DNA of 55,446 nt, from the IMG/VR virus record IMGVR_UViG_3300030430_001863, positions 1 to 55,446 of that record. One strand, 5' to 3'. Source of the DNA: a virus (lineage: Duplodnaviria; Caudoviricetes). Below, piece after piece: positions 1 to 55,446 of the stretch (position 1 is its first letter; every line of letters starts with the position of its first letter). A model generated the notes under the pieces. The model was not told where the DNA came from. It worked only from the letters and a program-made list of their open reading frames with translations, and searched no databases. The translations under genes and the position numbers were made by a program.

Positions 1-98
1 CTCCAGCTTCTTCTTCCAATCATCTGGATACTTTTTACGCAAGAAGATGCCTGTGTGAAACATGGCATTGTTACGCATGCCCTGCGGTATGCCCATCA
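1..98. repeat. Terminal direct repeat, left copy (circular assembly overlap)
   Basis: Identical to 55348-55445; primase frame is continuous across the junction. Confidence 0.95.
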
Positions 99-765
99 GC
101 ACTAGGTTCTTGATACATGGAATCAGACCATCAAACTCATCGTTCTTGGTTTCAAACTTCAGGTTGTTTAAGTCATCAAGCGTTGTGCGCTTCTTGTCTA
201 TCAGCTTCAAGAAGTCTTCTAATTCTAATTCTTCGCCCTTGTCATCAAAGGCATAGCGCACAGTGTTCTCGCTATCAAAGTATGGCAGGTTAATAAAGTT
301 ACCAACATCGCCACGATCTGCGAGGATCTGATCTTGTTTTGGAAAGACTTCGCAGCCAGAGAACCCAAGCACTGCGGAGAACTCGGTCAGACAATCGCGC
401 ATGTCTACAGCCCTAATCCACTCTTTTGTGAACAGGTACAAGTGTGCGCCACCAGATTTGGAACGGCAAACTACAAACGGTATTTTGAGTTTCTTGCACT
501 TCTTAGATATTTCGGCATGGTCAATCGGATACTTGTCTACGTCTAACACGCCAAACTTACACATGTTTTTGTCGTTGATAGGAATTGAACCAACACCTTT
601 TGTACCTTGTAAATGTTGTGCAATTAACTCCTTTGTAAGCGGTTGTTTAACGATAATACTCTTGGCTTCTGTCTTACCGTTACGGCGTTGCTGCCCGATT
701 GTAGTTTGACCGTGGGCGGCATTTGATCCCTCAAACGCCGCCGCGAAACGGTCAACAATGTTCAT
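1..765 (-). CDS. AEP-type DNA primase(-polymerase), N-terminal part; continues at 55347..54580 (~510 aa total)
   Basis: Manual translation from ATG 765: MNIVDRFAAAFEGSNAAHG...FGVLDVDKY...RSKSGGAHLYLF...EVFPKQ...GNFINLPYF (AEP DxD and SxxGxH motifs); absent from the ORF track because it runs off the edge. Confidence 0.85.
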   Translation of the reverse strand, partial: MNIVDRFAAAFEGSNAAHGQTTIGQQRRNGKTEAKSIIVKQPLTKELIAQHLQGTKGVGSIPINDKNMCKFGVLDVDKYPIDHAEISKKCKKLKIPFVVCRSKSGGAHLYLFTKEWIRAVDMRDCLTEFSAVLGFSGCEVFPKQDQILADRGDVGNFINLPYFDSENTVRYAFDDKGEELELEDFLKLIDKKRTTLDDLNNLKFETKNDEFDGLIPCIKNLVLMGIPQGMRNNAMFHTGIFLRKKYPDDWKKKLE

Positions 766-767
766 GT

Positions 768-1541
768 TTAGAACGGAATGTTATCGTCTTCAGCAGGTGT
801 TTCTTCTGCCACAGGCTTGGCATCACCCTTCACAATAGACTGACGGAAGTTTTTTGCTTCCTCAAACAGACTCTTGTCTTGCACAAAGCCCACTTTTTCA
901 ACAGACCAGTTATACCAAGTGCCCATAGTATTGGACTCTTCAGTAGTAGACAGCTTCCACATCATCGCGAACAAAGCGGGTGTCCGCATGTTGCCCTCGC
1001 CATCCTTTATCTTCTGCATGGCAATCTGGGTCTTCCAACGGCGGCTGACCTTCAGTTGCGTAGACTTCATGTCGATAATCGCTGGTTGATGCATGCCGTC
1101 TTCGCCAACAATCATACAATAATGCTGGTCAGACTTAACAAGTTCGTTACCATTGGGAAGAATTTCCTTGGCACCGTTACGCTCTGTCTTACCTAACTCT
1201 GGGTCATTGGAGGCTCTTTCGCCAACAAAACCTCCACCTTGGTCGAGTGGAATGAACTCCAGATATTTCGTTTCTTGAAAGCATGGTACGACAGTCAGGC
1301 CGTCTTCCCCAGACCAGTATTGTCCAGTCACGGTGTTGAAAGCATCGCCCTGTCCCGCACCTTCAATAAACGCAGGGTCAGACTTTTTAATCTGTGGCGA
1401 CAACGCTTGGATGACGCGCACAAAAGGTATCTGTAAATCAGACGTATCATAGTCTACTCCCTCACCAGCGGTAGAAATAATATCGTCCATGATTGCGGCT
1501 GGTAGGCCAGCCTCTTCTTTTTTAGCTACTGAGTTTGCCAT
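768..1541 (-). CDS. Phage single-stranded DNA-binding protein
   Basis: Acidic C-terminus EDDNIPF; DLQIPF..IQALSPQ N-terminal motif; replication context. Confidence 0.7.
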   Translation of the reverse strand: MANSVAKKEEAGLPAAIMDDIISTAGEGVDYDTSDLQIPFVRVIQALSPQIKKSDPAFIEGAGQGDAFNTVTGQYWSGEDGLTVVPCFQETKYLEFIPLDQGGGFVGERASNDPELGKTERNGAKEILPNGNELVKSDQHYCMIVGEDGMHQPAIIDMKSTQLKVSRRWKTQIAMQKIKDGEGNMRTPALFAMMWKLSTTEESNTMGTWYNWSVEKVGFVQDKSLFEEAKNFRQSIVKGDAKPVAEETPAEDDNIPF

Positions 1542-2113
1542 TATTTTTTCCTCTTCACATCGGCAGTTCTTGCAACGTAGGCTCCAAACATATCCAGATC
1601 TATAGGCAGACCTTTCTCAACACGTTCTTTAACAAACGCTTTTAAGGTCATCGAATGGATATGAGTTTTCTTTTCGGGGTGATACCCCTTTTGTTCAAGG
1701 TCGTACATGACATCGCCTGCCAAGTTATCTTCACCTCGTCCAAATGATACGGTGACATCATTCTTTATAATGTCATCCAGACCGTGTTCACGGAGCCACG
1801 CATAGGCTTCCTGCCTGCGGTCAGCAGGGATAGATGCAGAAACAAACGGCTTCAGTTGCACGGTTGCACCGTCAACATCTAACCTCTCGATGCCCATCTG
1901 ATCCATCAGCATGGGTATCTGTTCTGTAGCCATCCTCTGTTTTTCTGCCTTCAGACCTTTCAGGTATTCTTCGGACGCAGCAATCTGTTCCGTTTTCTCC
2001 TGTAAGTCCCTCACTAGGTCAGAGAGTGATTTGGTTGCATTAGCGTCCACACCGTCCAGTGCGGTTGCATCTGCAAACATGTCTTCATCGAATATTTGAT
2101 CTATCTGCTTCAT
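1541..2113 (-). CDS. Conserved phage replication-region protein
   Basis: 190 aa, coiled-coil N-terminus, AYAWLREHG..IIKN and TLKAFVKE motifs; coupled to SSB. Confidence 0.65.
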   Translation of the reverse strand: MKQIDQIFDEDMFADATALDGVDANATKSLSDLVRDLQEKTEQIAASEEYLKGLKAEKQRMATEQIPMLMDQMGIERLDVDGATVQLKPFVSASIPADRRQEAYAWLREHGLDDIIKNDVTVSFGRGEDNLAGDVMYDLEQKGYHPEKKTHIHSMTLKAFVKERVEKGLPIDLDMFGAYVARTADVKRKK

Positions 2114-2144
2114 AGCAAGTATATCCTCTTCAGGTTTAAGGTTA

Positions 2145-2253
2145 CAGGCAGTGGGGGGTCGAACCCCCTCTTTCCCAGGGCGGGAAGAACACCCCCACAG
2201 ACGCGGCCTTCGCTACTGACGCAGTAGAACCTGGTTGTTCCGCACCTTGCCTG
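2145..2253 (-). ncRNA. Candidate tRNA-like structured leader RNA
   Basis: CAGGCA...TGCCTG closing stem, GGGGG-TTCGACC-CCCC T-arm-like hairpin, further internal hairpins. Confidence 0.45.
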
Positions 2254-2307
2254 AGAGGTTGACGTTTGTTTCTCCAACCTCTACATTGAACATAAAGGAG
2301 GACATGC

Positions 2308-3765
2308 ATGAAAGTCAACTACAAATTTAAAACGACACCATATGCACATCAAACAGAAGCTCTGAACAAGAGTATTCATAAGAAGTTCTTTGGCTTTTTT
2401 ATGGAGATGGGCACAGGTAAATCAAAGGTGTTGATTGATAGTATTGCTGTCCTTGCGCATACCAATCAGATAGATTTTGCTTTAATCGTTGCACCAAAAG
2501 GCGTTTATCGGAACTGGATAAACAAAGAGATACCTGACCATTTTTCTGAAGAAGTCCCCCATCAAGTTAGCTACTGGCAAGCCAAAGACACAAAGTCTTA
2601 TCGCAAAGAGCTAAAACAATTCTTCACGAATACCGAACCTGGTGTCAAGGTGTTTGTCATGAATGTCGAGGCGTTCAGTTCGGGCAAAGGCAAAAAGATG
2701 GGAGAGTGGATTGCAGATAGATGTGGCGCAAACGGCCTGATTGCCATTGATGAGTCCACCACCATCAAGAACCCAAAGGCCAACCGCACAAAAGTTCTGA
2801 TCAAAATGTCCAAGAAGTTTAAGTTTCGCAGGCTGCTGACAGGTTCACCTGTAACCAAGTCACCTATGGACTTGTATACTCAATGTGAGTTTCTTGAACC
2901 ACGAGTCTTGGGTTATGACAGCTACTATGCTTTTCGGGGTCGTTACGCGATACTTAGCAAGCAGAAGATGGGTATTAAAGAGTTTCAGACCATTGTCGGG
3001 TTTCGTAACCTGACTGAGCTGTCAACAAAGATTGAACCGTTTACCTATCGGGTTCTGAAAAAAGATTGTCTGGACCTGCCAGAAAAGAACTACACGATAC
3101 GCTATGTAGACATGACCTTGGAACAAGTTCGCATGTACAAGGACATACAGAAAGAAGCGATGGTGCTACTGGACAATGGCGACATCGTGACTGCCATGCA
3201 AGTTATGACACAGCTTCTTCGGCTTCAGCAAATACTTTCGGGACACCTCAAGACAGATGACGGTAACATGGTCGAGGTAGACACCAATCGGGTCAATGCC
3301 TTGCTTGAGTGTATTGAAGAAGTATCAGGTAAAATAATTATCTGGTCTAGGTTTCGGTACGATATTAAGAAAATTTTTATTGCCCTGCAGCGTCAATTCG
3401 GGATCAATTCTGTGGTATCATACTATGGAGACACAAGTGATGAAGATCGTGAAAAGGCAATACATCAGTTCCAGCATGGTGACGCTCGGTTCTTTGTTGC
3501 TAATCCTGCAACGGCTGGTTACGGCCTCACGCTTACTGAAGCCAATACCGTGATATATTATGCAAATGACTTTAACCTTGAAACACGGATCCAGTCAGAA
3601 GACAGGTGTCACAGGATAGGTCAAAGAAACACTGTTACATATATTGACCTGATTACAGAGAGGAGCATTGACGAAAAGATTGTGAAATCGCTGCGTGACA
3701 AAATTGATATTGGAGCAAAAGTGCTCGGAGAGGAGGCAAGAGAATGGCTACAAATTCAAAAGTAA
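2308..3765 (+). CDS. SNF2-family (SF2) helicase
   Basis: MEMGTGKS Walker A, DEST, LTGSP, QSEDRCHRIGQ motif VI; AAGGAGG RBS. Confidence 0.92.
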   Translation: MKVNYKFKTTPYAHQTEALNKSIHKKFFGFFMEMGTGKSKVLIDSIAVLAHTNQIDFALIVAPKGVYRNWINKEIPDHFSEEVPHQVSYWQAKDTKSYRKELKQFFTNTEPGVKVFVMNVEAFSSGKGKKMGEWIADRCGANGLIAIDESTTIKNPKANRTKVLIKMSKKFKFRRLLTGSPVTKSPMDLYTQCEFLEPRVLGYDSYYAFRGRYAILSKQKMGIKEFQTIVGFRNLTELSTKIEPFTYRVLKKDCLDLPEKNYTIRYVDMTLEQVRMYKDIQKEAMVLLDNGDIVTAMQVMTQLLRLQQILSGHLKTDDGNMVEVDTNRVNALLECIEEVSGKIIIWSRFRYDIKKIFIALQRQFGINSVVSYYGDTSDEDREKAIHQFQHGDARFFVANPATAGYGLTLTEANTVIYYANDFNLETRIQSEDRCHRIGQRNTVTYIDLITERSIDEKIVKSLRDKIDIGAKVLGEEAREWLQIQK

Positions 3766-3968
3766 GTGGATGTATTGATATCTTGATTGAATACAAAAAG
3801 GGTGGATATACATTAGACCAAGCAGTGGACAGGTTTAAAAAACTTTCGGGCATGCGAGAGGATATTGCAAGAGAATACATCCGAAGCATGTCTCGTGACA
3901 ATGTTATCTCCCTTAACACAAAACGAGAAGCCTTGGAGAAGAATAATGAGCCAGATATCGCAGGGTGA
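3744..3968 (+). CDS. Hypothetical protein
   Basis: GAGGAGG RBS; overlaps both neighbours. Confidence 0.6.
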   Translation: MATNSKVSGCIDILIEYKKGGYTLDQAVDRFKKLSGMREDIAREYIRSMSRDNVISLNTKREALEKNNEPDIAG

Positions 3969-4152
3969 TGGCACGATGGCGCAAGCTATAAGAGATGGCT
4001 TGTGTCCTCGATGTCAAACGCAGATGCGGCCTATTGAAGTGCATGGGCATACGCAATGTGCTGTCTGTCACTTGGTCATAGACGAGTGTTGTCAGGGAGA
4101 AACCGCATCCTGCAACTTTGATACAACAGATAAGGCTGGGTCGTTATCGTGA
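3946..4152 (+). CDS. Small zinc-finger protein
   Basis: CPRC..HGHTQCAVC..ECCQGE; GGAG RBS before ATG 3946. Confidence 0.65.
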   Translation: MSQISQGDGTMAQAIRDGLCPRCQTQMRPIEVHGHTQCAVCHLVIDECCQGETASCNFDTTDKAGSLS

Positions 4153-4601
4153 AACTAGAGATTGTCCCTGTAACTACACGCGAGGCAAATGAGTTTGTTG
4201 CTAACTTTCATAGACACAACAACCCAACCAATGGCGGAAAGTTTTCAATCGGGGCAAGCTATGGGGATGAACTTGTCGGGGTTGCCATAGTCGGGCGACC
4301 CTTGGCAAGGATGTTAGATGACGGGTTGACTGTTGAGGTCACTAGGGTTTGCGTTGTGGATCACGCACCCAAAAACACTTGCAGTTTTTTGTACGGGCGG
4401 TGTTGGCGTATCTGGCAGCAGATGGGTGGCAAGCGCATGATTACATATACCTTGCAGGAAGAGTCGGGGTCTTCACTTCGGGGAGCTGGTTGGAAGATAG
4501 TTGGTGAAGTAAAACCCACAAAACGGGGTTGGGACAGGAGCAATCGCAAACGAGACTGGCAACCAATTTACGGACAGTTAAAGTTTAGGTGGGAAGCGTG
4601 A
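4149..4601 (+). CDS. XF1762-family (Mom-like GNAT) putative DNA-modification protein
   Basis: HRH, VGVAIVGRP.AR.LDDG.T.EVTR, CSFLYG, ITYTL..ESG.SLR.AGW. Confidence 0.75.
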   Translation: MKLEIVPVTTREANEFVANFHRHNNPTNGGKFSIGASYGDELVGVAIVGRPLARMLDDGLTVEVTRVCVVDHAPKNTCSFLYGRCWRIWQQMGGKRMITYTLQEESGSSLRGAGWKIVGEVKPTKRGWDRSNRKRDWQPIYGQLKFRWEA

Positions 4602-4603
4602 TC

Positions 4604-4852
4604 ATGAAACCGTGGAACGCAAAACGCGGTGACTTTGTCAAAGACCGCATTAAAAACAAAAACCCCATCGTTCGGTTTTTGTTTGAAGAGATGCATCGGC
4701 AGCAAATTCATGAATGTGACATGAGTGAACGAGTTGGCTTCCATCGTGACACAATGCGAAAATGGCGGACACAACACCAGCCGCGAGTCAGTGATTTAGA
4801 AGATTGTTTGAATTTTTTGGGATATAGCCTTACAGTGGTAAGGAAGAAATAG
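4604..4852 (+). CDS. XRE-like HTH protein
   Basis: MSERVGFHRDTMRKWR...PRVSDLEDCLNFLGY. Confidence 0.7.
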   Translation: MKPWNAKRGDFVKDRIKNKNPIVRFLFEEMHRQQIHECDMSERVGFHRDTMRKWRTQHQPRVSDLEDCLNFLGYSLTVVRKK

Positions 4853-4899
4853 GGCAGGGATATTGGGATCGGCTTGTTAAAACTTTCCCTGCCCTTTTT
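4851..4899. terminator. Long-loop hairpin terminator between convergent operons
   Basis: AGGGCAGGGA...TCCCTGCCCT followed by a T-tract. Confidence 0.6.
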
Positions 4900-4919
4900 G
4901 TTTACGAGTTTATCCTGTG

Positions 4920-5057
4920 TTAAGATTTTTTCTTCGGTGGCCTGCCACGCTTTTTCTTCTTAATCGGGGCTGCCTTCTTCACAGGTTCTGATTTAGGTTT
5001 TGTCTTTTCTTCCTGAACCAAGCAAGGGAAGAACAATTTTAAGAATTTAGTCCACAT
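4920..5057 (-). CDS. 45-aa basic AT-hook peptide
   Basis: Manual translation MWTKFLKLFFPCLVQEEKTKPKSEPVKKAAPIKKKKRGRPPKKKS; AGGAGG RBS. Confidence 0.7.
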   Translation of the reverse strand: MWTKFLKLFFPCLVQEEKTKPKSEPVKKAAPIKKKKRGRPPKKKS

Positions 5058-5235
5058 TTGCGGCCTCCTGGCTATATTGATTACGAATTAAAAACGCTAA
5101 CTGTCTCGCTATTGTGCGCTCTTCTTTGTCTGCTACTGTCCGCAGCAGGTCATACGCATCAACAGGGATAGCCACATTTCTAAACTCCGCCTTTTGTTGT
5201 ACGGGAGGGCGACCCCGTTTTACTTGTACTGACAT
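5047..5235 (-). CDS. Ribbon-helix-helix regulator with N-terminal AT-hook
   Basis: KRGRPP; RNVAIPVDAYDLLRTVADKEERTIARQL. Confidence 0.7.
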   Translation of the reverse strand: MSVQVKRGRPPVQQKAEFRNVAIPVDAYDLLRTVADKEERTIARQLAFLIRNQYSQEAANVD

Positions 5236-5431
5236 CCTTGTGCCTCCTTACTTCTACTTCGATATAATACCCATGATGACCATCACCCCTTCTGGGCACA
5301 CTGGCTTGTTTATCCAGTTCGTCAATCACGGACTCCAACTTGGTGGGCTTACAGACCACCTCCTTCACAATTGCTTTTTTATTTGAGTACAGCGTAATTG
5401 TGAAATCTAATATTTTATTTCCGTTCTTCAT
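5180..5431 (-). CDS. Hypothetical protein
   Basis: ORF in a compact operon. Confidence 0.5.
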   Translation of the reverse strand: MKNGNKILDFTITLYSNKKAIVKEVVCKPTKLESVIDELDKQASVPRRGDGHHGYYIEVEVRRHKDVSTSKTGSPSRTTKGGV

Positions 5432-5624
5432 GCTTATAACTTGTTATAATACAGTCATCAAGAACAATTTTTTTGTTTCTTGGCAATTCATACATCCGCC
5501 ATTGAAACAGTTGAACGTTGCACTCCTGCATGGTTTCAAACGTTTTCGGATAAAATTCTGTTACGCACTTGCTATCGCCACTAACAAACACAGTGCAAAC
5601 AAGTGCCATCGCTTTTACAATCAT
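5415..5624 (-). CDS. Hypothetical Cys-containing, possibly exported protein
   Basis: MIVKAMALVC; ATGA overlap with the upstream gene. Confidence 0.6.
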   Translation of the reverse strand: MIVKAMALVCTVFVSGDSKCVTEFYPKTFETMQECNVQLFQWRMYELPRNKKIVLDDCIITSYKHEERK

Positions 5625-5773
5625 GGGGTCTTCCGCCTTTGCATCGAGAGTTTTGCTGTCGGGTTGCCCCAATCGGTCTTCCGCCACTTTGCGCCAACGT
5701 CCTTGCGCAACGGTGACAAATACAATTCTTGGCGTTTTTTCTTCAAGTAATCTTCAAATTCTTGGACGGTCAT
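5621..5773 (-). CDS. Hypothetical protein
   Basis: MTVQEFEDYLKKKRQELY; abuts upstream stop. Confidence 0.55.
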   Translation of the reverse strand: MTVQEFEDYLKKKRQELYLSPLRKDVGAKWRKTDWGNPTAKLSMQRRKTP

Positions 5774-5774
5774 T

Positions 5775-6014
5775 TCAATCACTGTCTTCATCTTCATCCT
5801 CCACAAATCCATCACCGCTGCAATTATGACAAACGTCCATGTAGCCTTCCAGATATCCACCGTTCATCCAGTCTACGACAGGTCGCTCGTACTCTAATTC
5901 GCCATCGCCACCACATTCAGGGCAAACTTTCATGCCAGCATCAAGCTGTGCCTTCCAGATTGTTTCGACAAACTGGTCGCGCCATTTTTTAGTTTCCTCT
6001 GGTGAATTTTCCAT
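5775..6014 (-). CDS. Small DnaJ-type zinc-finger protein
   Basis: CPECGGDG...CHNCSGDG; GGAG RBS. Confidence 0.7.
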   Translation of the reverse strand: MENSPEETKKWRDQFVETIWKAQLDAGMKVCPECGGDGELEYERPVVDWMNGGYLEGYMDVCHNCSGDGFVEDEDEDSD

Positions 6015-6165
6015 TTTGAATCTCCAACTGTTCCAGCTCTCTGCACGTTTGAACCTTTGTCCACACTTCGACATAGAACTTACCGTGCTTCTTGATGAAC
6101 TCCTCTCTGGTCATGTCCAGAGCATCGTCCTCCATCTCCATTAGCCATGCTTTAATTTTTCCCAT
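5989..6165 (-). CDS. Hypothetical protein
   Basis: Manual translation MGKIKAWLMEMEDDALDMTREEFIKKHG... Confidence 0.6.
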   Translation of the reverse strand: MGKIKAWLMEMEDDALDMTREEFIKKHGKFYVEVWTKVQTCRELEQLEIQNGKFTRGN

Positions 6166-7393
6166 TTTTCATTCCCTTCAACAAGTGACAGATAACATCA
6201 ATAGTCCAACCATTACCAAGCATACGATATCGTTGGGTGTTTGACACATGATTAGTGTAATTGTCTGGCACGGTCTGAAGACGCTCGCATTCCAGAGGCG
6301 TGAGTTTTCTCCACCGCAACTCGCTTTCGTTGACTACAACGTTGTCTTTTTCAACAGTCGTTAAACAGTTTGACTTGTCGTCTGTGCGAGTCTCAACCTT
6401 CTGCGTAAACTCAATAGACTTGTCATCGTCTCTGCGAATGCCTTTGTCATCCAGCCTACGATTTACAATGCGCCCTGCCATAACTTTTGGTTCAAGATTG
6501 CCGCCAGATGCCGCCGCTAGTGTTGGGGCTTTACCGTCAGGATGATACACCCTGCGATTGTAGTCATGCCCCTTTAAGTCTGCTTGCCCTGCCATAATCA
6601 GACCAGACTTTGTCTCAGGATCATCAAAACCAAATGACATCTGTCGTGTTTCTTTGAAATAGTTGTATGGCACGCCCTTATGCATATTGGCAGTCAGGGT
6701 AAAAGACTTCTCTGTCTCAAGCGTTTGCTCATAGCCGTCCGCTCGTCTTGACCCAGCTTGCCCCCACTTGTCGTTGCCACGCTCCATATATGCAACAGAC
6801 TTCATGCTGTGATAATGCTCTTCGCCAATATCCTCAACGCTCTGAAGAATGTCCTTCAAATATATGCGCTTGTTCTCTGGCAAAGATTTAACAGGAATAT
6901 TTGTCCAGTACAGGCGGTCACGGTTCTGTGCAGATACCAAATTGGAATTGATGCGCACAGGTTTTACGCCCAGCATTTTGGTTATGATGTCCTGAAACTC
7001 CTGTTTCATGGGCACGTTTTCAAGCAGAAAATATCTTGGCTTCAACTCTTCAAGCAAGCGGACATATTCAAAAAACAATTTGCTGCGGGGGTCGTCAAAC
7101 GCTAACTGACCGCCAGCAAACGAAAATCCCTGACAGGGTGAGCCGCCAATCAACAGGTCAATACCAACATATTCTGTGACATTGCCTGTGGTAACTTCCA
7201 GCTTGTTGTCGCCTGTTTGAACTTTGGTCACATCGCCCAGATGCACCGTGTCAGGATAGTTGGCTTTTGCAACTTTAATTGCGTGTTTATCAATCTCAGA
7301 CGCAAAGTAATTATCCACCTTGAAGCCGCACCGCTCAAGAGCGATGCGACCACAAGACATACCATCAAATAAGCTAAGAACGTTCATCACCAA
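6152..7393 (-). CDS. C5 DNA cytosine methyltransferase
   Basis: LSLFDGMSCG, GGSPCQGFS, LLENV, SAQNRDR, ECERLQ, LGNGW. Confidence 0.93.
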   Translation of the reverse strand: MVMNVLSLFDGMSCGRIALERCGFKVDNYFASEIDKHAIKVAKANYPDTVHLGDVTKVQTGDNKLEVTTGNVTEYVGIDLLIGGSPCQGFSFAGGQLAFDDPRSKLFFEYVRLLEELKPRYFLLENVPMKQEFQDIITKMLGVKPVRINSNLVSAQNRDRLYWTNIPVKSLPENKRIYLKDILQSVEDIGEEHYHSMKSVAYMERGNDKWGQAGSRRADGYEQTLETEKSFTLTANMHKGVPYNYFKETRQMSFGFDDPETKSGLIMAGQADLKGHDYNRRVYHPDGKAPTLAAASGGNLEPKVMAGRIVNRRLDDKGIRRDDDKSIEFTQKVETRTDDKSNCLTTVEKDNVVVNESELRWRKLTPLECERLQTVPDNYTNHVSNTQRYRMLGNGWTIDVICHLLKGMKNGKN

Positions 7394-7863
7394 CTCGCCT
7401 GATATTCAACTGAATGCCAATATTCATCGCCACCAGACTCCAACCATTCTGCGGCTTTTTCAAAAACCTTCGCATCCTCGTGGGCACGCTCACACAACTC
7501 GTCCCACCATTCTTCGTCACCAAAAAAGCAACCACGAACAACATCTCCATTAGACGGTAGTGAAGTAGGGGCATTGCCCTTCAGCACTTTAGCAACCCAC
7601 CGCAAATCTTCTGCACTCAATTCAATGGGGCGACAATTATCTTCACCATCAGCAAAAGCATTAACGAATAACTGATGCAAAGGGGCGTGCTTACGCCAAT
7701 AACCAAGGTCTAGTTTCTGGCTACTTCTGCGAAATCCATCAACAGTATCCTCATTAATCGGTATAATACCGCCATCATCATTGCGTAAAAATTCACCGTT
7801 CTCGTCCTTCGCGTACTGAGTACGCTTGAACTTATCTCCAGTTAAATACATATCTAATCCCAT
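7387..7863 (-). CDS. Conserved phage protein (MGLDMYL/YWRK/YQASW family)
   Basis: Recognisable family motifs. Confidence 0.75.
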   Translation of the reverse strand: MGLDMYLTGDKFKRTQYAKDENGEFLRNDDGGIIPINEDTVDGFRRSSQKLDLGYWRKHAPLHQLFVNAFADGEDNCRPIELSAEDLRWVAKVLKGNAPTSLPSNGDVVRGCFFGDEEWWDELCERAHEDAKVFEKAAEWLESGGDEYWHSVEYQASW

Positions 7864-7864
7864 T

Positions 7865-8056
7865 TTACTTCTCCAATTCAGCTTGCATTAAAATTTTCAC
7901 GATTTCTGCCCTAGCGGCAAGTTCCTTCGCAACTTCTGCGTCTTCAACAGTATTCGCATATTTGGCATCGTTCTGGTCTTCAATAAACCTATCCAAAGCC
8001 ACTTCCAAAACATTCCACTGCCTGTCGGTCAGTGAGATTGATTTCACTTTAGTCAT
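7865..8056 (-). CDS. Hypothetical protein
   Basis: GAGGAGG RBS, MTKVKSISLT. Confidence 0.65.
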   Translation of the reverse strand: MTKVKSISLTDRQWNVLEVALDRFIEDQNDAKYANTVEDAEVAKELAARAEIVKILMQAELEK

Positions 8057-8252
8057 TCTGAACCTCCTCAATAAATTGAACTGTTGGACAATCACGAAAC
8101 TGCTCGTCCTTGTCTGAAGGCGATGCATGATCCCATGCATCCTCAATATCAAGTTCGACCATCTCCTGTGCGTGTTCAGGACTTTCCGCCTCAACAAGCA
8201 CCGTCCGATATTCAAAAGTTGGCATACCCAACATCACTTCAAACTTAGGCAT
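8049..8252 (-). CDS. Hypothetical protein
   Basis: AAGGAG RBS, MPKFEV...VEAESPEHA. Confidence 0.65.
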   Translation of the reverse strand: MPKFEVMLGMPTFEYRTVLVEAESPEHAQEMVELDIEDAWDHASPSDKDEQFRDCPTVQFIEEVQND

Positions 8253-8427
8253 TTTGTTTCTCCTTGGCGCGTGACCACGCATCGTCCATCATAGATGCTA
8301 TGTGACTAGCAAGTGTCGGCCATCTAGTGACTAAAATATGTGCGAACTCTTGTTTGCTCTCATCATCTAAACGAGCAAGAGCCACAACGACTTCTTCAGG
8401 TTGGAGTTTCAATTTAGGCATCATCAC
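8245..8427 (-). CDS. Hypothetical protein
   Basis: GGAGG RBS; compact operon. Confidence 0.6.
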   Translation of the reverse strand: MMMPKLKLQPEEVVVALARLDDESKQEFAHILVTRWPTLASHIASMMDDAWSRAKEKQNA

Positions 8428-8611
8428 CTCCCACTACATAATGAAACTTGAAACCCGAACCACCGCACTTGTGGCAATCAACGATGTCACCATAAAAATC
8501 AACATCACAACCATAACCACCACACCAATCACAATACACGCCAAACTCGATGCGTGAACCCTGAACCACGAGCCTTGTATCTTGAACCTCGTGAACATAA
8601 TTTTCTGACAT
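8414..8611 (-). CDS. Small DnaJ-type zinc-finger protein, first gene of the middle operon
   Basis: CDWCGGYG...CHKCGGSG; ATGGAGGAC RBS. Confidence 0.65.
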   Translation of the reverse strand: MSENYVHEVQDTRLVVQGSRIEFGVYCDWCGGYGCDVDFYGDIVDCHKCGGSGFKFHYVVGGDDA

Positions 8612-8641
8612 CTTGTGTCCTCCATGATTTAACTTGCTTTT

Positions 8642-8671
8642 ATTGTACTGTAAGACACTATGCAACGTCAA
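8642..8671 (-). promoter_or_regulatory. Sigma70-type promoter
   Basis: TTGACG-N18-TACAAT. Confidence 0.7.
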
Positions 8672-8690
8672 GCGACAACATGCAAACATT

Positions 8691-8975
8691 TGTCACGTTT
8701 GTCACACTTATAGAAGAAATTCCTGAAAAAAAAAAAAAAAAAAATAATTTTCCAGGAGGTGTGACAAGTGTGACAAGTGTGACAAGGGGGGTTAACTACA
8801 TGAAAAACAACAAAACTGCTTGTCACGTTTGTGTCACGTTTGTCACGGTACTAGGGGTGTTTTTGCATTTTCACATATATATAGCTTGTGGAAATCGCTT
8901 TTAGGTCATGCTAAAAAAAGGGTAGAAGTGTGACAAGTGTGACAAATTTAGAGGACAACCGTGACAAGTGTGACA
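8691..8975. repeat. Iteron-like GTGACA/TGTCAC array (12 copies) with A19 tract
   Basis: Copies at 8691, 8700, 8761, 8770, 8779, 8821, 8832, 8841, 8930, 8939, 8961, 8970; poly-A 8726-8744. Confidence 0.9.
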
Positions 8976-9512
8976 ACATTAGAAGACGATCCAAAAGAAT
9001 TAAATAATCGTCAAAAAGAGTTTGCCAGATATTACGTTGAAGGGATTTACTCAAACGCAGAATGCGCTCGTAAAGCTGGTTATTCTCCTGCCTCATCTAT
9101 GACAATGGCATCCAAGCTGCTGAACGGTTCTTATGCTCCGCACGTTGTGGAGTATATACAAGAACTCAGGCAAGAACGTGAGAGACGTTATGGGGTAACC
9201 ATGATTGGACAGTTGAAAAGACTGGACGAACTTTCAAGAGGAGCTGAAGATGCTGGACAGTACTCCGCAGCAATTAACGCTGAAAAGATACGCTCTGCCT
9301 TGGGCGGTCTGACAGTTGATAGGCGTGAACAAATTCACCAGCTTGACGACATGACAAAAGAAGACATCGCTTTACGGCTAAGTGAATTGCGCAAGCAATA
9401 TCCGCAGGCGTTCATAGAAGGTACATATACAGAGAAATCAAATGTTGGAAAAAAACTTTTGGACAACCGTAAAGAAGAACCTGCCTCCGAAAACATTCTC
9501 GACACGAATTGA
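8961..9512 (+). CDS. terS: Terminase small subunit
   Basis: LNNRQKEFARYYV...ARKAGYS...ASKLL...YIQELR...AAINAE. Confidence 0.85.
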   Translation: MTSVTTLEDDPKELNNRQKEFARYYVEGIYSNAECARKAGYSPASSMTMASKLLNGSYAPHVVEYIQELRQERERRYGVTMIGQLKRLDELSRGAEDAGQYSAAINAEKIRSALGGLTVDRREQIHQLDDMTKEDIALRLSELRKQYPQAFIEGTYTEKSNVGKKLLDNRKEEPASENILDTN

Positions 9513-9897
9513 AAACAGACATGGTGGCGGAGTGCCTGACGTACACATTGTCTGGGACTGTTTGCCCTTCTGGATAGAATTAAAGGTAACAAAAGGAAAG
9601 GGGGTAAACCTCTCTCCACAACAAATTGCATGGAATACCGCATATTCTCGGTGCGGAGGGCTTTCTTTCATCTTGGTTAAAGGGTCGGGGCAGGCCGACC
9701 TATTTTTGTTTGAGGGGGGTCGGGCATCGGAGGTCGGGGCAGTCGGGCTCGATGCTGAACCCCTGTATCGGGGTCGGGACTGGTCGGGTCTATGGGACAA
9801 GATTCGGGAGTCGGGGTTCGGGACTTCGGGGTCGGGGTTCGGGGGTCATCGGTTCTTGACCCAAGGGGCAGGGACTGGTGCACCAGTACAACAGTAA
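9442..9897 (+). CDS. VRR-NUC / Holliday-junction-resolvase-like nuclease
   Basis: RIEN..GGGVPDV...WIELKV...LSPQQIAW. Confidence 0.8.
   Translation: MLEKNFWTTVKKNLPPKTFSTRIENRHGGGVPDVHIVWDCLPFWIELKVTKGKGVNLSPQQIAWNTAYSRCGGLSFILVKGSGQADLFLFEGGRASEVGAVGLDAEPLYRGRDWSGLWDKIRESGFGTSGSGFGGHRFLTQGAGTGAPVQQ
9682..9846 (+). repeat. TCGGG(G) repeat cluster 1, G-quadruplex-competent
   Basis: e.g. GGGAGTCGGGGTTCGGGACTTCGGGGTCGGGGTTCGGGGG. Confidence 0.85.
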
Positions 9898-9917
9898 GTG
9901 ACCGCAGCACCTAGCTG

Positions 9918-9940
9918 AAAAAAAGGGGCTTGCGCCCCTT
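9918..9940 (-). terminator. Intrinsic terminator
   Basis: AAGGGGC-TTGC-GCCCCTT with A-run on the + strand. Confidence 0.75.
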
Positions 9941-9942
9941 CT

Positions 9943-10545
9943 TCATTTTACTGCCTCTACGATTTGAGTAACTCCGTTATTAGGAATGTAGCAAAGCAAA
10001 CAATCTTTGCATTTTTGACCTGTGCAATTTTGCACTGTCTCACTGTCAGGTGATACGTTGTTAAACGTGCGGTCAAAATGTTTTGGCGGATTATCAAGAA
10101 CCGCATCAATTTTTGGATTGCTGAAAATCAAAATCAGATTTTCTGGTTTGTCATTATTAGCGTAAAACCTATTGATTAAGTCTTTGCGCTTAGTCCACAA
10201 TGCAAATTTAGTATGCGCATTATGTAGTGCAATGTTATGAAGATTTTCTAGCATGGTAAGATTTATCAATTCACCATGTCCTGAAAATCTTACAAACGCT
10301 TCTAAGAATGTCGGCAATAAATGAGGCGGAATAATACCCTCAGATAATGCTTTACTGTTTCTTTCCCATGCAGGAATACATCCCTTGCGAAATGTTTCGA
10401 GCATTTCCCATGAATAGCATTTTGTGCAAATGATATCGTCTGAGCCGCACGCGCTCATTTTTTGGCAATAAGGGTTCGATAGCGTGTTAGTGTTAATCGC
10501 TTTAAACCCTTCTAGCTTGCCTGTCATATTTGAGATTGTAAGCAT
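9943..10545 (-). CDS. GP88-like Cys-rich (Fe-S/radical-SAM-like) protein
   Basis: MTGKLEG, C..M.......ICTKCY, VRFSGHGEL, LWTKR, CKDCLLCY. Confidence 0.7.
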   Translation of the reverse strand: MLTISNMTGKLEGFKAINTNTLSNPYCQKMSACGSDDIICTKCYSWEMLETFRKGCIPAWERNSKALSEGIIPPHLLPTFLEAFVRFSGHGELINLTMLENLHNIALHNAHTKFALWTKRKDLINRFYANNDKPENLILIFSNPKIDAVLDNPPKHFDRTFNNVSPDSETVQNCTGQKCKDCLLCYIPNNGVTQIVEAVK

Positions 10546-10574
10546 TTAATTCTCCATAGTTTTGCTTATGATTT

Positions 10575-10604
10575 ATTTTAACATGAAAACACAAGTAAAA
10601 ACAA
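10575..10604 (-). promoter_or_regulatory. Early promoter (extended -10)
   Basis: TTGTTT-N18-TAAAAT with TGn. Confidence 0.6.
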
Positions 10605-10643
10605 GTTAAATGTTCGGGACTCTAACACTGTCCGCAGCAGCTA

Positions 10644-10675
10644 GGGTGTCGGGGTCGGGGTTCGGGATTCGGGGT
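10644..10675 (+). repeat. TCGGG(G) repeat cluster 2, G-quadruplex-competent
   Basis: GGGTGTCGGGGTCGGGGTTCGGGATTCGGGG. Confidence 0.85.
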
Positions 10676-10740
10676 AAAAGAATCGAGGCCAAGCGGGGGC
10701 TTGGCCTCTAGTCTTGTTATTATGGAGGACTAACAAGAAT
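10676..10740 (-). ncRNA. Candidate anti-Shine-Dalgarno sRNA
   Basis: Upstream TTGACG and TATAAT boxes; hairpin with GUCCUCCAUAA loop; 10-bp GC terminator stem; no ORF. Confidence 0.55.
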
Positions 10741-10823
10741 AATTATAAGTACACCTGGATCAGGTGCTACGTCAATCGTCAAACTTGATTGCGTAGATCA
10801 GGAGGGCGAAAATCGCTAGTACA

Positions 10824-10860
10824 TAAAAAATAACCAGCCCGATGTTGATCAGGCTGGTTA
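10824..10860 (-). terminator. Intrinsic terminator
   Basis: TAACCAGCC...GGCTGGTTA plus A-run on the + strand. Confidence 0.7.
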
Positions 10861-10872
10861 TATCAAGGTTGT

Positions 10873-11244
10873 TCATGCTACGATTTCTAATTTTGTTTCA
10901 GATAAGCCGATTTCTAACTCGCATGTTTCCATCATACGCCGAACCTGTTTCTTGGCTAATGGGATAAACTCCGCAAAGTCGTCACGACTAACAGCATAAG
11001 TCTTGTCCCAAATGTCAGGCTGGTTTTTGTCATAGCCTTTGGCATAAATAACATGAACACCATCGCCATCCATGTCCCTATCTTCCATGTGACATGGTGA
11101 CATGACATAGATGCCATCATCCTTAACCAGCCATAATCCATAATCGCCCGTGTTCTCTGAAGTATAAGGAAGTTTGCGTGGATGGTTCATCATATGTGTA
11201 AGCATACGCTGAAACTCTTTACTCTTAAATTTTAGTCTATGCAT
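10873..11244 (-). CDS. DUF3085-like protein
   Basis: LWLVKDDGIYVM...YAKGY...DDFAE; ATGGAGG RBS. Confidence 0.75.
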   Translation of the reverse strand: MHRLKFKSKEFQRMLTHMMNHPRKLPYTSENTGDYGLWLVKDDGIYVMSPCHMEDRDMDGDGVHVIYAKGYDKNQPDIWDKTYAVSRDDFAEFIPLAKKQVRRMMETCELEIGLSETKLEIVA

Positions 11245-11276
11245 TAATACCTCCATTAGACTATTGTACATGATTT

Positions 11277-11306
11277 AGTATAGCATACCCAGGATATTAA
11301 ATACAA
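11277..11306 (-). promoter_or_regulatory. Early promoter (extended -10)
   Basis: TTGTAT-N18-TATACT with TGn. Confidence 0.65.
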
Positions 11307-11308
11307 AC

Positions 11309-11337
11309 AAAAAGAGGCGGAAAAACCCGCCTCTTTT
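11309..11337. terminator. Bidirectional intrinsic terminator
   Basis: AAAAGAGGCGG-loop-CCGCCTCTTTT. Confidence 0.8.
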
Positions 11338-11354
11338 CGCACCCTATGGAGAAT

Positions 11355-11507
11355 TTATTTTGCTTGGAGCCTACGTTGCAAGATACGATTTTGAGATATG
11401 TTAGTCAGTCTCAAAAGTTTCTGCGTGATTTTTGGCAACGGCTTGAGCCGTTTAATCAAATGTTTTTCGCCATTCTTATCTGGCCTTGTTACATAAACGT
11501 AGTTCAT
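11355..11507 (-). CDS. 50-aa basic ORF (may instead, or also, be a regulatory RNA)
   Basis: MNYVYVTRPDKNGEKHLIKRLKPLPKITQK...; ATGA overlap with upstream gene. Confidence 0.45.
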   Translation of the reverse strand: MNYVYVTRPDKNGEKHLIKRLKPLPKITQKLLRLTNISQNRILQRRLQAK

Positions 11508-11875
11508 GATGAAGCTCTTTCATAATTTAGATATTCTTCTTTTGGATATTCTTGTTCATGCTTTAAATATTCTTCTTTTGGATATGCCAATGGGCGGCTC
11601 AAATATGGCACTTCCAATTCTGGCAATACCTCTTCAATAGTCTCAGCACAAAAAGTCCATCCCGTGCACCCGTATTCGTAGTCGATAATAACTGAAAACC
11701 TGAACGAGTCTTCAATCTCTCTCTTTTTAGGGTCAGGATGATTAACGAATATTTGATAGCCTTTATAATAAAAGCTAGGGCAAACATCATTTTTATAACT
11801 AATGTTCACCCAACCCTCAGGAACGTGAAAGTCCTTCAAGCAATCTTTAAAAAACTTATCCATAAAATGCATCAT
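11504..11875 (-). CDS. Hypothetical early protein
   Basis: W.N.SY.ND.CPSF motif; internal duplication of YPKEEYL. Confidence 0.7.
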   Translation of the reverse strand: MMHFMDKFFKDCLKDFHVPEGWVNISYKNDVCPSFYYKGYQIFVNHPDPKKREIEDSFRFSVIIDYEYGCTGWTFCAETIEEVLPELEVPYLSRPLAYPKEEYLKHEQEYPKEEYLNYERASS

Positions 11876-12294
11876 GCCGCCCCTCTTCCATACTTTTCCA
11901 TCATGTCAACGTGGGTGCCTTCCCAAATGGTTTCCCATTTAATTGAGCCGTCCTTCTGATAAAATGACTCCTGAATTTCAACCCATAAAGTTTTAAGGCT
12001 CTTATCAAAATGAATGATGTAATGATAGTCGCACCAACTATGTGCATCCAGAATTTCATCTTCATTTTTAAAATGATGTGATATTAAACGAACCTCGCCA
12101 CCGTTCTTGTTCTTATTGGCGGCAACGAATGCGGCGGCAAATTCATCCGCCTCGTATCTCGGAAGAGGCCATGCCATAGACTTAGCCTCCTCAATAAAGT
12201 GAACCGCACCTTGCGGATAATTATCATAATGCTTGTATACAAAGCACTCGTCACTATCGTTATCTTGAAATTGATAAATCGCTCTAGTTCCCAT
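11872..12294 (-). CDS. Conserved phage early protein (MGTR/YKHYD.YP family)
   Basis: ATGGAGGAC RBS before ATG 12294. Confidence 0.75.
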   Translation of the reverse strand: MGTRAIYQFQDNDSDECFVYKHYDNYPQGAVHFIEEAKSMAWPLPRYEADEFAAAFVAANKNKNGGEVRLISHHFKNEDEILDAHSWCDYHYIIHFDKSLKTLWVEIQESFYQKDGSIKWETIWEGTHVDMMEKYGRGAA

Positions 12295-12314
12295 TTTGTC
12301 CTCCATATAGACGG

Positions 12315-12363
12315 TTAAAAAAGGGCACGGTTCATTTTTTTATTACTCCTTATGAACCGTGCC
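12315..12363 (-). promoter_or_regulatory. Putative attenuator: terminator hairpin enclosing the RBS and start of 6-aa uORF MNRALF
   Basis: 12-bp perfect stem, AAGGAG in loop, T6 tail. Confidence 0.55.
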
Positions 12364-12390
12364 AAGTTGTGAACGAAAGGATAATAATTT

Positions 12391-12420
12391 ATCCTACCAT
12401 AAAAACAAATAAAAACAAAC
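12391..12420 (-). promoter_or_regulatory. Early promoter candidate
   Basis: TTGTTT...TGG-TAGGAT, similar to the 10575 promoter. Confidence 0.5.
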
Positions 12421-12424
12421 AAAA

Positions 12425-12613
12425 TTATTCGGGTTCGGGTCGGGATGGTTCGGGTCGGGATCGGGCTTCCAGTACTGTTATTAGGTACTGGGCTCGCTCT
12501 GCTAGGGTCATATCCGTAGCAGAATGATCCACTGCCTTTTGATGCTTAAAGGCATCAGGTAGAAGATCTACCTGATGCCTCAGATCATAGGCGATGCATA
12601 ACGCCTCATCCAT
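12425..12613 (-). CDS. Hypothetical early protein
   Basis: TAATG coupling; C-terminus encoded by TCGGG repeats. Confidence 0.6.
   Translation of the reverse strand: MDEALCIAYDLRHQVDLLPDAFKHQKAVDHSATDMTLAERAQYLITVLEARSRPEPSRPEPE
12428..12466 (+). repeat. TCGGG repeat cluster 3, G-quadruplex-competent
   Basis: GGGTTCGGGTCGGGATGGTTCGGGTCGGGATCGGG. Confidence 0.85.
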
Positions 12614-12888
12614 TAGTCTAGTAGCACCATATAGGCTTTTGGTTCATGCTTCATAAACCAATCCAAGCCTTGCCGCAAAGTTTTAATAAGCCCTAAATCA
12701 TCAGGTCTCTTTTCAGATAAAACACTAGCCATCATAGTAATATCATAGATAGCGGCGGCATCAGCAGGAAGTTTTACGGTTTCACCCGTAAAAATATTAG
12801 ACCGTTCTTCAGGCAAGTTTTTTGCCTTTTCGATAATCTTTTCTACTTTAGCATTTACATTTTTAGCAAAGGGTAATTTTCTAGTCAT
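12613..12888 (-). CDS. Conserved phage protein (..GLDWF...P.AYMVLLD)
   Basis: Recognisable C-terminal motif. Confidence 0.7.
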   Translation of the reverse strand: MTRKLPFAKNVNAKVEKIIEKAKNLPEERSNIFTGETVKLPADAAAIYDITMMASVLSEKRPDDLGLIKTLRQGLDWFMKHEPKAYMVLLD

Positions 12889-13078
12889 TTTTTCCATCCC
12901 AAATGGTTAGTTGAATAACCGCTGCCGCATAGAATGCCGCAACAGCGTGAAGTACCATAGCCAGCCGCATAAGACTGTCTACACTTTCGCTCATTTCTGT
13001 AGTTAATCCATACAGTAAATGAGCAATCACTAGCAGGATTACTCCTGCTAGTGTTAAGGCTAAAGCCCAGCGGTTCAT
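12881..13078 (-). CDS. Small two-TM membrane protein
   Basis: Two hydrophobic segments; ATGA coupling. Confidence 0.6.
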   Translation of the reverse strand: MNRWALALTLAGVILLVIAHLLYGLTTEMSESVDSLMRLAMVLHAVAAFYAAAVIQLTIWDGKND

Positions 13079-13317
13079 TTCCAAGTAAACATTTTGCGTG
13101 TTTGCGTATATGCCTCTTTAGCGGCATATTGGAAATCTTGCTCTTGATAAAAAGCATAACCTGCCTTAATCGCCAAAGACCTAGTGTCTTTTAAACGTGC
13201 TTCAGTTTGCTTAATGATTTCTTTCAGATGATGAACCTCAGCTTGCATGGCCTCTTTATCACCTGAAGTAGCTAATTTCTTAGCGGCAGTTAAGTTTTTT
13301 TGAATTTGATGTAACAT
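13075..13317 (-). CDS. Hypothetical protein, first early gene
   Basis: ATGGAGG RBS. Confidence 0.7.
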   Translation of the reverse strand: MLHQIQKNLTAAKKLATSGDKEAMQAEVHHLKEIIKQTEARLKDTRSLAIKAGYAFYQEQDFQYAAKEAYTQTRKMFTWK

Positions 13318-13339
13318 AATTCACACCTCCATAGTCGCG

Positions 13340-13362
13340 TTATGTTTACCTAGTAAACATAA
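13340..13362. promoter_or_regulatory. Operator-like inverted repeat at the first early promoter
   Basis: TTATGTTTAC-CTA-GTAAACATAA. Confidence 0.55.
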
Positions 13363-13429
13363 TATTTAAACATGATAAATACAACCCACAAACAAACAAA
13401 AATAGTGATGGATATTTGACACCCAGGCC

Positions 13430-13561
13430 GTCAAATTACTGACGCGTTTGTCAAATTATTGACTTGACAAGGGGTTACTTGGGCAAAAAACGGGGGTTTG
13501 TCAGATTTTTGACACCCCACCCCGTCAAATTTTTGACGGGCGGGTGCCGCCCCACCCGCCC
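13430..13561. repeat. Four GTCA(A/G)-N4-(T/C)TGAC palindromes plus GC hairpin at the early/late divergence
   Basis: Copies at 13430, 13450, 13500, 13524; GGGCGGGTG..CACCCGCCC 13538-13561. Confidence 0.85.
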
Positions 13562-13704
13562 GCCCTAGTTGGGTAGATTTATTCACAGGTTTTTCCGTTG
13601 GAGGCTGCCCCTTAGTTGCAAGTTCCACAAATTAAATATAAAAAGACCAAAGGAGTCCCAGAGGGAGAGAAAAAATTACGTTGTAATTTCGTTTGGAGGT
13701 TCAG

Positions 13705-14175
13705 GTGACAAGTTACAAGAAGATGGAGGAGTGGGACATTGACCCTATGATTGAACTGGGTGCCCAGATGCATGCAGAGAGTGCCTTTAAGAATTTGGAC
13801 TACAGTCGTGAGAAGTGTGCAGCGTTAGGTATAAAGTATATTTTAAATCCGAAGTGGTTTTTTGGTTACTGTGCTTATGAGGGTGATGAGTTGATAGGCA
13901 TGATTATGGGTCATTTAGTTCCGTACTATTTTGGAAACGACCTTCTCGCAAACGATATTCTCTGGTATGTTAGAAAAGACAGGCGCGGTTCGATGGTTGG
14001 TATTCGTTTATTGAATGCTTTTAGAGACTGGGCAAAGGAGCGAGGTGCAAGTGAGATTTGCATTGGCGTTTCGACTGCGTTAGACTTAGACAGGACGCAT
14101 AAACTGTTGTCACGGATGGGGTTTACACATGTTGGTGGCACATTCAAAGAGGCGGTGAAGAATGTTGAAGCGTGA
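13705..14175 (+). CDS. GNAT acetyltransferase
   Basis: YVRKDRRGSMVGIRLL...LSRMGF; GGAGG RBS before GTG 13705. Confidence 0.8.
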   Translation: MTSYKKMEEWDIDPMIELGAQMHAESAFKNLDYSREKCAALGIKYILNPKWFFGYCAYEGDELIGMIMGHLVPYYFGNDLLANDILWYVRKDRRGSMVGIRLLNAFRDWAKERGASEICIGVSTALDLDRTHKLLSRMGFTHVGGTFKEAVKNVEA

Positions 14176-15598
14176 TTGGTTGACTCTTGAACCTCGGTTC
14201 ATTGATCGGAGTGTTTGTTTTTGTGGCGGTGGCGGCGATACGAGCGGCGATGAGCCAGACGGCGTAACGTTTACTTCAGGCGATGATTATGTGCCAGGAC
14301 AGGGTGTTCAGATTAGTTCTAGCACTTTGGCTCCAGGTTCAGAAACCGACACATTTCAAGGTCGGAATACTTCAGACGCGGCTCTTGGTGCTTTTGCAGC
14401 GGCAGATCCTTTTGCGGCAGGGGCAGGAAGGGGTTCAAACATTGGGTATGTATCTGGTGTCACGGGCGATGAAGAGTTTACGGGTGTTCCGTCTGTTGCG
14501 GCTCCAGCAGCGGCTGGTGCGTTAGCGTCATTAGATGATTCTTTCAACTTGTCTCCTCCTGCTTCTCCGTTACAGAACCTGACCGCTGAACAAAAGGCGA
14601 TTGTTGAGACTGCTCGGATGATGGGAGACCCACTACCTGATTTCAGCAGGCCGATGACAGTTGCAGAAATAGCAGCAGCGGACAGGCCGCGTGCTGAACA
14701 AGCTAATCTTTTTGCACAGACAGAGGCAGAGATTGAGGCTGGTCAGCAAAGGGAGCGGGACCGTGCGGCGGCGATTGACGCTATCAACGCCATGACAGGC
14801 ATTACTCGTGCGCAGGGTGCAACAGCACAAAACGTTCTTGGTTCTGGAATCTCGACTCTTGATACTACTGACGATGCTCGTGCGCAGGCGACTAGGAGTT
14901 CTCCAGCTTTTGTTTCAGGTGTTGGGAACACGGCTGAGTTTGGTGTTTCAAGACCAGACACTGTGACAGATCAGCAACTAGCTGATCAAATTATGGCTTC
15001 TTCGCAAGGAGTGGATCGTGACGCTGAAGTTGTATCAGCATTAAGCGATAATTTTTTAGATGAGCGTGGTCGTCAGGACGTTAACGTTTTAGGGGAAAAG
15101 ATTGCGGACTACTTTAACAATCCGCTTGTTGAGGCGGGTCAACAGTTAGAACGGTTTAGTCCTATTGGTGCGCTTGTGCGAGGGATAACTGGACAGCCAA
15201 GTTTGTTTACTGATAAAGCAGGTTTACCAAGTTTTGGCAGTCTTGGAGATATGACAAAGGCTGTTCAGGCAGGTGGCAGGCTTACAACAGATGACAAAGG
15301 AAACCCCTTATATGTTACTATGCCAGACGGCAGTACCGTTGGTGCTCCATCACAGCCGTCTAGCTTAATGACTGGCGGCGGAGGCGGTTCTGCCACTGCG
15401 CCTAAGTCTCCAATGGATCCATGTCCACCTGGTTACAAGATGGTTGACGGTGTGTGCCAGCCAACGGGTCAAGAAGAGGGGGAAGGTTTTCAAACAGGTT
15501 CAGGTGTGGGCGATACCCGCTTCTCACCCTTCTATACACCACAACAGGTTGGCGATATAAATCCGTTTGTTCTTCAGCCATATAGAAATGAGTCTTGA
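14162..15598 (+). CDS. Putative virion/low-complexity protein
   Basis: 478 aa; N-terminal CFCGGGG; DPCPPGYKMVDGVC. Confidence 0.6.
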   Translation: MLKRDWLTLEPRFIDRSVCFCGGGGDTSGDEPDGVTFTSGDDYVPGQGVQISSSTLAPGSETDTFQGRNTSDAALGAFAAADPFAAGAGRGSNIGYVSGVTGDEEFTGVPSVAAPAAAGALASLDDSFNLSPPASPLQNLTAEQKAIVETARMMGDPLPDFSRPMTVAEIAAADRPRAEQANLFAQTEAEIEAGQQRERDRAAAIDAINAMTGITRAQGATAQNVLGSGISTLDTTDDARAQATRSSPAFVSGVGNTAEFGVSRPDTVTDQQLADQIMASSQGVDRDAEVVSALSDNFLDERGRQDVNVLGEKIADYFNNPLVEAGQQLERFSPIGALVRGITGQPSLFTDKAGLPSFGSLGDMTKAVQAGGRLTTDDKGNPLYVTMPDGSTVGAPSQPSSLMTGGGGGSATAPKSPMDPCPPGYKMVDGVCQPTGQEEGEGFQTGSGVGDTRFSPFYTPQQVGDINPFVLQPYRNES

Positions 15599-17048
15599 AA
15601 CAATACCAGAGGAAGTAGCTCGTGAGATACTTGCTCTGCAACAACAGAATGTAAAGCTGCACATACGAGAACAAGCTCGTGAAGAGTTCATGCCGTTTGT
15701 GCATCATGTGTATGACGGCTTCATTGAGGGTCGTCACCACCGCATAATCGCTGAAAAACTAGAAGAAGTGGCGCAAGGCAAGCTGAAAAGGCTGATTGTG
15801 AACATGCCACCGCGTCATTCTAAGTCAGAATTTGCGTCATATTTGATGCCAGCGTGGTTTTTGGGGCGAAATCCGAAGCTAAAAATTATTCAGGCCACCC
15901 ATAACACCGAATTAGCGGTCAGATTTGGCAGAAAAGTGCGAGATTTGATTGATACGCCCGATTATTGCACTGTTTTTCCTGATACAAAGCTAAAATCAGA
16001 CGATAAAGCCGCTGGAAGGTGGGGAACATCCGTTGGTGGAGAGTATTTTGCCGCTGGTGTGGGTGCTGCAATGACTGGACGCGGTGCAGATTTGCTGATT
16101 ATTGACGATCCGCACTCGGAACAGGACGCTTTGTCGTCTACAGCCTTTGATAATGCGTTTGAGTGGTACACATCAGGTCCTCGACAGCGTTTACAGCCTG
16201 GTGGAGCGATAATTATCGTTATGACACGCTGGGGCATGAAGGATTTGACGGGTCAGGTCATAAAAATGCAGGGCACAGACACAATGGCGGACGAGTGGGA
16301 GGTCATAGAGTTTCCTGCCATACTACCTTCTGACAAGCCCCTGTGGCCTGAGTTCTGGAACAAAGACGATCTGGTGAAGGTCAAGGCATCTTTGCCTTTA
16401 GCAAAATGGAATGCGCAGTGGCAGCAAAACCCTACGGCTACAGAGGGCGCAATCGTCAAGAAAGAGTGGTGGATGATGTGGGAGAAGGAAGAAATCCCGC
16501 CTGTGAAGTACATCATTCAATCATATGACACGGCGTTCAGCAAAAAAGAAACTGCCGACTACTCTGCTATTACGACATGGGGCGTTTTCACAAACGAAGA
16601 GACAGGAACCGACAACGTCATCCTGATGGATGCGCACAGAGGCCGCTGGAACTTCCCAGAACTCAAGGTTGTGGCGGCAGAAGAGTACGAATATTGGGAA
16701 CCAGACATGGTGATTATCGAGGCAAAGGCCACGGGTCAGCCTTTGACGGACGAGTTGCGTGCAGCAGGTATACCTGTGATGAACTATACACCAAGCAAAG
16801 GTCGTGATAAGATAACGCGTATGCACACAGTTGCTCCTTTGTTTGAAGCAGGGATGGTGTGGGCACCTGAACAGAAGTTTTCTGAGGAGGTTATTGAAGA
16901 ATGTCTTGCATTTCCACATGGAGAGCATGACGATTTTGTTGATAGCATGACGATGGCTTTGATACGGTTTAGGCAGGGCGGCTTTCTTGAACTAGAGGGC
17001 GAGAACGACAACACCGACTGGTATCCTAGGAAGAAGGAGTATTACTGA
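15588..17048 (+). CDS. terL: Terminase large subunit
   Basis: MPPRHSKS, GRGADLLIIDDP, MTRW, SYDTA, FPHGEHDDFVDS. Confidence 0.95.
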   Translation: MSLETIPEEVAREILALQQQNVKLHIREQAREEFMPFVHHVYDGFIEGRHHRIIAEKLEEVAQGKLKRLIVNMPPRHSKSEFASYLMPAWFLGRNPKLKIIQATHNTELAVRFGRKVRDLIDTPDYCTVFPDTKLKSDDKAAGRWGTSVGGEYFAAGVGAAMTGRGADLLIIDDPHSEQDALSSTAFDNAFEWYTSGPRQRLQPGGAIIIVMTRWGMKDLTGQVIKMQGTDTMADEWEVIEFPAILPSDKPLWPEFWNKDDLVKVKASLPLAKWNAQWQQNPTATEGAIVKKEWWMMWEKEEIPPVKYIIQSYDTAFSKKETADYSAITTWGVFTNEETGTDNVILMDAHRGRWNFPELKVVAAEEYEYWEPDMVIIEAKATGQPLTDELRAAGIPVMNYTPSKGRDKITRMHTVAPLFEAGMVWAPEQKFSEEVIEECLAFPHGEHDDFVDSMTMALIRFRQGGFLELEGENDNTDWYPRKKEYY

Positions 17049-17347
17049 TGAATGAGAAAGATAAAAAAGCAGCACAGGAAGGTCTTTCGGCTGCTGCTAA
17101 AAAGTTTATGAAGCAACAAGAAGAAAGAGCAAAAACGGCTAAAGAAAGAGCTGAAGAACTTGCGTTTGAACAATTTAAAGCAGCGGCTGCAGCAGCACGA
17201 GGTGCTAGAGTACCGACTGGAGGACCGATTGAACGTCCTAAATCCAAAGACACTAGAATGCCTGCGTCTGGTAAAAAGAAAAAGACTACGGGTGAGTTTC
17301 GTAACGGCGGTGTAGTTGATTTAGGTGATTTTAAAGGGAGCTTCTGA
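17048..17347 (+). CDS. Basic hypothetical protein with FRNGGVV motif
   Basis: TGATG coupling to terL. Confidence 0.7.
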   Translation: MNEKDKKAAQEGLSAAAKKFMKQQEERAKTAKERAEELAFEQFKAAAAAARGARVPTGGPIERPKSKDTRMPASGKKKKTTGEFRNGGVVDLGDFKGSF

Positions 17348-17496
17348 TGTCCAGCGATCCTTTCAAATATGACCTTGGTGCGCACATCCTGAATGAGTAC
17401 ACCAAAGGTATTTATATGAAACCAAAGCCTGAAGTTAAGATTAGAACAATAAAGTCTACCAAAAAGACAGGCAAGGGTAGCAAGGAGACTAAGTAA
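17347..17496 (+). CDS. 49-aa basic hypothetical protein
   Basis: Manual translation MSSDPFKYDLG...; coupled at both ends. Confidence 0.6.
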   Translation: MSSDPFKYDLGAHILNEYTKGIYMKPKPEVKIRTIKSTKKTGKGSKETK

Positions 17497-19979
17497 TGGC
17501 GATACCTCCACAGCCTATGGGCAGCTTGACGGACTCTGGTATTGAAGCTCCAGAGGGAATGAGCGTAGAAGTTCCGCAACCACAGGACTTTGCTGGTGGC
17601 GCGGAGGTTATGCAACAGCCTGATGGCAGTGCCATGATACAGGCTCTTATGGGCGGACTTGAAGACGGAGATGGCATGGCTGTCGAGGCCGAACCGTACA
17701 ACCATGATGCCAACTTGGCAGAAGTCATAGATGACGGTGTTCTTGGTGAGATTTCCAGCGATTTGCGTGCCGCTTATGAAGATGACAAGGAATCAAGAGA
17801 AGAGTGGAAAGAGGCATACACAAAAGGTTTAGATCTTCTTGGTATCAAGTATCAGGAGCGCACACAGCCGTTTGAGGGTGCATCTGGTGTAACCCATCCG
17901 CTTATTGCTGAGTCTGTCACACAGTTTCAAGCGCAGTCTTACAAGGAACTGTTGCCTGCTGGCGGTCCTGTAAAAACACAGGTTATAGGTTCAAAGACGG
18001 CTGAAAAAGAAGCGCAGGCAAGCCGCGTTAAAAACTTCATGAACTATCAGATTACTGAGGTCATGGAGGAGTTTGACCCTGACACAGACCAGATGTTGTT
18101 CTATCTGCCCTTGTCTGGTTCTACATTCAAGAAAGTATACTTTGACCAGTCCAAGAACCGTGCTGTATCCGCCTTTGTACCAGCCGAAGACTTGGTTGTG
18201 CCATACTCTGCTACTGATTTAGCCACTTCGCCCCGTGTTACGCATGTACTGCGAATGGATGACAATCAGGTTCGCAAACTACAGGTTGCAGGTGTTTATA
18301 GAGATGTAGAGATATCCGCAGACGATGAAATGGATGATATCGTTAAGGATAAGGTAGACGAAATAGAGGGCGTAAGCCGTGGATACAAGGATGACACGCA
18401 CACCATTCTTGAGTTTCACGTTGACCTAGACCTTGAGGGTTTTGAGGACGCAGGTCCAGACGGCGTGCCAACAGGCATCAAACTGCCTTACATTGTAACG
18501 CTAGACCACGGTTCTGGTGAGATTCTGTCAATCATCAGGAACTACGACCAAGGCGACCCAGCCAAAATCAAGCGTCAGTATTTTGTGCACTACAAGTTCC
18601 TACCTGGTCTAGGTTTTTATGGCTTTGGCCTGATACATATGATTGGCGGACTAGGCCGTGCAGCGACTAGCATTCTTCGTCAGTTGATAGATGCAGGCAC
18701 ACTTGCCAATCTACCGTCTGGTTTCAAGGCACGCGGTATCAGGATTCGCAACGATGACGAGCCGTTAGCCCCTGGAGAGTTTCGTGACATTGATGCACCA
18801 GGTGGCGACATCCGTAACTCTATCATCCCTCTGCCATTCAAGGAACCTTCAGGCACATTAGCGTCCTTGCTGGGTAGTTTGATTGAAGGCGGACGCAGGT
18901 TTGTTTCTATTGCAGACCAGCAAATAGGTGAAGGTGGACAACGCGGCGACATGCCTGTGGGCACAACTGTTGCTCTGCTTGAGCGTGGCATGAAGGTTAT
19001 GTCTGCCATACACAAACGTCTTCACTATGCACAAAGAAACGAGTTTCGGTTACTTGCAAGAATACTGTCCATAAACCTGCCGCCTGTATATCCGTATGAG
19101 GTAGCTGGTGCACCATCTGAGATAAAGGCACAGGACTTTGATGGGCGTGTAGACGTTCTGCCAGTATCCGACCCGAACATCTTTTCGATGTCACAGCGTG
19201 TTACACTAGCGCAGACACAACTACAGTTGGCACAGTCTAATCCGCAGATTCACAACCTGCATGCCGCGTATAAGAGAATGTATCAGGCATTGGAAGTGCA
19301 GAACATTGATGAGATACTGCCTCCAAAACCAGAGCCAAAACCAACAAGCCCAAGCATAGAGAACGCCAAGGCTTTGCAGGGCGAAACTGTGAATGCTTTC
19401 CAAGAGCAAGACCATGACGCTCATATTCAGGCGCATATCCTGTTTATGAAACTGCCGATTGTCTCTGCAAGCCCGAATATTTATGCTATATTCATAGCTC
19501 ATCTACAAGATCATGTGTCTATGAAAGCACGTTTGACTGTGATGCAGGAAGTACAGCAACAACAGGCTCAAGCACAGCAAGCCATGTTGGCGGCACAGAT
19601 GGGAGCGGTTGACCCAATGGTGGCACAGCAAGCAATGCAAGAGTCTCAGATGATGGATGAAGCAACTATTGAGTCCAGAGTAGCGCAATACGAAGCGCAG
19701 TTTACTCAGGAAATAATTCAACTGCTTGCTCCTGCACAAGGACAGCAAGACCCGCTTGTAGCTATTAGAGAACAAGAACTTGCTATCAAGGCTGCAGAAT
19801 CCCAGCGCAGAGCGCAACAGGATGCTGCTGAGTTGGACTTAGAACGTCAGAAACTCCAACAAAGAGCCATGACTGACGCAGCGCGTATCGAACTCCAAGA
19901 GGAGATCGCAGAAGACAGGGCGGATGTAAACAGAGAGCGCATTCAAACCCAGCGAGAAATGGCGATGAGGCGTGGCTAG
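17496..19979 (+). CDS. Portal protein
   Basis: 827 aa after terL; HPLIAESVTQFQA, LPGLGFYGFGLIH, coiled-coil C-terminal barrel. Confidence 0.9.
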   Translation: MAIPPQPMGSLTDSGIEAPEGMSVEVPQPQDFAGGAEVMQQPDGSAMIQALMGGLEDGDGMAVEAEPYNHDANLAEVIDDGVLGEISSDLRAAYEDDKESREEWKEAYTKGLDLLGIKYQERTQPFEGASGVTHPLIAESVTQFQAQSYKELLPAGGPVKTQVIGSKTAEKEAQASRVKNFMNYQITEVMEEFDPDTDQMLFYLPLSGSTFKKVYFDQSKNRAVSAFVPAEDLVVPYSATDLATSPRVTHVLRMDDNQVRKLQVAGVYRDVEISADDEMDDIVKDKVDEIEGVSRGYKDDTHTILEFHVDLDLEGFEDAGPDGVPTGIKLPYIVTLDHGSGEILSIIRNYDQGDPAKIKRQYFVHYKFLPGLGFYGFGLIHMIGGLGRAATSILRQLIDAGTLANLPSGFKARGIRIRNDDEPLAPGEFRDIDAPGGDIRNSIIPLPFKEPSGTLASLLGSLIEGGRRFVSIADQQIGEGGQRGDMPVGTTVALLERGMKVMSAIHKRLHYAQRNEFRLLARILSINLPPVYPYEVAGAPSEIKAQDFDGRVDVLPVSDPNIFSMSQRVTLAQTQLQLAQSNPQIHNLHAAYKRMYQALEVQNIDEILPPKPEPKPTSPSIENAKALQGETVNAFQEQDHDAHIQAHILFMKLPIVSASPNIYAIFIAHLQDHVSMKARLTVMQEVQQQQAQAQQAMLAAQMGAVDPMVAQQAMQESQMMDEATIESRVAQYEAQFTQEIIQLLAPAQGQQDPLVAIREQELAIKAAESQRRAQQDAAELDLERQKLQQRAMTDAARIELQEEIAEDRADVNRERIQTQREMAMRRG

Positions 19980-19991
19980 GGAGATTTTAAA

Positions 19992-20438
19992 ATTCTGGCG
20001 GAACTCGCGGCTGCAAATGCGGCCTTTACAATTATTAAGAAGGCTGTCCAGAATACTGGAGACATAGCCAAAGCAGGAAAAGCTATATCAGATTTTGTTA
20101 TAGCAAAGGAGGAACTGCAACGGAAAGGTAATAAGAAAAAGAAGTCTGGAGTTCGTTCATCTGATTTAGAGGAGTTTATGGCTCTGGAAAGCATTCGGCA
20201 AAAAGAGCAACAGTTAAAACAGATAATGATTTATACAGGCAGGCCTGGACTTTGGCATGACTGGCAGAAGTTTCAAGCAGACGCTAGGAAAGAACGTAGG
20301 GTAAGAGAAGAACTGGCTAGACGCAGAAGAGCAGAACTTGCAGAAGCAATAGGATTAGGTGCAGCGGGTCTATTAGTCGCTTCAATGGTGGCAGGCTTGG
20401 TTGCTTGGGTGGCTTGGTTAAAAGGGATGTTTGACTAA
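19992..20438 (+). CDS. Conserved membrane-anchored protein, probable non-canonical ATT start
   Basis: Frame open from 19980; (I/M)LAELAAANAAF...; GGGAG 8 nt upstream of ATT; C-terminal TM. Confidence 0.6.
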   Translation: MLAELAAANAAFTIIKKAVQNTGDIAKAGKAISDFVIAKEELQRKGNKKKKSGVRSSDLEEFMALESIRQKEQQLKQIMIYTGRPGLWHDWQKFQADARKERRVREELARRRRAELAEAIGLGAAGLLVASMVAGLVAWVAWLKGMFD

Positions 20439-20644
20439 TGAGTGCAGAAGACGTAGCAAGAAAGCTGTTAGAACTTAAAATACTGCCAAGGTTCATGATG
20501 CTTTGTATGACAGGCGTGTATATCAGATGCATTGAGTGGGCACTTTCACAGCCAGATTTGACAACTCAGCAGGCTTCACTAATTTCAGTTGTCACGGGTG
20601 CCATGACAGGCAGTCTGGCAGTTTGGTTAAACTCCGAGAAATGA
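20438..20644 (+). CDS. Small two-TM membrane protein (holin-like)
   Basis: ILPRFMML...VTGAMTG. Confidence 0.65.
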   Translation: MSAEDVARKLLELKILPRFMMLCMTGVYIRCIEWALSQPDLTTQQASLISVVTGAMTGSLAVWLNSEK

Positions 20645-20859
20645 AAGAGTTTGTGCTGGTCATCTCTATGTGGGGGTATACGGGCATTGAGTGGGTGTAC
20701 ACTGGCAACCAGATAGTTTTGCAACAATCTTTTACGCAAGAACAATGTTACAGTTTGTTACAAAAAGATATGTGGAAGGCGAACTATAATAATGAGTATT
20801 TTAGGATGAACATTCAATGCTTTCCTAAAGATTGTGCTGGGAAAGAAGTGTGTGATTAA
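20641..20859 (+). CDS. Hypothetical protein
   Basis: MKEFVLVISMWG; ATGA coupling. Confidence 0.6.
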   Translation: MKEFVLVISMWGYTGIEWVYTGNQIVLQQSFTQEQCYSLLQKDMWKANYNNEYFRMNIQCFPKDCAGKEVCD

Positions 20860-21257
20860 TGCCAGCAAGGTTGAACGAGAACACAGAGGTAGCACTCCCC
20901 TTACGCAACATCGTGTCTATGGTTGCAGCGGCATCATTAGCTACTTGGGCGTATTTTGGAATTATAGAGCGACTTAATCAGATTGAAACTAACATCACAA
21001 TGATGGAATCTGATGTTGAGCATAACACAGAGTTTCGTATAAAATGGCCTCGTGGCGAAATGGGCAGTCTACCAGCCGACTCAGAACAGTTCATGTTGAT
21101 TGAACATTTAGCCTTAGAGTTTGAAAAACTACAGAGCCAAATCGAAGATGGCAAAGCACCTTATGATCAACAACAGAAACTTACCTTAGAGTTCTACGAG
21201 AAACGTATTACGACCATAGAGGAAAACATAGAGAAGTTGCGCAACGGCAATGGTTGA
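20859..21257 (+). CDS. Membrane-anchored coiled-coil protein
   Basis: N-terminal TM; KWPRGEMGSLPAD. Confidence 0.7.
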   Translation: MPARLNENTEVALPLRNIVSMVAAASLATWAYFGIIERLNQIETNITMMESDVEHNTEFRIKWPRGEMGSLPADSEQFMLIEHLALEFEKLQSQIEDGKAPYDQQQKLTLEFYEKRITTIEENIEKLRNGNG

Positions 21258-21456
21258 AGTTACATTTGTATTATTGTTAATGATGGGTGGTGAGAAAACT
21301 GAATACACGCCATATAAGTCTTTGTCAGAGTGCTTGGCTGTGAGACGTAAAATAAAACGCAACGTAGGCCACACCAATAACTTTGACCAGAAGTGGTCTT
21401 GTAAACAGTTTAAAGTAATGGTGTTAAACGGTGAAATTTTGGAGTTTATTGAATGA
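21250..21456 (+). CDS. Hypothetical protein
   Basis: SLSECL..RRKI.R motif. Confidence 0.65.
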   Translation: MVEVTFVLLLMMGGEKTEYTPYKSLSECLAVRRKIKRNVGHTNNFDQKWSCKQFKVMVLNGEILEFIE

Positions 21457-21836
21457 TACAAGCTCTTATCGGACCTGTAGCTAACTTAGCTGGAACATGG
21501 CTACAAGGCAAAGCGGAAGAAAAGAAAGCTATAACAGGCGCAAAGGTAGCTAAAGCTAAGGCTGAAGCTACGATAATGGAAAAAAAGGCTACAGGGGAGA
21601 TCGACTGGGATCTTAAAATGGCTGACGCTTCAGCCTCATCTTGGAAAGACGAGTGGCTTACAATTTTGTTTTCGGTGCCACTTGTGTTAGCCTTTTGTGG
21701 TGAGTGGGGCAGAGAAATCGTTTCGGCTGGTTTCACAGCGTTGGATACTATGCCAGAATACTATAGGTATACATTAGGAATTATTGTGTCGGCTTCGTTT
21801 GGAACCCGTGCAGCAACTAAGTTCTTTAAAAAATAG
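21453..21836 (+). CDS. Putative holin
   Basis: SSWKDEW, TM segments, ASFG. Confidence 0.65.
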   Translation: MIQALIGPVANLAGTWLQGKAEEKKAITGAKVAKAKAEATIMEKKATGEIDWDLKMADASASSWKDEWLTILFSVPLVLAFCGEWGREIVSAGFTALDTMPEYYRYTLGIIVSASFGTRAATKFFKK

Positions 21837-21845
21837 GAGTGCGTT

Positions 21846-22184
21846 ATGGCGTTGACAGAAAAACAAATGAAGATTGCTCGTGCGGCTGAACCCAGAGACA
21901 AGATTACTGGAGAAGATTTCAAGGCACTGCGCAAGGCATCTGGCGGCATCGTTAAATTTGATGCAGGTGGAGAGGTTGAAAGCAAGGAGCCAAGAATTAT
22001 CGAGTTAGAAGAACTGGCAGAGTTTGGCGATGAAGACGCAGCCGAGATTGCAAAGGCTGATCTGTTTAAAGAAAGACCAGAAAACGTTAAAAAATTTCGC
22101 GCTGGCGGTGGTGTAGAAGCCTCCGACATGAGCCGAGGCTGTGGTGCAGTTGTGAAAGGCAAGAGTTTCAAGGGGACATTTTAA
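21846..22184 (+). CDS. Small late protein with repeated xxGG motifs
   Basis: ITGEDFKALR, FDAGGEV, FRAGGGV, RGCGAV. Confidence 0.75.
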   Translation: MALTEKQMKIARAAEPRDKITGEDFKALRKASGGIVKFDAGGEVESKEPRIIELEELAEFGDEDAAEIAKADLFKERPENVKKFRAGGGVEASDMSRGCGAVVKGKSFKGTF

Positions 22185-22227
22185 ATGTTATTACTAACTA
22201 TTTGGCACCCTTGGAGGACATTTTATA

Positions 22228-22440
22228 ATGGACGTTGCAGATTTTGCAAAGTATGTATATAACTTATTAGGTAAGCGAGAGGAACAAATCGCGGACATGC
22301 TTACATCTGGTGGTGTTCAAAACTTTGAACAATACCAGCGGCTAGTAGGTGAGGTACAGGGCCTTGTCTATGCTAAAGAAGAACTTAAATCCCTGCTGGA
22401 GAAGAACATAGACGATGCCGAAGACTTTATACGTTCCTGA
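22228..22440 (+). CDS. Conserved hypothetical head-region protein
   Basis: GGV.NFEQYQRLVGEVQGL; GGAGG RBS. Confidence 0.75.
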   Translation: MDVADFAKYVYNLLGKREEQIADMLTSGGVQNFEQYQRLVGEVQGLVYAKEELKSLLEKNIDDAEDFIRS

Positions 22441-22876
22441 CCACATCGCGCAGGCAAAAGACAGACCCTCTGCTAAAGAGGCTTATGTTGAACAAACAGA
22501 TAGGGTTTTAGACCCGAACCTGATAGATAAATCCTTAACAGAGCGACTACCGCAGCCAACAGGTTGGCGAGTTCTTGTTATGCCTTACGCTGGTAAGGCT
22601 AAAACAGACGGTGGTATTTACATTCCAGATCAAGCGCGTGAACGTGAGGCGTTAGCCACCGTTGTTGCGTATGTCTTAAAATTAGGACCTTTGGCTTATC
22701 AAGACCCGAGCAAGTTTGGTGAAAATCCAGTGCCTTGGTGTGAAGAAGGCAAATGGGTGTGTATCGGCAGATACGCTGGTTCTAGATTTAAGATTGATGG
22801 TGGTGAAGTGCGTATAATCAACGATGATGAGGTTATCGCGACAATACTTGAACCAGATGATGTAAAGCATGTCTAA
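22415..22876 (+). CDS. groES: GroES-like co-chaperonin
   Basis: PTGWRVLV..KTDGGIYI..GP.AY..YAG...RIINDDEVIA. Confidence 0.85.
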   Translation: MPKTLYVPDHIAQAKDRPSAKEAYVEQTDRVLDPNLIDKSLTERLPQPTGWRVLVMPYAGKAKTDGGIYIPDQAREREALATVVAYVLKLGPLAYQDPSKFGENPVPWCEEGKWVCIGRYAGSRFKIDGGEVRIINDDEVIATILEPDDVKHV

Positions 22877-23777
22877 GGAGAATGAGATGGCGGAAGCTGA
22901 AACACAAGTCGTTGAAGAAGAGAATGTTGAAGTTACTCTTGATGACGAGCCTAAGAAAGTTGTTTCGGAAACTGATGTTTCGGATGATGTTGAGGTTAGC
23001 GATACTACAGCTTCATCTGATGATGAGCTGGATAACTATAGCAAGGGTGTTCAAAAACGTATTAAAAAGCTAACCGAAAAGTACAGGTTTGCAGAGCGAG
23101 ACAAAGACGAGGCAACTCGTCTTGCTGAAAAGCTCAAAGAAGAGAACGAACAACTACAGTCTCGTCTTAAAAATCTTGATAGTGGGTTTATTACTGAGTA
23201 TGGCACACGAATTGAAAGTCAACTGTCACAGGCTAAAGCGGCTTATAAAGACGCTCATGACCGTGGCGATGTTGAAAAAATGTTTGATGCGCAACAGGCG
23301 TTATCAAAGATTGCCATAGAACAAGAGAGGCACAGACTTGCAAAACAACGACAAGAAGAAGACGCAACAGTCACAGCCCCCGCCCCTGATAATCAGGTTC
23401 AACCCAGTGCTGCACCGCAGACGCCAGCTCCAGATCCGAAGGCGCAAAAGTGGGCGGAAAAAAATGAATGGTTTGGTGATGACGAGATTATGACCCAAGC
23501 CGCATATGTCATAGATAGGCAGTTAATAACTGAAGGGTTTGACGGGACAGAAGATGAGTACTATACTCAATTAGACTCTCGTCTTAGGGAACGGTTCCCG
23601 AAAGAGTTGGGATCGAAAGAAAACGAGGGAGGTCAAAGGGTCGCCGCTGCTTCTACCTCCGCATCTCGCAGTACAAAACAGGGGCGCAGGACCGTCAAGT
23701 TGTCACCTTCACAGGTAGCTATAGCTAAAAAACTTGGTGTTCCACTTGAAGAATACGCTAAGTATGTAAAGGACTAA
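22869..23777 (+). CDS. Capsid scaffolding protein
   Basis: Acidic coiled coil, WAEKNEWFG, AKKLGVPLEEYAK; upstream of capsid genes. Confidence 0.75.
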   Translation: MSKENEMAEAETQVVEEENVEVTLDDEPKKVVSETDVSDDVEVSDTTASSDDELDNYSKGVQKRIKKLTEKYRFAERDKDEATRLAEKLKEENEQLQSRLKNLDSGFITEYGTRIESQLSQAKAAYKDAHDRGDVEKMFDAQQALSKIAIEQERHRLAKQRQEEDATVTAPAPDNQVQPSAAPQTPAPDPKAQKWAEKNEWFGDDEIMTQAAYVIDRQLITEGFDGTEDEYYTQLDSRLRERFPKELGSKENEGGQRVAAASTSASRSTKQGRRTVKLSPSQVAIAKKLGVPLEEYAKYVKD

Positions 23778-23780
23778 GCT

Positions 23781-24245
23781 ATGAGTGAGACAAGAAAACC
23801 ACGGTCTAATGAAACCCGCGAAAAAACATCGCGCAGAAAGCCTTGGGCACCGCCAAGTCGGTTAGAGGCACCAGATGCTCCAGATGGATACAGGCATCGT
23901 TGGATTAGAACATCTCTCAGAGGTGAAGACGATAACATTAACGTCCATGCGAAAATTCGCGAAGGATGGGAACCCGTCAGAGCCGATGAGTATTCTGAAT
24001 CTGATTATGCTGTAATTGATGAAGGAACACATACTGGTGTTATTGGACACGGTGGGTTAATGCTGGCAAGAATCCCTGAAGAGACAGCGCAGGAAAGAAC
24101 CGAATATTACCGAGGACGGACTCGCGAACAAATGACTGCTGTGGATCAGGACTTAATGAAGGAGCAGCATCCTTCGATGCCTATTACTAACGATAGGCAA
24201 AGTCGTGTAACTTTCGGAGGTCGTAAAAACGACTCTGATTCATAG
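23781..24245 (+). CDS. Conserved head-region protein
   Basis: WAPPS.L.AP.APDGY.HRWIR, EGWEPV. Confidence 0.75.
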   Translation: MSETRKPRSNETREKTSRRKPWAPPSRLEAPDAPDGYRHRWIRTSLRGEDDNINVHAKIREGWEPVRADEYSESDYAVIDEGTHTGVIGHGGLMLARIPEETAQERTEYYRGRTREQMTAVDQDLMKEQHPSMPITNDRQSRVTFGGRKNDSDS

Positions 24246-24263
24246 TGAGAAGGAGTTATTCTC

Positions 24264-24908
24264 ATGGCAAATGCAAATGGAGCCTTTGGTCTAAGACCAT
24301 ATGGCATGCTAGGGTCATCCCCAGCCTCCATTGGTACAACTGAGTATCGCATTGCATCTGACAACTCCAACCCAATCTTCCAAGGCATGCCTGTAATACC
24401 GCTTGCCGCTGGAGTGATTGATGACCTACAAGCCGCCGCTGGTGGCACGGTTTCAATCGTGGGTGTGTTCAACGGATGCGAATATGTCAGTTCTACCACT
24501 GGAGAAACAATTTTCTCTAACTTCTGGCCTGGTTCTGGTGCGGATTCTAATTTCCCCGTCAGGGCTTTTCTGTATGATGATCCTGCAATGTTGTTTACTA
24601 TTGCAACATCTAACGTACAAAGTTCTAATGATACTGAAGCAGAACTTCGTACAGCGGTGTTCGCAAACATTCAGCTTGCAACAGGTAACAGCGGTTCTAC
24701 CACAACAGGTATTTCTTCTGCGACTGCGGATCTGAACACTGTCGCTACCACCAATACACATGCTCTGCGTATTATGGGTATTCTCGATGACCCAGAAAAC
24801 TCAGACTTTAGTGCTGCTGGTATCCCATTAATCGTTCGTATAAACAACCACTTCAATGCTCCTAACGGTAGCATTGCACAGGGCACTGTTTCTACGACTG
24901 GCGTATAA
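24264..24908 (+). CDS. Capsid decoration/cement-like protein
   Basis: MAN...FGLRP, GVFNGCEY; directly before the MCP. Confidence 0.65.
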   Translation: MANANGAFGLRPYGMLGSSPASIGTTEYRIASDNSNPIFQGMPVIPLAAGVIDDLQAAAGGTVSIVGVFNGCEYVSSTTGETIFSNFWPGSGADSNFPVRAFLYDDPAMLFTIATSNVQSSNDTEAELRTAVFANIQLATGNSGSTTTGISSATADLNTVATTNTHALRIMGILDDPENSDFSAAGIPLIVRINNHFNAPNGSIAQGTVSTTGV

Positions 24909-24920
24909 GGAGGCTCAGTT

Positions 24921-25832
24921 ATGGCTATTTCTCGCGCACAACTGGCGAAAGAGCTGGAGCCTGGCCTAAATGCTCTGTTTGGAATGGAGTATGACAGGTA
25001 TGAAAACCAGCACGCCGAAATTTTCACCACCGAGTCTTCAGATCGTGCATTTGAAGAGGAGGTAATGCTATCAGGCTTTGGAGCCGCTCCGACTAAAGCG
25101 GAAGGTTCTGCCGTCAGTTTTGATGATGCCAACGAAGCATTTACCGCTCGGTACAACCATGAAACCATTGCATTGGCTTTCAGCATTACTGAAGAGGCTG
25201 TTGAGGACAATCTTTATGATCGTCTGTCAAGTCGCTACACTCGTGCTCTTGCCCGTTCAATGGCGCACTCAAAGCAGGTTAAAGCTGCATCAATTCTAAA
25301 CAACGCTTTCACGGCTGGTGCTTTTGCTGGTGGTGACGGGGTTGCTTTGTGTGATGCATCTCACCCTCTGACAAACGGCGGCACATTCGCCAACGAACCA
25401 TCAACCGCTGCTGATTTGAACGAAACTTCTCTGGAAGACGCTCTTATCAACATCGCTGGTTTCGTTGACGAGCGTGGTTTAAAAGTAGCTCTTCGTGGAA
25501 CAAAACTTATTATTCCTCGTCAGTTACAGTTTGTAGCAGAGCGTCTGATGGTTTCTAATCTTCGTGTTGGCACCGCTGACAATGATGTGAATGCAATTCG
25601 TTCTATGGGAATGTTGCCTGATGGCTATGCTGTCAACGACTTCCTGACAGATACGGACGCTTTCTTCATCTTGACAGATACTCCTCGTGGTTTCCTCCAC
25701 TTTGAGCGTGTGCCATTGTCAACACAGATGGAAGCAGACTTTGATACTGGAAACATGCGGTTTAAGGCTCGTGAGCGTTACAGCTTCGGATTCTCAGACC
25801 CACGTTGTGTGTTTGGTTCACCAGGCGCATAA
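24921..25832 (+). CDS. Major capsid protein
   Basis: MAISRAQLAKELEPGLNALFG...DFDTGNMRFKARERYSFG. Confidence 0.92.
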   Translation: MAISRAQLAKELEPGLNALFGMEYDRYENQHAEIFTTESSDRAFEEEVMLSGFGAAPTKAEGSAVSFDDANEAFTARYNHETIALAFSITEEAVEDNLYDRLSSRYTRALARSMAHSKQVKAASILNNAFTAGAFAGGDGVALCDASHPLTNGGTFANEPSTAADLNETSLEDALINIAGFVDERGLKVALRGTKLIIPRQLQFVAERLMVSNLRVGTADNDVNAIRSMGMLPDGYAVNDFLTDTDAFFILTDTPRGFLHFERVPLSTQMEADFDTGNMRFKARERYSFGFSDPRCVFGSPGA

Positions 25833-25854
25833 GATATTTCCCTCCCAAGGAACT

Positions 25855-25884
25855 AAAGGGCGGCTTTGCAGTCGCCCTTTTTTT
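25855..25884 (+). terminator. Intrinsic terminator after the MCP
   Basis: AAAGGGCGGC-TTTGCA-GTCGCCCTTTTTTT. Confidence 0.85.
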
Positions 25885-25949
25885 GTGTATAGTTAATTAT
25901 CCTGACAACTCCATTGGGGGGTTGACACTAGCCGAGACAGGAGATGTAC

Positions 25950-26435
25950 ATGGCTAATACTACTTTTAACGGTCCTGTTCGTTCAGAGAACGGGTTTAAA
26001 ACTATTATTAAGAACACCACCACAGGTGCTCTTACCAATGAAATGACTTTGTCTACCTACAGCACTTCAATTACAGTCGCTGCGAGTGGCACAGATCATA
26101 AAGAATCATCAATCGGAATCCCGTCTAACTTTATTCCTATGGGTGTTGCCATCACAGTAACAAGTGCTTCGGCTAACAACGTAAATTTGGTTGATATTGG
26201 TACAGACGCTGATACAGACGGTTTCGTAGATGGCATTGCTATCGCTATTAATTCAACAGGCTTCAAAGGTTTCTTCCCTTGTAATGGTGTGCTTGGTATG
26301 TCTGGTGGCACAACCACCGCTGCTACAGAGACTGCTGACGAAGTTGAACTTGTAATCTCTGGTGCAGCAGGCACAGGTGGCGCGGTTATTGCTCTGAAGT
26401 TCTTTGGTATTGCTTCTGATTCACCAACTGCTTAA
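25950..26435 (+). CDS. Virion structural protein
   Basis: MANTTFNGPVRSENGF; GGAG RBS. Confidence 0.75.
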   Translation: MANTTFNGPVRSENGFKTIIKNTTTGALTNEMTLSTYSTSITVAASGTDHKESSIGIPSNFIPMGVAITVTSASANNVNLVDIGTDADTDGFVDGIAIAINSTGFKGFFPCNGVLGMSGGTTTAATETADEVELVISGAAGTGGAVIALKFFGIASDSPTA

Positions 26436-26447
26436 TAGGAGGCTGAT

Positions 26448-26723
26448 ATGGCTGCTTCTATTTTTGCAAAAACTGCTACGTCAACAGGAAGTTTAATTGG
26501 CGGTAGAACCCGATTAAAATCGTTTGTTGTGCGTTCAGCAGGTAGTGGTTCTCCAGCGGCTGTTTTTAGAAGCGGTGGTGGTTCTGGCACAACACTTTTG
26601 ACTATGACCTTTGTTGCTGGTGATGACACTCAAATCACTATTCCTGATCACGGGATTATATTTGAAGATGGCTGTCATGTCACGTTGACAGCCGTGGACT
26701 CAATAACCGCTTTCTTTGGGTAG
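26448..26723 (+). CDS. Small virion protein
   Basis: IPDHGIIFEDG; AGGAGG RBS. Confidence 0.75.
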   Translation: MAASIFAKTATSTGSLIGGRTRLKSFVVRSAGSGSPAAVFRSGGGSGTTLLTMTFVAGDDTQITIPDHGIIFEDGCHVTLTAVDSITAFFG

Positions 26724-26727
26724 TAAT

Positions 26728-27012
26728 ATGGCTCGTAAAAGAGACAAGCAACCACCCAAAACCAAAAAGTATTTCCGCTCTACTAAAAGTGGAGCGGGAA
26801 TGACTAAGGCTGGTGTTGCTCGTTATAGGCGAGAAAACCCTGGTTCTAAACTTAAAACCGCAGTGACTGGCAAAGTTAAAAAAGGTTCTGCCGCTGCTAA
26901 AAGGCGTAAATCGTTTTGTGCGCGTAGCGCAGGTCAAATGAAGAAGTTTCCTAAAGCGGCTAAGAATCCTAACAGCCGTTTACGTCAGGCAAGGCGGAGG
27001 TGGAAGTGTTAA
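26728..27012 (+). CDS. Highly basic protein (DUF6321-like)
   Basis: RRKSFCARSAGQMKK...RRWKC. Confidence 0.75.
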   Translation: MARKRDKQPPKTKKYFRSTKSGAGMTKAGVARYRRENPGSKLKTAVTGKVKKGSAAAKRRKSFCARSAGQMKKFPKAAKNPNSRLRQARRRWKC

Positions 27013-27269
27013 ACATAAGCACCTTAATTAGTGGCGCAAGCCTTGCGTTTATCGGTTGGATAGCTTTTTCTGTTGTTGAGTTAAAAACAGAAACTGCCGT
27101 CATTTCCGTTAAGGTAGACCAAAACCATAAATTATTAGCAGAACTTTGGGATTATTACCTACAGGAGAGGGTTAATGACAATATCGCGTGGACAACTCGC
27201 AAGCCAGATCTCCAAGCCCCCACAGAAGAAAAAGTGGAGCAAGAAGCGAAAAGCCAAAATAAACTGTAA
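27000..27269 (+). CDS. Membrane-anchored hypothetical protein
   Basis: N-terminal TM. Confidence 0.6.
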   Translation: MEVLNISTLISGASLAFIGWIAFSVVELKTETAVISVKVDQNHKLLAELWDYYLQERVNDNIAWTTRKPDLQAPTEEKVEQEAKSQNKL

Positions 27270-27330
27270 ACGCCCCCGTGGTTTTAGCGAAAGAGCACAT
27301 TGTGCCTCTAAAAAGAAGAGAAAAAAATGA
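27175..27330 (+). CDS. 51-aa basic protein
   Basis: Manual translation MTISRGQLASQISKPP...INCKRPRGFSERAHCA. Confidence 0.65.
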   Translation: MTISRGQLASQISKPPQKKKWSKKRKAKINCKRPRGFSERAHCASKKKRKK

Positions 27331-27452
27331 ATAGAACAAAAAAAGCAAAGGTTAAAAAGGTTATGAGGGGCTTACAAAAGGCTTCAAGAACTCACGCAAA
27401 ACAAGCAAGAACTTTGAAAAGTGTGCTAAATGGCAAAAAGAAAAGATCCTAA
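27327..27452 (+). CDS. 41-aa basic protein
   Basis: Manual translation MNRTKKAKVKKVMRGLQKASRTHAKQA... Confidence 0.6.
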   Translation: MNRTKKAKVKKVMRGLQKASRTHAKQARTLKSVLNGKKKRS

Positions 27453-27726
27453 AGTAGGCACAGGTAAAAAACCAAAGGGAAGTGGCAGAAGACTCTATAC
27501 TGACGAAAACCCAAAAGACACTGTATCTATAAAGTTTGCAACTCCGACAGATGCAAGAAAGACGGTAGCAAAAGTTAAAAAGTTAAACAAACCGTTTGCT
27601 AGAAAAATACAGATACTTACGGTTGGTGAGCAAAGAGCAAAAGTTATGGGCAAGAATCAAGTTGTAAGCATTTTTAAAAAAGGCAAAGAAAGTTTGAGAA
27701 AGGCTAGAGAAAATGCAAAAGCGTAG
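27430..27726 (+). CDS. Basic protein
   Basis: DPKVGTGKKPKGSGRRLYTDENPKDTV. Confidence 0.75.
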   Translation: MAKRKDPKVGTGKKPKGSGRRLYTDENPKDTVSIKFATPTDARKTVAKVKKLNKPFARKIQILTVGEQRAKVMGKNQVVSIFKKGKESLRKARENAKA

Positions 27727-27937
27727 CGGCACACCAAAAGGACTCACCTATTATAAAAAAGGTGGTAAGGTTTCTAAAAAGTCAAAAGGCAGCAAAATAT
27801 GTCCAGAAGGCAAGGCTTGGGCAAAGCGCACATTTGATACATACCCAAGTGCATATGCAAACCTTGCTGCATCAAAATATTGTAAAGACCCGAACTATGC
27901 CAAGAAGTCTAAGGGCGGTAAAAGAAAGGGCAAGTAA
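27713..27937 (+). CDS. Basic protein
   Basis: YKKGGKV, ICPEGKAWAK, YPSAYAN. Confidence 0.75.
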   Translation: MQKRSGTPKGLTYYKKGGKVSKKSKGSKICPEGKAWAKRTFDTYPSAYANLAASKYCKDPNYAKKSKGGKRKGK

Positions 27938-28317
27938 TGGGTGAGCTTAAAGAATGGCTAAAACAGGACTGGGTTCGCATTGGCTCTGATGGAAGCATCA
28001 AGGGTAAATGTGGTACATCTAAAGATAAGAAGAACCCTGACAGGTGTTTGCCGCGCAAAAAAGCTCAAAGCCTTTCAAAACAAGAGCGTGCAAAAACTGC
28101 TCGTAAAAAGAAGAAAGCAGGTAGCAAGGGCCAAACAGTGGTTGCTAACACTAAGAAGGCCAAGGTTCGCAACCTTAACTCAGGCGGCGTGGTTGAAACA
28201 ACTTCTAAACGCAAGTTTAGAGGCAAAAAGATTCCAGGCACCGCTGTTGCAAGAGGTTGCGGTGTGATAATGTCTAACCGTAGAAAGCGCACGAAGGGCG
28301 CAGTAACGCAGTCATAG
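27937..28317 (+). CDS. Basic protein
   Basis: LKEWLKQDW, RCLP..KA, LNSGGVV, RGCG. Confidence 0.75.
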   Translation: MGELKEWLKQDWVRIGSDGSIKGKCGTSKDKKNPDRCLPRKKAQSLSKQERAKTARKKKKAGSKGQTVVANTKKAKVRNLNSGGVVETTSKRKFRGKKIPGTAVARGCGVIMSNRRKRTKGAVTQS

Positions 28318-28326
28318 GAGGTAATT

Positions 28327-28548
28327 ATGGCTATGAAGAAGAAAGGCTACCGTGCTGGTGGTAAAGTGATGAAGAAGAAAGGCTACCGTGCTGGTGGTAA
28401 AGTCAGAAGAATGGCTAAAGGCGGCGCAATGGGCGGTAAAAAGATGAGAATGATGTCCAAAGGCGGTTCTACTGGTGGCAAAAAAATGACTGTTGCACAA
28501 CTTCGTGCTGCTGCTAAAAAGCTAGGATACAAAGTATCTAAAGCCTAA
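28327..28548 (+). CDS. Basic xxGG-repeat protein
   Basis: KKKGYRAGGKV x2 (tandem duplication 28333-28403), MAKGG, MSKGG. Confidence 0.8.
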   Translation: MAMKKKGYRAGGKVMKKKGYRAGGKVRRMAKGGAMGGKKMRMMSKGGSTGGKKMTVAQLRAAAKKLGYKVSKA

Positions 28549-29225
28549 TGCCATATTTATATAGCAACGTTCCCTACTTTAAGGCATGGGTGCGGCGCGA
28601 GTATACTCATAACCATGAGGACTATCATGGTGAGTTTTTGCACGCGATGGTCGTTGGCGTAACGTCCATGCCTAACAGATGTCTGAGTTTCCAAGTTATA
28701 TTTACTGGAAGTGAAGCAGAAGGTGAAGAGGAAGATACGGTACATGGAGGTGCAATGTGGGCTAGGATGCCCATAACCGCTCTAGTTGCTGACATACCTT
28801 TAGAGGAATGGCCTGAACCCATGAACACATATGATGCTCAACCTTGGGATTGTTCATCGCATAATCACGCTGTTTATGTGATAGACCGAGCTACGCCCTG
28901 CCCTTGGTTGGCTAAGATAAACAGTGAGTTTTTTCCTGCAAAATACTTGTTTACAGTAGATTACTCCGAGTCCGAAATAGCAGATGACCCAGCGCAGCAT
29001 AAACAAAGTCATGTTTTGCAACTGCTTGATGCTGGTGAATGGACAGGAAACATCGTTGCACTGCCCAATAATCGTGTAAGAGTTACACACCCTGCTTGGT
29101 TTGAAACAGGTGAAGGTGCGCCACACTTCAAGCCTTCTCAGCATATACACTATTCAAAAAGTGATTTAGACTATACACTAGATGTGAATAGGATATTTGA
29201 TAACCTTTACAATGAGGAAGAGTGA
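28548..29225 (+). CDS. Conserved hypothetical phage protein
   Basis: HGGAMWARMPI, QPWDC, YLFTVDY, LPNNRVR. Confidence 0.75.
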   Translation: MPYLYSNVPYFKAWVRREYTHNHEDYHGEFLHAMVVGVTSMPNRCLSFQVIFTGSEAEGEEEDTVHGGAMWARMPITALVADIPLEEWPEPMNTYDAQPWDCSSHNHAVYVIDRATPCPWLAKINSEFFPAKYLFTVDYSESEIADDPAQHKQSHVLQLLDAGEWTGNIVALPNNRVRVTHPAWFETGEGAPHFKPSQHIHYSKSDLDYTLDVNRIFDNLYNEEE

Positions 29226-29890
29226 TGGCTACTTCAAACTCAAGGGACTTCGCTCTCGATGTTTCAGACATTATAGAAGAAGCATATGAAAGGTGTGGAT
29301 TAGAACTTCGCACTGGTTACGATGCTCGCACTGCACGCCGCTCTATGAACTTGATGTTTGCGGATTGGGCAAACAGAGGCGTTAATCTTTGGACTGTTCA
29401 ACAAAACACCATAACATTAACACAAGGACAAGCCACCGAAACGTTGACAAGCGATGTCGTTGATTTACTTGAAGTGGTTGTTAGAAGAAGCAATACTGAT
29501 ATCAATATTATGAAAGTTAGTCGTGGGGATTATTTGTCTGTTCCAGACAAGACAACACAAGGCCGTCCTAGTCAGTATTACTTCAATAGGCAAACAATTC
29601 CTCAGATAACTTTATGGCCTACTCCAGAAAACAGCACCGATCAGTTAGTGTATTATTATGTTCAAAGAATACAGGATGCTGACACGCTTACTAATGATGT
29701 AGACCTTCCTTTCCGTTTCTTACCCTGTGCTGTTGCTGGCTTATCATATTACATTGCATTAAAGAAGAATCCTCAACTGGTTCAGTTGTTAAAAACTGTT
29801 TATGAAGAAGAGTTTCAAAGAGCCGCTGACGAGGATGAAGATAGAGTATCTCTTAAACTACAACCTGATATTCAATATTTGAGGGTGTGA
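29225..29890 (+). CDS. Head-tail connector/adaptor protein
   Basis: IEEAYERCG, WANRG.NLW, GRPSQYY, LWPTP. Confidence 0.7.
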   Translation: MATSNSRDFALDVSDIIEEAYERCGLELRTGYDARTARRSMNLMFADWANRGVNLWTVQQNTITLTQGQATETLTSDVVDLLEVVVRRSNTDINIMKVSRGDYLSVPDKTTQGRPSQYYFNRQTIPQITLWPTPENSTDQLVYYYVQRIQDADTLTNDVDLPFRFLPCAVAGLSYYIALKKNPQLVQLLKTVYEEEFQRAADEDEDRVSLKLQPDIQYLRV

Positions 29891-30687
29891 TGGCCTTTGC
29901 CTCTGGTAAAAATGCATATGGTATATCAGACCGTTCTGGCTTTCGTTATCGTTTACGAGATATGAAAACCGAATGGAATGGTTTAAAGGTAGGTCCAGAC
30001 GAGTATGAAGAGAAGCACCCACAACTGGAGCCTAGAAGAACTGTTATAGACCCGCAGGCACTAAGAGATCCTCGACCTGATACTAACAATATCATACCAG
30101 CAAAGGTTACTTTTCCATCTTTTAATACAGAAACTCTTCGGTTTACAGAACCTGTATTTATGCGTGGCAGAGTTGGCACAGTTACTTTTAGTGATGATGT
30201 TGTTACCCCAACAGGTGTCAGTGTTACCTTAACTGGTATCAGTGCAACAATATCTCTTAATTCTATAGTTACCCCTAATGCAACTGTTAATCTTACAGGC
30301 GTTAGCGCAACAACCTCCGTTGGTTCTGTAGGTGTATCTATTGACGGAGGTGTAGCTCAAATATTTACAGTAACAGTTGTCAGTACTGGTTATGGTAATA
30401 AGTACTACATAGATGGCGTGCAACAGGCTACAGTAACCTTATCTGAAGGCAGCACATATCGTTTTGATCAATCAGATTCCAGTAATTCAGGGCATCCTTT
30501 AAGATTTTCCACTACATCTAATGGCACACATGCTGGTGGCTTAGAATATACCACAGGAGTTTCTACAAGCGGTACTCCAGGTTCTTCAGGAGCCTACACA
30601 CAAATAACTGTAGATTCTGGCGCACCAACCCTTTATTATTACTGCACGAATCATTCTGGTATGGGCGGACAGGCAAATACACCATGA
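29890..30687 (+). CDS. Virion protein with TGVSAT repeats and C-terminal cupredoxin-like module
   Basis: ISDRSGFRY; YRFDQSDSSNSGHPLRFS; LYYYCTNHSGMGG. Confidence 0.7.
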   Translation: MAFASGKNAYGISDRSGFRYRLRDMKTEWNGLKVGPDEYEEKHPQLEPRRTVIDPQALRDPRPDTNNIIPAKVTFPSFNTETLRFTEPVFMRGRVGTVTFSDDVVTPTGVSVTLTGISATISLNSIVTPNATVNLTGVSATTSVGSVGVSIDGGVAQIFTVTVVSTGYGNKYYIDGVQQATVTLSEGSTYRFDQSDSSNSGHPLRFSTTSNGTHAGGLEYTTGVSTSGTPGSSGAYTQITVDSGAPTLYYYCTNHSGMGGQANTP

Positions 30688-31328
30688 CATATACGTTAAC
30701 AACATTAAAACAAGCAATACAAGACTACGTGGAGAATGATGAAACCACGTTTGTTAACAACCTCAACAACTTTATTGAAAACACAGAAGAGCGTATTCTT
30801 AAACTTGTTGATTTAGATTATTTTAGGAAAAATGTTACCGCATCAGTAACTTCTGGTAATAAGTTTTTAGCTTTACCTAGTGATTATTTAGCCACATTTT
30901 CACTTTCAATTATAAACAGCGGGTCAAATGAATTTTTGCTTCAGAAAGATGTAAATTTTTTGCAAGAATATTCTCCAGATCCAACGGTGACTGGGCTTCC
31001 AAAATACTATGCTTTGTTTGATGTAGACAATCTTATCCTAGCTCCAACTCCTAATCAATCTTACACGGCGGAACTACATTATTACTATAGGCCACAATCT
31101 ATAACTTCTTCAAGTTCAGGCACATCTTGGTTTGGGGAAAATGCTCCAGATGTATTGTTATACGGGTGTTTAGTTGAGGCATATACTTTTATGAAGGGAG
31201 AACCAACAATAATTCAGTTATACGAAAAAAGATTTACAGAGTCTTTAACTAGACTAAAAATTTACGCTGAAGCTGTTGAAAACACAGATGCATACAGGGT
31301 TGGTTTGACGAGGGTGCAAAAGCAATAA
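30684..31328 (+). CDS. Head-tail adaptor-like protein
   Basis: PKYYA, APTP, LLYGCLVEAY.FMK. Confidence 0.7.
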   Translation: MTYTLTTLKQAIQDYVENDETTFVNNLNNFIENTEERILKLVDLDYFRKNVTASVTSGNKFLALPSDYLATFSLSIINSGSNEFLLQKDVNFLQEYSPDPTVTGLPKYYALFDVDNLILAPTPNQSYTAELHYYYRPQSITSSSSGTSWFGENAPDVLLYGCLVEAYTFMKGEPTIIQLYEKRFTESLTRLKIYAEAVENTDAYRVGLTRVQKQ

Positions 31329-32092
31329 TGCAAAAGTTAAAAGGCAAAAACATAGCCATTGTCGCTCTCGGCGGCAGCTTTAGCGACTATGTAAAATCCA
31401 GAATAGTATCAAATAAATATGATGAAGTTTGGGGTATAAACTGCATTGGCGGTATATTTCATGTTGACCGTACTTTTATGATGGATCCTGCTTCGCGTTT
31501 TTTAGATGACATTAAGGCTGGAAAACAAACAGGTATAGCAAAAGAATTTTTATTACAAACCCCAAACAAAGGTCCAATTTATTCCTGTTGTTTGGATGAA
31601 CGAGTGCCTGAAATAGTAGAGTATCCACTTTATGACGTAATTACTAAAACAGAAATAGCCTATTTTAACAACACTGTATCTTATGCTTTGGCTTATGCTG
31701 TTGCTGCACAAGTGAGTAAAATAAACATTTTTGGTGTTGATTTTAGTTACAAACAAAATATTCATTTTGCAGAAGCAGGTAGAGCTTGTGTAGAGTTTTG
31801 GTGTGCTTTTGCAATCTCTAAGGGCATTCAAATAGAAATTGCACCAAATTCTGGCCTTCTTGATACTAATGTTCCTGAAGAAGAAAAATTATACGGGTAT
31901 CATCGTTTAACTGATCCTTTGGTTCAACGAGTTCAAAACGGTCAATTAATAATATCAAGAAAAAGTAAGATTGAAGAGGCTGTTGAAGATACCAGTTTAG
32001 ATCCACCAGAACCGTTAGATATAAAAGAACCTGTTCTTATTGGAAGACATGATGTACCTAACGTAAGCTACAAGGAGGAAAAAAGTGCTTAA
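31328..32092 (+). CDS. Rossmann-like, glycosyltransferase-like hypothetical protein
   Basis: IAIVALGGS, VWGIN, NTVSYA, INIFGVDFSY, GRACVEFW. Confidence 0.55.
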   Translation: MQKLKGKNIAIVALGGSFSDYVKSRIVSNKYDEVWGINCIGGIFHVDRTFMMDPASRFLDDIKAGKQTGIAKEFLLQTPNKGPIYSCCLDERVPEIVEYPLYDVITKTEIAYFNNTVSYALAYAVAAQVSKINIFGVDFSYKQNIHFAEAGRACVEFWCAFAISKGIQIEIAPNSGLLDTNVPEEEKLYGYHRLTDPLVQRVQNGQLIISRKSKIEEAVEDTSLDPPEPLDIKEPVLIGRHDVPNVSYKEEKSA

Positions 32093-32375
32093 CATATCAG
32101 GTAGTATAAATGTAAATCCTGTTAATGTAATGACTTCAGACGAGGGTGGACATAGTTCAGAACAAATTGTTGAACTGGCTATGGATAAGATAATGAGCGT
32201 ATCTAATCAAGCTCCTCCTGCTATACGAGATCAAGCTGAGGCTTTTCAAAATCATTTGCGTGTAGTATTGTATCATTACATTGAATTGGCAAGGCGCGAA
32301 GAACGTGGTACTATTGCCAATAAAATGATGAAAGCTGGAAACAGCGAAATGGCTGACCTCATTAGGAGAATATAG
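32085..32375 (+). CDS. Conserved hypothetical protein
   Basis: APPAIRDQAEAF. Confidence 0.7.
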   Translation: MLNISGSINVNPVNVMTSDEGGHSSEQIVELAMDKIMSVSNQAPPAIRDQAEAFQNHLRVVLYHYIELARREERGTIANKMMKAGNSEMADLIRRI

Positions 32376-32377
32376 AA

Positions 32378-32833
32378 ATGGCTATTACACAAGCAATGTG
32401 TACCTCTTTTAAGCAAGAGCTTCTTGTGGGGACACATAACTTTACAAACTCATCTGGGGACACGTTTAAGTTAGCCCTTTATGCTGTTGGTGGTGGCGGT
32501 AAGTCTAGCACGACTGCTACACTGGGAGCGGCTACAACAGCGTTCACAACCACAGGTGAAGTTGCAAACAGTGGTTCTTACGCATCAGGCGGCGGGTCTT
32601 TGACAAATGTTACCCCGACCACCTCTGGTACAACCGCATTTACTGATTTTGCAGATTTGAGCTTTACCACAGCAACTATTACTGCTCGTGGCGCGTTGAT
32701 TTACAATTCATCAGACTCAAACAAGGCTGTTGCGGCTCTTGATTTTAGTTCTGATAAGACATCAACATCAGGCACTTTTACAATTCAATTCCCAACTGCA
32801 AACGCATCTAACGCGATTATTCGTATTGCATAA
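32378..32833 (+). CDS. Tail structural protein
   Basis: MAITQAMCTSFKQELL..TARGALIYN..FTIQFP. Confidence 0.75.
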   Translation: MAITQAMCTSFKQELLVGTHNFTNSSGDTFKLALYAVGGGGKSSTTATLGAATTAFTTTGEVANSGSYASGGGSLTNVTPTTSGTTAFTDFADLSFTTATITARGALIYNSSDSNKAVAALDFSSDKTSTSGTFTIQFPTANASNAIIRIA

Positions 32834-32852
32834 GACATAGGGATTTTTTCCT

Positions 32853-34253
32853 ATGTCTTTACAGCTTACAAGTCGCTTAATAAGCATACCCGCGCAGAAT
32901 GACGCGACTTGGACGCAGCGAACAGCGGATATATCTGCTTACATTGGTAAGCAGGCAAGAATTGTTGTACTTTATCAGTCTGGAAGCTCTTTTACAGGTG
33001 ACATCCAGCTTGATGATTTTAATATCGGCGGGAATAGTTTTACTGACTTCTCTTCAAGTCAGGGTTTTGAAACCAACGCCTCCGTTGATAATTCTCAAGT
33101 ATCTTCTGGAAATTTAGACTCCATAGCTTCTGAATATCCTGCTTCATGGGAAGCAGTGGGAACTTCTACTAGTGCTTCAGGCAAGTTTGTAAGGGATAGC
33201 GGCGGTACTCCTTCTAGCAATACGGGTAATACTTCTGGTAATACTGGTAGTTTTTACCTTTATGCGGAAACCAGTAGTGGTGGTAGCAACAATGATATTT
33301 GGCTTCGCTCTCCCGAAGTCACTATTAACAATGGCACTTTAGAGTTTTACTCCGCGCAAAACGGCGCGACTTCTGGTGCTATCTATGCTTACCTTGAAAT
33401 ATTAGGTGTTCTTGGCGTAAGCGCAACGGCGACAGCCCAAGGCACTAATGATGAGATACAGAGTTTTGGTGTATTTGTTCAGATACCCAATACGGCTAAT
33501 TCTGGATGGGGTCGAGGCACCTGGGGCGAAGGTGCGTGGAACAGCAGCACTGCTACTAATGTAAATGTTTCTGTAACTGCGGTAACCGCTACCAGTGCTT
33601 TAGGTTCAGAGTCCGTCACAGGTTCAGCAGGTATTGCCGTTACAGGACCGTCAGCTACCTCTGCCCTTGGCTCTATTGTCGTTCAAGCTGGTGGTGCCAT
33701 TTCCGTTGGTGGGCAGGCTGTTTCTGGTTCTGTTGGTTCTGTAACCTTAGAATCAAAGTACGCTGTTACGGGAGTAAGTGGTACAAGCACTGTTGGCGCG
33801 GAAGCCGTCACCGCAGGTGCTCTTGTAGTAGCTACAGGTCTTAGTTCTACAACAGCCATAGGAACAGTTTTAGCGGCTGGCGGTGCTGTTGTTGAAGAAA
33901 CAGGTCTCACTGGGTCTATAGGGTTTGGTGAAGAACAAGTTTCAGCCTCTGCTAACGTGTTTCCAACAGGGGTTTCTTCTACGGTATCTTTAGGTACAAT
34001 TAGCGTTTCTTGTGCCGCATCTACTTTAACAAGTGGACTACAAGCCACAACTTCTATTGGGGTCGTAGAAGTAGATGATATGGCTGTGGGTGTATCAGGA
34101 TTGCAAGCCACTACAAATACTGGTATTGTAACCGTGTGGGGCAGGATTGTCCCTGACCAAGATGCAAATGTACAGGAAATTGTGCCGTCTACGACTAACA
34201 CTTGGAGCGACATAACGGTTACAAGCACTCCAAATTGGAAAGAGGTAGCATAA
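32853..34253 (+). CDS. Tail spike/fibre protein with MAM-like N-terminal domain and TGVSAT repeats
   Basis: GDIQLDDF, TPS.NTG, FYLYAETS, LRSP; GWGRGTWG; Thr/Ser/Gly repeats. Confidence 0.65.
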   Translation: MSLQLTSRLISIPAQNDATWTQRTADISAYIGKQARIVVLYQSGSSFTGDIQLDDFNIGGNSFTDFSSSQGFETNASVDNSQVSSGNLDSIASEYPASWEAVGTSTSASGKFVRDSGGTPSSNTGNTSGNTGSFYLYAETSSGGSNNDIWLRSPEVTINNGTLEFYSAQNGATSGAIYAYLEILGVLGVSATATAQGTNDEIQSFGVFVQIPNTANSGWGRGTWGEGAWNSSTATNVNVSVTAVTATSALGSESVTGSAGIAVTGPSATSALGSIVVQAGGAISVGGQAVSGSVGSVTLESKYAVTGVSGTSTVGAEAVTAGALVVATGLSSTTAIGTVLAAGGAVVEETGLTGSIGFGEEQVSASANVFPTGVSSTVSLGTISVSCAASTLTSGLQATTSIGVVEVDDMAVGVSGLQATTNTGIVTVWGRIVPDQDANVQEIVPSTTNTWSDITVTSTPNWKEVA

Positions 34254-34742
34254 ATGGCAAGTAGCTATACCACAAACACTGGTATCGAAAAACCAGCCAC
34301 TGGTGAACAATCAGGCACTTGGGGCGATACCACAAACACCAACTTTGACATCATTGACACTGCTTTAAATGGTAATGTGACTCTTACATTGTCTGGCACC
34401 AGTTCTACTCTAACCACCTCAGATGGTACAGTTAGTGACGGTATGAACAAAGTTTTAATTTGTTCTGGTTCACCTTCTGGTACTCACACCATAACAGTCG
34501 CACCCAACAATGCAGAAAAAATTTATTTTGTTACCAACAGTTCTGGTCAGTCTGTTATATTCAGCCAAGGATCTGGAGCAAATGTTACTTTAGCAAATGG
34601 CGAATCCAGGATCATTCATTGCGATGGTAATGGATCAAGTGCTGCGGTCACTGATTTTACTTCAACAATGGCGGCAAGCACCACGTTTATTACGGACATT
34701 TCTTCAGGGGATGCTACAGCTTTGGCAATTGCGTTAGGATAA
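34254..34742 (+). CDS. Tail fibre protein
   Basis: GEQSGTWGDTTNTN; ends ALAIALG. Confidence 0.7.
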   Translation: MASSYTTNTGIEKPATGEQSGTWGDTTNTNFDIIDTALNGNVTLTLSGTSSTLTTSDGTVSDGMNKVLICSGSPSGTHTITVAPNNAEKIYFVTNSSGQSVIFSQGSGANVTLANGESRIIHCDGNGSSAAVTDFTSTMAASTTFITDISSGDATALAIALG

Positions 34743-34746
34743 AAAA

Positions 34747-35097
34747 ATGGCAAATACTTTTAAAGTAAAGACAAACAGTGCTATGCCAACTTCTGCTGGC
34801 ACACCTTTGACTTTATATACTGTACCAAGTTCAACAACTTCAGTTGTTCTTGGCTTGATGCTTTGTAACATTAACACCAGTCAGGTAACTGCGGATGTAC
34901 AACTTGTATCAGATACCTCAGACACTGAAACAAACGAAACTGTTTTTCTAGCAAAGGACATACCTATTCCAGCAGGTTCTTCTATAGAGCTGCTTGCGGG
35001 TAACAAAGTGGTTATGCAGACTACCGATGTGTTAAAGATAGACTGCGACACATCAGCTAAGATTGATGCGACTTTGAGTATTATGGAGATAACCTAA
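34747..35097 (+). CDS. Tail structural protein
   Basis: MANTFK..LYTVP..SIMEIT. Confidence 0.7.
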   Translation: MANTFKVKTNSAMPTSAGTPLTLYTVPSSTTSVVLGLMLCNINTSQVTADVQLVSDTSDTETNETVFLAKDIPIPAGSSIELLAGNKVVMQTTDVLKIDCDTSAKIDATLSIMEIT

Positions 35098-35546
35098 TGC
35101 CTTATATTGGCGGCGTACCTGCGGTTAACTTTCAAAGCACTCCTTCAGTGCAACGGTTTAACGGTGACGGATCTGACACGACCTTTACCTTAAACACGAC
35201 TGTTAATTCTGTTCAGGACATACTCGTTTCAGTTGATGGTGTTGTTCAGGATAGCAACGCCTACACTGTTCCTGACGGCACAACACTTACCTTCACCGCC
35301 GCGCCGTCTAGCGGCACAGGAAACATCTTTGTAAACTACCTTGCGCCACAGGAAGGCACTATTGTCCCTGCCGCAGAAAACAAAGGTAATTTTAAGGTTG
35401 GGGGTCTGTTTAGAACAAATGCTCAAACTCTTGCTACAAACACAACTATTCTGTCCACAGAAAACGCTAACGTAACAGGACCACTTACCATCAACTCAGG
35501 TGTTACCCTGACTGTTGAAAGCGGTGGTACATTGGTGACGCTATGA
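35097..35546 (+). CDS. Tail fibre module (MPYIG type), block 1
   Basis: FNGDGSDTTFTL, VSVDGVVQ, TFTAAP. Confidence 0.7.
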   Translation: MPYIGGVPAVNFQSTPSVQRFNGDGSDTTFTLNTTVNSVQDILVSVDGVVQDSNAYTVPDGTTLTFTAAPSSGTGNIFVNYLAPQEGTIVPAAENKGNFKVGGLFRTNAQTLATNTTILSTENANVTGPLTINSGVTLTVESGGTLVTL

Positions 35547-35911
35547 GTACCTTAAAAGCAGATACAATCGTAGCAAGTGATGGTAGCAGCCCTGTAACGC
35601 TGACTAAGCAACATGCGGCAAAAGTCTGGATTCAGTTTGCTATGGGTACGCCTACAATCCAGAGCAGTTTTAATATCTCTAGCATGACGGATACGGGAAC
35701 TGGTGATGCGGCAGCTAACATAACAAACGCCTTTGGTTCAGCAACTGGATACTCTTTAACTGGTGGCGGCAATCATTACACTTTAGGCAATGATGTTGTT
35801 GATAACGATTCAGCCTCGGTTATTTCTTACAGACAGTTCGACAATTCTGCAGCAGCAGCTGATGGGGGTGGCACTAACTGCTCAATGACAGCGCACGGAG
35901 ACCTAGCATGA
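35543..35911 (+). CDS. GDLA cassette 1
   Basis: PVTLTKQ.AAKVW; SFN.SS.TD.GTG; ends GDLA. Confidence 0.75.
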   Translation: MSTLKADTIVASDGSSPVTLTKQHAAKVWIQFAMGTPTIQSSFNISSMTDTGTGDAAANITNAFGSATGYSLTGGGNHYTLGNDVVDNDSASVISYRQFDNSAAAADGGGTNCSMTAHGDLA

Positions 35912-36291
35912 GTACCCTTCTTGTAAACACGCTCACTGGTACAAGCACTGCTGGCTCTATCTCTGTTACAGGCGAAGGTAACAGCACAACAACTAATCTT
36001 CAGCAGGGGTTGGCGAAGGCTTGGTCATGTATTGACGGTATAGGCACGATAAACTTGCGTGATAGCTTTAACACGGCGAGTCTGACAGATAACGGCACAG
36101 GAGATTACACAGCTACATATTCATCTGCAATGAACAACGATGATTACGCCCACCCACTTGGCGCGTCTGTTGGAAGTGATTTTGTATTTAGTAGTGCTAC
36201 TACTAACATAAGAATTAAACCATTTAGCGTAGGTGGTAATCAAGCTGATTGTGACCCAGAAACATTTGCAATATTTGGAGACTTAGCGTAA
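35908..36291 (+). CDS. GDLA cassette 2
   Basis: EGNSTTTNLQQGLAKAW; ends GDLA. Confidence 0.75.
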   Translation: MSTLLVNTLTGTSTAGSISVTGEGNSTTTNLQQGLAKAWSCIDGIGTINLRDSFNTASLTDNGTGDYTATYSSAMNNDDYAHPLGASVGSDFVFSSATTNIRIKPFSVGGNQADCDPETFAIFGDLA

Positions 36292-36668
36292 TGGCTGGAA
36301 AAATTGTAGCAGACCAGTTAGAACACAGCACCGCAGGGTCGGTTGATACGCAGTATGTTGTCAAGGGTAGTGCGAAACATATGGTGTGGGCAGATACTAA
36401 TACTTCTAATACCATAAGAAAATCTCTTAATAACAGCTCTATTACAGACAATGGAACTGGAGACTACACTTTCGTAGCGACCTCTGCTTTTTCTGATATT
36501 TATAGTTATGTAGGCTGTTGTACTGGTTCGGCTAGTGACCCAAATGCGTCTGGTGAAAATGGTTCAATTTATACAACAACATCATCTTGTACGTTTATAA
36601 CACAAGATTACAACGGGTCTACTGGCGATGCAGATTTAACTTTTTTAAGTGTTGGGGACTTAGCATAA
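36291..36668 (+). CDS. GDLA cassette 3
   Basis: SLNNSSITDNGTGDY; ends GDLA. Confidence 0.75.
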   Translation: MAGKIVADQLEHSTAGSVDTQYVVKGSAKHMVWADTNTSNTIRKSLNNSSITDNGTGDYTFVATSAFSDIYSYVGCCTGSASDPNASGENGSIYTTTSSCTFITQDYNGSTGDADLTFLSVGDLA

Positions 36669-37144
36669 TGGAAACACCTGAATTTCAAGGCACACACTTA
36701 TGGGACAGACTGTGCTGGGCAAAAGAAAACCTTGAGCCGCATCAGTCTGAGTATCGTGTCGTGTATGAAGACAGTATAGACGAGTGCGCCAAGATACTCG
36801 TGCCAGACCCTAATTGGATGGCCTGTGCATTGCAGGGTGGCATCCTACCACCAGTATGGGTGTATTGGGAGCTTGCCAAAGACGAAGCACAGCCAGACTT
36901 CAAGAAGCATACTCGTGGCTATCTCTTGCATAACACAGAGCCTGTTGAGGCTATGACAGAGGAGCAAGCCTTAGAATATCTCATAATGAAAGACTGCCCA
37001 CAACATGTTTGGCGTGAGTGGGATAGCGGTAACAAGCCAAAACTGGTAATATGCAAAAAAGAACAGCTTCCAGCAACAAGAGAGTGGCGTAATGCTTGGA
37101 AGATTAGTGAAGACCTAGCCACTGATAAAACTGTAGCCGCATAA
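36668..37144 (+). CDS. Conserved tail-associated protein
   Basis: PDPNWMACAL.GGILP, WRNAW. Confidence 0.7.
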   Translation: METPEFQGTHLWDRLCWAKENLEPHQSEYRVVYEDSIDECAKILVPDPNWMACALQGGILPPVWVYWELAKDEAQPDFKKHTRGYLLHNTEPVEAMTEEQALEYLIMKDCPQHVWREWDSGNKPKLVICKKEQLPATREWRNAWKISEDLATDKTVAA

Positions 37145-37155
37145 GGAGTAACCCA

Positions 37156-37527
37156 ATGGCAACAACTTATATTGTAGATAAGGACGGCAATCAGGTTGAT
37201 GCCTCAACTGTTACCGTTCCATCAGACCGTCATTTTCGTGGAGCATGGACTTTGAATGGCAAAGTCATCTCTGAAGATATGACAAAAGCAAAAGAAATCT
37301 TCAAGGACAAGATCCGTGAAGTTCGTGCGCCTCTGCTTGATGCAGAAGACGTAGTGTACATGAAGGCACTAGAGGCTGACAATGCAACCGCAAAGACTGC
37401 TTCTGTAAACAAGAAGAAAGCACTTCGTGATGCGCCTGCTGCAAAAGCAATTACTGATGCAGACACAATCGCAAAGCTGAAGGCAGCTTGGGATACAGAC
37501 GTACTTGGTGCTAGCCCTTACGCATAA
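37156..37527 (+). CDS. Tail fibre assembly chaperone-like protein
   Basis: R.FRGAW, REVRAPLL...D, ALRDAP. Confidence 0.65.
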   Translation: MATTYIVDKDGNQVDASTVTVPSDRHFRGAWTLNGKVISEDMTKAKEIFKDKIREVRAPLLDAEDVVYMKALEADNATAKTASVNKKKALRDAPAAKAITDADTIAKLKAAWDTDVLGASPYA

Positions 37528-37560
37528 GCGTAGGGGTTATCCCTTTCGGAGTATAGGTAG

Positions 37561-38130
37561 ATGGCGTTAACTAAAGTAGACCCTGTTCATGGAATTGATT
37601 TAGCGGACAAAGAATACTTTCACGTTGATTTAACAACCCTGCAAGGTAGCTTAACTGACAACACAACCGTCACTGTAGATTTTGGGGGTAGTGGTACAGT
37701 TAAGTATGATACTAAATCAAAATTTGATTCTTCAAACGATGCTTATCTATTAGGTAGCAGTGACGGTGTTTATTTAATTAGTTACAGTGTGGGCATATCT
37801 TCTACTACTACAAATACTGAGCAAATAGTTGACCACGGTGTCCAAGTACAAGTTGCTACAGATGGTTCAACCTTTGCTTCAATACAGGGCAATAGCGGTC
37901 ATCTTCAAGATAATGCTGGTGGTGAATACGGTTCTTTAACAGAATCTGGTGCTTTTATTTACAAAGCAACAACTGCTACAACAAAAGTTAGATTACAAGC
38001 CTATGCCAACATGGTAAGTTCTGGAACTTGGAAAATAGGTGAAGATATAAATGCCATACTAGCTTCCTCTTTAGTGACAGGTGGAGATGATGCTCGTGTT
38101 ACGTTTTTATCGATAGTGAGGGTTGCATAA
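37561..38130 (+). CDS. Beta-sandwich (C1q-like) receptor-binding candidate
   Basis: MALTKV, DTKSKFD, GVYLISY. Confidence 0.5.
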   Translation: MALTKVDPVHGIDLADKEYFHVDLTTLQGSLTDNTTVTVDFGGSGTVKYDTKSKFDSSNDAYLLGSSDGVYLISYSVGISSTTTNTEQIVDHGVQVQVATDGSTFASIQGNSGHLQDNAGGEYGSLTESGAFIYKATTATTKVRLQAYANMVSSGTWKIGEDINAILASSLVTGGDDARVTFLSIVRVA

Positions 38131-38588
38131 TGCCATACATAGGTAAATCCCCAGAGTTCGGTGTTCGCAACCGCTTCGTTTATCAAGCAACTGCTAGTCA
38201 GACTACCTTTAGTGGCAGCGACGGTGACAGTAAGACACTGACCTACACAGATAGTCTGTACATGGATGTGTATCAAAACGGTGTTCTTCTCAAGCCTGGG
38301 ACTGATTATGCCGCTACAACAGGCACCAGCGTTGTTTTGGTAACAGCCGCTACTTTGAACGACATTGTTGAGATGGTTGTGTATGACACGTTTGCCGTGG
38401 CTAGTTCGTATACTAAGACTGAAAGTGATACCCGCTACCCATTTAAGGGCAACAACAGCATCATCCGTCTAAATGGTCAGACCATCAGCGCGGACATCAC
38501 TATTGATAGCGATGAGAACGGCATATCGGCAGGACCAATCACACAGTCCGCTACCGTGACTGTTAACGGGTATTGGAGCATTGTATGA
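38130..38588 (+). CDS. Tail fibre module (MPYIG type), block 2
   Basis: ATASQTTFSG, DVYQNGVLL, DYAATTGTSVVL. Confidence 0.7.
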   Translation: MPYIGKSPEFGVRNRFVYQATASQTTFSGSDGDSKTLTYTDSLYMDVYQNGVLLKPGTDYAATTGTSVVLVTAATLNDIVEMVVYDTFAVASSYTKTESDTRYPFKGNNSIIRLNGQTISADITIDSDENGISAGPITQSATVTVNGYWSIV

Positions 38589-39013
38589 CCAGTGTATTGA
38601 ATGTAGATACTATTGCAGATAAGGCTGGCACTGGCCCTGTTGCATTGACTAAGCAACAGGCCGCTAAACATTGGGTTAACTATGATGCTGTCAACCAAAC
38701 AACAGATGGGTCATTCAATCAGAGCAGTTTGACTGATAATGCGGAAGGTGATTTTACTAGCACTTATACTAACGGATTATCTAGTGCTACTGATAAGTGT
38801 ATCATGACTAACACTTTTAACACCGTAAATGACGGTGCTAGTGGCAATTCAGGAGATACTAGGGGCGGTAGTAATTCAGACCAAGCGGGGGATAGTTCTC
38901 AGTCTGCATCTTTAATTAACTTTCACACTTATTACGGATCTAATGGTAGTTCAAATGGGGCTAAGGAAGATCACAATGGCTCGTATTGCATGACTGTAGG
39001 AGACCTAGCATAA
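38585..39013 (+). CDS. GDLA cassette 4
   Basis: PVALTKQQAAKHW; ends GDLA. Confidence 0.75.
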   Translation: MTSVLNVDTIADKAGTGPVALTKQQAAKHWVNYDAVNQTTDGSFNQSSLTDNAEGDFTSTYTNGLSSATDKCIMTNTFNTVNDGASGNSGDTRGGSNSDQAGDSSQSASLINFHTYYGSNGSSNGAKEDHNGSYCMTVGDLA

Positions 39014-39429
39014 TGGCAAGCATACTTAAAGTAGACACAATTACAGGTGTAGCTACCGCTGGGTCTATTGCGATTACTGGCGAGGGTAACTCGACCACGA
39101 CTAACTTGCAGCAGGGGTTGGCAAAGTCTTGGATTAATGTAAAGGGTACTGGCACGGCTAGCAGCGACATGATACGCGATTCTTTCAACATTAGTTCGGA
39201 CACCGACAACGGCACAGGAAACTATACTTTTGCGTTCTCTTCAAATATGAACAATGATGATTATGCTGCAGGTTCTGGGGTAAGTGGGTCTACAGATGCT
39301 GGTAATTTTAATCCCGCAGGAATTTGTAACAGAACAACTAGTAATTATGTAATGGATATAGAAAATGCTAGTAGCGTTGGAACTGACCCTGGCATAGGAG
39401 ATGCAACAATTTTTGGAGACCTCGCGTAA
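39013..39429 (+). CDS. GDLA cassette 5
   Basis: EGNSTTTNLQQGLAKSW; ends GDLA. Confidence 0.75.
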   Translation: MASILKVDTITGVATAGSIAITGEGNSTTTNLQQGLAKSWINVKGTGTASSDMIRDSFNISSDTDNGTGNYTFAFSSNMNNDDYAAGSGVSGSTDAGNFNPAGICNRTTSNYVMDIENASSVGTDPGIGDATIFGDLA

Positions 39430-39812
39430 TGGCAAGCGAACTGAGAGTAAACACCTTAAAAGATAGTGCAGGTAACAACTCCATTGGCATGAGCTTTGTT
39501 GCAGGGGGAACTGCAAAAGTAACAGGAAACTTGCAAGAAGATGCTAGTAGCAATTCTACAGTTTCAATGAACATATCGAGTGTTACTGATGGCTCTGCTG
39601 GATTAAATACTGTTGCAGTTAGCACTGCCTTTACTGGGGCTTTGGCTGTAGCAGCTTTAATTAGCAATCACGATAGTAGCTATAATCGGACTCATACAGT
39701 TGATGATACAAGTGCATCTTCATTTATTACCCGTGCTGTTACCGCATCAGGTGGCACACTTACTGATACAAATGCCGCACATTCAATAGCGTTTTTTGGA
39801 GATCTAGCATGA
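39429..39812 (+). CDS. GDLA cassette 6
   Basis: SMNISSVTD; ends GDLA. Confidence 0.75.
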   Translation: MASELRVNTLKDSAGNNSIGMSFVAGGTAKVTGNLQEDASSNSTVSMNISSVTDGSAGLNTVAVSTAFTGALAVAALISNHDSSYNRTHTVDDTSASSFITRAVTASGGTLTDTNAAHSIAFFGDLA

Positions 39813-40243
39813 GTAGAGCCGCAGACTTAGCCGCCCTGATTGTTGACGTCAACACTACAGAGGCGAAAACAGACGAGCTTACTGGCAAGACCACTGCTAG
39901 TTCTATTGCTGTAACTGCTGAAGGCGGTAGCACAACCACAACCTTGCAACAGGGATTGGCGAAGGCTTTTTCAAATTTTAATGGTCTTGCTGGTACAGTT
40001 GCTTTTGCTGATAGTTTTAATTACTCATCTGTAACAGACAACACAACTGGTGATTTTAATTTAAGTTTTACTAATAATATGGGAAGTGCACTTTATGCTG
40101 TAGGAATTTCCTGTACGTTTTTTAATGGGATATATAGTGGGGGTGTGGCGGCTGCTAGCATTAGAATTTTTACTTCTAACGCTTCTGGCACGTTGCAAGA
40201 TAGAGACGATACGACAACTTCAATTCATGGAGACCTCGCATAA
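39809..40243 (+). CDS. GDLA cassette 7
   Basis: EGGSTTTTLQQGLAKAF; ends GDLA. Confidence 0.75.
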   Translation: MSRAADLAALIVDVNTTEAKTDELTGKTTASSIAVTAEGGSTTTTLQQGLAKAFSNFNGLAGTVAFADSFNYSSVTDNTTGDFNLSFTNNMGSALYAVGISCTFFNGIYSGGVAAASIRIFTSNASGTLQDRDDTTTSIHGDLA

Positions 40244-40717
40244 ATGCCTTTAACCAAGCTACAGTTCAAACCTGGAGTGGTTAAAGACACAACAGCTTAC
40301 TCAAACGAAGGTGGGTGGGTTGACAGTGACCTCATACGTTTTAGGTTTGGTTATCCTGAAAAAATAGGTGGGTGGGAGTCTCGTACAAACGATACAATAG
40401 TTGGTACGCCAAGAGCTTTGCATTCATGGCAGTCTCTAAATAACACGCCGTTTATTGGTATTGGTACGCATCAAAAGTATTACATTGAGAGTAGCGGTAA
40501 TATTTTTAATATTACTCCCATTAGAACAACTTTTATGATTCCTGCTAAACCCACAGGTAATCAGGCGACAACTTCGTTAGGAACTGTTACAGTAGAAACA
40601 GAAAACTTCCAGAGTGCGCTGCTTTCTAATGTTACAGGGCTTGTTGGAAACCTACAAATTAACTTCTACGTTACAGCTACGGCCTCTGTTGGAAATGTTA
40701 CTGTAACAACTTCATAG
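40244..40717 (+). CDS. Tail nozzle/DNA-stabilisation protein, N-terminal part
   Basis: LQFKPG, RFRFGYPEKIGGW, ITPIR. Confidence 0.65.
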   Translation: MPLTKLQFKPGVVKDTTAYSNEGGWVDSDLIRFRFGYPEKIGGWESRTNDTIVGTPRALHSWQSLNNTPFIGIGTHQKYYIESSGNIFNITPIRTTFMIPAKPTGNQATTSLGTVTVETENFQSALLSNVTGLVGNLQINFYVTATASVGNVTVTTS

Positions 40718-40724
40718 GTGAGTC

Positions 40725-42608
40725 ATGGCTGATATTACTGTTTCCGCGTCAGGCTTATCTTCTACCAGTTCTATAGGAACAGTTACGCTTCCTGGTGCAA
40801 TAAATGTCATTGCTGTTACAGGGGTGTCTTCTGCTGGCTCCATCGGGACGGCTAGAGCACCTGGTGCAATAAATGTTTTTCCTGTAACTAGCCCTGCTTT
40901 AACCTCTTCTTTGAACAGTGTTTCGGCTTCAGGCAACATTAGCATTCCTGTAACAGGCTTTTCTCTTACATCTACAGCGGGTAATCCGCGTATTGTTACC
41001 GTAATACTGACAGGTGTTTCAGCTAGCACAACACTTGGCTCGGCAGTGGCTCAAGTCGGTGTTGTTTTAGGCAGCAACCTTACTTTTTCAACTACTCAAG
41101 ACAGCACAACCGTTACTGTAAGCCACTCCAGTCATGGCGCGACTACAGGAGACTATATAACTATTTCTGACGCTAATTTTGGTGGGCTGTACACAACCTT
41201 AGTTGGCTTGTTAAACGGTGAGCATACTATAACTGTTATAGATGATGGATCTTATACCTTTACCATCGCTCAAGGCGCAGAAGTGTCTTTGTTAAATTCT
41301 GGCGAAGCTAATGTAGCTTATGAAATAACCCCTGGCTTAGACAATGTTGTTGGTGGGTATGGCTGGGGTGCAGGAACATGGGGCAGGAATGGCTGGAACG
41401 AACCAGCCGACACACTTGCTACAAATCAGCTACGGTTTTGGAAGCACGACAATTTTGGTGAAGACCTTATCTTTAACATTCGTGGCGGTAGAATATATTA
41501 TTGGGATGCCACAACAGGGTTTACTGAACGTGCTAGAGATATAAGTTTCTATTCTACCAGTGCGCCTATTGCTGCAAATCAAGTTCTTGTTTCAGACAGA
41601 GATCGTCATGTTATTGCTGTTGGTACAAACGCTATTGGCTCAAATGATTTAGACCCATTGCTTGTGCGCTTTAGTTCACAAGAGAATCCTTTTGATTGGA
41701 CGCCCACGGCAACAAATACCGCAGGTGATTTAAGGATAGGAAATGGTTCAGAAATAGTACAAGCAGTAGAAACTCGCCGTGAGGTTCTTTTAATTACGGA
41801 TAGTTCTGTGCATTCAATGCAATTTATTGGTCCTCCTTTTACTTTTGGAATTACACAGTTGTCAAATCAAACGACCATTCGCGGGGTTAACGCTGCGGTA
41901 GCTGTTGGCGATGCTGTTTTTTGGATGGGTGTGGATCGTTTCTATCTTTATGATGGTCGTGTTCAACCATTGCCTTGTACGTTAAGAGACTACATCTTTG
42001 ATGATTTTGATGAGCAACAAGCTAATAAAGTTTTTGCTGGATCTAATGCAGCCTTTGGTGAAGTCTTTTGGTTTTACCCTTCCGAAACAGGGTCTGGTGA
42101 GAACAACCGATATGTTGTTTACAACTACGAGCAAAAAATTTGGTATCATGGAAACCTTGAAAGAACAGCTTGGCTTGATCGTGGTATAAACGACTTCCCG
42201 TTAGCTACCACCTCTGCCTCAAACACATCTTACCCAAGTAAGCTATATGATCACGAGATTGGCTCTGATGCTGACGGTGTGGCTATATCATCATTTATAG
42301 AGTCTGCGCCGATTGATATTGGTGATGGTGACAGCTTCTTGTTTATTCGCCGCATGATACCTGATGTAAACTTTGACAGATCTACATCTACTGCAACAAA
42401 AGAAGCAACTATAACGCTCAAGTCACAACGCTCTCCTGCAGGTGGATTTACAACTTCTAAGGCTTTAACAGTTACTGACACAACAGAACAGAACCATACA
42501 AGACTAAGAGGAAGGTCTTTTGGTTTGAGGATAGAATCCGATAACTTGGGTGTGGCTTGGAGACTTGGTTCTCCTCGTTTGGAAATACAACAGGACGGTA
42601 AACGATGA
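40725..42608 (+). CDS. Tail nozzle/DNA-stabilisation protein (P22 gp10-like), main part
   Basis: DNFGEDLI, DRHVI, GPPFTFG, FWMG, EVFWFYPS, RTAWLD, DGKR. Confidence 0.7.
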   Translation: MADITVSASGLSSTSSIGTVTLPGAINVIAVTGVSSAGSIGTARAPGAINVFPVTSPALTSSLNSVSASGNISIPVTGFSLTSTAGNPRIVTVILTGVSASTTLGSAVAQVGVVLGSNLTFSTTQDSTTVTVSHSSHGATTGDYITISDANFGGLYTTLVGLLNGEHTITVIDDGSYTFTIAQGAEVSLLNSGEANVAYEITPGLDNVVGGYGWGAGTWGRNGWNEPADTLATNQLRFWKHDNFGEDLIFNIRGGRIYYWDATTGFTERARDISFYSTSAPIAANQVLVSDRDRHVIAVGTNAIGSNDLDPLLVRFSSQENPFDWTPTATNTAGDLRIGNGSEIVQAVETRREVLLITDSSVHSMQFIGPPFTFGITQLSNQTTIRGVNAAVAVGDAVFWMGVDRFYLYDGRVQPLPCTLRDYIFDDFDEQQANKVFAGSNAAFGEVFWFYPSETGSGENNRYVVYNYEQKIWYHGNLERTAWLDRGINDFPLATTSASNTSYPSKLYDHEIGSDADGVAISSFIESAPIDIGDGDSFLFIRRMIPDVNFDRSTSTATKEATITLKSQRSPAGGFTTSKALTVTDTTEQNHTRLRGRSFGLRIESDNLGVAWRLGSPRLEIQQDGKR

Positions 42609-42832
42609 GCAGAGACCTTGTACCGCCACAGTTTCCGTTAGCTCCTGAAGAGTACGATAGGCAGTATTTTGATGAGATGGTTCGCTCTTTGACTCAACTT
42701 GTGGTACAGTTACAAAACCCAGGTGAGTTGCGAGGCACAAAAATAACACTCACAGACTTACCGACATCTGCTACTGGACTTGAAACAGGGGCTTTGTATA
42801 ATGATGGTGGGACGGTGAAGGTGGTGCTATGA
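42605..42832 (+). CDS. Small tail protein
   Basis: LPTSATGLETG.LYNDGG.VKV. Confidence 0.65.
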   Translation: MSRDLVPPQFPLAPEEYDRQYFDEMVRSLTQLVVQLQNPGELRGTKITLTDLPTSATGLETGALYNDGGTVKVVL

Positions 42833-43623
42833 GCATTCTAAAGAAACTAGCTCCGATAGCAGGTGGCGCGATAGGATATCTCATTGGTGGTCCTGCGGGT
42901 AGTGCTGCGTTAAACGCGGCTCTTGGATCTGGGATTGGCACTCTTCTCGCTGGTGGCGACACAGACGATGTTATAAAGAATGCTATACTTGCTGGCGGCG
43001 CGGGGGCTGGGCTTGGTGCTCTTGGCATAGGCACAGGAGCAACAGGTGTTGCAGCGCAATCGGCAGGAGCAAAAGCCGCTACTCAAGCCGCCGCCGCAAA
43101 AGCCGCAGAGGCCACTGCCGCAAAAGCCGCCGCCGCAAAAGCCGCTAAAGGTGGTCTTTTTGGCACGGGTCTTAGTGCTGGTGACATTGCCCTAGGGTCT
43201 AGTGTTTTAGGATTACTTGGCAAGGGTGAAGAAGAAGATATAACAGGACAGCCTGAAGGCGGTGAGTCTAGTCCTGATTATGAAGGAAAGCCCTATAAAG
43301 GCTTGTTTATAGACCCCGACACAGGAATAGCGTATGATACAATAGAAGAACTAGAGGACGCTGTAAAAGCGCGGATGACTTTAGCCTCTGGTGGTATTGT
43401 AACTCTTCAAGCAGGTGGTCTAATTGAGGGTCCAGGCACTGGAACCTCGGACGATATCAAAGCAGGTATCTATCAAAATGGTAAAAAAGTACAAGAAGCA
43501 AGACTTTCAGACGAAGAGTTTGTTATGACTAAGAAGGCTGTTACAGGCGCAGGAAACGGTGACCCTAAGAAAGGTGCTGATGTCATGTATTCTTTGATGG
43601 ATAAATTTGAAAGGATGGCGTGA
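42829..43623 (+). CDS. Internal virion/ejection protein
   Basis: Gly/Ala-rich N-terminus; GPGTGTSDDI, ARLSDEEFV. Confidence 0.65.
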   Translation: MSILKKLAPIAGGAIGYLIGGPAGSAALNAALGSGIGTLLAGGDTDDVIKNAILAGGAGAGLGALGIGTGATGVAAQSAGAKAATQAAAAKAAEATAAKAAAAKAAKGGLFGTGLSAGDIALGSSVLGLLGKGEEEDITGQPEGGESSPDYEGKPYKGLFIDPDTGIAYDTIEELEDAVKARMTLASGGIVTLQAGGLIEGPGTGTSDDIKAGIYQNGKKVQEARLSDEEFVMTKKAVTGAGNGDPKKGADVMYSLMDKFERMA

Positions 43624-44486
43624 TGACAGTTACTTCAACCTCACAGTCGCTTCCAAAGTATCAGGAAGAGTATTTAAAAAACATATTGTCCAGTGCAGAG
43701 ACACTAGCAAACCAACCCACCACGATTCCTGATTATCAGGTTGCTTCAATGTCGCCTGCCCAGCAACAGGCTATCCAACTTGGCCTTGCAGGGATTGGTG
43801 CTTATCAACCTATGATGCAGGCAGGGGCTTATACTCTAGGTCAAGGTGTAGCGTCTTTGTCTCCAGAAGGCTATCAACAGTTTATGAATCCTTACATAGA
43901 CCAAGTTGTTGACCAAAGTATGCAGGATTTACAACGTCAGGCAGACATCGAGCGTCAGCGAATTGGTTCTGGTGCCATACAAGGTGGTGCTTTTGGTGGT
44001 TCTCGTCAGGCAGTAGCCGAACAAGAACTACAGCGCAATACAGCGGATGCGTTGGCAAGACAATCATCACAACTGCGTTCACAGGCGTTTGAAAGCGCAC
44101 AGAACAGGGCACAGCAAGCTGGAGAATTGTTCGGCAAGCTCGGACTCCAACAAGCCGCTCTGGGCGAATCTGCGCAAGCTGCGCAACAGCGAGACATTAG
44201 CCTGCTATCACAGCTTGGTGGACAAGAGCAACAACAGCAACAAGCCGAGATTGATGCACAACGTGCCACGAGCCTTGAACGCCAGTTTGAGCCGTACCAA
44301 CGTATTGGCTTTATGTCTGACATATTCCGTGGCGTGCCGACACAAACACAGACACTGACCTCTACAACTGCGCCAAAGCCTAGCCTGATGTCACAGCTTG
44401 GCGGCATTGGCATGGGCATCGCAGGACTGCAACAAGCAGGAGCGTTTGGTGAAGGTGGATTGTTTAGCGGTCTGTTTGGGAGATAG
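43623..44486 (+). CDS. Internal virion/DNA transfer protein
   Basis: FMNPY, GAFGGSR, Gln-rich. Confidence 0.7.
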   Translation: MTVTSTSQSLPKYQEEYLKNILSSAETLANQPTTIPDYQVASMSPAQQQAIQLGLAGIGAYQPMMQAGAYTLGQGVASLSPEGYQQFMNPYIDQVVDQSMQDLQRQADIERQRIGSGAIQGGAFGGSRQAVAEQELQRNTADALARQSSQLRSQAFESAQNRAQQAGELFGKLGLQQAALGESAQAAQQRDISLLSQLGGQEQQQQQAEIDAQRATSLERQFEPYQRIGFMSDIFRGVPTQTQTLTSTTAPKPSLMSQLGGIGMGIAGLQQAGAFGEGGLFSGLFGR

Positions 44487-44488
44487 CG

Positions 44489-46714
44489 ATGAGCATATAC
44501 AACCGTAAAATGTTTAAACGGAATGCTCGTAACGCTTTGAACAGTTCGGCTGGCGTGCAAAACTTTTTCACTGGTGGAACTGTTGGAAACTATCAAACAT
44601 TTACATCTCCTTTAACAGGTAGAACATTTGGCACAGTTGGTCGCCCAGTTGGAGGTGTTCGTTCTCTTCAACCTTTTGACATTGCTAAAAGGTTCATTAA
44701 AAGTGGTCGAAACATTGGTTATGGACAAAGCGCAGGAATTAGTCCAGGCGAGTTTGCTGTGCTTCAAGCCGCTCAAAGCGCGAATATGGCAGGGCGTAGA
44801 GTAAAAGACCCAACAGGCACTAGAATAGGTGGAGTGCTTGAAAGTGTTTTAAATCCAGCAGCCAGAGTTGCCGCAGGAGGTGGGGCATTTGCTCGTAGTT
44901 TAGCTGGTTCAGCCACTCAAGGTGTGCTTGGTTCTGGCAAACGAGGTGACGCTACAATGGGTGATCGAGTATCATCAATGTTACCTGGTGGTTTAGATAG
45001 AGACTTTCTTGCTAGTCAAGGAATTGCAGAACTAGTAGATGCTAAGAACATGCAAACGGCATCTTCTCGTGGTCGTGGTTTTCCTGTCACTCGCATACCT
45101 GAAGGCGGCATGGCAGCAGAACGAATCATGCAAGAGCAACTTAATCGCAATACTATGGATAACAGTCCAGAAGCGATTGCGCGTAGGCAAGCAGAAGCAG
45201 AAGCACGCAAGCAAATGGAAGAACAAGGCATCGTTTTCTCAGATCAAGAGACTGGTAAAGTTGGTGACAAAAGCGAAACCGAATTTATGGCTGGTTTGAT
45301 TATGGACGATATTGAGGCAGCCAAGCAAGATCAGCGTAAAGAAGACGATTTCCAGAAAGCAGTAGATGCAGCAGATCGTGACGAAGCTGATGTGGATCTA
45401 GCGAAGTACAAAAAAGGAGATGATGAGTCTGGTGACGGTGCATCTGGTGACGGCGGTCAAGAGGGTGGTGATGCCGCCCCATCCGCCAAAGAGGAAATCG
45501 AAAGAGTCATTAATAGCGGAACAAAAGAAGAGCAAGAAAAAACTCTAGACGGGTTTATCAAAGAGTTTATGGACAAAGCACCAGGCTACGAGGGTACTGA
45601 TAGCGGTCTTATTCTTGCCAAGATTGGTTTTGCTATGGCGGCGGGTAAGAGTCCTAACGCTATCGAGAACATCGCTTCTGCCATGAGCGATGGTGCGGAC
45701 ATGCTTATTAAAGACAAGGCAAAGAAAGACGAGTTTAACCGTCAGCTTAAATTGTCTGCCTTGCAGTATGGTTTACAAGAGACAGGTAAAATTAGCGCAG
45801 AAGAAAGACTAATAAAAAGAGACAATGCAAACGTTGTAGAGATGGTTGTTGGCAAAGGTGGTACAACATACAATGGTAGAGAGTACGGAGAGGGAGAATC
45901 TGTATTCATCACCAAGGGAGATTTAAAAGAAGGAACGTTTCCTGACAACATACTTGGAACAGCCGCCCTTACTGCATTAAAAAATCAAGCGTCAGCAAAT
46001 GCCACTGCATTAAAAGATGCTTTAGACCGTAAAAAAATAACACCAGAACAGTACAATAAAAGACTTACAGATTATAGAGATGCTGTAACAAATGCTATTA
46101 ATGCTGAGTCTGGTATAGCCCTGCTTGAAGGTGCTATGGTTACAACGGCCGAAGGCAAAGTGACTGGTTTCTCTAGCGTAGTTGATGATGCTATATTTAA
46201 AGGTGGTTCATTCTTTGGCATGGATTTGTCTAAAAATTATGGCGATAAAGAAGAGGTTCGGAACGCTATGAGAGCAGCGCTGCAGGATGTTATTCCTGTA
46301 ACGCTTGGAGCCACGCAATCAGCTAACTCAATTTCAAACAGAGATGTTGATTTCTTGATTGAGGCATACTTTGGTGCAGGAGCCTTGAACGGCGGCATTT
46401 TAACATTTGCTACTCAAAACAGATCACAGATGATTAAACGTTTACAAAGAGCCGCAGATAAGATGCGTAAGTCGCAGAAAGAAGCGTTCTCGCAAATGTC
46501 TCAAACTGAAAAGTTTTTAGCCCCATTGTTGCAACCAGGCACAATGCAATCAGCCGCAGGCTTACTTTCAGATGACCAAAGACGGCTACAAGAGGCAGGT
46601 CTTAGGGCTGGTGGTGGAAAGGGTGCTGGTGTATATGTAGGTGGTAACTTAGTCACAACTTCAATAGGTGCTAACAGAGGTGATGACGGCATTATTCGTT
46701 ACAACTTGGGGTAA
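44489..46714 (+). CDS. Internal virion protein
   Basis: 741 aa; NRKMF start, SISNRD. Confidence 0.65.
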   Translation: MSIYNRKMFKRNARNALNSSAGVQNFFTGGTVGNYQTFTSPLTGRTFGTVGRPVGGVRSLQPFDIAKRFIKSGRNIGYGQSAGISPGEFAVLQAAQSANMAGRRVKDPTGTRIGGVLESVLNPAARVAAGGGAFARSLAGSATQGVLGSGKRGDATMGDRVSSMLPGGLDRDFLASQGIAELVDAKNMQTASSRGRGFPVTRIPEGGMAAERIMQEQLNRNTMDNSPEAIARRQAEAEARKQMEEQGIVFSDQETGKVGDKSETEFMAGLIMDDIEAAKQDQRKEDDFQKAVDAADRDEADVDLAKYKKGDDESGDGASGDGGQEGGDAAPSAKEEIERVINSGTKEEQEKTLDGFIKEFMDKAPGYEGTDSGLILAKIGFAMAAGKSPNAIENIASAMSDGADMLIKDKAKKDEFNRQLKLSALQYGLQETGKISAEERLIKRDNANVVEMVVGKGGTTYNGREYGEGESVFITKGDLKEGTFPDNILGTAALTALKNQASANATALKDALDRKKITPEQYNKRLTDYRDAVTNAINAESGIALLEGAMVTTAEGKVTGFSSVVDDAIFKGGSFFGMDLSKNYGDKEEVRNAMRAALQDVIPVTLGATQSANSISNRDVDFLIEAYFGAGALNGGILTFATQNRSQMIKRLQRAADKMRKSQKEAFSQMSQTEKFLAPLLQPGTMQSAAGLLSDDQRRLQEAGLRAGGGKGAGVYVGGNLVTTSIGANRGDDGIIRYNLG

Positions 46715-46717
46715 ATT

Positions 46718-49700
46718 ATGCCAATAGTTAAAATTGAAAACCCTTTCACAAAAGAGATTGAACAAGTTGAAATTGCTGGTGATGATCCAACACAGCAAGA
46801 GCTTGATACTCTTTTCCAGTTGTTTCAATCAGAGCAACCCACAGTTGGAGATGTGGATCTTGCCACTGCAAGTGTAGAAGAAATACAAGACTATGCTCGT
46901 CAGTCAAGACTTGCAGGTATAGATCCTGTTACAAAGAAACAACTTACCGAAGAAGAGTATGTCAGCAAGTACAAAGAACCTGGTGTAGATTATACCTCTG
47001 GGGTTGACAGTATTGGTGGTTTCTCACGCTTTCAGTTTGGTCGTATGGACACGGCTGATGAAAAGTCCAACTATCTGCGCACTGTTGTGGGTAACGATGG
47101 TTATCGTGTAGATCCGCTAGGCAGGCATATCCTGACACAGGAAGGTCGCACCAAACTTGGTCTTGGTGAAGGTCGCGAACTTGCCATCGATGAAGAAGGT
47201 TTCTCGTTTAACGATGTCAAAGAGTTTGCTGGTGCAACTGCACTGCCGATTCTCGCCGCTACAGGCACGGCGATTGCTGCGTCTGGTGTAGGGTTTATTC
47301 CAGGTACGTTGCTTGTAGGAGCCGCCGCCGCTGGAGGTAAATTACTTGATGAAGGCATTGAAGCTGCCGAAGGATTGCAGATGCAATCTCCAACAGATAT
47401 TGCTCGTGATGCCGCTATAGAGGGTGCCTTTGGCGTATTTGGTGAAGGTGTTGGGCGAGGCATATCAAAGTTGTTTGGTCGCATCATCAAAGGTCCAGGG
47501 GGTGCAGAAAACGAGGCTTTGCGTGCGCAGGCTCGTGAACTAATTGATAAAGGTCTTCGTCCTACGATTGCTGGTGCTACGGATGAAGCCTTTCGTCCAG
47601 TCTTAAATCGTCTTCAAGCTGTTTATGAAGGTGTGTTTCCAAATCAAAAAGCGGCGATGCAGAACCTTGAACAATCTCTAGCACAGATGCGTGCGTTTGG
47701 AATTGCAGATGATACAGCTATTAACAATCTTGATGAGATTGTAAAACGTGACATTGATAACTTTTACTCTAGTGCGGATCAAAAGCTGGCTAACGCACAG
47801 ATGCGTATGGACGATGCGGTTAAAGGTGAAATCGATCAAATCATGAGAAACTTAAAGGATGGCAAAACTATTCCTAAGAATCTTGATGACATGATTCGTA
47901 AACGTAAAGCCGTGTTTGATGAGGATATTGATCGTCTGTATACGGTGGTTAATGATAAATTACGCGGTCAAGCAATTATCCCAACTGCTGGAATAAAAGA
48001 AGAATTAAAACGTCTTACAAAAGACAGCATTGCAGATATTGGTGCAACACGTTTTGCAGCGCAGGTTCGTGGTCTTGGTGATTATGCTACAGCGCAAGAA
48101 TTATCTCGTATTCGCACAGGCTTAACTGATGCTTCTCGCAACCCAGCCCTTCTTAATGATGTCAACGTGGGTGCTCTTGGCTCTCTCAAAGCCTCTGTAA
48201 ATTCTGCTTTTAGAGAAGCTGAGATTACGTTGGGCGAGATGTCTACTAAAGGATTAGATAAAGCGGTTGCTAGTCCAGGTGATAGATTAATTAAACCAGA
48301 CGGTTTTAAATTAGACCTCACCACAGGTGAAGCAAGTGATGCGTTAAATTTATTAAATCGAACAAATGACTTTTATAGAGACAGTATTAGCAGATTCGAT
48401 AACATCGTTGTCCAAGACATTATAAAGCAGACTAGATCTGGTCAGATGAATATGAAGTTTATCTTTGACAAGATTATACAGGAGGACAACCCAGAGGCAC
48501 TAGATCAGTTACTCAAGGCTATTCGTGGTGCTCCAACTGGCAAAGCCTTGGGAGCGGAAACTGGAATCGTGGATCTTGCAGAAGGCACACGAATACTAAA
48601 GTCTCGTAGAATTGGAAATCGCACTGTAGAAGAGGCTTTAGAGGCAGTAAAAGATCTACCCGCAAACAACCGAACTCGCAGAAGTGTAGAAATGGAGGCT
48701 CGTGCTATAGAGGCTGAAGCTGCCGAGCGTGCTACGATTCGCGGCACAGGAGCTGAACAAGCCGAAGCTGTACGTCAGGGTTTATCTAAAATGTATATAC
48801 AGGAGCAAGTTAAACGCTCTTTGACCATCGACCCTGCCACAGGGGTTGAAGTTATTGACCCTATCAAACTGGTGGCAAACATCAGGCAGAAAGGCACGGC
48901 TGTAGACAAACTTCTTGGCGATGACTTGAAAGCTGTCAATGATATCCTAACGGTTCTGGAACGAGGCAAGGCCAATCTTTCTCCAGGAGTTGTTCAACAA
49001 TTACGAAGCAAGCCACTTGGTCAGGCTTTAAAAGATTTACAAGCGGCAGAAGCAAAGCGTGCGGCGGTAGACAGTAACGTTGTTCTTCGCACGTTACAAT
49101 CAACTACAGACCCTGAAGTAATTGCTCAAACTGTATTTAGAAACCCTGCTTCAATCCGAGAGGCTCAAAAGTTTCTTGGTAACAGGGTAACTAACGTCAA
49201 TGGTCGTGAAGTTCCAACTATGGAACTGGTGCGAGATGCTGCTATGGGCAGAGTTTTGAAGCAAATCGGTGCCACGGTGGACGAAGCTGGACAGATTCGT
49301 ATGACGGATGACTTTGTTGAGTCCTTCAAGTCTGGCAGGTTGGGCAGCAAGTTACAGTCTGTTCTTCGATCCTATGGTGACGAAACACTTAACGCTATGT
49401 TTGGTAAGGGTGCTGCTGAAGGGTTAAACGCTATGGCAGAAACTATGGTTCGTGGGTCTAACGCCGCGATTGCTGGCAAGGGTGGTCTTGCTGCGCCGAA
49501 CATTGCACTTGGTCTTGGTGTTGCTAGTTTGATTATGAATCCTCTTGCTACACTGCCCACAGCGGCGGCGTTTAAAGTAATGTCGGTTGCACTTCGTAAC
49601 CCGAAGGTTTTGCGTATGATGATGGCCTCTCGACAGCCTAATACTCTTAAAGAGTTTTTCTCTGGTAAATACAAATCTAACCATCCTATTGCACAAGGTT

Positions 49701-49957
49701 TTCAAACCATGTGGCAATTAACATCAGCGGCGGCAGTACAGGGCACACGCATGAACGTACAACAGGCTCAAGAAGAAGCAAGACCCGCAACACAGTTAGC
49801 AATGCAAGAATTACAGCCACAGATACAACAAGCAATGAGTCAGATACCGCAGGTGCAACCAGCACAGGCAGGCACAACGGCACAGGTATCTCCAATCTTA
49901 AATCCAGACCCTGCTACGCAAGCACTTGCGCAAGCACTTGGGAGATCTAGTCCATGA
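46718..49957 (+). CDS. Large internal virion/ejection protein
   Basis: 1079 aa, predominantly helical-looking; last structural gene. Confidence 0.65.
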   Translation: MPIVKIENPFTKEIEQVEIAGDDPTQQELDTLFQLFQSEQPTVGDVDLATASVEEIQDYARQSRLAGIDPVTKKQLTEEEYVSKYKEPGVDYTSGVDSIGGFSRFQFGRMDTADEKSNYLRTVVGNDGYRVDPLGRHILTQEGRTKLGLGEGRELAIDEEGFSFNDVKEFAGATALPILAATGTAIAASGVGFIPGTLLVGAAAAGGKLLDEGIEAAEGLQMQSPTDIARDAAIEGAFGVFGEGVGRGISKLFGRIIKGPGGAENEALRAQARELIDKGLRPTIAGATDEAFRPVLNRLQAVYEGVFPNQKAAMQNLEQSLAQMRAFGIADDTAINNLDEIVKRDIDNFYSSADQKLANAQMRMDDAVKGEIDQIMRNLKDGKTIPKNLDDMIRKRKAVFDEDIDRLYTVVNDKLRGQAIIPTAGIKEELKRLTKDSIADIGATRFAAQVRGLGDYATAQELSRIRTGLTDASRNPALLNDVNVGALGSLKASVNSAFREAEITLGEMSTKGLDKAVASPGDRLIKPDGFKLDLTTGEASDALNLLNRTNDFYRDSISRFDNIVVQDIIKQTRSGQMNMKFIFDKIIQEDNPEALDQLLKAIRGAPTGKALGAETGIVDLAEGTRILKSRRIGNRTVEEALEAVKDLPANNRTRRSVEMEARAIEAEAAERATIRGTGAEQAEAVRQGLSKMYIQEQVKRSLTIDPATGVEVIDPIKLVANIRQKGTAVDKLLGDDLKAVNDILTVLERGKANLSPGVVQQLRSKPLGQALKDLQAAEAKRAAVDSNVVLRTLQSTTDPEVIAQTVFRNPASIREAQKFLGNRVTNVNGREVPTMELVRDAAMGRVLKQIGATVDEAGQIRMTDDFVESFKSGRLGSKLQSVLRSYGDETLNAMFGKGAAEGLNAMAETMVRGSNAAIAGKGGLAAPNIALGLGVASLIMNPLATLPTAAAFKVMSVALRNPKVLRMMMASRQPNTLKEFFSGKYKSNHPIAQGFQTMWQLTSAAAVQGTRMNVQQAQEEARPATQLAMQELQPQIQQAMSQIPQVQPAQAGTTAQVSPILNPDPATQALAQALGRSSP

Positions 49958-50400
49958 ACAAAGATAAACTACGCGAAGAAATCGCTGAAGATGAGGGGTG
50001 CAAATACGAGATATATTTGGACCATTTAGCTCTGCCAACGTGTGGCGTGGGTCATCTAATCACTGAAACAGATAAAGAGCACGGCAAACCTGTAGGCACA
50101 GTTGTTGAACAAGAACGTGTGCGTCAGTTGTTTGCTCTTGATATAGCCGTGACTCTTGATGAGTGTAAGGTTTTGTATCCAGACTTCGATGACCTACCAG
50201 AGGAATGCCAACACATTATTGCAAACATGATGTTCAACATGGGTCGGCCTCGGTTGAGTAAATTTAAGGGCATGAAGGCTGGCGTTGATGCCAGAGATTG
50301 GAACAAGGCCGCAGACGAAATGGTTGACTCAAAGTGGTATACGCAAGTGCCGAACCGCGCACGGCGTTTAGTAGACCGCATGAGAGCGTTGGCGGACTAG
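49954..50400 (+). CDS. T4-type lysozyme (GH24 endolysin)
   Basis: EDEG..IYLDHL..PTCGVGHLI, NMMFNMG, SKWYTQVPNRA. Confidence 0.9.
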   Translation: MNKDKLREEIAEDEGCKYEIYLDHLALPTCGVGHLITETDKEHGKPVGTVVEQERVRQLFALDIAVTLDECKVLYPDFDDLPEECQHIIANMMFNMGRPRLSKFKGMKAGVDARDWNKAADEMVDSKWYTQVPNRARRLVDRMRALAD

Positions 50401-52301
50401 CCAACCTCCCCCCAGTTCTCTCCTAGTTCTTGGTCTACCTTGCTCGGAATCTTGAGGGGCAGACTTGTTTCCATAATCTCTGTAATTTTGGATGCTTGCT
50501 TCTCGGACTCGACATTGAAACAAAGTTCGTCATGCACCGTGAGCAACGGCACCAGACCTTCTTCGTAGCATGCCACCATAGCCTGTTTGGTCTGGTCGGC
50601 AGCTGATCCCTGGATCAATCTGTTAAGTGCCTTGTATGTAAACGCACGCCGTAACGGTTGTGGTGCATACTCTTCCTGCGCTTGCTTCAAAGGCATAGGC
50701 TTGTTATAGCCAAACTTGCGCGGCTCCCACATATTAAACCTGCACAGTCTTCCTAGTATCGTTCTAATCTGTCCGTTCTTCTCGGCTCTCTCTGACACCT
50801 TATCGGCAAGCCCTTTAACAAACGGCACTTTCTCGTGATACTTCTTCAACAGGCTTGTAGCTTGGTCTGGTGTAATGTCCATCGTGTTTGCCAGCTTGCC
50901 CTTGCCCATACCGTACATGATGCCAAGATTTACTGTCTTGGCCTGCTTTCGCGTAATGTCTGCCATATCTGCCACCATCTGGTGAAAGTCAGCATCGCCC
51001 TTCTTGTATTCTTCAACCACCTCATCAATAGCGTAGTGCCTCTGATCATCTGGCAAGGACGCACAGTAATGCACCAAGAGCCTTGGTTCTTGGCTTGAGT
51101 AGTCAAAGCTGCCCCACCTGCATCCGTCATCTGGTACAAACAGACCACGAATCATGGACTTGATCTCTGGGTCACGCGCAGGGATTTGCTGTAGGTTTGG
51201 GTTACTGGACGAAAATCTACCTGTCACAGTTCCGCCATCATCTGACCGCAGTGGGTGAAACTCGCAGTGTATCCGCCCTTTGTACGAGAACTTTAAAATG
51301 TTGTCGATGAATGTATTACTTGCCTTATCTAGTTCGCGCAGCCTAAGTATGCGTCCTGCAATCTCATGTGGGTGGTTCTGTAGAAACTCTTTTCTGAAAG
51401 ACGGCTGTTTGGTGTCTTCTGTTTTGCCGTAATACAGGTTGTAGTGGTCGAAAACCTTGGCTACGCTTGATGCCACCCACGGTTCTACCCTTATGCCTGT
51501 ATCGTGCTCTATGCCTCTAATAAGGTCTTTCTTTGCTTTAATTAGACCCGTTTTGGCTTGCTCTGCCCTATCCAGGTCAACCCCTACACCCTTCTCTCTC
51601 ATGTCAAGCAGGACAGGTATCAACGCTGTCTCAATGTCAAAGATGGTCATCAGGCTTTGCTTTTGCAGGTCTATGCGCATCTGGTTCCAGAGTTTCAACG
51701 TTAACTCAGCATCCTTCTCGGCGTATGCACCAACAAACCTAGAGTTTAGTTTCCACATCTCAGCCTTGGGGTCGATGCCAAAGTCTGCCGCTGCGGCTCG
51801 GAGGGTGCGCTCGTCCTTGCGCTCGTTCAGATAATCCTTTGCCAGATTGTTCAAGCTGTAGCTAAAGCGGTTCTCGTCCAATAGTGGCGCGGCTATCATA
51901 GTGTCGATTATTGTGCCTTGAACCTCGACCCCTGCCCACCGTAGCCAGCCAGCATCGTATGTAGCGTTGTGCATAATCTTTGGAATATGTGGGGTAGCCA
52001 GTTGATCCTTAAGCCATGACATCACCCGCCTATGAGATATATTGCCACCGCCTTCATGCGCGATAGGGTAGTATCCAACAAAATCACCAGCCGCAACAGC
52101 CACACCTACGATAAACCCATCACTACGCGCCCAGCCTGGACCTAGTTCTGTGATGTTTGGGTCACTTGTCTCAAGGTCTATGGCGATATAGTCGGTGTTA
52201 CGCAGGTCAGGGAAGTGGTCAGGTGGAAACCAATCTTTCTCGATTGTGTCTAAATCCAGCCTGTTCAGGTAACTAATCTGACTGTTTTCTTTTGAGGTCA
52301 T
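50397..52301 (-). CDS. polA: Family A DNA polymerase with 3'-5' exonuclease
   Basis: DLET, HNATYD, TGRFSSSNPNLQQIP, DYSSQEPR, KTVNLGIMYG, TVHDEL. Confidence 0.95.
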   Translation of the reverse strand: MTSKENSQISYLNRLDLDTIEKDWFPPDHFPDLRNTDYIAIDLETSDPNITELGPGWARSDGFIVGVAVAAGDFVGYYPIAHEGGGNISHRRVMSWLKDQLATPHIPKIMHNATYDAGWLRWAGVEVQGTIIDTMIAAPLLDENRFSYSLNNLAKDYLNERKDERTLRAAAADFGIDPKAEMWKLNSRFVGAYAEKDAELTLKLWNQMRIDLQKQSLMTIFDIETALIPVLLDMREKGVGVDLDRAEQAKTGLIKAKKDLIRGIEHDTGIRVEPWVASSVAKVFDHYNLYYGKTEDTKQPSFRKEFLQNHPHEIAGRILRLRELDKASNTFIDNILKFSYKGRIHCEFHPLRSDDGGTVTGRFSSSNPNLQQIPARDPEIKSMIRGLFVPDDGCRWGSFDYSSQEPRLLVHYCASLPDDQRHYAIDEVVEEYKKGDADFHQMVADMADITRKQAKTVNLGIMYGMGKGKLANTMDITPDQATSLLKKYHEKVPFVKGLADKVSERAEKNGQIRTILGRLCRFNMWEPRKFGYNKPMPLKQAQEEYAPQPLRRAFTYKALNRLIQGSAADQTKQAMVACYEEGLVPLLTVHDELCFNVESEKQASKITEIMETSLPLKIPSKVDQELGENWGEVG

Positions 52302-52554
52302 ACGCCTCCCCTCCTAGTGCAGCATAGCCAGCAATATCGACCCATGAATCAAGATGCTCTGGTGAAAAGGTCAGGCGACTAAGTTTCAAGGCTATTATGC
52401 ACTGGTAAACCTGCGCAACGGTAACGTCCTGACCAAGTATAGCAGACCACATAGAGGCGGCTCGTTCATGGGTTTCCCACGCATCACCGTACTCTTCTGC
52501 TCTGTCACGGCTAATTTTGCCATCAGCGTCTTTGAGTATCTGCTTTCTGTTCAT
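52273..52554 (-). CDS. DUF6378-like protein
   Basis: DRAEEYGD...LKLSR...DSWVDIAGYAAL. Confidence 0.8.
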   Translation of the reverse strand: MNRKQILKDADGKISRDRAEEYGDAWETHERAASMWSAILGQDVTVAQVYQCIIALKLSRLTFSPEHLDSWVDIAGYAALGGEAYDLKRKQSD

Positions 52555-52868
52555 CTAATATATCCTTTCAACAAAGCATTCAAATATTCGTCTGATTTTG
52601 TTTTGCCTTTGTTTCTCTCAAGACTTTCAAGTCTGTGCTTTTCTTGGGCTATTAATGAACCGTCATAACCAGACGGTAGCTTGTTTCCTGTGGTTCCTGG
52701 GTCGTGGCCTCTGTAAGGCTCATTGACATCCATCCAGTAGTTAAACAAAAAGTCGTCATCAAAGTCAGGGTCTACGATATCGTATTTTGATTTACAAGCC
52801 TCTAACCCTTCTGGGCTTTTACGATTAAGGACGTTAAGCCTGCGCCATGTGTTATATAGCTTTCTCAT
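52551..52868 (-). CDS. Hypothetical protein
   Basis: ATGA coupling on both sides. Confidence 0.65.
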   Translation of the reverse strand: MRKLYNTWRRLNVLNRKSPEGLEACKSKYDIVDPDFDDDFLFNYWMDVNEPYRGHDPGTTGNKLPSGYDGSLIAQEKHRLESLERNKGKTKSDEYLNALLKGYIR

Positions 52869-54385
52869 ATCTCGTACCTATACTTACATTCATGATCCAC
52901 GATATGAAGGTTCTCCTTTGCTCGTGTTATACCTGTGTAAAAGACACGATGCTCGTCATCCTGTTCAGGATTGTTGACGGCAGGAAAGCAGGACTCACTA
53001 AACAAGATTATGTTTTCGTCCTCACCGCCCTTCATGCGGTGTATTGTAGATAGTTTTATGCGTGGGGCTGTAAGAGATTCGCCTCGTAGCTTCAAGGCTG
53101 CAACATATCTTCTGTCTTCTTGAGACATGTTTACGATATCCTCCGCTGGTGTTTCTCTTCCAGCTATAAGTCCATGATTTTCAACAAGTATATTGTAATC
53201 GTAAAGCCCCTCTGGGTCTAGGGTAGACAAGGTTTTGCTTGACCCACGTTTGACCACGGCTTTGTCCCCTGTCTTGGGGACGTTGTCGTAAAGTTTCTCC
53301 AACGCCTTGTGGTTTACAACTTTGCCGTCTGCCAAGGCCATCCATATGTTCATAACCTCTAACATCTCTTCGTTGATGCTAAGTCTTTCATTCAGCCTGT
53401 ATAGATATCCATCGTCCCGAAGCTGGTCTGCAACCTTCTTTATGATGTTGTTTGTTCGCCCCATGATAGTCCATGACCCTTGGTCAATGTCTATGTCGTA
53501 CCAACTGTTGTGAAACTGGACATCGCCCACACGCTCCATAGGATTCCATGACTTTGGAAAGCGTGTATGTATCCTATCTACAATGCTGTTAGCCAGTGAG
53601 AACACAGCTTGAGGGACTCGATAACTTTGGCTAAGAACCGTCTTGTTGTCACAAGCGTTCATGAAGTCCTCAACCTCAACGCCGTTCCAGCGATGAACGC
53701 ATTGGTCATCGTCCCCTGCATACCAGATACGGTCTGAGTTTTGTTTGATGATCTTAACCTGCTTCCACTGCAGCGGTGTCAAGTCCTGCGCTTCATCTAC
53801 AATCAATACATCCAGCGTGGGTGCCGTGCCTTGCTCCACGAATAACTCAACCATGTCCGTAAAATCATATTTGTTCTTGTTGGCTTTGTATTGGCTGTAC
53901 ACCTCGTTGATAAAAACAAGTTCTTCCCAGTGCAGGTCATAGTCTCCACGGTCGCTATACTCTTGCTCCATAGAGATGCACCGCATTTTTGCCCTGGCGA
54001 TAATTGACAGGTAGCGGTTGCCCTTCTGGTAGGATGTTGGGATTAAACCTTCGCCTAGCATCTCTGCCGTAGTGTTATCAAATCGAACTCCAAGATCCCA
54101 TTCTAATGCTCGGAGGTCGGCTGGATCCACCACGTTCTTGGACTCCATGCCTAACCATGCAAAGCCTAATGCATGTAACGTTTTAAACCACGGCAGGTCA
54201 TCCTCTAACAGATGGAACTTGCTCATGGCTCTTGTCTTCGCCTCTTTGATGGCCTTCTTGGAGAAGGATACAAAACCAATACGGTCAGGAGGAGTGCCGT
54301 TGTCCAGCTCTCTCTGCATAATTTTCATAAGCGTATGTGTCTTGCCGCACCCAGGGGGTCCGAAGATAAGTGTCTCAGTCGGCAT
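52865..54385 (-). CDS. UvrD/Rep-family (SF1) helicase
   Basis: GPPGCGKT, TLH, VDEAQD, GDDDQ, QSYR, TIHRMKGGE, YTGITRAK. Confidence 0.92.
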   Translation of the reverse strand: MPTETLIFGPPGCGKTHTLMKIMQRELDNGTPPDRIGFVSFSKKAIKEAKTRAMSKFHLLEDDLPWFKTLHALGFAWLGMESKNVVDPADLRALEWDLGVRFDNTTAEMLGEGLIPTSYQKGNRYLSIIARAKMRCISMEQEYSDRGDYDLHWEELVFINEVYSQYKANKNKYDFTDMVELFVEQGTAPTLDVLIVDEAQDLTPLQWKQVKIIKQNSDRIWYAGDDDQCVHRWNGVEVEDFMNACDNKTVLSQSYRVPQAVFSLANSIVDRIHTRFPKSWNPMERVGDVQFHNSWYDIDIDQGSWTIMGRTNNIIKKVADQLRDDGYLYRLNERLSINEEMLEVMNIWMALADGKVVNHKALEKLYDNVPKTGDKAVVKRGSSKTLSTLDPEGLYDYNILVENHGLIAGRETPAEDIVNMSQEDRRYVAALKLRGESLTAPRIKLSTIHRMKGGEDENIILFSESCFPAVNNPEQDDEHRVFYTGITRAKENLHIVDHECKYRYEI

Positions 54386-54596
54386 CTGCCTTGTCCCGTG
54401 GTCTATTGGCTAACCACTCTTCAACCTCGGAACGCAGCCACCGCGTGGTGCTGTTCTGGTCTGCCTCTGGTCCTAGCACAATAGGCTGTGGAAAGTGTTT
54501 CTTATCGACCCAGCGATATATAGTTGACCTATCTACGTTCAACCAACTAGATAAGTCCCCCACCTTCAAATAGATTTCATCAGAATGGGATGTCAT
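54375..54596 (-). CDS. AlpA/excisionase-like HTH protein
   Basis: LNVDRSTIYRWV...FPQPI...RWLRSEVEEWL. Confidence 0.8.
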   Translation of the reverse strand: MTSHSDEIYLKVGDLSSWLNVDRSTIYRWVDKKHFPQPIVLGPEADQNSTTRWLRSEVEEWLANRPRDKADAD

Positions 54597-55446
54597 TTTC
54601 TGTCTCCTTCTTTGGAATATGAACTTCGTTTTCGTCAAACTCTGGGACAAACCAGACACGAAGGTTTTGCCACCTGCCTGTCTTATCGTCTTTGAGTTTG
54701 TAGTAAGTGTTACAATCGCTGCCGTTGTTGAGTATCTTCAGCCGCTCCTGTATCTGTGGTCTGTTAAGTTGCACAAAGTTTCTTGAACGCAGAAACTCCT
54801 GCAACCCCTTCATTGTAAAGAACGTTAAGTCGTTCTCTGTCCACGGCTTACCAAGCCGTAGTTCTTCTGGTGCTCTCGCACGAATCCTGCTTGTGCAGTA
54901 TATCTCTAGCAGTTCTTCAAACTGCCCTGTTGTGGTCAACTCTTTCGGCACCTCGATGCTGGTAGCCGTTGACATCATATTATTAACAAGTTGTTGCCAG
55001 TCCCCTGGTTTCATGGTGGGTGGCATAAAATCAATCTGTTCCATGCATGCACGTTGGAACTGCAAAGGCATTTGAAGCTGTTCGGTAGACAACTCCAATC
55101 TCTGTCCGTTTACATCAATGAAGTATAAGCGCGGGTCTGATTTTAAGATTGTCAGTCCACCCATAGACGGAGCCGCAGCGGCACCACCAATACCGTGCTC
55201 CATTGTCCGACACTGATCACGGTTGCAATAACTGGACATTGGTTCTTCTTTGCACTTGTAGCCGTACTTGTCTTTCTCTATCGACCTCTGCAAAGTGACT
55301 ACTTCATCGGCTGGCATGGGCGGCTTGCATATCTTCTGGTTCCATGTCTCCAGCTTCTTCTTCCAATCATCTGGATACTTTTTACGCAAGAAGATGCCTG
55401 TGTGAAACATGGCATTGTTACGCATGCCCTGCGGTATGCCCATCAA
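54580..55446 (-). CDS. Primase C-terminal part (PriCT-like); continuation of 1..765
   Basis: G.RNNAMF, P....EV, Cys cluster, ends ENDIPF. Confidence 0.8.
   Translation of the reverse strand: MMGIPQGMRNNAMFHTGIFLRKKYPDDWKKKLETWNQKICKPPMPADEVVTLQRSIEKDKYGYKCKEEPMSSYCNRDQCRTMEHGIGGAAAAPSMGGLTILKSDPRLYFIDVNGQRLELSTEQLQMPLQFQRACMEQIDFMPPTMKPGDWQQLVNNMMSTATSIEVPKELTTTGQFEELLEIYCTSRIRARAPEELRLGKPWTENDLTFFTMKGLQEFLRSRNFVQLNRPQIQERLKILNNGSDCNTYYKLKDDKTGRWQNLRVWFVPEFDENEVHIPKKETENDIPF
55348..55445. repeat. Terminal direct repeat, right copy
   Basis: Identical to 1-98. Confidence 0.95.

What the first reader, a model, noticed from the sequence alone, without database searches (positions are those of the whole stretch)
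11309..11507. Early transcript carrying two antisense segments, including a perfect 20-nt match to a gene ~9.8 kb away
Seen: 11364-11383 (TTGGAGCCTACGTTGCAAGA) is the exact reverse complement of 1568-1587, in the 3' end of gene 1541..2113 and about 27 nt before the SSB start. Both loci are transcribed leftward, so the two RNAs would pair. Nearby, 11344-11355 (CTATGGAGAATT) is the exact reverse complement of 10548-10559, the RBS of the GP88-like gene. These segments lie between internal hairpins (TTTTGAGA..TCTCAAAA; AACGGCT..GCCGTT) and a terminator. A rough estimate puts a chance 20-nt inverted match in 55 kb at order 10^-3. Inference: a multi-target, 3'-end-derived trans-antisense RNA that times replication or early genes, or silences superinfecting relatives.
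Basis: partly seen in the sequence, partly recalled or inferred. Interest (0 to 1): 0.85.

Follow-up and report, generated by a model that had tools for sequence, protein, structure and literature searches.

The report
Phage gene tail holds copied antisense
A marine phage carries, in the tail of a tiny early gene, an 18-letter insertion copied backwards from one of its own replication-module genes, which is more likely a DNA-copying scar than a working RNA regulator, though regulation is not excluded.

Summary
The 20-nt inverted match (1568-1587 / 11364-11383) is real. It is the longest inverted repeat in this 55.3-kb phage genome, and only 3 of 915 simulated genomes reach 20 nt. The segment lies inside a conserved 50-aa gene (11355..11507, minus strand). 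It is also an 18-nt in-frame insertion that four sister contigs and three distant homologues lack.

The donor is the antisense strand of the phage's own gp33-like gene. That site codes a motif conserved across 80 related contigs, but only 2 of them carry this exact 20-mer. So the copy was made from this lineage's own allele.

The insertion allele is a minority: 13 of 125 contigs in the protein cluster. None of 79 related loci has an antisense copy of the gp33-like gene's end. The second, 12-nt "antisense segment" is at chance level.

The two messenger RNAs would pair strongly (about -35 kcal/mol). There is no RNA evidence, and covariation could not be tested.

My odds: a templated-insertion scar with no evolved role about 0.55, and a young lineage-specific trans-antisense regulator about 0.3.

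The parts
11366..11383 (-). 18-nt in-frame insertion (adds ILQRRL) in the tail of ORF50. It is an exact copy of the antisense strand of the gp33-like gene.
   Evidence: Absent from L086, L087/L089, L091 and L092 in alignments. Absent from the distant homologues in L041, L051 and L053. Present in L001 and L090.
11361..11383 (-). Arm A of the inverted repeat: 20 exact nt (11364-11383), or 22 of 23 with the pre-existing flank AAGCA.
   Evidence: the repeat finder pair I1; pattern search of the genome.
1568..1590 (-). Arm B, the donor or target site. It lies in the sense strand of the gp33-like gene, codes FGAYVAR, and sits 27-46 nt upstream of the start of the next gene.
   Evidence: The protein motif is conserved in the 82 related loci (80 distinct contigs) that carry the gene, but the 20-mer is exact in only 2 of the 80 contigs.
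11355..11507 (-). ORF50, a small conserved basic protein of unknown function. Its start overlaps the stop of the upstream gene (ATGA). It is the last gene before the terminator.
   Evidence: ORF list. The cluster has 17 members and three tail classes. Distant homologues keep the same position about 9 kb upstream of the gp33-like gene. No Pfam, PHROG or NCBIfam family matches.
11307..11340 (-). Intrinsic terminator that ends the operon containing ORF50.
   Evidence: 15-pair stem followed by a T run; seen again in the fold. In relatives the stem is kept while the loop letters differ.
1541..2113 (-). gp33-like gene (Pfam PF23984, DUF7307), the donor of the copied segment.
   Evidence: Pfam E 1.1e-29 and PHROG 2378 E 1.5e-45.
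768..1541 (-). gp34-like gene (Pfam PF23977). Its start overlaps the gp33-like stop (TAATG). It has an acidic C-terminal tail ending in PF, so it may be SSB-like.
   Evidence: Pfam E 2.6e-64. 55 of 58 distinct homologues end in PF after an acidic run. The likeness to the SSB tip is recalled, not tested.
11344..11355 (-). 12-nt stretch complementary to 10548-10559, the ribosome-binding site of the weak GP88-like gene. Judged to be chance plus generic anti-SD/SD pairing.
11504..11875 (-). Upstream gene of 123 aa with no family. It diverges sharply between relatives, whereas ORF50, the terminator and the stretch after it stay nearly identical.

Best explanation
The antisense segment is a templated-insertion scar. 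In the recent ancestry of this phage lineage, a DNA replication or repair intermediate at the tail of the small early gene ORF50 switched to the opposite strand of the phage's own gp33-like gene, 9.8 kb away (or on a sister genome copy). It copied 18 nt and returned at a short microhomology: AA, or 4 of 5 nt AAGCA/AAACA.

The product is an in-frame six-codon insertion (ILQRRL) in a poorly constrained C-terminal tail. It is tolerated and segregates as a minority allele.

Shown: the insertion is the derived state, the donor is exact, it matches this lineage's own allele, and it is a minority allele. Inferred: the template-switch mechanism, and that the resulting 20-23 bp RNA complementarity has no evolved regulatory role, although the two mRNAs could pair as a side effect.
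For: 1. The match coincides with an indel. The 18 nt are missing from 4 sister contigs that are otherwise nearly identical across ORF50, the terminator and the stretch after it (L086, L087/L089, L091, L092). They are also missing from three distant homologues with the same gene order (L041, L051, L053). So the insertion is the derived state.
2. The donor site codes a motif conserved across 80 related contigs, so it is ancestral. Those contigs show 23 distinct 20-mers. Only 2 of 80 carry the exact one, 1 has one mismatch, and 77 have 2-8 mismatches. The copy therefore came from this lineage's own allele.
3. Outside the window, the exact 20-mer occurs only at locus A (L001, L090) or locus B (L002/L006, L003/L007): 3 contigs in viral contigs and none in genome contigs. 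No other source is known.
4. It is a minority allele: 13 of 125 contigs, against 83 with the short tail and 29 with a third tail. The body variants K/R15 and I/V27 occur with both tails, so the indel segregates in a recombining population.
5. The tail tolerates change. There are three tail classes, and one is read in a shifted frame.
6. No other lineage has anything similar. In 79 related loci of 6 kb or more, the longest inverted match to the gp33-like 3' end is 13 nt, the same as for control windows.
7. The target does not cover the ribosome-binding site or start codon of the next gene.
Against: Remote templated insertions are not a general habit here. Of 11 window-specific indels examined, only this one has a remote donor, and two others are local repeat-unit changes.

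The placement is what a regulator would want. It is on the transcribed strand, in antisense orientation to a co-directional gene, between the last hairpin and a strong terminator, and mostly unpaired in a short 3' fragment. The donor lies just upstream of the SSB-like gene in the replication module.

L001 keeps all 18 nt although its neighbouring genes are only about 84% identical to the window's. However, the ORF50 module itself is about 96% identical there, so this says little.

Only one junction shows microhomology. I found no paper describing such long-range templated insertions in phages (listing and abstracts only).
Confidence: 0.55

Rival explanations
1. A young, lineage-specific trans-antisense regulator. 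The 3' end of the operon's mRNA, or a fragment processed from it that ends at the terminator, pairs over 22 of 23 nt with the gp33-like/gp34-like mRNA 27-46 nt upstream of the SSB-like start. This would trigger double-strand-specific cleavage or hinder coupled translation. The effect would be to time the replication module, or to silence co-infecting relatives that share this allele. The templated insertion would be how the guide was born, and selection would be why it persists.
For: Orientation and placement fit: the transcribed strand, between the last hairpin and a 15-pair terminator. The predicted gain on pairing is about -35 kcal/mol, and most seed positions are unpaired in the 118-nt 3' fragment. 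The target is in the replication module next to the SSB-like gene. The insertion is the only remote-templated indel of 11 examined. It is kept intact in the window, L001 and L090, and as ILQRRL in three protein variants on 13 contigs. Phage RNAs that pair in trans with phage mRNAs are known, for example P1/P7 c4 (review PMC12197685, passages read).
Against: It is absent from 4 of the 7 other contigs with this locus and from 112 of 125 contigs at protein level. There is nothing comparable in 79 related loci. The guide lies in translated sequence. In the fold of the full ORF, the first 16 of its 20 nt are mostly paired, unpaired probability 0.01-0.48. No promoter-like site lies on the minus strand between 11384 and 11560, so an RNA would have to be processed. 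The target misses the Shine-Dalgarno sequence and the start codon. There is no covariation evidence, because no other contig holds both loci.
Confidence: 0.3
2. A DNA-level element: the 20-bp sequence is a protein-binding or recombination site needed at two places, where orientation does not matter.
For: Two exact copies exist in one genome.
Against: The copy in the gp33-like gene varies freely at synonymous positions among relatives, with 23 distinct 20-mers in 80 contigs. Sister genomes do without the second copy. By my reading of the coordinates, an inversion between the arms would break the gp33-like gene. There are only two copies in the genome.
Confidence: 0.04
3. Selection acts on the protein: the six extra residues (ILQRRL) improve or change ORF50's function, and their origin from the gp33-like gene is incidental.
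For: The insertion is in frame and has no stop codon. All three protein variants keep ILQRRL intact.
Against: The tail is variable and short in distant homologues. ORF50 has no known function or family against which to judge it. By my own arithmetic, an in-frame, stop-free result has roughly a 1 in 4 chance.
Confidence: 0.07
4. A chance match or an assembly artefact.
For: 3 of 915 simulated genomes reach 20 nt.
Against: The match coincides exactly with an 18-nt indel. The insertion allele appears in independently assembled contigs: L001 from IMG/VR, L090 from another collection, and protein records from ENA, Logan and JGI.
Confidence: 0.01

Closest known systems
Templated insertions by polymerase template switching (microhomology-mediated; short inverted templated insertions at breaks)
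   Same: The insert is short (18 nt), inverted, an exact copy of a donor in the same genome, and has microhomology at the return junction. Abstracts seen describe templated insertions from template switching at microhomology (PMC8421209) and templated inverted duplications of about 5-34 bp at breaks (PMC11724301).
   Different: Those cases are in yeast and cancer cells, and per the PMC11724301 abstract the inverted duplications arise by foldback. Here the donor is 9.8 kb away (or on another genome copy), the genome is a phage's, and only one junction shows microhomology. I read only the abstracts.
P1/P7 c4 antisense RNA
   Same: A phage RNA that pairs, by sequence complementarity, with a phage mRNA made elsewhere in the genome (review PMC12197685, passage read). 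From recall, c4 and its target lie on the same strand and transcript, as the two loci here do.
   Different: According to the review, c4 binds around the ribosome-binding site of ant and depends on loops in a defined structure. Here the site lies 27-46 nt upstream of the next start, the guide is inside a coding tail, it is polymorphic, and no RNA species is shown.
3'-end-derived or terminator-proximal base-pairing sRNAs; phage examples such as lambda PreS
   Same: The complementary stretch sits just upstream of an intrinsic terminator at an operon's end. PreS and other phage sRNAs are described in the review.
   Different: The complementarity is perfect over 20 nt, which the review's introduction associates with cis-encoded antisense RNAs. 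From recall, trans-acting sRNAs usually have short imperfect seeds. There is no seed conservation, no evidence of processing, and the host and its chaperones are unknown.
CRISPR spacers or mini-arrays carried by phages
   Same: A target-derived segment of about 20 nt placed at a distant locus.
   Different: No flanking repeats and no match to any Rfam family above threshold. The segment is in frame inside a gene. The 20-mer is absent from 185,579 species' genomes.

Membership tests
Templated insertion (template-switch mutation) | The inserted state is derived relative to sister and outgroup alleles. | tested here: met
   Absent in L086, L087/L089, L091 and L092 and in the distant homologues L041, L051 and L053.
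Templated insertion (template-switch mutation) | An exact donor sequence exists elsewhere in the same genome. | tested here: met
   18 of 18 nt (20 with the flank) match at 1568-1587 in inverted orientation.
Templated insertion (template-switch mutation) | Microhomology at the junctions. | tested here: inconclusive
   The return junction shares AA (4 of 5 nt, AAGCA/AAACA). The entry junction shares none.
Trans-acting base-pairing sRNA (3'-end-derived type) | A discrete stable RNA with a defined 5' end and a terminator 3' end. | not testable with these tools
   The terminator is present, but no RNA data could be obtained.
Trans-acting base-pairing sRNA (3'-end-derived type) | The seed is conserved among relatives that keep the locus. 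| tested here: not met
   The seed is present in 2 of the 7 other contigs with the locus and in 13 of 125 contigs at protein level.
Trans-acting base-pairing sRNA (3'-end-derived type) | Complementarity to a target mRNA, with covariation. | tested here: inconclusive
   Complementarity is 22 of 23 nt. Covariation cannot be tested because no other contig holds both loci.
P1/P7 c4-type phage antisense RNA | Pairing covers the ribosome-binding site of the regulated gene (feature taken from review PMC12197685). | tested here: not met
   The site ends 27 nt upstream of the start at 1541, and the Shine-Dalgarno-like AAGAGGA lies outside it.
Rfam RNA families | A match at or above the gathering score. 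| tested here: not met
   Within 10200-12200 there were only sub-threshold hits. At the locus itself there was one 14-bit hit on the terminator, against a gathering score of 279.
CRISPR-like array | Direct repeats flanking the spacer-like segment. | tested here: not met
   No repeat family flanks 11364-11383.
   Pfam gives only Pam3_Gp34, NCBIfam gives nothing, and there is no PDB relative by sequence. The fold was not predicted.
   The window protein ends in EDDNIPF, and 55 of 58 distinct homologues end in PF.

The most novel reading that the evidence does not exclude
The 18-nt block is a freshly captured guide derived from its own target. A template-switch event placed an exact antisense copy of the phage's gp33-like gene in the single-stranded stretch between the last hairpin and the terminator of an early operon. 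That would create, in one step, a trans-acting antisense RNA against the gp33-like/SSB-like mRNA of the replication module. It would be a natural snapshot of how a regulatory RNA is born. The ORF50 tail, which carries three unrelated variants at the same spot in different lineages, might then be a site where guides are gained and swapped.
Probability: 0.3. Interest if true: 0.75.

Novelty: new variant of a known kind. Interest (0 to 1): 0.45.

Why it matters
If it is only a scar, it is still a clean natural example of a long-range, inverted, templated insertion in a phage genome. Donor, acceptor and the uninserted sister alleles are all in hand, and I found no such phage case in one literature search. 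This bears on how phage genomes mutate. It is also a warning that perfect "antisense" matches can arise with no function.

If it is functional, it shows a one-step route from target sequence to trans-acting regulator. It would also add a self-targeting RNA control of a replication module in an abundant group of uncultured marine phages; 450 related gp33-like loci were found in IMG/VR. The insertion and non-insertion alleles that exist in nature form a ready-made experiment.

Tried and rejected
**Relatives among named phages.** megablast and blastn of 10400-12400 against 50,697 phage records found no match. A protein search with the gp34-like protein found 513 records, all under 60% identity and the listed best ones 32-36% (Pseudomonas, Vibrio and other phages). 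No cultured close relative and no host follow from this.

**Host.** Four MAG contigs of unrelated taxa carry gp33-like genes at 46-64% identity. I take these to be binned phage contigs, not evidence of a host. None has an ORF50 homologue.

**Covariation.** No contig other than the window holds both loci. L086 reaches only to window position 4604. L006 starts at 8751. The two are 94% identical where they overlap, so they cannot be joined into one genotype.

**RNA evidence.** No RNA holder was listed by the look-up of sequencing runs.

**Read laying.** All four runs were contigs.
- An X3 contig is identical to the window over 8761-11700, but X3 is from the same study as a possible source sample.
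- X6 and X7 contigs cover 11002-11641 and 11002-11571 with 26 other letters and 6 gap letters. The table did not show where these lie, so the allele there is unknown.

**Class c tail (L093).** It is not significantly similar to the 18-nt insert (p 0.12-0.15). It has no remote donor among the 1.13 Mb of loci held; the best inverted match is 15 nt with one mismatch, in another phage. Its own contig is only 5.8 kb, so a donor in its own genome cannot be excluded.

**Failed or unavailable steps.**
- My first shuffle test wrongly counted palindromes and was discarded.
As a result the longer contigs behind P0003 (26.6 kb) and P0006 (56.8 kb) could not be fetched.
- No supplements of papers were consulted.
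- No structure was predicted for ORF50, the gp33-like or the gp34-like protein.

Full report
**What the window is.** It is a complete IMG/VR virus record of 55,446 bp. Its first 98 bases repeat at its end, so the genome is about 55,347 bp and circularly closed or terminally redundant. It has no close relative among 50,697 named phage records. Its nearest relatives are uncultured marine viral contigs.

**The observation.** The stretch 11364-11383 is the exact reverse complement of 1568-1587. With one mismatch the match runs to 22 of 23 nt (1568-1590 / 11361-11383). It is the longest inverted repeat in the genome, and the next exact one is 16 nt. Of 915 order-2 Markov genomes of the same length, 3 (0.3%) had a non-overlapping exact inverted repeat of 20 nt or more. 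An earlier shuffle that counted palindromes was discarded.

60% of the 278 tiles of 199 nt have at least one inverted 12-mer elsewhere in the genome. It also contains the generic CUCC/GGAG pair. In relatives the complementarity within each genome falls to 9 nt (L093) and 7 nt (L086, L089). L086 changed the target side without any change on the other side.

**Anatomy of the locus.** The segment is not in untranslated RNA. It lies in the last codons of a 50-aa minus-strand ORF, 11355..11507. The start of this ORF overlaps the stop of the upstream gene as ATGA.

The ORF is real:
- It belongs to a protein cluster of 17 members from several public sources.
- Differences between alleles include synonymous changes and conservative replacements.
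- Relatives have GGAGG-type ribosome-binding sites in front of it.
- Homologues at 41-48% identity keep an invariant QKLL.L.N core. They sit in the same place, about 9 kb upstream of the gp33-like gene, in L041, L051 and L053.

It matches no Pfam, PHROG or NCBIfam family. A 15-pair intrinsic terminator follows the ORF directly (11340..11307). After that comes a block conserved up to the next gene, a DUF3085 protein. I read this block as a promoter with an extended -10 element, but the consensus scan did not list it.

**The key finding.** Seven other contigs carry this locus. L001 and L090 have the 20-mer. L086, L087/L089, L091 and L092 lack exactly 18 nt, corresponding to window 11366-11383 on the minus strand. 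L093 has a different tail.

The missing block is in frame: the tail reads ...QNR-ILQRRL-QAK with it and ...QNR-KAK without it. The distant homologues also have short basic tails, so the 18 nt are an insertion, not a deletion in the others. The 20-nt match is therefore the 18 inserted letters plus two letters (AA) of flank that was already there. The extension to 22 of 23 is the flank AAGCA against AAACA at the donor.

**The donor.** 1568-1587 lies in the sense strand of the gp33-like gene (Pfam PF23984; 1541..2113, minus strand). There it codes part of DLDMFGAYVARTADVKRKK, a motif conserved in all 82 loci examined, which represent 80 distinct contigs. Synonymous positions vary freely. There are 23 distinct 20-mers in the 80 contigs: 2 are exact, 1 has one mismatch, and 77 have 2-8 mismatches.

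So the gp33-like site is ancestral. The ORF50 insert is a copy of its antisense strand, made from an allele of this very lineage. No other source of the 20-mer turned up in IMG/VR (3 contigs, all of locus A or B type) or in one genome from each of 185,579 prokaryote species (none).

**Target context.** The gp33-like stop overlaps the start of a gp34-like gene as TAATG (PF23977). That protein ends in an acidic tail with a terminal PF, as do 55 of 58 distinct homologues. A PrimPol-like gene and an SNF2-type helicase are neighbours, so this is a replication module. The site lies 27-46 nt upstream of the gp34-like start and does not cover its Shine-Dalgarno sequence.

**How common the insertion is.** In the protein cluster, by the contig counts given:
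- The short tail is on 83 contigs (P0005, P0006, P0009, P0010, P0011, P0013).
- The ILQRRL tail is on 13 contigs (P0003, P0004, P0012).
- A third tail, ...NIACEMAKQK, with an N-terminal extension, is on 29 contigs (P0001, P0007, P0008, P0014, P0015, P0016).
- Two of the 17 cluster members were not listed.

The body variants K/R at residue 15 and I/V at residue 27 occur with both the short and the long tail. The indel therefore segregates in a recombining population.

L090 is 100% identical to the window over 2,275 nt and may be the same population. L001 is the only clearly different genome with the insertion. There, the ORF50, terminator and downstream stretch is about 96% identical to the window, while the whole 998-nt alignment with the neighbouring genes is about 84%. 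Its intact 18 nt therefore carry little information.

**Is this a habit of the family?** No. In 79 related loci of at least 6 kb that carry a gp33-like gene, the longest inverted match between the last 120 nt around the gene's end and the rest of the locus is 13 nt. That is the same as for random control windows. The flanks held vary, and not all reach 10 kb upstream. Of 11 window-specific indels found against relatives, only this one has a remote donor. Two others are local repeat-unit changes.

**RNA considerations.** If both genes are transcribed as their orientation implies, the two RNAs can form a 22-of-23 duplex. Cofolding a 118-nt 3' fragment with a 141-nt target gives about -35 kcal/mol relative to the separate folds. 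In that fragment most seed positions are unpaired, with probabilities of 0.24-0.96. In the full ORF context, the first 16 of the 20 nt are mostly paired, with unpaired probabilities of 0.01-0.48. In the minimum-energy fold, seven nt of the insert pair with the 5' end of the ORF.

No minus-strand promoter-like site lies just upstream, so a small RNA would have to be cut out of the mRNA. No Rfam family matches at threshold.

**Most likely explanation.** The origin is well supported: this is a templated, inverted copy of 18 nt from the phage's own gene, inserted into a tolerant gene tail. The mechanism is inferred. It would be a template switch during replication or break repair, with return at a short microhomology.

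On function the evidence is split.
- Against an evolved regulator: it is a minority allele, sister genomes and the rest of the family lack it, it lies in translated sequence, and its target misses the ribosome-binding site.
- For a regulator: the placement on the transcribed strand just before a terminator, the antisense orientation, the target in the replication module, and its being the only remote-templated indel seen.

I put the scar reading at about 0.55 and a young lineage-specific antisense regulator at about 0.3. Small shares go to selection on the protein tail, a DNA-level site, and chance.

**Comparison with what is known.**
- As a mutation, it resembles the templated insertions attributed to template switching at microhomology, and the short inverted templated insertions seen at breaks (PMC8421209 and PMC11724301, abstracts seen). 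It differs in its distant donor and its phage setting.
[quoted passage not shown] It fails that defining feature.
- It also lacks the seed conservation expected of 3'-end-derived sRNAs.

I do not file it as a member of either RNA class.

**Limits.**
- No contig other than the window holds both loci, so covariation could not be tested.
- Only contigs could be laid, not raw reads.
- The host is unknown. MAG hits are to unrelated taxa.

Noticed in passing
window 1-98 and 55348-55445: The two ends are an exact 98-nt direct repeat, so the record is a circularly closed or terminally redundant genome of about 55,347 bp.
   Followed up: partly
window 8690-8980: Arrays of GTGTGACAA / TTGTCACG repeats in both orientations (families D3 and D14), which look like iterons or operators. 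Read laying skipped 8716-8756 as a repeat.
   Followed up: no
window 9807-9851 and 10651-10674: G-rich GGGGTCGGGGTTCGGG-type repeats. Relatives gain or lose units of 21-31 nt here.
   Followed up: no
window 768-1541 (-): The gp34-like protein ends in an acidic tail with a terminal PF, as do 55 of 58 distinct homologues. This resembles the SSB C-terminal tip (recalled), yet no SSB domain is detected. It may be a non-canonical SSB or an SSB-tail mimic.
   Followed up: partly
window 11355-11383 (-) and L093:1605-1645: The tail of ORF50 is an indel hot spot. Three unrelated tail classes sit at the same position in different lineages, and one is read in a shifted frame. The L093 tail has no detectable donor in the loci held.
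   Followed up: partly
window 10827-10906 (-): A weak, sub-threshold Rfam hit to CyaR/RyeE (26.7 bits against a gathering score of 47, E 0.039). It overlaps the terminator at 10861-10830, downstream of the DUF3085 gene. It is probably driven by the terminator.
   Followed up: no
window 11504-11875 (-) versus 11250-11507: There is a sharp mosaic boundary at the ORF50 start. ORF50, the terminator and the stretch after it stay close to identical in L001 and well conserved in the other relatives, while the upstream gene diverges strongly or is replaced, as in L087.
   Followed up: partly
window 2137-2326: The divergent intergenic region between the gp33-like gene and the SNF2-like helicase is replaced by other sequence in near-identical relatives. 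L002 has about 70 nt where the window has about 188 nt, and contig joints occur in X3 and X6.
   Followed up: no
window 28333-28403: An exact 35-nt repeat with 36-nt start-to-start spacing lies inside a coding region (family D13).
   Followed up: no
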